A stretch of 47,379 nt of DNA, taken from assembly GCA_002269645.1 (NCBI GenBank), contig NIVC01004393.1, positions 1 through 47,379 of the forward strand, written 5' to 3'. The translations under genes were made by a program, and so were the position numbers. Of this stretch, positions 1-47,379 are shown one piece after another (within the stretch, counting starts at the first letter, position 1; each line of letters begins with the position of its first letter). The notes under the pieces were generated by a model. The model had not been told where the DNA came from, made no database searches, and worked only from the letters and a program-made list of their open reading frames with translations. The stretch is from Macrostomum lignano (Eukaryota).

Positions 1-210
1 AGCCAAAACTTCATGTAGCCGAAACTAATATTTCAAAATACTCGTATCTTACTAATTCCATAAATTCACCCACAGTCTCAAGCGGAGTCGGCGAAGTTTC
101 TCAACAGGCCGGCGCCTTGTCGTCAGGTAATTTCGCTGAGGCAGACTTTAAGTTAGTAAGCAGCTTTAACGGCTCCGCTGCCACGCGCACTTTTCGGCCT
201 TCCGCCGCTG

Positions 211-1367
211 GTGGAATCGACGGAGGACGATGAGCATGAGCCAGTCTCCGACGGAAGTCGACAGCAGCGTCCGCAGCAGCCACTGCCGCAGAAATCCGAT
301 GAAGAGCAGCCGGACTGCTCCGTTTACAGAGGCCGAGAAGACATCCCAGCTCACTGGCGTCGACCGTTTGCCGTCGGCCTGCCATTCGTCATCGTGATTG
401 GAGGATTCGGCTGCGCCGCCACCGCGCTCGCCTTCACCCGCCTCGGCCGTCGCAATCTGCCAGTCTGCTGTTATCTTGCCGTAGTGTCCTGCGTTGACGT
501 TCTGGAGCTGCTCATCCGAGCTGGAGATCTCTGGCTACGCCGCGTCTCCAGCACCGAAGTGACGTTTATGCTGGTGTTTGCCTGCCAGACCTGCTGCCAG
601 GTTTATCCGATGGTATACAATTTTGCGCACCAGTTGCGGCAGTTCTGCTGCGTAGCCGCCGCAGTGGACACTCTGCAGCTCTACAATCGGCCTGCCCAAG
701 CTTACAGCCGACTAACCGGGATCGAGTGTTCAACAGCTGCGCCCTGTTCTGCGCCATCCTGCTCAGCGTCAACTGCCAGTTTCTCTGGACGTTCAGCTTG
801 TCGCGCACGGACGGGGACAGCCCGGCAGGAAACCGGGGCTACCACTGCGGCTTCTCGGACAAGTGGGTGTCGCTCGTCTATCGATCGCTGGTCTGGCCGG
901 GACTTGACTTCTTTCTCGGCGACTTTCTGCCAACTGTCGCGGCTATCTGCTGCGGCGCCGGCGTTCTCTGCCTGCGCATTCGACGACGACATCACGCGAC
1001 GGCGCGAGGAGCTAGCGACGCGGCTGTCAAGGAGGAGCTGCGACTGGCGGCACTGCTGGCCTCAGTGGGCTGGCTGCCGCTCTGCTTACCCGAAGTCGCA
1101 TTCCATGCCTACCGCCTGTGGTCAAGCGCCGAGCACACGCTCCGCGCACCACATTCTGCCGCCGCAGAGTCTCGCCGACTGTTGGACAATCGACAAGCGC
1201 ACCTGGGCTGGGCAGATCGAAAAAACCAGCAGGTGTTTTATTTTAGCGTCGACACGAGCTGCTGGCTGGCCCGGCTAGTCTGGCTGTGCGGTCGAGCCGC
1301 GTTTTGGCGTTGGCGTCGCCGCCGTTTCGAAAGGAAATCGGACAGATTTTCCTGCGACCAGTTCTGA
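211..1367 (+). CDS. Divergent rhodopsin-family (class A) GPCR, one frameshift near 715; true start uncertain
   Basis: ORFs 211..1278 and 726..1367 join into about 7 hydrophobic segments (GLPFVIVIGGFG; YLAVVSCVDVLELL; C..YPMVYNF..AAAVDTL; FNSCALFCAILLSVN; LPTVAAICC; GWLPLCLPEV; ARLVWLCGRAAF). One added C in ctaaccggg restores LTRDRVFNSC. No in-frame ATG after the stops at 154-159. Confidence 0.65.
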
Positions 1368-2119
1368 AGCTTGCGGAGCCGGCGATGATGCGGTGGGCTG
1401 TGGCCGGAACCACCGGCTGACGGCGAAGCAGAGATTGTTGAGATGGTATCTAGCGAAGTGTGATCGAACTGTTTTCTGTAGAATTTTTATTAGAGGCAGG
1501 GGCTGCGTGCACCCTGGTGCACTTTAAGCGACATTGTCGCACAACCGGCGAGAGGCATTGCTGCATATTCCGCCGACTCCCCTGAGAAGGCACACAAGCG
1601 CGCGGATACGTACGCAGTCATACGCACAGGAACACACTCACACAGGAGAGTACAGCGGCCTTGGGGTTGGCCTTCAAGGGCGTTAATTGCACGAGCAGAC
1701 CCAAGCCGAGATTCCAATTTAGCCCTAAATTAATGTGACTGCATTCGGGATCGAGTCTGGGCCGCAGGCAAATAAGAGAGCCGTGCTAGACCACTAGGCT
1801 ACGGCTCTCCTCAATTCTAGAGTTTTAATTGGTAGATTAAATTGATTTCATACTCACATCAAAACGGGGCAATGTTAAACAACCTCTAATTGCCAGCAAG
1901 CTTTAAACCTTGAAATTTGGAATCAATTTTCAGTCAAACGAATTGCAAGTACGAGTACATGACTTTTAAAAATCGATTTTTGATGAAAATCAGCTGCAAA
2001 ATATTTTTTATCTGTAAGCCTGTCCCTTTCGTGGTGGTGGCAATTGACTGGTCGGGCATGCCCTGTTTGATAGCTCTCTTCCTTGCTTTGTCTACTTTGT
2101 ACACTCTGTGTACTTTCTC

Positions 2120-2258
2120 TCTCTTCGTCGCACCCCTCCCACTCCGTCTCTCTACCCCGTGCGCATCCCCTCCCTCCCTCTTCATTTCTCTACCCCGTGC
2201 GCACCCACCTCCCTCCCTCCCTCTTCGTTTCTCTACCCCGTGCGCACCCACCTCCCCC
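2120..2258. repeat. Pyrimidine-rich imperfect tandem repeat, about 3 copies of about 40 bp
   Basis: tctctaccccgtgcgca(t/c)cc... recurs at about 2148, 2187 and 2230. Confidence 0.8.
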
Positions 2259-3320
2259 AATCTGGTTTTAAGGCTTTCTCGCGTTGATTTAGCTTGCTTT
2301 AATTGTCTGTTTGCGCGGAGTCAATTTTTGTCTTTTGTTGCTCTCGTCTATCCTAGTTCATATAATTGCTACTCCTATCCCTTAATTCTCATTGATTTCT
2401 TTTTAGTATTCTCGCGTCGAAATAAATTCATATTAACTGTTGTAACTCTATGGGGCTCTTTGATCACTTGCCTCACTCCACCATGTTGATGTTCACGTCT
2501 TGTCTTCCTTCGTGCTCCGACCGTGAAATTAACAACGAAAAACAAAAAGTTTTCCTCAAAGCGTCATTAAAAGAACGAAAGATAGCCAAACTGAAAATGT
2601 CACTACAATGTTTACTATGTAGCTCATTGCTTATGACTGAACTCGCCACTAATTGACGAAATACACAAGTACCGATGGAAGCAGGTTTAGTTATATTCGA
2701 CTCCTTAAACCTTCTATTGTAGGCTTTATGAACGCATAGCTGTGTAAATTCGGTTGGGATATAAATTCACTTTTTTCGTTCAAAGGATGCTACTATAAGT
2801 AGTATTACAGTGAAGGGGACTCCGCCGGAAAACAGCTGTACAATACACATTTAGCATACAAAACCCAGAAACCTTTTGTTGCGTTCGTATCGTGTCAAAG
2901 CTCAATCTGTAGCTTGAAAATGCTTCAAAATCGCAGTGGTAAACTATTTTTAAATTAAATAGACATCCAATTTGCACTGAACTAAAGTTCCTCAACCCAG
3001 TTTTGTCTAAGGCTATTTGTCTGACCTATCAAACGTGCACATGGGAATGCAGCACTAATATTATCTATACAATTATAGATATACTTGACGTTCACAAGTT
3101 AACGTGAATTTTCAATTAACCCCGACTCAATCAAAAAGTTGCTTTAAACAGAAGGCCTCAGAACGCTTCCGAAGCTTGAAATGTAAGTTTGGACTTCTTG
3201 TCGTGATTGAAAGTGCTCGACAACTTCTCACTGAAACGGAAAATCGAAGGCGTAAAAATGCACTTTTGACTGTAGGTTTTAAGCCGCGAAAGCTATATTT
3301 GGACAGGCCAATGAACGACT

Positions 3321-9235
<5,915 letters not shown>

Positions 9236-9491
9236 CGTGACGGTGCTGAGCGTGAAATTTTAAATCCGGAAAATATTATTTACGTAGCTAGTACAGAAAA
9301 AGTATTTATTATATTTATAACAAATAAAAATGACGCGTAAAAACTCTTAGTTTATAGTTTTTGTATCTCGATAAAAATCCAATAAAATTATAAGCATTTA
9401 CAGTACTGATTAAAACTCAAATTTAGTTCAAATTTATCACAAAAATTAGTTCATATTGCACGGATTTGTAAATTTCAAGATGATCGTTTGT

Positions 9492-10450
9492 TGTTAAACA
9501 GGGGTGGGAGGCGTGTCCCTACCGCGGATCAGCCCGGGGAGGGGATCTTCCGCAGGATATAATAGAGACCATTCTACCAGGGGGCGAAGCCCGAGAGGCC
9601 CAGATTGGGACTAAGACTCATGGCCTTGCCTTATTGATGCTACTAACCCAAGCCTATGGACTAAGACACCGCCAACCCACAGTGGAATCAGGAGGACGGT
9701 GCAAGGACTGATTCTCCCAAGCCACCCCCCAACGACAAAAAGTTTTGGAAAATTTGCGAGTCTGGGCAGCTATCTTTACCAAGGGCGAGTCTGTCTGTCT
9801 GACCTATCAGGCAGGAAGCCCAGCTACCTATAGGTCTGCAAGCCTCAAGGCTTTTTCGCTATCCATGCAGCTCAGATAAGCCTAGGCCAAGGGGTTGGAG
9901 AAGGGGCACCAATGAGCAAAAGGGACCACCGGGACTCAGCCAGTTTTCCCCGATTCGGGACGAGCATCAACCCCAGGACTCCAATCCACTGTCAGAGATG
10001 AGCGCCAAGACACAATAAGCAGGGAGACAACCAAAGGAGCCAGCAGATGGAACGAGGCAAGCAAGATGGAACCAGGAAGGGCAGAGCTCATAACTCCAAA
10101 GATTGAACGGCTGAGAAAACACAAATCTAAAAGCACAAAGGGATAAAAAGAATTGGGAGGAGCGCCTGAACCCTTATTCTGGGGCTCAGCCTCAGGGCTG
10201 GCATCAGCTGGGCTCTACCGTACACTTTTGTGAATGGTCGTCTTTCCTGCAGGGCGGGTACAACCAGGGGCTCAAGTCCCGTTCTAGCCACACTGCAGTC
10301 CAGAATCACAATCACTCCAGGTACCAAGGCAGGGTACAATGTACATCACTTCCGGTAAGGACACTTAGAAATTGAGCCACCCGAGGGGCAGGTCAATTGG
10401 ATTGCGCGCAACCCGAGAAATACCGCCAGAAGGCAGCCGGGGTAAAAACA
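9492..10450. mobile_element. Unclassified GC-richer, LTR-like island
   Basis: About 960 bp, sharply more GC-rich than its AT-rich flanks and bounded by TGTT...AACA. No target-site duplication and no recognisable ORF. Confidence 0.3.
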
Positions 10451-10763
10451 GTCAGAGACTGTCTATACGGTTCATTTGAAATCTAGCTATCTTTTTTACG
10501 TGTTCATTTATTGAAAAGTACTTCACTCATGAGTTTACGAATATTGAATCGTATTTCAAATGATGAACAGAACTATGCGTTTTTCATAATTGGGTTTACA
10601 AAAATATTTCATTTTTTATTCGAACCCACCTGAACTGTCAAAACGTTTCTTCGAAAACTTCGGCATCCATACGCTCGTATTTAACTGAAGTAGAAGATCT
10701 CTGACGCTTCTGAATGTAAAGAATTTTAGGAGAGACGGTTGTCTGTTATCGGTTATATAGACT

Positions 10764-11449
10764 GTGGGTAAGGAGTGAGGTGGGTAAGGAGTGAGGTGTG
10801 AGGTAGGTGCAGAGTGAGGTGGGTAAGGAGTAAGGTGCGTAAGGAGTGAGGTGGGTAAGGAGTGAGGTGCGTAAGGAGTGAGGTGCGTAAGGAGTGAGGT
10901 GGGTAAGGAGTGAGGTGGGTAAGGAGTGAGGTGGGTAAGGAGTGAGGTGGATAAGGAGTGAGGTGGGTAAGGAGTGAGGTGGGTAAGGAGTGAGGTGGAT
11001 AAGGAGTGAGGTGGGTAAGGAGTGAGGTGGGTAAGGAGTGAGGTGGGTAAGGAGTGAGGTGGATAAGGAGTGAGGTGGGTAAGGAGTGAGGTGGGTAAGG
11101 AGTGAGGTGGATAAGGAGTGAGGTGGGTAAGGAGTGAGGTGGGTAAGGAGTGAGGTGCGTAAGGAGTGAGGTGGGTAAGGAGTGAGGTGGGTAAGGAGTG
11201 AGGTGGGTAAGGAGTGAGGTGGGTAAGGAGTGAGGTGGGTAAGGAGTGAGGTGGATAAGGAGTGAGGTGGGTAAGGAGTGAGGTGGGTAAGGAGTGAGGT
11301 GGATAAGGAGTGAGGTGGGTAAGGAGTGAGGTGGGTAAGGAGTGAGGTGGGTAAGGAGTGAGGTGGGTAAGGAGTGAGGTGGATAAGGAGTGAGGTGGAT
11401 AAGGAGTGAGGTGGGTAAGGAGTGAGGTGGGTAAGGAGTGAGGTGGGTA
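10764..11449. repeat. 16-bp minisatellite GTGAGGTG(G/C)(G/A)TAAGGA, about 43 units, left arm
   Basis: Read directly; ends exactly at the retrotransposon 3' junction. Confidence 0.97.
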
Positions 11450-11541
11450 CTTCTTGACTTAGCTGCAGGGCTGTCCCGGAGGGGACACAGCGGGAAGGCG
11501 CGGGCGCCCATTCCGCTAGTCCCTGAACGGCCGACGCGTCG

Positions 11542-14500
11542 CTATGGACGGAGGGTTGGCGCCGCCCAGGGAGGTCCCCCAGTGTCGCCAGCAGCTATGG
11601 TGCTCTCTGGAAAGGAGAGTTCAGCCCTGCGGGTGGCCCGAAGGTAGCGCATGAGCTGATTAAAGTTTTCGGGTTTGCACGCTTCAGTAATAGATGTGTG
11701 TGGCCCGAGGTAAGTGAGTCTGGCCCGCGTGAAGGCGGGACAGATGCTGACGAAATGCTCAGCGGTTTCGTCACCTGAGTTGCAGAAACTACAGGTGGCG
11801 TTGGTGGCGTTGCCCTGCAGGTACTGGTGCCTGGAGAAGCAGCCGTGACCAGAGAGGGTCATGGTGGCAGCCCGGATGTCTCTGCGCGAGAGGCGCAAGA
11901 GGAGCTTCCGGAGCTGGTGAGAGGGCTGAGGGACAGCGCCTCTGGATTGCCTGCAGTTCGTGCGGTTCGCCCAAGTCGAGCGGTGCTGAGTCCTGATCCA
12001 CGCTTTGATGCGTGAGTCGATGACACAGCCAGGAATCGGGACAAGAGGTTCGGGGCCGAGAGAGGAGCCGGAGGCACCAACTTTTGCAAGGGTGTCAGCC
12101 AACTCATTTCCTCGGATCCCCACATGCCCCGGAACCCACTTAAGGGTAATTTTGTTGGCGGAACCCAACACATTGAGGAGTTTGATACAGTCAAGGACTG
12201 TAGCAGAGTTGGTGCTGCAGCCACTGATGGCGTGCAAGGCAGCTTGGCTGTCCGAATGGAAAATGATGTTCTTACCAGTAACGCCAGTGGCGAGAAGCTC
12301 TGCAGTGCAGGAGCTGATGGCCAGAACTTCATTTTGGAAAACACTGGAGTTGACCCCAGTGTATTGAGCGTGGGTAGCGATGACCCTCCCGTTCAGAAAG
12401 ATTCCAACACCAAAGCCGGTGTTGGCTGACTGCTTAGAACCGTCGGTGTAGCAATGAAGCTCACCAGGGTTCCAATGGTCATTGATGTTATCGCGCGAGT
12501 CGATAGCTACGGAGTAGCGCTGTCTCAGGTTGAGCGTTGAGGCAATGCCATCGGTGAAGACGCGATTGGCCTGACACTCGTTGAGAAAGTTGAGGCACAG
12601 ATCGCTATGCGGGACAAGGTTCCGCTTAGCAGGTGCTCTCATGTAAATGAATTTGACGCCGGCATCAATTAGACGCCGCGTCGTTCTAGCCGCCTCACCC
12701 CTGATGAAGAGGTCAAGAGGCGGAAGATTAAGGAAGGCCCCCATGCCAGCAAAGGGCGTGGACCTGGTGGCGTTGCAGATGAGCCTACACGCTCTGCCTT
12801 GGATCGTGTTGAGCAGGTCTGCATGGCTTTTGACCTGGGTAGCGCTAACCCAGACAACAGAGGCGTACGTAATGGCAGGTCTAACTACGGAAGTATAGAT
12901 CCACCAAAGCCGCTTTGGGGATAGACCCCAAGAAGTGCCAAGTGCTCGTCGGAGCTGGGCCAGGATGGCTGAGGCACGCTTGGCTTTTGCTTTCACGTGG
13001 AGGACCAGTTGAGCCGGTGGTCAAGTATGACCCCGAGACATCTGGTCTGGTGCGCGAAGGCAATATCTCTGCCGTAGAGCTGCAGAGGACGTATGTTCCA
13101 GCGTAGTCTGCTGGTAAACATAATGGCAACGGTTTTGGGCTCAGAGAGTTCCAGACCATTGTCATTGGCCCAGGATTCTGCTTTGCGGATAAAGCTCTGC
13201 ATCAGATCCCTGAGCGTGCTGGGAGACGGTCCTGCCACAATGGCCGTGACGTCATCAGCATACCCGACTTTGAAGACGGGGTCGGGTCGGGAGTCACTCA
13301 AAAGAGCGTCCATGACCAGGTTCCAGAGCGTCGGGGTGAGGACTCCGCCTTGGGGTCCACCCTTACAGACTCTGGTGGAGGCAGTTTGCCCAAGAAGTTG
13401 GGCAGTGACCGTACGGTTGGAGATCATGTACATGATCCACCGTATGAGGGTAGCATGAGCTTTGCGATTTTGAAGGGCCCTCTGAAACGCTTCAAAGATA
13501 ACGTTGTCGAAGGCGCCAACAATGTCAAGAAAGAGAGCCAGAGCGTAACCGTCACCCAGTACCGCCCTTTCAATCTTCTCGACAATCGCATGCAGGGCGC
13601 TGTCAGTCGACCTCCCGGTACGGAAGGCGTGCTGATTATTGCTGAGGGGCATCGCTGTCAGCTCGCAGGACAGCAGCCGCCAGAGAATAAGCCTCTCAGT
13701 GAGCTTAAGCATTGCTGACGTTAAGCTAATAGGCCGGAAGGCCTTGACGCTTTGGTAGTCACCCTTCCCAGGTTTGGGAATAAAGACTACCGAGCTTCAG
13801 TCCAGCATTTGGGAACGTATCCCAGCTGGATAGAGGCCCGCATAAGATTGCGGGTGAGTCTCAGGAACGAGGGTATCTTGGCTGCTTCACGAAGGAGAAC
13901 AGGGTAGATACCATCAGGTCCAGGAGATTTGAAGGGTTTGAAGGTTCTGACCGCACGAGCGATTAGGTCTTCAGTGACAATGCCCGCCGCTAGGGTGGCT
14001 CCATCCATCGAATGGTTGGGCTCCGGTCTAGCAGTAGGTACCCTCGGGAAGAATGTGCTAAGCATATGCTGAAGCACTTCTTCAGGGTCTTTAGTAAGAG
14101 AGCCATCATCTTTTTTGATCATGGCTAATTTGGACATTTTGTCCATTGTAAGGGCCTTGACAAGCCTAGAAGTAGGTCTGTCTTGATCCAATTCATTGCA
14201 GAATTGGCGCCACTTACATTCCTTGGCCTTGCGCACTTCAGATTTGAAATTGCGGGAGGCTTGCCGGAAAAGCTCCATGTCCTCCGGGTTTCCGGTCTTC
14301 ATGGCACGGCGATGAAGGCTTTTGGCCTTCCGCCTGAGTTTCCCCAGCTCCGGGTTCCACCACGGCGCCGAGGTCTTGCCTTTGTAGGCGCGAGCAGGAC
14401 AAGCCGCTTCGTAGGCTTCAATAATGCAACCTGTCAGCGTCTCAGCCATATGATCCACATCCTCGCAGGTCTCAATCGGACGTAAGTCCGTGAGTTCCTG

Positions 14501-15278
14501 CAGGTGCAGATCAAGGGCAGCCTTGTAGGCCGCCCAATCAGTGTTGCGGATATTGCGTCTCCAAGTGATCGGAGACTGGGTTTTAGTGTCCGCGATGTTA
14601 AAGGCGATAAAGCAGTGGTCAGACAGGGAGGGCTCCTCAGACCAGACTCTCCACTCCTCAACTCTGTCAAAGAGTCTTGGGGTAACGAGTGTGGCGTCGA
14701 GGACCTCGGTCCATCTGCCATTATTAAAGGTAGGAGTGCTGCCGCGGTTGCAGAGCATGAGGTTTGTGTTAGAGATGAGGGCCAGAAGCTCCTCTCCTCT
14801 AGTGTTGGTATCTTTGCTGCCCCAGTGCTTGTGGTGCGCGTTGAGGTCGCCCCCTAAGCACAGCTCAGCGTTCTGGGACTCGCAGTACTGCGCGAGGCGC
14901 AGTAAACTCTCAGGAGCAGGGTCTCTGTCGCCTGGGATATAAACCGAGGCAACAAGACACGTACGCGGAGAGAAATGATTAGATTGGATGACACAAAGGT
15001 CTCCATCAGAGAGATCAGTCCTCAGCCAAGCTGGAATGGCTAGCAGCGAGGATAGCCGCTCTAGGGCGGCTGTTCCCCGGGCCACACACATAAAAATCAG
15101 AGTAGCCAGAGGGAATGTTGGGCAACTTACCGTTGCGCATCCAGGGTTCCTGGATCAGGATGAGGCCTGGCCTGTACAGCTCAGCAATCTTCATCAGATT
15201 TACTGACGCAGATACGCAATGCTGTAAATTAATTTGCAGACAGAATGTCGCTCCTTTGGCAGCGTGGAGCTTAGTCAT
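11542..15278 (-). CDS. Retrotransposon ORF2: AP endonuclease, reverse transcriptase, RNase H, CCHC; 3 frameshifts (near 15050, 13790, 12995)
   Basis: APE: LQINLQH, QEPW, GDLNAHH, LDATL, SDH. RT: FRPISLTS (restored frame), QGGVLTP, YADD. RNase H: YTDGS, NEV, SDSQAAL, WVPGH, NELAD. Zinc knuckle: CSFCNSGDETAEHFVSIC. Confidence 0.92.
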
Positions 15279-15317
15279 ACTGTATTAAATGCAATTTCTG
15301 GCTAGAGCCCAGGGCCA

Positions 15318-16821
15318 TCAAGGAGACTTGGACAACAGATCGTCCTCGTCCCAGGCCGCTGGGGCTTGACTGGGAGATGGGAGTTGGTCGACGTCCATGG
15401 CCTCCTCACCCCACCGGCCCCCCAGCAGAGTCCTCAGGCTCCGATGACAGGATGGAGGAAGCTTCCTCATCTGCATCTTTACCTTCAGACCCCACCAAGG
15501 TGGCCGAGGAGAGCTCGGATTCCGAAGACCCGGCCTCGTCCTCAACTCCTTCTCCGACTGGCAGGTTTGGTTCCCGGGGCTTGGCCGGAGCCGTTACCGC
15601 GGTCGCCGAACTGCTGCTAGCAGAGGGGCGAGATGCAGCTTTGGCTTTGGGATCGGCTTGCGCCTTTCCTTGGGCCTTAGACTGCGCCCCGCTCTTGCCG
15701 GAGATGCCGGGGTTGGCAGTAGCCTTCCCTTTGGCAGACTTTCCTCGGCGCATCTTGAGCTTGAGGGCACCCAGCTGGAAAGAGGATCCATTAGGGTACC
15801 GACTCGCCCAAGTGCTGGAAAGGCCGAGGACAATTGAGTTGCCCGTCTCCCCCCTGCGGACTTTGCGGTGATACACCAGTCCACTAGCAGGGAGGTCGGG
15901 GTTCAGACGCAGTAGGACCCGGCGAATAACGTCTGGTCCAGCTGCGGTGCTCTTAGCAGGGACGAAAACCACATAGGGTATCGTCTTTGGACGCTGGCCC
16001 TCGCGAAGAAAAAGAGCTCCGCCAAGGTCAGCATCCAAGGAGACCGTCGGTAGCCGCTGGAGCAGCCGCCGAGCGTCCTCCTCGCTGCTAGGAGCAATAA
16101 GAACGAATGTGCTTCGCAGCACCATCCGCTCAATGCCGATGGAGATTCCCTCCTCGACAGTCAGCTCAATCAGATAGGAGTCAACAGCACTCCACACTTT
16201 TTGAAGCTGATCAGTGGTCCAGTCCTGGTCGCGACCTTGGATGATCACTCCCGGGATTTTGGCCTTGGCCTTCGCCGCAAAGGTAGCTCCCGAAGGAACC
16301 TCCTTGTTGGCAGTGGCCATTTGTTGCGCCGTGGTTTCGGCCTCAGCAGCCGCGGCAGCAGCTCCAGGGAGCGCCGCCGCTGAACTACTGGAGCTTCCAC
16401 CGGCCGGCCCGCCTGGTTGCCTTGGGACTCCAGTCGCTTCAGCATCCATGGTGGACGCCGCCGCTTTGGCCCCCGCAGCTCCCTTCTTGGCCTGCCTTTT
16501 GGCGCGTTGTTTAGCGCGTTTGCGCTCAAGCCGAGCCCGCTGAGCTTCATCGGATCTGCCAGATTTGGCCGGTCCTTTAGGCTCAGAGCTCGCGGTTCCC
16601 TTAGATCCACCAGCGGAGCTGGCAGGTCTTTGGGTATTTTGAGTTTGGTAGCTCTGGTCGGATCTGCCAGCAGAGCCAGCCGGTCCTTCCTTTGCCACAG
16701 TTGAATCAGTCGGTTGGGATCTGCCAGCAGGGCCGGCCGGTCCTTCGGACTGAGGTTGGGGTTTAGAAGGGTCCCCGTCCCTAGAGTTAGCTTGATTATC
16801 CATAGACGGCTCGAAGGCCAT
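15318..16821 (-). CDS. Retrotransposon ORF1 (gag-like position, DUF4780-like core, no CCHC knuckles)
   Basis: ATG at 16821 within ORF 15406..16878. Basic K/R-rich tract, then VIRRVLLRLNPDL...SIVLGL...FQLG, which resembles the LOA ORF1 domain. Two extra G in G-runs near 15415 would extend it to 15318, 39 nt before ORF2. Confidence 0.75.
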
Positions 16822-17340
16822 GATAAAAGGTTGGTGGGCTACCCTCAAAGGGGCGCGGTACCCACCCGGCCGCTCCACCTGACAGGGCAGTAGGCCAAAA
16901 GAACCCTCAAGGCTGGCCCGACACCAGGAGGGGGACCGCTTGCGACCGGACTACTCCCCGGCCTTCCAGCCCATCGGCACGGTCAACACCTTAGGCATTA
17001 GAGAGTACGTTGAGCAGTACCACGGCCTGCAGGTTGGCGAGCCAGACCCGCATACCCAAATTCGGCCGAAGCCACTGGATAGGGTCGCCAGCGCCGGAGC
17101 CCAGTCTGTCCAGCAGCCCTAGGGACTGCCTTGAACACACGCGGGGACGAGTACCCTGGGTCGACTTGCGAGACAGCGTGGGGGGGGGGTCTGCGGCTGC
17201 CAGAGGCAAATAGAGGGTGCAGACCTCCCACCAGCCTTGACCTGCTGAAGATAGGGGCAGGCGTGAAGCATCGCAGACCTTAGCCCATGGGCCTAGTCTG
17301 TCTCATACTTCACTGGCATGCTGAATACGCCTTCGCGTGC

Positions 17341-17559
17341 GTGAGGTGGGTAAGGAGTGAGGTGGATAAGGAGTGAGGTGGATAAGGAGTGAGGTGGATA
17401 AGGAGTGAGGTGCGTAAGGAGTGAGGTGGGTAAGGAGTGAGGTGGATAAGGAGTGAGGTGGATAAGGAGTGAGGTGGGTAAGGAGTGAGGTGGATAAGGA
17501 GTGAGGTGGATAAGGAGTGAGGTGGGTAAGGAGTGAGGTGGATAAGGAGTGAGGTGGGT
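17341..17559. repeat. 16-bp minisatellite, about 13.7 units, right arm
   Basis: Same unit and same GGATAA and GCGTAA variants as 10764-11449. Confidence 0.97.
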
Positions 17560-17906
17560 TAGCTTCGTTCAGCTCAAGCATTGTATTTCAAAATCTTCTA
17601 ATTCGTGTTTTTTGCATTCCTTTGACTTGTAGCTGAACTTACAACTTTCTCGCATAAAATTTCGATTCCTATTCTTTCTGTAGGAGTTTTCTAAAAAAGT
17701 AGGATAGTAAAAAATTATGAGTGCTTGGAATGCTGCACTGGAACTTTGCCGTTGAAAAGTTCAAAATAAATGAACTTCTCTTTCCTATTTCTAGCGGAGA
17801 ACCGCTGCTCCAGTGAGCTCCCGGCAGTTCTCTTTATTTGCTATATCAAGCTTGTAAAACCCTTTTTACCGCTAAAAATCTAGATGGCAATATTCCGGGT
17901 TTATTC

Positions 17907-18207
17907 TAGGTTGTGGCCTAGTGGTCAGAGCGTCGGACTCGCGACTTGAAGGTCGGGGGTTCGATTCCCGATCCTACTGGAACAATTGTGTCCTTGAGCA
18001 AGAACACTTAACTCTGCATTGCTTCAGTTCACCCAGCTGTAAAATGGGTGCCAGCATTAGCTGGGGTAATTGAGGGTGTGTGGCGACCCCCCAGTCCTTG
18101 GACTGAACAGCCGTACGCAGCCTTCAGATGCGCCTCAGCTGCGGCTGAGCTGTCGGTTGCACATCTGGCCCAATTGGGGCGGGTGTAATCAACTATTATT
18201 ATTATTA
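17907..18207 (+). mobile_element. tRNA-derived SINE with CORE-like central domain
   Basis: Pol III A box TGGCCTAGTGG (17914) and B box GGTTCGATTCC (17958). Central GTGTCCTTGAGCAAGAACACTTAAC...CAGCTGTAAAATGGG resembles the MIR CORE / MetaSINE domain. 3' hairpin CTCAGC-TGCG-GCTGAG and (TAT)n tail. Confidence 0.85.
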
Positions 18208-18351
18208 GTATTCGAATATGTACTTTCTTTCTTTTTTCTTTGGTTTCTCTTAACTCAAGTAAATCTAGAACTCAAAAGAAAGGTCAAAAGAACAACTTTT
18301 AAGTATAAAGCATCTAGAAACTCACCCCCGACTCCAAAACTGACATTTCAG

Positions 18352-18810
18352 GAAAGGTGAAAGTCGCCTGCCGGGTGAGCTGGCCTACTGCGAGCGCACA
18401 ATGGACAATAACATGCATTCCTACGGACAGGCGCTGCACAAACAGCACCACACGGTGTCAGTGGATAAATACTATTTCCAATACAAACTGGACGCTCCGA
18501 TAAACTTGAGAGGCGTCATTATCTGGGGCAAGTACGGCTGCTGCAGAGCAGACTTCTCCGAATAGGAGTTGTCACATCAAACAATGTGAAGATGTGCCGC
18601 TTTGATAAAGACTATCTACCAGGCAAATACTATGCCGTTCAGGACCAGTGCAAGCACGACTCGATCAAGGGGATATACATTAATCACAGATTTGGCGAGA
18701 AAGTAATCACAGTGTCGGAGGCGGCATTCTACGAGCGTATGCTTATTAACTCCGATTGGACTTGGGGAAAGCTCAGAAATAAGCAATATACGAGCGTGCT
18801 AACCCATTGA
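18352..18810 (+). CDS. Isolated exon encoding a divergent F-type lectin (fucolectin/FTP-like) domain, one frameshift near 18556
   Basis: Acceptor tttcag at 18351. The joined translation TMDNN..HHT..YFQYKLD..LRGVIIWGKYGCC..FLRIGV..C..C..KGIYI..VITVSEAAFY aligns by eye to the FTP template. Possible donor gtatgc at 18737. Confidence 0.55.
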
Positions 18811-18825
18811 GCCAATGGGAGTCAA

Positions 18826-19040
18826 ATGAGAATGAGAGTGAGAATGAGAATGAGAATGAGAAGGGAGCCAAAATGAGAGTCGACATCGTCATTCATCATG
18901 GTTACCGTGCAGAGAGCTGCAGAATGTCTGTCCTAGTGTCTTAGTGTCTTAGTGTCTTAGTGTCTTAGTGTCTTAGTGTCTTAGTGTCTTAGTGTCTTAG
19001 TGTCTTAGTGTCTTAGTGTCTTAGTGTCTTAGTGTCTTAG

Positions 19041-19085
<45 letters not shown>

Positions 19086-19185
19086 GCCTAACCCCTCACC
19101 CCTCACCCCTCACCCCTCACCCCTCACCCCTCACGCCTCACCCTTCAACCCTCAACCCTCTCCCCTCTCCCCTCTCCCCTCATCC
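18826..19185. repeat. Compound microsatellite: (AATGAG)n, (TTAGTGTC)n, (TGTC)n, then (CCCCTCA)n-like tract
   Basis: Read directly: 18826-18862, 18934-19045, 19041-19086, 19088-19185. Confidence 0.92.
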
Positions 19186-19734
19186 GGGAATATGAGTCGT
19201 GAATACACACAAACATGCATGAAGCGTAATCCTGGTACCATTGCTTCGATAAAATTTTTGCACGTTCAATTAAAATCTCAATTGAGGAAAATTCAAGGTG
19301 CATTCAAGGTGCAAGATGCATATATTCATGCAAAAGTTTGAAACAAAAATATTTCATAGTTTATGGTTTAATCCGGTTGTACCGTGTTTAGCCGGTCATC
19401 AAAACTACAATTCTATAAGATCAAAAGGTGAATTCGACCTGCATGCCGAAGTTTATTCAATAACACGGGGACTTAGACCGAACAATATGTAAGTTCGTTA
19501 TGCGATATACATTGTAAATATAATTAATATCCAACAGCTATGGTCTCAATGTTGCTATTGAAAATTGTGTAGGTTTATGTAAATAATTTTCAGCCTCTAA
19601 ACCTCCATTTACGAGTCGATAGGCAGACGCCCATTAATCTGTTGCATGCCACCCAGCAACGAAAAATTAGAATCCCTAAGCCAGGTTCACTTTTGTTCCA
19701 GACTGCACAGTGCGCGGTGGTCGGTGAGAGCGTC

Positions 19735-22700
19735 ATGACAACCAAGCCGGAAGTCGGTTCCAATTCGGTTCAGACACCGGAACACGAAGCCAGAAAAAAA
19801 AATAATGCACAGAAGCTCACTGCACAAGAGCGAACTCAAGGTCGGACAATTTATTTAATTAAACTGCTTCTCCGACTCAAAAAGATCAAGTTTCTCTGGA
19901 TGGTGATTGTGCTGGTGTCCGCATTTTCCAACTACTTCATCTTCCCTATTGTTGACAGTTGGATGGGAAATCTAGCCCAAACGTTGTCAAAAATTGACGC
20001 AGCAGAATTTTATTGGAGCAGCTTGGTAATGCTGCAGGTGCATAAGTACAGTTTGAACTTTGTTCAACTGATGGAAATGATCAAGGAAAGCCAGGGCAGC
20101 TACAGTGCCGCAGGAAAACTCATTAGAATGTGCAACGGCACCGAGTCCTGCAAAAAAAGCTTATTCTATTCGCTGTACGGCCTCTACAACACCAGCTTGT
20201 ACACTGCCTACGTCGATTTCGCTGAGCCCGATGCCATCCCCAGCATCACGTGTCAACTGGCCTACGGGGCCGATCTTCACTGCCCGTTTTTCGGTCACGT
20301 TGTTTCCGTTACCAAAAGTCCGGTTCTCTACCACGGCGGCAACCGGTTTAAGGAGGTGAACTTTTTCAGTCTGATAACGCACTCGCAGCGAACCCTGAGG
20401 AGCGACTCCAGCTCCATGTGCGGCAGGCACACGAGATTTGACCTCGTGTTCTCAAGGACCATCATGCTGCAAACTATATTAGTGATCGTCTCAACAATGT
20501 TCTACTTTGTAGTTGGGACCATCAGCTGCATTGTGGAGCTGAAGCGGAACGGCTTTCTCGCGATAATGTTTCATAAAGGCTTGCCGATTCGAAGCTACTG
20601 GGCTGCGGTCTGGTCGGTGACAGGCGTGGAGGTCCTGCTGATCTCCTTTCTGCTGTCCTTGTCCATCTTTCTCCAGTGCCCAGGCTACTACAGCATCTCG
20701 TCAATGCTTTTGGCCTTCGTTGCGGTCTTCTTTCAGCTGAGTGGCATGGCCGCGTTGTCGCTACTGCTTACGGTGCTAGAGAAAAGTCTATTTCACATCA
20801 GTCTAACCATGACACTAATTGCCCTGTGCTCATGTTCCTTTGTTCTGATATTACGATTGCTGCTGCACAACGTAACGGTGCTGAAAGTGGCTTTTCTATT
20901 CATAATGCCGCTGTCGCATGTTGGCGAGTTTCTTCAAGCCGTCTTGCTGTCCGTCATTCTGCCAGACAGTGTCACAGCTTATCATTACCTGATCGTACTG
21001 TTTCTCATCGTATTTACTATCGCCACTATCGCGCTGACTTTGTACCTGGACTTTATTCTGCCCTCGGGCAACGGCATGTGTCTGCCATACGGCTACGTCA
21101 CGGATCGGCGCTTCTGGACAGCTGGGCAGCGGGAGCCAAGTCAGTCTGCGGTTGAAGATCCCCTGGCAGGTGAGGAGCTGCCGGACACGCCGAATTTCGA
21201 ACCAATGACGGACGGCTTCAATCCCATTATTCGAATCAGTCAGCTTTGCAGAGTCTATTCGAAGAAATTCTGCCAAAAAACGGACAAGGAGGACGTTATA
21301 GCTTTGAGCAACGTTTCAGGCAAGTAAAGTTTTAACGTGCGCTGAAAATCCTGTTTTGTGTAAGGTAGTCAACTACCATTTTCCCAATAGAAACAATTTC
21401 AAAAAGGGTTGGGTGTGCAATTTTTTTATAATTGCCTCGATAACTCCTCGTATAATCCATTTGCAGCGCATATTTACGAAGGCCAGATTACAGCAATCAT
21501 CGGACACAACGGCTCGGGAAAGACCACCCTGCTAAACATCTTGAACGGTACCGACCAATCAACGTCTGGCAGAGTGTCCGTGAACGGCCTGCTGATGGAG
21601 AACTGGGTCAACCGGCTGCGGCTGAACCGCATCATCGGCATCTGTCCGCAGGAGAACTCGCTGTGCAGCAGCCTCACAGTTGGGCAGACAATCGAGCTGG
21701 CACAGCTTAGCTGCGGCCACAGTCCAGAAACTTGGGAAGAAGAGGCCAGTCGCCTTTTCAAGGCGCTGCGTCTTAGCAGTCATCGGGGCTCAAAAGTCGC
21801 CGAGCTTAGCAGCGGATTCTCAAGAAAGCTTTGCACCGCTGTGGCTCTGATTGGCGACGCCAAGGTGCTGTTCCTGGACGAGCCAACGAACGGTGTTGAT
21901 CCGGTATCGAGAAGGCTGATATGGAGACTGCTGCAGGAGTGCAAGACCAAGTGCTCAATCATTCTGAGCACGCAGGCGATGGACGAAGCCGACACGCTGG
22001 CGGATCGCAAGATTTTCCTGTCGGGCGGATCCGTGCTCTGCGCCGGGTCGTCCCTGTTCCTGAAGAGCGCCTTCGACTGCGGCTTCGACTTCAACGTCAC
22101 ATTGAAGCAGCCTTCGTATGTGCCTCTGCTGATCAAGCAGATTCAGCAGGAATTCGCCAAAGTGAAAGTGAAGAACAGGCTTTCAACTAGCCTGGTTTTT
22201 CACTTGCCGGCCACGGAGATCAACTCGCTATTCGTGTTGGCCCAATCTCTGGAGCGCCGAAGCAACTGGATCACAGCGTTCGGCTTGCTGCAAGCGTCGC
22301 TCTACGACATCTTCATGCGATTGCGGGATCTGCGGCCAAGCGAAGTTGAGAAGCTATTTAAGGAGGGTCGCATTGGACTGCTGAGCGCCGATGAAGAGCC
22401 GGATGAGCTGGAGGACCAATCCAGCAAGCCCAGTCAGTCTCGCCTCGCCGAAATGTTCACAGAAATGGAGAAGAAAATCTGTCCTTCTTTCCTGATGCGT
22501 TTCCGCGCAATTGCGTACCTCAACGTGTTGCGCGTTGTTCGATCCCGAATTCGATTAGCAACCCGAATCATCTCACCAGCTGTGCTCCTGGTACTTTTGC
22601 TAATCCTAGCCGTTGTGGAGCGGGGAGCGAACAATTCGAAAATGGTCTTGCGCAACAACCTTACTAATTTTGGGGAAGCTTTCAGCAAAGGCATTTGCCT

Positions 22701-25700
22701 GTACAGGGAAGGCGATCTCGTTGGTGACATTAACGCCTCTTGGTGCTCCGTTATACTGAGAAGTCATCGCCTGAAGGTCAGAGGGGAAAATTTTGTGAAA
22801 ATGCAAATACCCGATGGTGCACAATTTTACGAATACATTCAGGAGCCAGCTCAACTGGACCGCATCAAAGCAGCATGCAACTCGCCAGAAGATCTTGTCG
22901 GGTGCCCAATAGTTTTCACGGACACGTGGGACGCTTCGCAGTTGAATTCGGCTCGCAAACTGTACGTTGGCTCATTTAGCACGTTTGAGCAGCACAACTC
23001 CTTCAGAGATGCCTCCGTGTCCATGGGCGCTTACACCAAGTTTTCAAGGTTCATAATGGGTAAGAAGCTGGGCCAGGAACATCCAGTTTCAGAAAACGCT
23101 TACAAAGTGATGGCACTGACTGCCTACAACTTTAGAAGTACATTTATTCCCCTGTACGGCGCTTTCGTCCAGCTTATCATTATTGCTATTGTGCCAGCAA
23201 CGTTCCTTGACGACCTCATGGAGGACAGAGACACTAAAATTAAGAACCAGCTGTCTTCAATGGGCGTTGAAGACGTGCAGTATTGGATCATCATGTTTCT
23301 CGTGCACTGGATTCAATACGCCATCATCTACCTTTCCAGTGTCGTTCTAATAGTTGTAATAAACTTTATTGGCTATGGAAACAGCTTTTATCTAGTTGGG
23401 GTTGTACTGCCGACTCTCGTGTTAGGCCTGAGCAACAACCAGCTTTTGGTGTACATCCTTAGCTCTTTGTTAAACAAATCAAACCCGGTAGTGTCCGTGA
23501 TGCACTTGTTCTTCTCAATATTTCTAGTCTTCATCATTTTGGCGGCTCAGCTGGACAATGTCTTCGGAATTGTGCTGATTTCGGTTCTTCCTCCATTCAC
23601 TGCCATCGCACTCACATTCTACGGCACGAAGGCAATTTTCTATACGCTTTCCTACTTTGAACTGAAACGAATCAGCGAAGTAAAGGGGGGAATAAGATTG
23701 GTATACTTTTCCCAGCCGCACGTTTTAAGCTCGCTAATTGCTTTGGCAGTCCACTCGGTTTTGCTGGCAGTCCTGATGGTCTTTCTGGACGAGAGGGCCA
23801 CCATTTCGCAGAAGATCCACAGCCTAATTGGCTCAGCAGAAGCTGACTTCAACAAAGACAGCGACAGCATCGGCTTGAAAGAGGAGACCCGGAGTCTGAC
23901 CAAAGAGCGGAGAAATCCGGACAACATGCTGGAGATCCGGCATCTCTCAGCGGCCTACCAGAGCGGCAACAATGTTGTTAGCGACGTCACCCTGTCCACG
24001 TCTCCTGGCGAGATTTTCGGACTACTCGGCCCGAATGGCGCCGGGAAGAGTACAACCCTGTCTGTCATTGTTGGCGACCTTCGAGCCAAGGAAGGCTGCT
24101 GCGAAGTACAAGTTGTCAATCAGTGGATGGCGAGCCGCCTCGCTGCCAGGCGGGGTCGGATCGGGTACTGCCCGCAGTACAATCCGCAGTACAGCGACGT
24201 CACTGTCAGGTGAGAAGGCCTCGTGTAAAATCCGCCCCTTACAACACTCGCCCCTCACAACAACCTGCCCCTCACAACAACCCGCCCCTCACAACAACCC
24301 GCCCCTCACAACAACCTGCCCCTCACAACAATCCGCACCTCACAACAACCCACTCCAAACCACATCCGCCACAAATAACACCCGCCATAAACAGCACCCA
24401 CCACAAACAACACCCGCCCCTCACAACACTACAAGCCTTACAGCAACAATAATTCGGGTCCAATGTTATGCTAGTGCGTTTCCTTCAGGCATTACAGGGA
24501 CATAGTGTTGTGAACACGATTAATTACTAAATTATGTTATTGATCCGCAGGGAACACCTAGAATTTTACGCTAGCATAATTGGCGCCAAAGAGTCAAAGG
24601 ATGTTATCGACGTACTACTGCAGTGTCTGTGCTTGACAGAACACGAGAAGAAGACTAGCAAGCAGTTGTCATATGGTTTTAAAAGACGCTTATCTTTAGC
24701 TGCCATCCTGCTTGGCAACCCGTGTCTGCTTGTCATAGACGAGGCTTCAACCGGAGTGGACCCCGAGGGCAAGCGCATTCTGTGGAAGGCCATCCAGTCC
24801 TTGGCCAGTCGTCGGAATTCCATTGTGGTCACAACGCACAGCATGGAGGAGGCCGAGGCGCTGTGCCACCGAGTCGGCGTCTTGAACCACGGCCTTCTGG
24901 TGGGCCTGGGCTCCGTTCAAGAGCTCAAGAGCAGGTAAGTGGCCCGAAATAATATTGATAGCAGTGGCCTATCCGAGCTCTCATCTAGCCTGTCCGAATT
25001 CTCATTTGGCCTGTCCGAGTTATAATTTAGCCCGACTGAATTCTCATTTATCCTGTCCGAGTTCTAATTTAGCCTTTTCGAATTCTCATTTATCCTGTCC
25101 GAGTTTTCGTTTAGCGTTTCTGAATTCTCATTTATCCTGTCCGAGTTCTAATTTAGCCTGTCCAAATTCTCATTTCTCTTGTCCGAGTTCTAATTTAGCC
25201 TTTTCGAATTCTCATTTATCCTAAATAAAAGTAAGAATCAACATAAATTGTATTTATTTAGTTTCATTGCCGATGCATTTCGTCCCTTTGCATTAGGACA
25301 TCGTCAGGGTCTTTTTATTTAAGAAACAATTTGAACGAATATTCAGTATATATAGATAGTTGAGAGTACCAAGAGTAGTTGAATTGAGTTTTTAATTGAT
25401 GGTTTAAACTTGTACATAGTAATCAAATTTTTGATACAGTATTGGTTGGGTAAAGTGCATATCAGTTTCAAGCCAGTCCGGTCATTAACAAATCAGCTAA
25501 AAAATTCGGAGTTGACGGCTAGCCATCGCAAGTTGGTTATTTAACGTGGGCTGTTTGGTCTTAATGTACAGGGCTTCTAATAGGCAGAGCATGTGATCTC
25601 TACGCTCGTATTACAAAAATCAATAGCCTTTATCATTTCGTGTGGTTCAGCCTCACAACAAGAATTGCAGGTTAGCAGGTGCTCGTTAATAGCAGAGTTT

Positions 25701-28415
25701 TTTAGCCAATGCTCTCTGACCCTCGTGTATAGGTGTCGTTTAGTTTTTCCTATGTAGGAGATGCTCTGGGGCCCGTGCTATAGAATACTCTTAACTCCTA
25801 AATCTTTAAGAGTGTCCTAACTCTAGCTCCTAGCTGGCTTTTCTGTGCTATAGAATCAAGAGTAAATTTTAAGAGCTAGGAGGCTCCTTAAGGACGTTAG
25901 GAGACTCCTGGGTGAATTTAGGAGAACTCATTAAGGTCCGTGGCATGCTATAGAATTAGGAGAGGAAGTCTAGGAGCTAGGAGCTAGGAGCTGGCTTTTA
26001 GGAGTCATTCTAGGAGCGCGTGTCCCATAGAATGAGAAAATTTCGCTCCTAACTCTTGACTCCTAAGCAAGAGTTCAAGGGCCAATTTTCACTCTTAGAC
26101 AGGATTATAATGTTTTCGGACAGCGAATCGGATTCTGATGAGGAAGGAGTCAATGATAGACGCCGTCGACAGTTTAAGGAATTAATATTTTTGAAGAAGA
26201 TACAGCCGAGAGTGCTATGCGTTTTAGACTTAACGAGATCCAGCTTTCAAGCCTAACAGATAGAATTCGACACAGAATCGAACATCCAACATCAGTGTGT
26301 CCTAACAAATTCCAACATTCCAATATCGCGTCTTGCCACATAGCAATCTTCGCATTCTTAGTTATGGTTGTACTAAACGCACCAAAGAGAACCTCTTTGC
26401 GTGCAGCGACGGCTCTCACAAATGATATTTTTTGAGCAATTTGCATTTTCACTCCTGAGATTCAATTTTTAAGGACCGTAAATTTAGGATTGTGATATAG
26501 CACACAATTCTCTATCATCCTTAAACGATTGCGCAACACTCCTTGAACACACCCCCACTCCTAGGCTGCACTCCTTGCAAGAACTCCTAACTCCTAACTC
26601 CTAACTCCTGATTCTATAGCACACAAAATTCAATCACTCCTTGTCAAGAGTACTCTTGAGTCCTAGCTCCTAACTCTCAACTCCTGATTCTATAGCACAC
26701 AAAATTCAATCACTCCTTGTCAAGAGTACTCTTGAGTCCTAGCTCCTAACTCTCAACTCCTGATTCTATAGCACACAAAATTCAATCACTCCTTGTCAAG
26801 AGTACTCTTGAGTCCTAGCTCCTAACTCCTAACTCCTGATTCTATAGCACGGGCCCCTGGTCCTCATAGCAAACAAATTTATACATGACACCAGCCGCGA
26901 GAGGACGTGGAACCCTGGATTTCAACTTGCAGACGAACTTAGCAATCTTTTCGGTGCGAAACACAGCACGGATTTGAGTGTTTAAGTCTTTACGGAGCAG
27001 CTTTTCTAACTTCTTTTTAAACTCTATAGAACAAACACCAAAGTAAGGCAAAGTGATCAAGGGACATTTATAGGTGGAATCACGAACTTTCATCCGAGTA
27101 GGTTCAGTCAGTTTGTCATTGAGAAAAGAGTTGACAATTTTCATCACAAAGTTCTTAGGATAGCCATTGTAGCTGAGCAGATTGGTGAGGATTTCAACTT
27201 CGTTTTGGAAGTCTCCAAGAGCTGCAAGTGGAAAAAGCCATTTTCGTTTAGCATGTCCGAATTCTCATTTATCCTGTCCGAGTTCTAATTTAGCCCTCAG
27301 AATTCTCATTTATCCTGTCCGAGTTCTAATTTAGCCCTCAGAATTCTCATTTATCCTGTCCGAGTTCTAATTTAGCCTGTCCGAATTCTCATTTATCCTG
27401 TCCGAGTTTTTGTTTAGCATGTCCGAATTCTCATTTATCTTGTCCGAGTTCTAATGTAGCCTTTTCGAATTCTCATTTATCCTGTCCGAGTTTTTGTTTA
27501 GCATGTCCGAATTCTCATTTATCCTGTCCGAGTTCTTATTTAGCCCGTCCGACTTCTCATTTATCCTGTCCGAGTTCTTATTTAGCCTGTCCGAATTCTC
27601 ATTTATCTTGTCCGAGTTCTAATTTAGCCTTTTCGAATTCTCATTCATCCTGTCCGAGTTTTTGTTTAGCCTGTCCGAATTCTCATTTATCTTGTCCGAG
27701 TTCTAATTTAGACTGTCCGAATACTCATTTATCCTGTCCGAATTCTAATATAGCCTGTCCGAATTCTCATTTATCTTGTCCAAATTCTCATTTAGCCTGT
27801 CGAGTTCTCATTTATCCTGTCCGAATTCTAATCTAGCCTGTCCGAATTCTCATTTATCTTGTCCGAATTCTCATTTAGCCTGTCCGAGTTCTCATTTATC
27901 CTGTCCGAATTCTAATCTAGCCTGTCCGAATTCTCATTTAGTTTGAACAAGAGAGGGTAGCCGATTTCAACTCCGCAGCCATCCTTCCTTAAGCCTAAAA
28001 ACCAGCATCTCAACTTAGTTCATCCATGCCCTTTCCAAGGTTCGGCCTGTTCTACACGTTGGAGGTTCTCGTCCGAACCGACCGAGGCAACTCAGCCGCG
28101 GTTGTCGCCACCAAGAGGGCCGTCATAGTCGACGCTGTCTCGAAGAAGTTTCCCAACACCGCGGTGATTGAAGAATTCGCCAACAAAGTGATCTTCTCCA
28201 TCCCAATGTTCAGCATTGTCCGGCTGTCGCTGGCGCTGATGTGGCTGGCGGAGACCCGGGCAGCGATCGGGATCCTGTACTTCTCGTTCTATCAGATGTC
28301 TCTGGACCAGGTGTTCAGCCGGATGATTCTGCTGCACAACCGGCAGTTGTTTGGCAACGCTGACGGGTCTCTGAGTTCGATAGATGACGAATCTGTTGAG
28401 CAGGACGATGGATGA
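19735..28415 (+). CDS. ABCA-subfamily full transporter, paralog 2 (1695 aa, uninterrupted frame)
   Basis: Exons 19735-21319, 21467-24209, 24551-24934 and 28040-28415 total 5088 nt. Intron 1 is GC-AG. Motifs: GHNGSGKTT, LSSGF, LFLDEPTNGVDP, GPNGAGKST, YCPQ, LSYGFKRRLSLA, VIDEASTGVDP, TTHSMEEAEALC. Confidence 0.93.
24228..24430. repeat. 17-bp minisatellite CCCCTCACAACAACCCG, degenerating, in ABCA paralog 2 intron 2
   Basis: Read directly. Confidence 0.88.
24968..25222. repeat. 21-bp minisatellite (TGTCCGAGTTCTAATTTAGCC / TGTCCGAATTCTCATTTATCC), left arm
   Basis: Two alternating variants form a 42-bp higher-order unit; interrupted by the Penelope-like insertion. Confidence 0.93.
25268..25312 (-). 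ncRNA. Minimal type-I hammerhead ribozyme in the Penelope-like element
   Basis: Minus strand reads ACC-CTGACGA-T-GTCC-TAATGCAAAG-GGAC-GAAA-TGCA-TC^GG: complete core, 4-5 bp stem II, palindromic ATGCAT stem III. Stem I has only 2 obvious base pairs. Confidence 0.75.
25769..26856. mobile_element. Non-autonomous PIF/Harbinger DNA transposon (1088 bp, internal deletion derivative)
   Basis: Perfect 18-bp TIR GGGCCCGTGCTATAGAAT; 3-bp TSD CTG (25766-68 and 26857-59). Myb/SANT-like remnant (KEVLFGAFSTTITKNAKIAMWQDAI) on the minus strand; transposase-like N-terminus (MRFRLNEIQL..IRHRIEHPT) on the plus strand. Confidence 0.9.
27241..27941. repeat. 21-bp minisatellite, right arm
   Basis: Same unit family as 24968-25222. 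Confidence 0.95.
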
Positions 28416-29856
28416 TTGGATTTTAGGGAACACAAGCATTGCTCACAAATATTGTATTTTAGTTTGCATATTTTATAGCGTACAGGATTATCAGATCTAT
28501 GGTTATCAAGTTCTACTCAAGTAGAATGACCGGAAAACTCGTTTCTTAGAAAATTTCAGGAGGCATAGAAAATACACTACGGAGATAGGAAGCTTTCATT
28601 TTTCGGCACAAAAATAGTTATTGCTTTTGATTGCAGGCAGACCCAAAGTTCATCTTTTGATATGCTGTGCCTTTCCTATTGCTTTATCGATATTCATAAA
28701 GCTTTTCGTTTGGAAAAGTAGAATTCAATGTTTTCATTGTACATTACAATTGTATATGTCCGTATGGACAATTAAAATGGCACGGCTCGTCTCATTGGTT
28801 TTATGGATCTATTTTATTATTCTTAGCTGACTGTGTAACAATATGTGTAACAGAGATGATGAAATAGATTCATAAAAAGAAAAAATTGAGCTGTGCCATG
28901 CATTTTTATGATTTTCAGGTACAGGAAACATAGAAACGAGGTTTCCTGTCCTTCTATTAGAGTATTCTTTTGGTTAAATACAGCCGCAACGATTGCTAAA
29001 ATTTATTTAATAAATTGCATCGATTGCAAATCAAATTTCTGAGAGTCTGCAGCGATCTCTAGAAAGTAAAAATTGCGGAAGAATAGTGAGGCTTAAGATT
29101 TCCTTGCCCCAGCAACAGTAAAATCAATAGCTGCAGAGTCCTGCCGGGGCAGTCATTGAGAGGAATGGCTCATTCAGAAAGACAGTCATAGTTGCCGCTC
29201 ACTGGCATCATCAATATTTCAACTGGCTTGCCTCCTAAGCTGCTGAGATGGGGGTTGCTAAGGAAGAGAAGAACCCAAGAGCTGCCTGGCAGATGGCGGG
29301 CCATTGTTCTAATTGCCTGCCGAGAAGCTGGAAAGGCTGTTAGTTGATGCAGGGTAGTTTAGCGACGTAGTGCAAGGCAGGTAGAAGAGGCCTGCTTATA
29401 TTTTTCCCCTATAAGTTTTCCTGGCTCTGAGATGCAATTTAAACAGACTAAAATAGACAAAAAGTAGAGCTGTGGCGGTAGCGGCCCTCCACCTGCCTAC
29501 GAGTCACAGCTGTCTACCTGTCTCAAAACGCCTCTGGAAAAAACGAACTACCCAGTGCCGAGGCTGCACTTCTTTCATTTCGGTTTGAGGATGCAGAAGA
29601 GACGCCTTGCTGGAAAGGAGCTCTTCAAGAGCCTGTGAGTGACATCGCTCGTGCTTGCTCGCGAGTAGGGCGTACCATTGAAACAAGTTTTTTACTCATT
29701 TAGTCACGCTCGTGATTCCGCTTGTAGTTCTTAATTCAAAGAGATTCATGCTGCTTACACAGGTATATTTTTTTAAAGATGCGAGAGTTGAATTCACGGT
29801 GAACCATAAGCCAAAATCTCAGCAAATAGAACAGTTGTTGAAATGTATTTTTTTGT

Positions 29857-30580
29857 TGAACTCCGCCCAGTCCTCCTCACGTCACGCTGAACTCCGCCCA
29901 GTCCTCGCTCACGTCACTCTGAACTCCGCCCAGTCCTCGCTCACGTCACTCTGAACTCCGCCCAGTCCTCGCTCACGTCACTCTGAACTCCGCCTAGTCC
30001 TCGCTCACGTCACTCTGAACTCCGCCCAGTCCTCGCTCACGTCACTCTGAACTCCGCCCAGTCCTCGCTCACGTCACTCTGAACTCCGCCCAGTCCTTGC
30101 TCACGTCACTCTGAACTCCGCCCAGTCCTCGCTCACGTCACTCTGAACTCCGCCCAGTCCTCGCTCACGTCACTCTGAACTCCGCCCAGTCCTCGCTCAC
30201 GTCACTCTGAACTCCGCCCAGTCCTCGCTCACGTCACTCTGAACTCCGCCCAGTCCTCGCTCACGTCACTCTGAACTCCGCCCAGTCCTCGCTCACGTCA
30301 CTCTGAACTCCGCCCAGTCCTCGCTCACGTCACTCTGAACTCCGCCCAGTCCTCGCTCACGTCACTCTGAACTCCGCCCAGTCCTCGCTCACGTCACGCT
30401 GAACTCCGCCCAGTCCTCGCTCACGTCACTCTGAACTCCGCCCAGTCCTCGCTCACGTCACGCTGAACTCCGCCCAGTCCTCGCTCACGTCACTCTGAAC
30501 TCCGCCCAGTCCTCGCTCACGTCACGCTGAACTCCGCCCAGTCCTCGCTCACGTCATGCTGAACTCCGCCCAGCCCTCGC
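29857..30580. repeat. 32-bp minisatellite CTGAACTCCGCCCAGTCCTCGCTCACGTCACT, about 22 units
   Basis: Near-identical units with no spacers; the rightmost unit is the coding end of the lectin gene. Confidence 0.97.
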
Positions 30581-31180
30581 CGTTCTCGATCTCCGACTCG
30601 ACCTGAGCGTTGGTGAACAGCAGCAGGCGGCACAGCTTCGACCTCCTGTTGTACAGCGCGCGTCTGCAGTTTTTGTCTCGGCCAGCCGCCGCTACGCAGC
30701 TCACAGAGCTCGGCATCCCGGTCAGGTCTTTGTAGCAGTACTCGGTGCTCGGCTTGTAGCTGGTCCGCTTGAACTCCACTCGCTTCCAGGCAGCCGGCTG
30801 CAGCTTTGCGGCAGGTCGAGTCGCCGGCCGGAACTCGCACAGGTAGCCGAAGCTTCGAGAGGCATAATGCCGTTGTCGTTGACTCGCTGCCAGCCAGATT
30901 TGGAGGTGTTTCGCTCATCGGCGAGGTCGGAGACGCCGACCCACAGGCCCCGGCTGTAGCTCCGGTAACTGAGGGAGCTGCGGCTGTTCGCCAGCTCGCC
31001 CCCGAGCGCCGCGCACTGCAGGTTGGCCTCGCACCAGGAGTAGCTTTGGTTATTGTTCTTGTAGAGACACTTTCTGGCCGAGCTGCTAAACGGACTCGGA
31101 CAGAGCAGCTGACCGCGGACTGAGCACAGCAGCATCAATACAGTGAGGGCACTCGAGTCCATCTGCATCCTGGGCACCAT
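30549..31180 (-). CDS. Secreted C-type-lectin-like domain plus PAN/apple-like domain protein, one frameshift near 30855
   Basis: Signal peptide (SALTVLMLLCSVRG). CTLD elements CPSPF..KCLY..SWCEANLQCAALGGELA..LWVGVSD..GW..FGYLCE, then YCY..SC....C...YN....LCRL; TGA at 30551-30549. Confidence 0.75.
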
Positions 31181-31423
31181 TCCCAAACTCTCGCTAAGCC
31201 AGCCTGCTTTTTAAATCGAAGCTCATTAAAATTTTTGTGGCAGGTGTCTTGTATCCCAAGACGTTTTTATAGATTTCGAGTGGGATGCAGCTAGCCGACT
31301 GTGTGTCAAAAAATGTGTCGAAGCAATCTGCTTTAATTAGAAGGGTTGAAACCCAGTCAGAAGTCTAGCATTACATATAGGCCTAACCATGGCGGCTCCG
31401 ATGCAAAATGCCTCAGCGAGTTT

Positions 31424-32148
31424 CTGACAGATTCTCTACACAGATGCTGACAGATGCTGACAGATGCTGACAGATTCTCTACACAGATGCTGACAGATTC
31501 TCTACACAGATGCTGACAGATGCTGACAGATGCTGACAGATTCTCTACACAGATGCTGACAGATGCTGACAGATGCTGACAGATTCTCTTGACAGATGCT
31601 GACAGATTCTCCTGACAGATGCTGACAGATTCTGACAGATGCTGACAGATGCTGACAGATTCTCCTGACAGATGCTGACACATTCTCTACACAGATGCTG
31701 ACACATTCTCTACACAGATGCTGACATATTCTCTACACAGATGCTGACAGATGCTGACAGATTCTCTGGACAGATGCTGACAGATTCTTTAAACAAATGC
31801 TGACAGATTCTCCTGACAGATGCTGACAGATTCTCCTGACAGATGCTGACAGAATCTCTTAACAGATGCTGACAGAATCTCTTAACAGATGCTGACAGAA
31901 TCTCTTAACGGATGCTGACACATTCTCTTGACAAATGCTGACAGATGCTGACAGATGCTGACAGATTCTGACAAATGCTGACACATTCTCTTGACAAATG
32001 CTGACAGATGCTGACAGATGCTGACAGATTCTGACAGATGCTGACAGATGCTGACAGATTCTGACAGATGCTGACAGATGCTGACAGATGCTGACAGATT
32101 CTGACAGATGCTGACAGATGCTGACAGATTCTGACAGATGCTGACAGA
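31424..32148. repeat. GATGCTGACA-based minisatellite with ATTCTCT(ACAC) variant units
   Basis: Read directly. Confidence 0.95.
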
Positions 32149-32552
32149 CCAGCTACCAGTTCAAGCAAGCATTCGACATTACATTTTTGTGTGTGTGATA
32201 CGTCAGTAAGTTGTGTGTGGGCTTGGGAGCTGTGATCCTCTCCAAAGTGTCTGCATTGTAAAAGCCCTTTGAGCTAGCATAGTCCACAAGGCACCTTACT
32301 TGTAGGCAATAAACTAGAGCTCAAATTAATTAATTAAGGGCAATCACATCACTCTGGTTGAGCAGTCTTTTACACCACCCGTGAGAATTGCGGTTTAATT
32401 AATAAACTTTGTCAAAACAGTCTGTTAAATACTATATAAGGACTGGAAGCAGGTTATGGCTATTAAGATAGAATAGATTTGCAGAGCATCAGTTCAGAAC
32501 TTCATGTGAATTTTTTTATATTTTAAATCTGGCATACTAAACACAGCGCAGG

Positions 32553-32566
32553 GCTGTCATGGAAAC
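32553..32566. promoter_or_regulatory. Candidate RFX X-box GCTGTC-AT-GGAAAC upstream of the ANKAR-like gene
   Basis: Perfect 3' half-site, two mismatches in the 5' half; 9 nt before a likely 5'-UTR donor aag|gtgagc (32576). Confidence 0.4.
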
Positions 32567-32660
32567 CAGACTAAGGTGAGCCCGTTCCAGTCCTGAGAAC
32601 AGGAAACAAAGTTTTATGGCTAAGGTTGAACTCGGTTGGCTATTAGATGTATCTGCCTTG

Positions 32661-32982
32661 TCTTTAGGTACATGCATGTGTCTATATGTACATTTTTATA
32701 TCTATAGGTATATTTATGTGTCTAGAGGTACATGAATGTGTCTACAGGTAGATGAATGTGTCTATATGTACATGAATATATCTATAGGTATATGTATGTG
32801 TTTATAGGTACATTTATGTGTCCATAGGTACATGTGTGTGTCTATAAGTACATGAATGTGTATATAAGTACATGAATGTGTCTATAGGTACATTTATGTG
32901 TCCATAGGTACATGTGTGTGTCTATAAGTACATGAATGTGTCTATAAGTACATAAATGTGTATATAAGTACAAGAATGTGTC
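32661..32982. repeat. AT-rich imperfect 20-bp repeat (TCTATAGGTACATGAATGTG)
   Basis: Read directly; lies in the inferred 5'-UTR intron 32576-33007. Confidence 0.88.
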
Positions 32983-33036
32983 GACTGGTTATTGTGTTAT
33001 TGGATAGAGCCATTGAACCGTGAGGTGGGAACTATA

Positions 33037-39573
<6,537 letters not shown>

Positions 39574-40205
39574 GAGCTCTACAGACTTTAATAATGTTAA
39601 TATAATTAATCCTCTTTTTGCCCCCTGTTTTTCCTTGTATCCTAGTATCGCTAATCCGGAATGCGAAACCCTTAAAATCCTCAATCAATTTGCCCTGATC
39701 CGTCATATATATGTAAGTGCAAAATGCCACAATCAAAAAAATTTATTACCTTAACTTTTCGATTCAACTACTGTTGTACCCGGCGTGTGTAAAAATACCC
39801 CGTAGACTTCTGCTCAATCAGATTGCATGCTTGCTTGCAGTCGACTCTGAGAGAGTTCTCGAAGCGATAAACCGAGCACCCCTGCGCGGTCTAAATGTGC
39901 TCACGTAGATAGCGGCATTTTAGGTAAATCTTTGTACAGCTGGTCTTCTGTTCTTATCAGCACGGCGAACTGAGAATCTGAGATGGTGGCTTCGGCAGAA
40001 TTTATAGGGTCATGCAGCGGCAGCCGAGTGTTGCTAAACCTGTCTGCAAGAAATATTTTGAGTTTAAGCTTATTTATGTGCGCCGTAATGCATTCAAAGT
40101 CTGCGGCGATACTTGACTAATAAAGCTGTGAATATAGAAGTCAGTTGAAACAAGAATGGTAAGTTACTATACTGCAATCACTTTCGTTGTGTTTTAACCA
40201 TGCCT

Positions 40206-40408
40206 TGTCTCTTGGTGAGCCTCACTGTCTCTTGGTGAGCCTCACTGTCTATTGGTGAGCGTCACTGTATATTGGTGAGCGTCACTGTATATTGGTGAGC
40301 GTCACTGTACATTAGTGAGCGTCACCTGTCTATTGGTGAGCGTCACCTGTCTATTGGTGAGTTTCACTGTATATTGTGAGCGTCACCTGTCTTTTGGTCA
40401 CCTGTCTA
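40206..40408. repeat. About 20-bp minisatellite TTGGTGAGCGTCACTGTATA
   Basis: About 10 diverging units. Confidence 0.9.
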
Positions 40409-40530
40409 GCGTCATCATTATGAGTCGCTATGACAGAAAATTTCATCAAGATGCTCTTTCAGATGTTATCTACGAGCTATAAGACTGTATTGGACACTTC
40501 AGTTCAAGTGCTTTCGCGTAACAAAATTTA

Positions 40531-40799
40531 CGTATCCAATAGAAACCTGGACGTTTTCAACACGTATTTTAGGTCGTAGGAACGCCCTTGAGACGCATTC
40601 GATGCATTCATGATCCTCCAAGAAGCTGGTTTCTACAAAAATGATGCATAAATATAAAATAATAATAGAATCAATACTTATTCACCATTTTTGTAGAAAC
40701 CAGCTTCTTGGAAGATAATAAATGCATTGGATGCGTCTTAGGGGCGTTCCAATGACCAAAAAATACGTATTGAAGACGTCCAACTTTTTATTGAATACG
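40531..40799. mobile_element. Foldback MITE with about 115-bp imperfect inverted arms, TA-flanked (Tc1/mariner-like)
   Basis: TA|CGTATCC...GAATACG|TA. The arms share TCCAAGAAGCTGGTTTCTACAAAAATG perfectly, around a spacer of about 35 bp. Confidence 0.75.
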
Positions 40800-40882
40800 T
40801 ATTTTTTATAGCTACGAGCACCAACGCTTGAGCAGACTACTAAACTGGTGTGAATAAAAAAGCGTTAATCTTTCCTGGAGTA

Positions 40883-42704
40883 ATGCTCAACAAATCAATC
40901 CCAACGTTCTCCTCAACACAGTCGCTGGGCTGCCAGGTGTTGCACAGGCTCACTAGACGAGCAACGTTTGTCGCTGCCGTCGGCTGCATGCTGCTCGTCA
41001 TAATTCTGTTCTCCGCGCTCAAACTGACCCGGCGAACCGAGCCGCGGGTGGTCGATCTGGAACTCTCACGGAGAATCGCTGAACAGCTGCGACCGGACCA
41101 GGACGATCTGGCCGCCATCGGGCAGCACGTGTTCAGCGCCTACTTTGACACCCGAGCTACGCTTGGAAATCGAAAATACGTCCGCATCGTAGCCGTGCTG
41201 GATATCAAAGCCTATGAGAGTGACTTTATTTGCCAGTTTCTGCACGAGTCCGGCCGCATGTCGTTTAGCACGGTTGCCAGAAAGTCGGCAATCGGAGCTG
41301 GCATGGGGTACAACAATCACTACTATAAGGAGTTCGTGCTGTCCTGTCCAATCGGTAATGACACCAGATCTGCCACCTTTGTCTTTGTTCAGACTGGAGA
41401 CGCCGCTCAGCGATCGCAGGTGCTGCGGGTCAGACACAATCCGCTGTCTCTGGGAAAGCAGCCAGCTGATCAGCAACAAATCATCAACTGCGTGTCCGTG
41501 ACGTTTGGCAATCCAAACGAGCACCGGCTGATTGAATGGCTGGAAGCCCAGCGCCTACTCAAAATGGACAAAGTCGAACTGCATTTCTATCATGTATTGA
41601 ACAAAAACTTTGAAGCCGTGGCCCAGTCTTACAGCGCCGAAGGCTTTTTGAACGTGAGAAAAATCGGCTGCCCGTTTTGCGATCCGGCGGACAGCGATTT
41701 AAAGCTGCTGCTGATGTCTCCCGCCATCAACCAGTGCCTCTACGAGGTGAGGATTCTTTAGAATAAAGATCAGAGTTTTACTCTTTAGGTTTGGATTTTT
41801 TGAATGCGCGGCCACCCATGCATCTGGGGCTTGTTCACAGGTTGTAGAGTAGAGTAGCCTCAGATTGTGGGCCGATTTCGCCGAAGGAGTTGTGCCAGTG
41901 TCTGCAACCCTCCTGGGTATATTTATTGATACCTCGTGAGTTTCGGGCCCACTGTTAACTAGCTTCACTGGTTTGTAGACTTTGTGATTCCGTAATTATA
42001 CAATACAATTAAGATTGAAAGTATGGCCACTGAAACCTGCCAGTAGTGAGATACGAAAACGCACTAATCGGAAAAACTACCAACTCCAAATTTGCCCGAG
42101 TACACAAACTAAATGTACGTGCAAAAGGTACCGGAGACAGGCGACAGAGGCCATGAACTTGTCCGCAAAACAAAACTTGAATGCGCATTTTCAGAACCTG
42201 GGCGGTTACAAGTACACGGCAGTGTTCGACCTCGACGAGATCATCGTGCCGCAGCAGCACCCCGACTATCCCTCCATGCTGGCAGCCTTGGAGAAGGTCA
42301 GCACCAGCTCGTTCGCCTTCAGAAACTGGTACCACTTCAACGAGCTCGGAGAGGACTCGACAGTGGATTCCAGGATGCACATGCTGCGACATCCCTACCG
42401 AACGAAAGAGGAGAGCCAGATTGGCTATTCGGCAAAGTCAATCCACAGATCCTGCTGCGTCGTGGCGCTGCAAAATCACTTCAGCTGGGAGGACGCCCCC
42501 AAGCCGAACACGAGGATGAGCATCTACCACGTGGCTGTGGACATCGGGGTCAACGAGCACTATAAAAAGTGCCACTTTTATCCGAACGAGTGCAAAGCCA
42601 TGACCGCAGTGAAAGATCGAAAGGACGGTTCCAGGCTGAAAAAGCTGATTGGGAAAAGGCTGAAGGCTGAATTTCGAAGCAAGGAGCGCCAAGTTTTTAG
42701 TTGA
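40883..42704 (+). CDS. Glycosyltransferase family 92 (DUF23-type), type II membrane protein, 457 aa
   Basis: Exons 40883-41746 and 42195-42704 (phase 0, GT-AG). N-terminal TM segment; AYFDTR, CVSVTFG, LIEWLEAQRLL, INQCLY, FDLDEIIVP (DxD) and HY..C motifs. Confidence 0.85.
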
Positions 42705-43675
42705 TGAAATGAAATTTGACCAGTAGTTTACGAAGGTGCAGAGCAGTTTTCTATTGTAGATACGAGCGTATTATTAGTCATCTTTTCATTTCATCACTTT
42801 GCTAAATATTATTGATCATTTCTCTGTAATAAAAGTTATTTTCAGATGTAGCAATCATGTCTAGCTTCAAGTTGCCCCGATAGACTTTTCTCAATCCATA
42901 ACGGTGTCATGTCATCCAATTACGACTAGAGAATCGTATCAAAATACTAGCGGTTAATTATGATTAGAAGCAATCAATAAACGTGTAAATAAATTGAAGG
43001 CTGCAAAATTTTCGACTAAACTGAATATGTTTGCAATATTTATTAACAATAAAGCAAAAATGCTAAAAAATGAGTTTTATAACCGTCAATCAAAACACTA
43101 AAAATAGAAGTTCCATGCTAAAAAATCTATGGCTCAAAGTCTTATTAATAATCATCTTTTCTAACTACCTGTGGCCCCAATCGCAGGAATCCACTTCTTT
43201 ATTTAGACAATCAGTTTAAAAAAAAATATTTTGGAAACAGAAATACTGCTCAACAACCAACGAAGCTATGAGCTTAGCAATTTGTTTCTTAGCGCCGAAG
43301 AATTAACGTGCAACAGGTGAGACGATTTGGCTCAATGCTTTGGTTTGGTTTTTATAGCCATATGGACATGGGTTCAAGGTAGATAGACACAGAAAGATGG
43401 CTTTCTAGAATCAATTCTGATACCAGTCATACTACATTATACACTATCATAATGCTTTCAAGTCTAATTGCTAGTTGTCATTGAATTGTATGAAAATAAC
43501 TTTCCTAATATATTGACTTTTCAACTATTCAAGTGTAAGTTCAAGGTCGGTCTTCAGACAACGTAGGAATTAGCGGCTCGAAGTATTTCTTGAATGCGAT
43601 CTCGTACTCGTAGAGAGCCACAAATCTCGTTTCACTCCAGGCTTACCATTTAAGTGTGCACGCCAAGAAATTGCG

Positions 43676-46600
43676 ATGAAAAATCAATTTCTGTACCTGC
43701 TCCTTCTCCTGCTGAGACTAAAATTGAGCCATCTACCTTGGATCCTGCTGGTGTGCCTAGCTTCCGTGTCAAATATTTTTCTGTTCTCGATAATTACCAA
43801 CTGGATGGGCATCGGAGCCCAGATTGTCTCCTACATGACAGCCAACGAGTTTACGGCAAACAGTTTACTCTTAGTAGACAAGTACTCGCATCCGGAATCG
43901 GCAAGGGCCCTAATGGATGCCATTATTTACAGGGAGGTAATTGCGCGCAGCAGAGTCGAGCAGATGCTCGTGTCGTGCGAGACTCGGAGCCGCTGCTCTG
44001 AGACGGCATTTCGGCTGCAATACGGCAGAAGTTACACCAATAGGCACACGTCCTACATAGACTACGGCACTGGCAATACGCTTCCGACCGTCAGATGTCA
44101 GGTGTCTCGGGGAGCCGAGCTTCAATGCCCCTTCCTTAATCACCTGGTGGCGACCTCACTGAAGCCGAAGCTGCACCATTCGGGCTACACGTTTGGCAGG
44201 GCGGAGTTTTTCAGCATCAAGGCGGCAGACAATAAGTGGATTAGACAGCCCTCAAACACTTTTTGTGGAAAGCACGGCAACTTCAAGGGCGTCATTGAAT
44301 TGACGGCACTTTTCCAATCTATGCTGCTCATCTGCTCGGGTTTCTCTACTTCCTTTTGAGCACAATCAGGTGCATTGCGGACTTGAAAAAGAACGGCTTT
44401 CTACGGATCATGTTTCAAAAAGGCCTATCCGTAAACGCGTTTTGGTCAGCCATGTGGTTGATTACCTTGACTGAAGCGCTGATAACGGCTGTGCTGATGG
44501 TCACCTCCTTCACTGCGCATTGTCCGAATTTCTATCGCGCCTAACTCAATGATCGCTATATTTTTTGTGACGATGGCGCAGTTGTTCTGTATTGCCGCAT
44601 TGGGATTCCTGCTGAGCGTACTGCTATACAGCTTATTTAATATCGGCCTAGTGCTGGCACTGATTGCAATATTCTCCTGCGTTATAGTAATAATTAACTA
44701 CCTGCTGCCTCCCTCTGTGGGACTTTGGCCAAGGTCCTCCTGCTGCTACTGCTAGGACCGATGGGACACTTTGGCGAGTTTTTGACCGCCCACTTAATGT
44801 CTTCTACTATCGCTGACAGCGTGACAGTCTATCACAACTGGGTGTTGGCTGTAAGCATCCTGTTTCCGGCGCTAGTCGTTGGTGCAACCGTATACTTAGA
44901 CTTTGTGATGGCCTCGGGAAATGGATACCGGCTGCAATGTGGCTACATCTTTGACAGACGATTCTGGGTACAAGAGTCAACAGAGCCTATCACCGAGCAT
45001 CTCGAAGATTTTCTGACCGACTCGCCGAATATTGAGCCAATCGCTGAAGGTCAGCGGCCAATTGTCCAGATCATCCAGGCTAGCAAGCGCTTTAAAAACA
45101 GAGCGCACTGCTTTTGCAAAGAAAGATCCAAGACAATAGTAGCTCTAAACAACGTTTCAGGTAAGTGAAACGTAAGTTCTGTTTATGTAAGGGATGAATA
45201 TAAGGAGCGGTCCTGGACCAGAAACACCAATGGTGCCCCATGGATACGAAGAAGTAAAAGGGAAAGGAAGTGAAGGAAGGCAAAGTGAGAGAACGGAAGG
45301 AGAACAAGACAAGGATAAGAGAAGTCTAAAAAACTAATCAAGGTAGTCTTTGAGACACCTGGCTCTTAAAAATGGATGGCTTGATGCCAGGATTAACCGC
45401 TTCTGTTGCTCTGCTCTAGAGAAAGGAAGCTTAAAGGAGAAGCTGTTTGTTGATAGAACGGAGAGCACAGTGCGACTGTGGAGCAAAAGGAGGGAGGAGC
45501 TGCTGAAGTTCGCTGAAGCCTTGACCCCCGCAGAAGTCTATGAACAAAAGCAAGTCCTAAGGCTATATGGAACCTTGAAAGAGTTACCAATGATCACTGG
45601 CAGATCCCATACGCACTGAACAACCAAGTAATGGTTGGCATCAAGTAATTTAACTGGATTAGAAATTAGAAATATTGAGGAAAAAGAAGCAGGTGGGAAA
45701 TCACAGGAATCCCTCTTGCTACTAACGACTTTTTGCTCACATTTATTAGGATAAAACTTGATTTTCAGTCTAAACCCAATTTATGGTTTTTCAAGATCTG
45801 TGTTCAACTGTGAATAATTTACTAGTAATAGTTCTTTAAAAAGCTTAAAAAGCTACATTTACATTGTAGGTTGCATCTACGAGCACCAAATCACAGCAAT
45901 CGTTGGACACAACGGCTCAGGAAAGACAACGTTATTGAATATATTAAGCGGCACTGATGTTCCAACAGAGGGGCACGTTTCTGTCGACGGCCTTCTGGTC
46001 AGCAACCCAATCAACAGAATTAAGTTGCACAAGATTGTTAGCGTGTGTCCGCAGGAGAACTCCTTATGTAACTCGCTAACTGTACTGCAGACGCTTGAGC
46101 TGGCTCGCGTCAGCTGCCAAAACTTGGAGATTTCTGATGAAGCAATCGATAAGCTGCTGGACGCGACGCGACTAAATTTCAAGAAGACTGTTTGCGTTGA
46201 GAATCTCAGCAACGGCATGAGGCGCAAGCTGTGCACCGCTGTGGCTCTCGTTGGAGATGCCAAGGTGCTACTGCTGGACGAGCCAACCAGCGGTGTCGAC
46301 GCGCTGTCCAAACGATTGATTTGGAAGCTGCTGCAGGAATACAAGACTAAGTGTTCATAATTCTGAGTACACAGGCGATGGACGACGCGGACATCCTGGC
46401 GGATCGCAAGATGTTTTTGTCCGGGGAGCCCTGATTTTGCGCCGGGTCGTCCACTTTCTAAAGAGCGCGTTCGACTGCGGCTTTGAATTCAATGTCACGC
46501 TTAAATCGGAAACTTACGCCTCCACTTTTAGTAAAGCAAATTGTGCACGACTTTCAGATCTGTCCGTGTGAGAAGCCAGTTTCACAGAAGTCTGCGGTTT

Positions 46601-47379
46601 CATCTACCGACTGAAAACATCAAGGAGTTGCCGCTGTTGGCGCAAGCGCTGGAACGAAGATTAAATTGGCATAGCCGCATTCGGACTGCACCAGGTGTCT
46701 TTGCATGACATCTTTATCCGGCTAAAGGATTTCCCGCCTGGTGAAATTGAAGGACCTATTTAGAAAAGAGGCGGCGGATCGGGTTGCTAGGCGAAGGCGA
46801 AGGAGCGAGGAAGACGCCAGTAACCAACTCAAAAGAAGAAAACGGTTGCAAACGCTTCTTTCTTCTGATCGAGAAAACCCTCAACCCGTCGAATATGCAA
46901 AACTTTCGTGCCCTAAATACGTGTTTAATTTGATGCGACTGCTTCGCCCTCAAAGACGCGATTGATTAGCCGAATCGGCATTCCTCTGGCAATGCTGCTC
47001 ATTCTCATCTCTTTGGCCGTCATTGAGAAGCGCCAAGGAAACTTAAAACTAAAAATTCGAAACAATCTAAAACTCTGGCGACTCGTTCAAGGGAACGGAT
47101 TTGTCTGTTGAATCAAACTCGGGATAAACTTATCGGCGAGCACCTGCGCTCAGATGCTCACGGGAAAGTCGGACAATGATACGATTCACACATTCTACGC
47201 ACTGCCATTCCTATGGAAGGCCTCAGAGAGTATTTAAAGCAACCTTCGCAATAATTCAGTTCAGATCTATCTAGTGAGGGGTAACTAATCTGCAATCCGG
47301 CTGCCAGTCGTCTACTCAAGCGAGCTGGAACAACGGATCTACTTAATAGCGACAGAAAAATTTCTGTTGAGATCGTTCC
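43676..47379 (+). CDS. ABCA-subfamily transporter, paralog 3, 5' part; many frameshifts; continues beyond the window
   Basis: Colinear with paralog 2 (LYLDFVMASGNG, NNVS|GCIYEHQITAIVGHNGSGKTT, CPQENSLC, LLDEPTSGVD, STQAMD). Intron 45161-45869. Frameshifts near 44345, 44544, 44725 and 46357, and several more after 46420. Confidence 0.85.
45186..45741. mobile_element. Probable solo LTR (556 bp) in ABCA paralog 3 intron 1
   Basis: TGTAAG...CTCACA termini (5/6 inverted match) with 4-bp direct repeat TTTA at 45182-85 and 45742-45. Explains why this intron is 709 nt versus 77 and 147 nt in the paralogs. Confidence 0.6.

What the first reader, a model, noticed from the sequence alone, without database searches (positions are those of the whole stretch)
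10764..17559. LOA/R1-group retrotransposon inside a G-rich 16-bp minisatellite: candidate minisatellite-targeting element
Seen: the element splits one array (about 43 + 14 units; both arms share the same variants, so the array probably predates the insertion) and has a 12-bp TSD GTGAGGTGGGTA (modulo 16). The implied nicks are GGGTA^AGG on the G-rich strand and CCTCAC^TCC on the C-rich strand, and the element's sense strand is the C-rich one. Known: related R1-clade elements are sequence-specific (rDNA, telomeric TRAS/SART, microsatellite-targeting Waldo). As I recall, TRAS1 endonuclease nicks TT^AGG and CC^TAA, the same geometry. Inference: possibly an undescribed element specialised on a dispersed telomere-like minisatellite as a safe haven. 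One copy cannot prove specificity.
Basis: partly seen in the sequence, partly recalled or inferred. Interest (0 to 1): 0.8.

Follow-up and report, generated by a model that had tools for sequence, protein, structure and literature searches.

The report
Flatworm LINE inserted in a minisatellite
A full-length R1/LOA-type retrotransposon of the flatworm Macrostomum lignano really does sit inside a 16-bp minisatellite with a clean 12-bp duplication, but in a genome that is about 15% tandem repeats this is most likely an ordinary insertion rather than a minisatellite-hunting element.

Summary
One array of GTGAGGTGGGTAAGGA is split into 42.4 units (10764-11449) and 13.6 units (17341-17557). The insert is 5,891 bp (11450-17340), sense on the minus strand, flanked by an exact 12-bp duplication, GTGAGGTGGGTA.

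The insert is a full-length APE-type LINE. It has ORF1 and an ORF2 with APE, RT, RNase H and a CCHC motif; ORF2 carries three 1-nt frameshifts. Its endonuclease matches TRAS1 best among solved structures (3.5e-16), then R1Bm; L1 is not detected. The host is Macrostomum lignano.

Minisatellite targeting is untested. No searchable collection holds the M. lignano genome, so no second 3' junction of this family could be read. The indirect evidence leans against targeting:
- Tandem repeats cover 17% of this window and about 14.5% of the published genome, so one LINE in an array is expected often.
- Four relatives (44-58% aa identity) that share the conserved 3'-UTR stem have unrelated 3' flanks and (AAGTCA)n-like or poly(A) tails.
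- Other M. lignano copies lie in gene models built around unrelated genes, and none carries array-encoded peptide.
- The similarity to the TRAS1 nick site is only ^AGG and C^T, and tail/target microhomology blurs the nick position by about 2 nt.

Verdict: a new member of a known kind, of low interest unless a genome-wide junction census shows otherwise.

The parts
10764..11449 (+). Left arm of the 16-bp minisatellite (GTGAGGTGGGTAAGGA; 42.4 units). It lies downstream of the element's 3' end.
   Evidence: TRF; pattern scan 53 hits against 0.02 expected; sequence
11438..11449 (+). Left copy of the 12-bp target-site duplication GTGAGGTGGGTA. Its 3'-OH end is the inferred primer for reverse transcription.
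   Evidence: Direct reading
11450..17340 (-). Full-length non-LTR retrotransposon (5,891 bp) of the I group, R1/LOA-like, from Macrostomum lignano.
   Evidence: ORFs, Pfam, PDB, homologues. The 5' end aligns with the start of the related Logan contig L096. No second copy in the window.
11450..11541 (-). 3' UTR (92 nt). It has a conserved closing stem, CAGGG(A/G)...CCCTG, an inner hairpin, and a terminal ...CCCTGCAGCTAAGTCAAGAAG. There is no poly(A).
   Evidence: Sequence; motifs shared with L001, L096 and L098; consensus fold of six 3' UTRs
11542..12996 (-). ORF2 segment 4: RT thumb/linker, RNase H domain, and a C-terminal C-x2-C-x8-H-x4-C motif (CSFCNSGDETAEHFVSIC).
   Evidence: Pfam RNase_H 2.4e-11; translation; 55% identical to P0001
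12993..13712 (-). ORF2 segment 3: reverse transcriptase core, including YADD. A 1-nt frameshift near 12996 separates it from segment 4.
   Evidence: Pfam RVT_1 6.2e-24; three-frame translation of the break
13787..15091 (-). ORF2 segment 2: C-terminal half of the APE endonuclease plus the linker to the RT. A 1-nt deletion near 13787 breaks the frame before SSVVFIPKPGK.
   Evidence: Pfam Exo_endo_phos_2 2.8e-21; TRAS1 EN hit; break
15015..15278 (-). ORF2 segment 1: start codon and N-terminal part of the APE endonuclease. A frameshift near 15030 joins it to segment 2.
   Evidence: Translation. After joining the frames, the whole domain aligns to TRAS1 EN residues 22-242 at 3.5e-16.
15406..16878 (-). 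ORF1 (open; the first ATG is about 16821). It has low-complexity basic and acidic ends and a conserved core of about 180 aa. It has no CCHC zinc knuckle and no Pfam match.
   Evidence: Translation; Pfam none; core 38% identical to ORF1 of L096; no PDB match
16879..17340 (-). 5' UTR. The motif GGCCCATGGGCTAAGGTCTGCGATGC is conserved with L096.
   Evidence: Sequences
17341..17352 (+). Right copy of the 12-bp target-site duplication.
   Evidence: Direct reading
17341..17557 (+). Right arm of the same minisatellite (13.6 units). It lies upstream of the element's 5' end.
   Evidence: TRF; pattern scan

Best explanation
A full-length copy of a moderately young M. lignano LINE family was inserted by ordinary target-primed reverse transcription into a pre-existing intergenic minisatellite of about 55 units. 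The family belongs to the I group and is R1/LOA-like, with ORF1 and an ORF2 carrying APE, RT, RNase H and CCHC. The minisatellite lies between two ABCA-transporter paralogues.

Inferred steps:
1. The endonuclease nicked the G-rich strand at about GGGTA^AGGA.
2. The freed 3'-OH primed cDNA synthesis on the element RNA. The RT probably recognises that RNA through the conserved 3'-UTR stem-loop and its AAGTCA-type tail.
3. A second nick 12 bp away on the C-rich strand (CCTCAC^TCC) produced the GTGAGGTGGGTA duplication.

Landing in an array reflects the abundance of tandem repeats in this genome, not a dedicated specificity for this 16-mer. What the sequence shows directly: the element's identity and completeness, the split array and the duplication. 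What is inferred: the order of the nicks, the role of the 3' UTR, and the lack of specificity.
For: Anatomy of the insertion:
- Array, duplication and orientation.
- Domains.
- EN closest to TRAS1 (3.5e-16 over 216 residues), then R1Bm (1.6e-4).
- M. lignano origin, and further copies at 84-100% aa identity sitting in chimeric gene models with annexin, WSC, START, GAE, DUF3480 and peptidase A1 parts.

Chance expectation:
- Tandem repeats cover 17.1% of the window, or 19.5% without the element.
- They cover 13.12% of the Mlig_3_7 assembly, plus 1.34% simple repeats. LINEs make up 1.66% of 764 Mb (PMC5730564). Many LINE copies should therefore lie in arrays by chance, and this case was picked because it does.

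Relatives that share the 3'-UTR structure have unrelated 3' flanks:
- L096 (58% aa)...AAGTCAAAGT|GACCTTGACTATATTG, in unique sequence that carries an ORF and has no tandem repeat.
- L001 (55%): the tail, then T6, then a 53-bp (TTGTAGC)n stretch.
- L097 and L099 (46% and 44%): poly(A) tails and unrelated flanks.

No protein in 5.8 billion carries the array-encoded peptide together with M. lignano or TE sequence.
Against: - Only one 3' junction of this particular family was readable, so strict or partial specificity is not excluded.
- Most R1-clade families are target-specific (PMC1919474), and the EN is most like TRAS1.
- The element has no poly(A) and has clean junctions at both ends of a full-length copy, as site-specific R1-clade elements do.
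- One relative (L001) also ends about 10 bp from a short tandem repeat.
Confidence: 0.72

Rival explanations
1. One reading: the family is sequence-specific for this 16-bp minisatellite. Its endonuclease would recognise the unit and nick GGGTA^AGGA and CCTCAC^TCC. The dispersed arrays would then serve as a safe haven, as telomeric repeats do for TRAS/SART or microsatellites do for Waldo and Mino.
For: - A full-length copy sits inside the array with a precise 12-bp duplication and no poly(A).
- The EN is most similar to the telomere-repeat-specific TRAS1 EN.
- The R1 clade is mostly target-specific (PMC1919474; PMC4640811).
- Both nicks share ^AGG and C^T with the TRAS1 sites (PMC2868851).
Against: - There is one copy only, and it was selected because it lies in an array. 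The chance rate is about 15%.
- No other array of this unit was seen anywhere that could be searched.
- Sister lineages with the same 3'-UTR structure have unrelated flanks.
- Seven M. lignano gene models contain pieces of the family next to unrelated genes, and none contains the open array-encoded peptide.
- The nick position is uncertain by about 2 nt.
Confidence: 0.07
2. Loose preference: the endonuclease favours a short motif (for example GT(A/C)^ or ^AGG) or unusual DNA such as G-rich, G-quadruplex-prone or slipped tandem repeats. Copies would then be enriched in arrays without being tied to one sequence.
For: - Two of the four readable 3' junctions in this lineage, the window and L001, lie in or next to tandem repeats.
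- The bases before the inferred first nick are GGGTA (window) and AGGTC (L096).
Against: - The sample is four junctions, from different families and different organisms.
- L096, L097 and L099 have no repeat at the junction.
- The junction positions are blurred by tail/target microhomology.
Confidence: 0.14
3. Assembly artefact: a long-read assembly of a repeat-rich, partly duplicated genome joined a LINE copy into an array. Separately, the three frameshifts could be consensus errors rather than real mutations.
For: Mlig_3_7 was built from PacBio data with Canu, and the authors describe it as difficult and redundant (PMC5730564). ORF2 has three single-nucleotide frame breaks in an otherwise open 1,246-codon reading frame.
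Against: A mis-join would not produce an exact 12-bp duplication with both arms in one orientation and element ends that match an independent relative. The frameshift at 13787 is not in a homopolymer. Which assembly the window comes from is not known.
Confidence: 0.04
4. The array belongs to the element or was generated by it, as a 3' tail repeat or a post-insertion expansion of the duplicated target.
For: Relatives carry short tandem tail repeats of AAGTCA type.
Against: - The tail repeat is unrelated to the 16-mer.
- The array lies on both sides of the element, in phase, and shares rare variants (GCG units) between the arms.
- The relatives' termini lack it.
Confidence: 0.03

Closest known systems
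TRAS1 / SART1 (Bombyx mori telomeric-repeat-specific LINEs, R1 clade)
   Same: - APE-type endonuclease at the N-terminus of ORF2; TRAS1 EN is the best solved-structure match (3.5e-16).
- Insertion into a G-rich tandem repeat.
- First nick 5' of AGG and second nick at a C^T step (PMC2868851).
   Different: - TRAS1 and SART1 are shown to be specific by hundreds of copies and by in vitro cleavage; here there is one copy.
- The target unit is 16 bp and internal, not a 5-bp telomeric repeat.
- The stagger is 12 bp (mod 16) rather than 1 bp (mod 5), by my own calculation.
- This element encodes an RNase H domain and its ORF1 has no CCHC knuckles. That TRAS1/SART1 ORF1 has knuckles is my own knowledge, not tested here.
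R1 (28S rDNA-specific LINE, e.g. R1Bm)
   Same: - Two-ORF APE LINE.
- R1Bm EN is the second-best structure match.
- No poly(A).
- Defined target-site duplication of similar size: 14 bp for R1Bm (PMC1919474) against 12 bp here.
   Different: R1 has one fixed site in a multicopy gene. The similarity to R1Bm EN is weak (1.6e-4, and only the C-terminal half aligns).
Repeat-targeting APE LINEs of the R1 clade (Waldo, Mino, Kibi, Koshi; Kojima & Fujiwara 2004, cited in PMC4640811)
   Different: Those targets are 2-4-bp microsatellites, and the specificity rests on many copies. A 16-bp minisatellite target has not been described to my knowledge, and it is not demonstrated here.
LOA clade (LOA, Bilbo, TRIM, Lian, CiLOA)
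   Same: [quoted passage not shown] LOA is the clade closest to R1 (PMC2790886). LOA elements are generally not site-specific (own knowledge), which fits the unrelated flanks of the relatives.
   Different: No RT phylogeny against reference LOA and R1 sequences could be run, so clade assignment stays open.

Membership tests
APE-type non-LTR retrotransposon, I group (Ingi, I, Nimb, Loa, R1, Tad1, Loner, Outcast) | [quoted passage not shown] | tested here: met
   Pfam Exo_endo_phos_2 2.8e-21, RVT_1 6.2e-24, RNase_H 2.4e-11, in that order on the minus strand
R1 clade | RT-domain phylogeny places the element inside the clade | not testable with these tools
   No reference R1, LOA or other clade RT sequences were available. 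Database hits carry no clade names.
R1 clade | Endonuclease more similar to R1-clade ENs than to other LINE ENs | tested here: met
   TRAS1 EN 3.5e-16, R1Bm EN 1.6e-4, and L1 EN absent even at E<=10. No LOA-clade EN structure exists, so this does not separate R1 from LOA.
R1 clade | ORF1 with CCHC zinc knuckles (typical rather than strictly defining; own knowledge) | tested here: not met
   The 490-aa ORF1 translation has no Cys/His knuckle and no Pfam hit. Only a core of about 180 aa is conserved with L096 ORF1.
Target-specific LINE (any clade) | Most copies sit at the same target sequence, in the same register and orientation | not testable with these tools
   There is one copy in the window. 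No M. lignano genome is in the searchable collections. Relatives at 44-58% aa identity have unrelated flanks, but they belong to different families.
Target-specific LINE (any clade) | The target is a multicopy, dispersed sequence | tested here: inconclusive
   The 16-mer occurs only at this locus in the window. It is absent from the viral and prokaryote collections, and from all predicted proteins as its open-frame peptide. None of these sample the M. lignano genome.
LOA clade | [quoted passage not shown] | tested here: met
   The feature is shared with other I-group clades, so it is necessary but not sufficient.

The most novel reading that the evidence does not exclude
This M. lignano family is the first APE-type LINE specialised on a 16-bp minisatellite. 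A TRAS1-like endonuclease would read the unit. Alternatively, read-through transcripts from array-resident copies would anneal to the nicked array and home in the same register, using dispersed arrays as a safe haven.
Probability: 0.07. Interest if true: 0.6.

Novelty: new member of a known kind. Interest (0 to 1): 0.22.

Why it matters
If the family were truly minisatellite-specific, it would extend the known target range of R1-type endonucleases from rDNA, telomeric repeats and microsatellites to a 16-bp unit. It would also offer a new sequence-reading APE nuclease to study.

As the evidence stands, the value is modest. The locus is a clean, full-length reference copy of an RNase-H-bearing, TRAS1-like LINE lineage in a free-living flatworm. 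It has a conserved 3'-UTR stem-loop and an unusual (AAGTCA)n-type tail. It also shows why a single LINE inside an array is uninformative in a genome that is about 15% tandem repeats.

Tried and rejected
- **Second copy in the window:** blastn of the element against the window found only itself.
- **Exact-protein look-up of the window ORF2 C-terminal segment:** not on record.
- **Metagenome scan with a two-part 3'-UTR pattern:** 0 hits. It did not even find L001, so that collection does not hold such contigs.
- **Metagenome scan with a protein profile (A1):** 80 loci, all at or below about 33% identity apart from one 50% match over a short fragment (L067). These are other LINE lineages and were not used.
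- **Viral contigs with the 16-nt 3' motif:** 14 hits, taken to be chance matches on viral contigs. The array pattern gave 0 hits in viral and in prokaryote genome contigs.
- **Protein search with the ORF that reads from the 3' UTR through the array:** this was meant to catch other TE/array junctions in gene models. It gave three weak, unrelated ENA hits.
- **Chimeric M. lignano gene models as a source of 3' flanks:** all leave the element at the same cryptic GTGAG donor (...GDETAEHF|), so the flank is never seen.
- **P0023, one of the two closest relatives (58%):** the DNA was not retrievable.
- **TIRs or shared repeats between the array's outer flanks:** none beyond the TGTC microsatellite. 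I therefore rejected the idea that the array is internal to a larger element.
- **Anzai et al. 2001 (TRAS1 EN):** not held. The nick sites were taken from PMC2868851 instead.
- **M. lignano telomere repeat:** could not be confirmed from the library. 'Telomere-like' therefore rests only on GGGTAAGG versus GGGTTAGG.
Full report

Yes.
- Tandem Repeats Finder reports a 16-bp array at 10764-11449 (42.4 copies, 94% matches) and again at 17341-17557 (13.6 copies, 95% matches).
- The unit GTGAGGTGGGTAAGGA, allowing 2 mismatches, occurs 53 times. All are on the + strand and all are in those two blocks. Dinucleotide-preserving shuffles predict 0.02.
- The left arm ends ...GGAGTGAGGTGGGTA and is followed by CTTCTTGACTTAGCTGCAGGG. 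The right arm is preceded by ...CCTTCGCGTGC and starts GTGAGGTGGGTAAGGA.
- GTGAGGTGGGTA therefore occurs at 11438-11449 and at 17341-17352. The bases beyond each copy break the array pattern, so the duplication is exactly 12 bp (modulo 16).
- The two arms share the three unit variants GGG, GGA and GCG, at 27/8/3 on the left and 4/8/1 on the right. This fits one pre-existing array of about 55 units that was split.
- The insert is 5,891 bp and has no second copy in the window.

**2. What is the insert?**

All long ORFs lie on the minus strand.

ORF1 (15406-16878) is open.
- It has no Pfam or PDB match and no CCHC knuckle.
- A core of about 180 aa is 38% identical to ORF1 of a related element, L096.

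ORF2 is in four pieces: 15015-15278, 13787-15091, 12993-13712 and 11542-12996.
- The pieces carry Exo_endo_phos_2 (2.8e-21), RVT_1 (6.2e-24) and RNase_H (2.4e-11).
- A C-x2-C-x8-H-x4-C motif lies near the C-terminus.
- The breaks are three single-nucleotide frameshifts near 15030, 13787 and 12996. Otherwise the frame of about 1,246 codons is open.
- They may be real mutations or consensus errors of a long-read assembly.

When the endonuclease frames are joined, the domain aligns over 216 residues to TRAS1 EN (1wdu, 3.5e-16). It aligns more weakly to R1Bm EN (2ei9, 1.6e-4). Human L1 EN is not detected even at E<=10.

[quoted passage not shown] All known LOA elements have it, and LOA is the clade closest to R1 (PMC2790886). 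'LOA/R1-group' is thus a fair label. I could not run an RT phylogeny against reference elements, so the clade is not settled.

**3. Host and family**

The closest named proteins are Macrostomum lignano gene models, at 84-100% aa identity over TE-derived segments.
- These models are chimeras of TE pieces with annexin, WSC, START, GAE, DUF3480, peptidase A1 and other parts.
- The family therefore has several copies in different gene neighbourhoods.
- At least two further related families exist in M. lignano: P0004 at 55% and P0129 at 51%.

In the window the array lies in unique intergenic DNA between two diverged ABCA-type transporter paralogues, 3321-8066 and 19642-24213.

**4. Termini and relatives**

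The element's 3' end reads ...CCCTGCAGCTAAGTCAAGAAG|TACCCACCTCAC, with no poly(A). Five relatives with readable 3' regions were recovered:

| Locus | Source | aa identity | 3' end and flank |
|---|---|---|---|
| L001 | JGI metagenome | 55% | ...CCCTGCAGCTAAGTCAAAGTAAGTCAGTAAGTCAACAC, then T6, then a 53-bp (TTGTAGC)n stretch |
| L096 | Logan ERR14788467 | 58% | ...CCCTGCAGCTAAGTCAAAGT\|GACCTTGACTATATTG..., then 530 bp of non-repetitive, ORF-bearing sequence |
| L098 | Logan | 46% | Contig ends inside an AAGTCAAGTCAA tail |
| L097 | ENA | 46% | Poly(A), then an unrelated flank |
| L099 | ENA | 44% | Poly(A), then an unrelated flank |

All six 3' UTRs share a closing stem, CAGGG(G)...CCCTG, around an inner hairpin, placed just before the tail. 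Two of the 15 predicted pairs show compensatory changes. That is weak support, but it fits an RT that recognises its own 3' UTR.

The L096 contig starts within a base or two of the position matching window base 17340, and it shares the 5'-UTR motif GGCCCA(A/T)GGGCTAAGGTCT. The window copy is therefore full length.

The tail repeat is AAGTCA-like, so the TA at the junction could be tail rather than target. The first nick is known only to about 2 nt.

**5. Is the element minisatellite-specific?**

The decisive test is the 3' flanks of other copies of this family. It could not be run because no searchable collection contains the M. lignano genome.
- The exact-protein look-up failed.
- A specific 3'-UTR pattern found nothing in the metagenome contigs.
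- A profile scan returned only distant lineages.
- The viral and prokaryote collections hold neither the array nor the element.
- The ORF that reads from the 3' UTR into the array is open on the element's sense strand. It has no counterpart among 5.8 billion proteins.

The remaining evidence is indirect and leans against specificity.

(a) The base rate is high.
- Tandem repeats cover 17.1% of this window, or 19.5% once the element is removed.
- They cover 13.12% of the Mlig_3_7 assembly, plus 1.34% simple repeats. LINEs occupy 1.66% of 764 Mb (PMC5730564).
- Many LINE copies must therefore lie in arrays by chance, and this one was flagged because it does.

(b) The four relatives with readable flanks show four unrelated sequences. 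Only one of them is next to a short repeat.

(c) None of the chimeric gene models includes array-encoded peptide.

(d) The TRAS1 analogy is thin.
- The shared features are only ^AGG and C^T. AGG follows 2 of 16 positions in the unit.
- By my own calculation from the published nick sites, the stagger also differs: 12 bp (mod 16) here against 1 bp (mod 5) for TRAS1.

In favour of specificity:
- The TRAS1-like EN.
- The statement that most R1-clade families are target-specific (PMC1919474).
- The absence of poly(A).
- The clean, full-length insertion.

**6. Most likely mechanism**

This is ordinary target-primed reverse transcription.
1. A first nick on the G-rich strand at about GGGTA^AGGA frees a 3'-OH.
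2. That end primes cDNA synthesis on the element RNA, which the RT selects through the 3'-UTR stem-loop and tail.
3. A second nick 12 bp away on the C-rich strand gives the GTGAGGTGGGTA duplication.
4. The 5' end is joined without truncation.

Shown: the structure, the duplication and the orientation. Inferred: the order and exact position of the nicks, and the role of the 3' UTR.

I give 0.72 to an untargeted insertion, 0.14 to a loose motif or structure preference, 0.07 to true 16-mer specificity, and the rest to artefact or element-derived array.

**7. Novelty and verdict**

This is a new member of a known kind: an apparently undescribed flatworm LINE family of the R1/LOA type, inserted into a minisatellite. 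Interest is low (0.22). It would rise to about 0.6 if a junction census showed that most copies abut TACCCACCTCAC in one register.

Noticed in passing
window 3321-8066 and 19642-24213 (+): Two ABCA-type ABC-transporter paralogues in tandem. They have ABC_tran and ABC2_membrane_3 domains and very long uninterrupted ORFs of 923 and 934 aa. They show no nucleotide-level similarity to each other at E<=1e-5. The LINE and its array lie between them.
   Followed up: partly
whole window: Very high density of tandem arrays: 23 distinct arrays cover 8,098 bp, or 17% of the window. Examples are (CAT)233 at 36167-36873, (TGTC)149 at 8168-8763, its reverse-complement type (ACAG)109 at 34862-35296, a 32-mer x22.7 at 29857-30580 and a 30-mer x28.9 at 38460-39323.
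   Followed up: partly
window 24967-25222 and 27240-27941: The same 21/42-bp unit (GCCTGTCCGAATTCTCATTTA...) forms two blocks separated by about 2 kb of non-array sequence (25223-27239). That sequence contains a 76-bp x3.5 repeat at 26585-26850. This may be a second array split by an insertion. No duplication or coding capacity was identified.
   Followed up: partly
window 11450-11541 (-); L001 2417-2503; L096 5849-5965; L098 4259-4364; L097 5093-5197; L099 4135-4234: The 3'-UTR architecture is conserved across 44-58% diverged elements: an outer stem CAGGGG/CCCCTG and an inner GC hairpin with some compensatory changes. After it comes either an (AAGTCA)n-like tail or poly(A). This is probably the RT recognition element.
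   Followed up: partly
window 10753-11511 (-): A 252-aa ATG-initiated ORF starts in the LINE 3' UTR and reads through the whole left arm as a (THLTPYPPHSLPTSLL)n peptide. The C-rich strand of the array is open in all frames. It is almost certainly not a gene, and it has no homologues.
   Followed up: yes
window 11716-11760 (-), codons ...GDETAEHF|VS: Several M. lignano gene models (P0002, P0011, P0012, P0090) leave the element within about 10 codons of the same point. In P0002 and P0012 the exit is exactly at the GTGAGC that encodes VS, which looks like a cryptic splice donor. This suggests LINE copies are exonised or mis-annotated into host genes.
   Followed up: no
window 42015-42704 (+): An ORF with a glycosyltransferase family 92 domain (7.2e-13), probably an exon of a host gene.
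   Followed up: no
P0129 (M. lignano protein): A third related LINE family (51% aa). Its 5' UTR, ORF1 and ORF2 are fused in frame behind a subtilisin/proprotein-convertase-like (Peptidase_S8) gene model, so a copy lies within or next to that gene.
   Followed up: no
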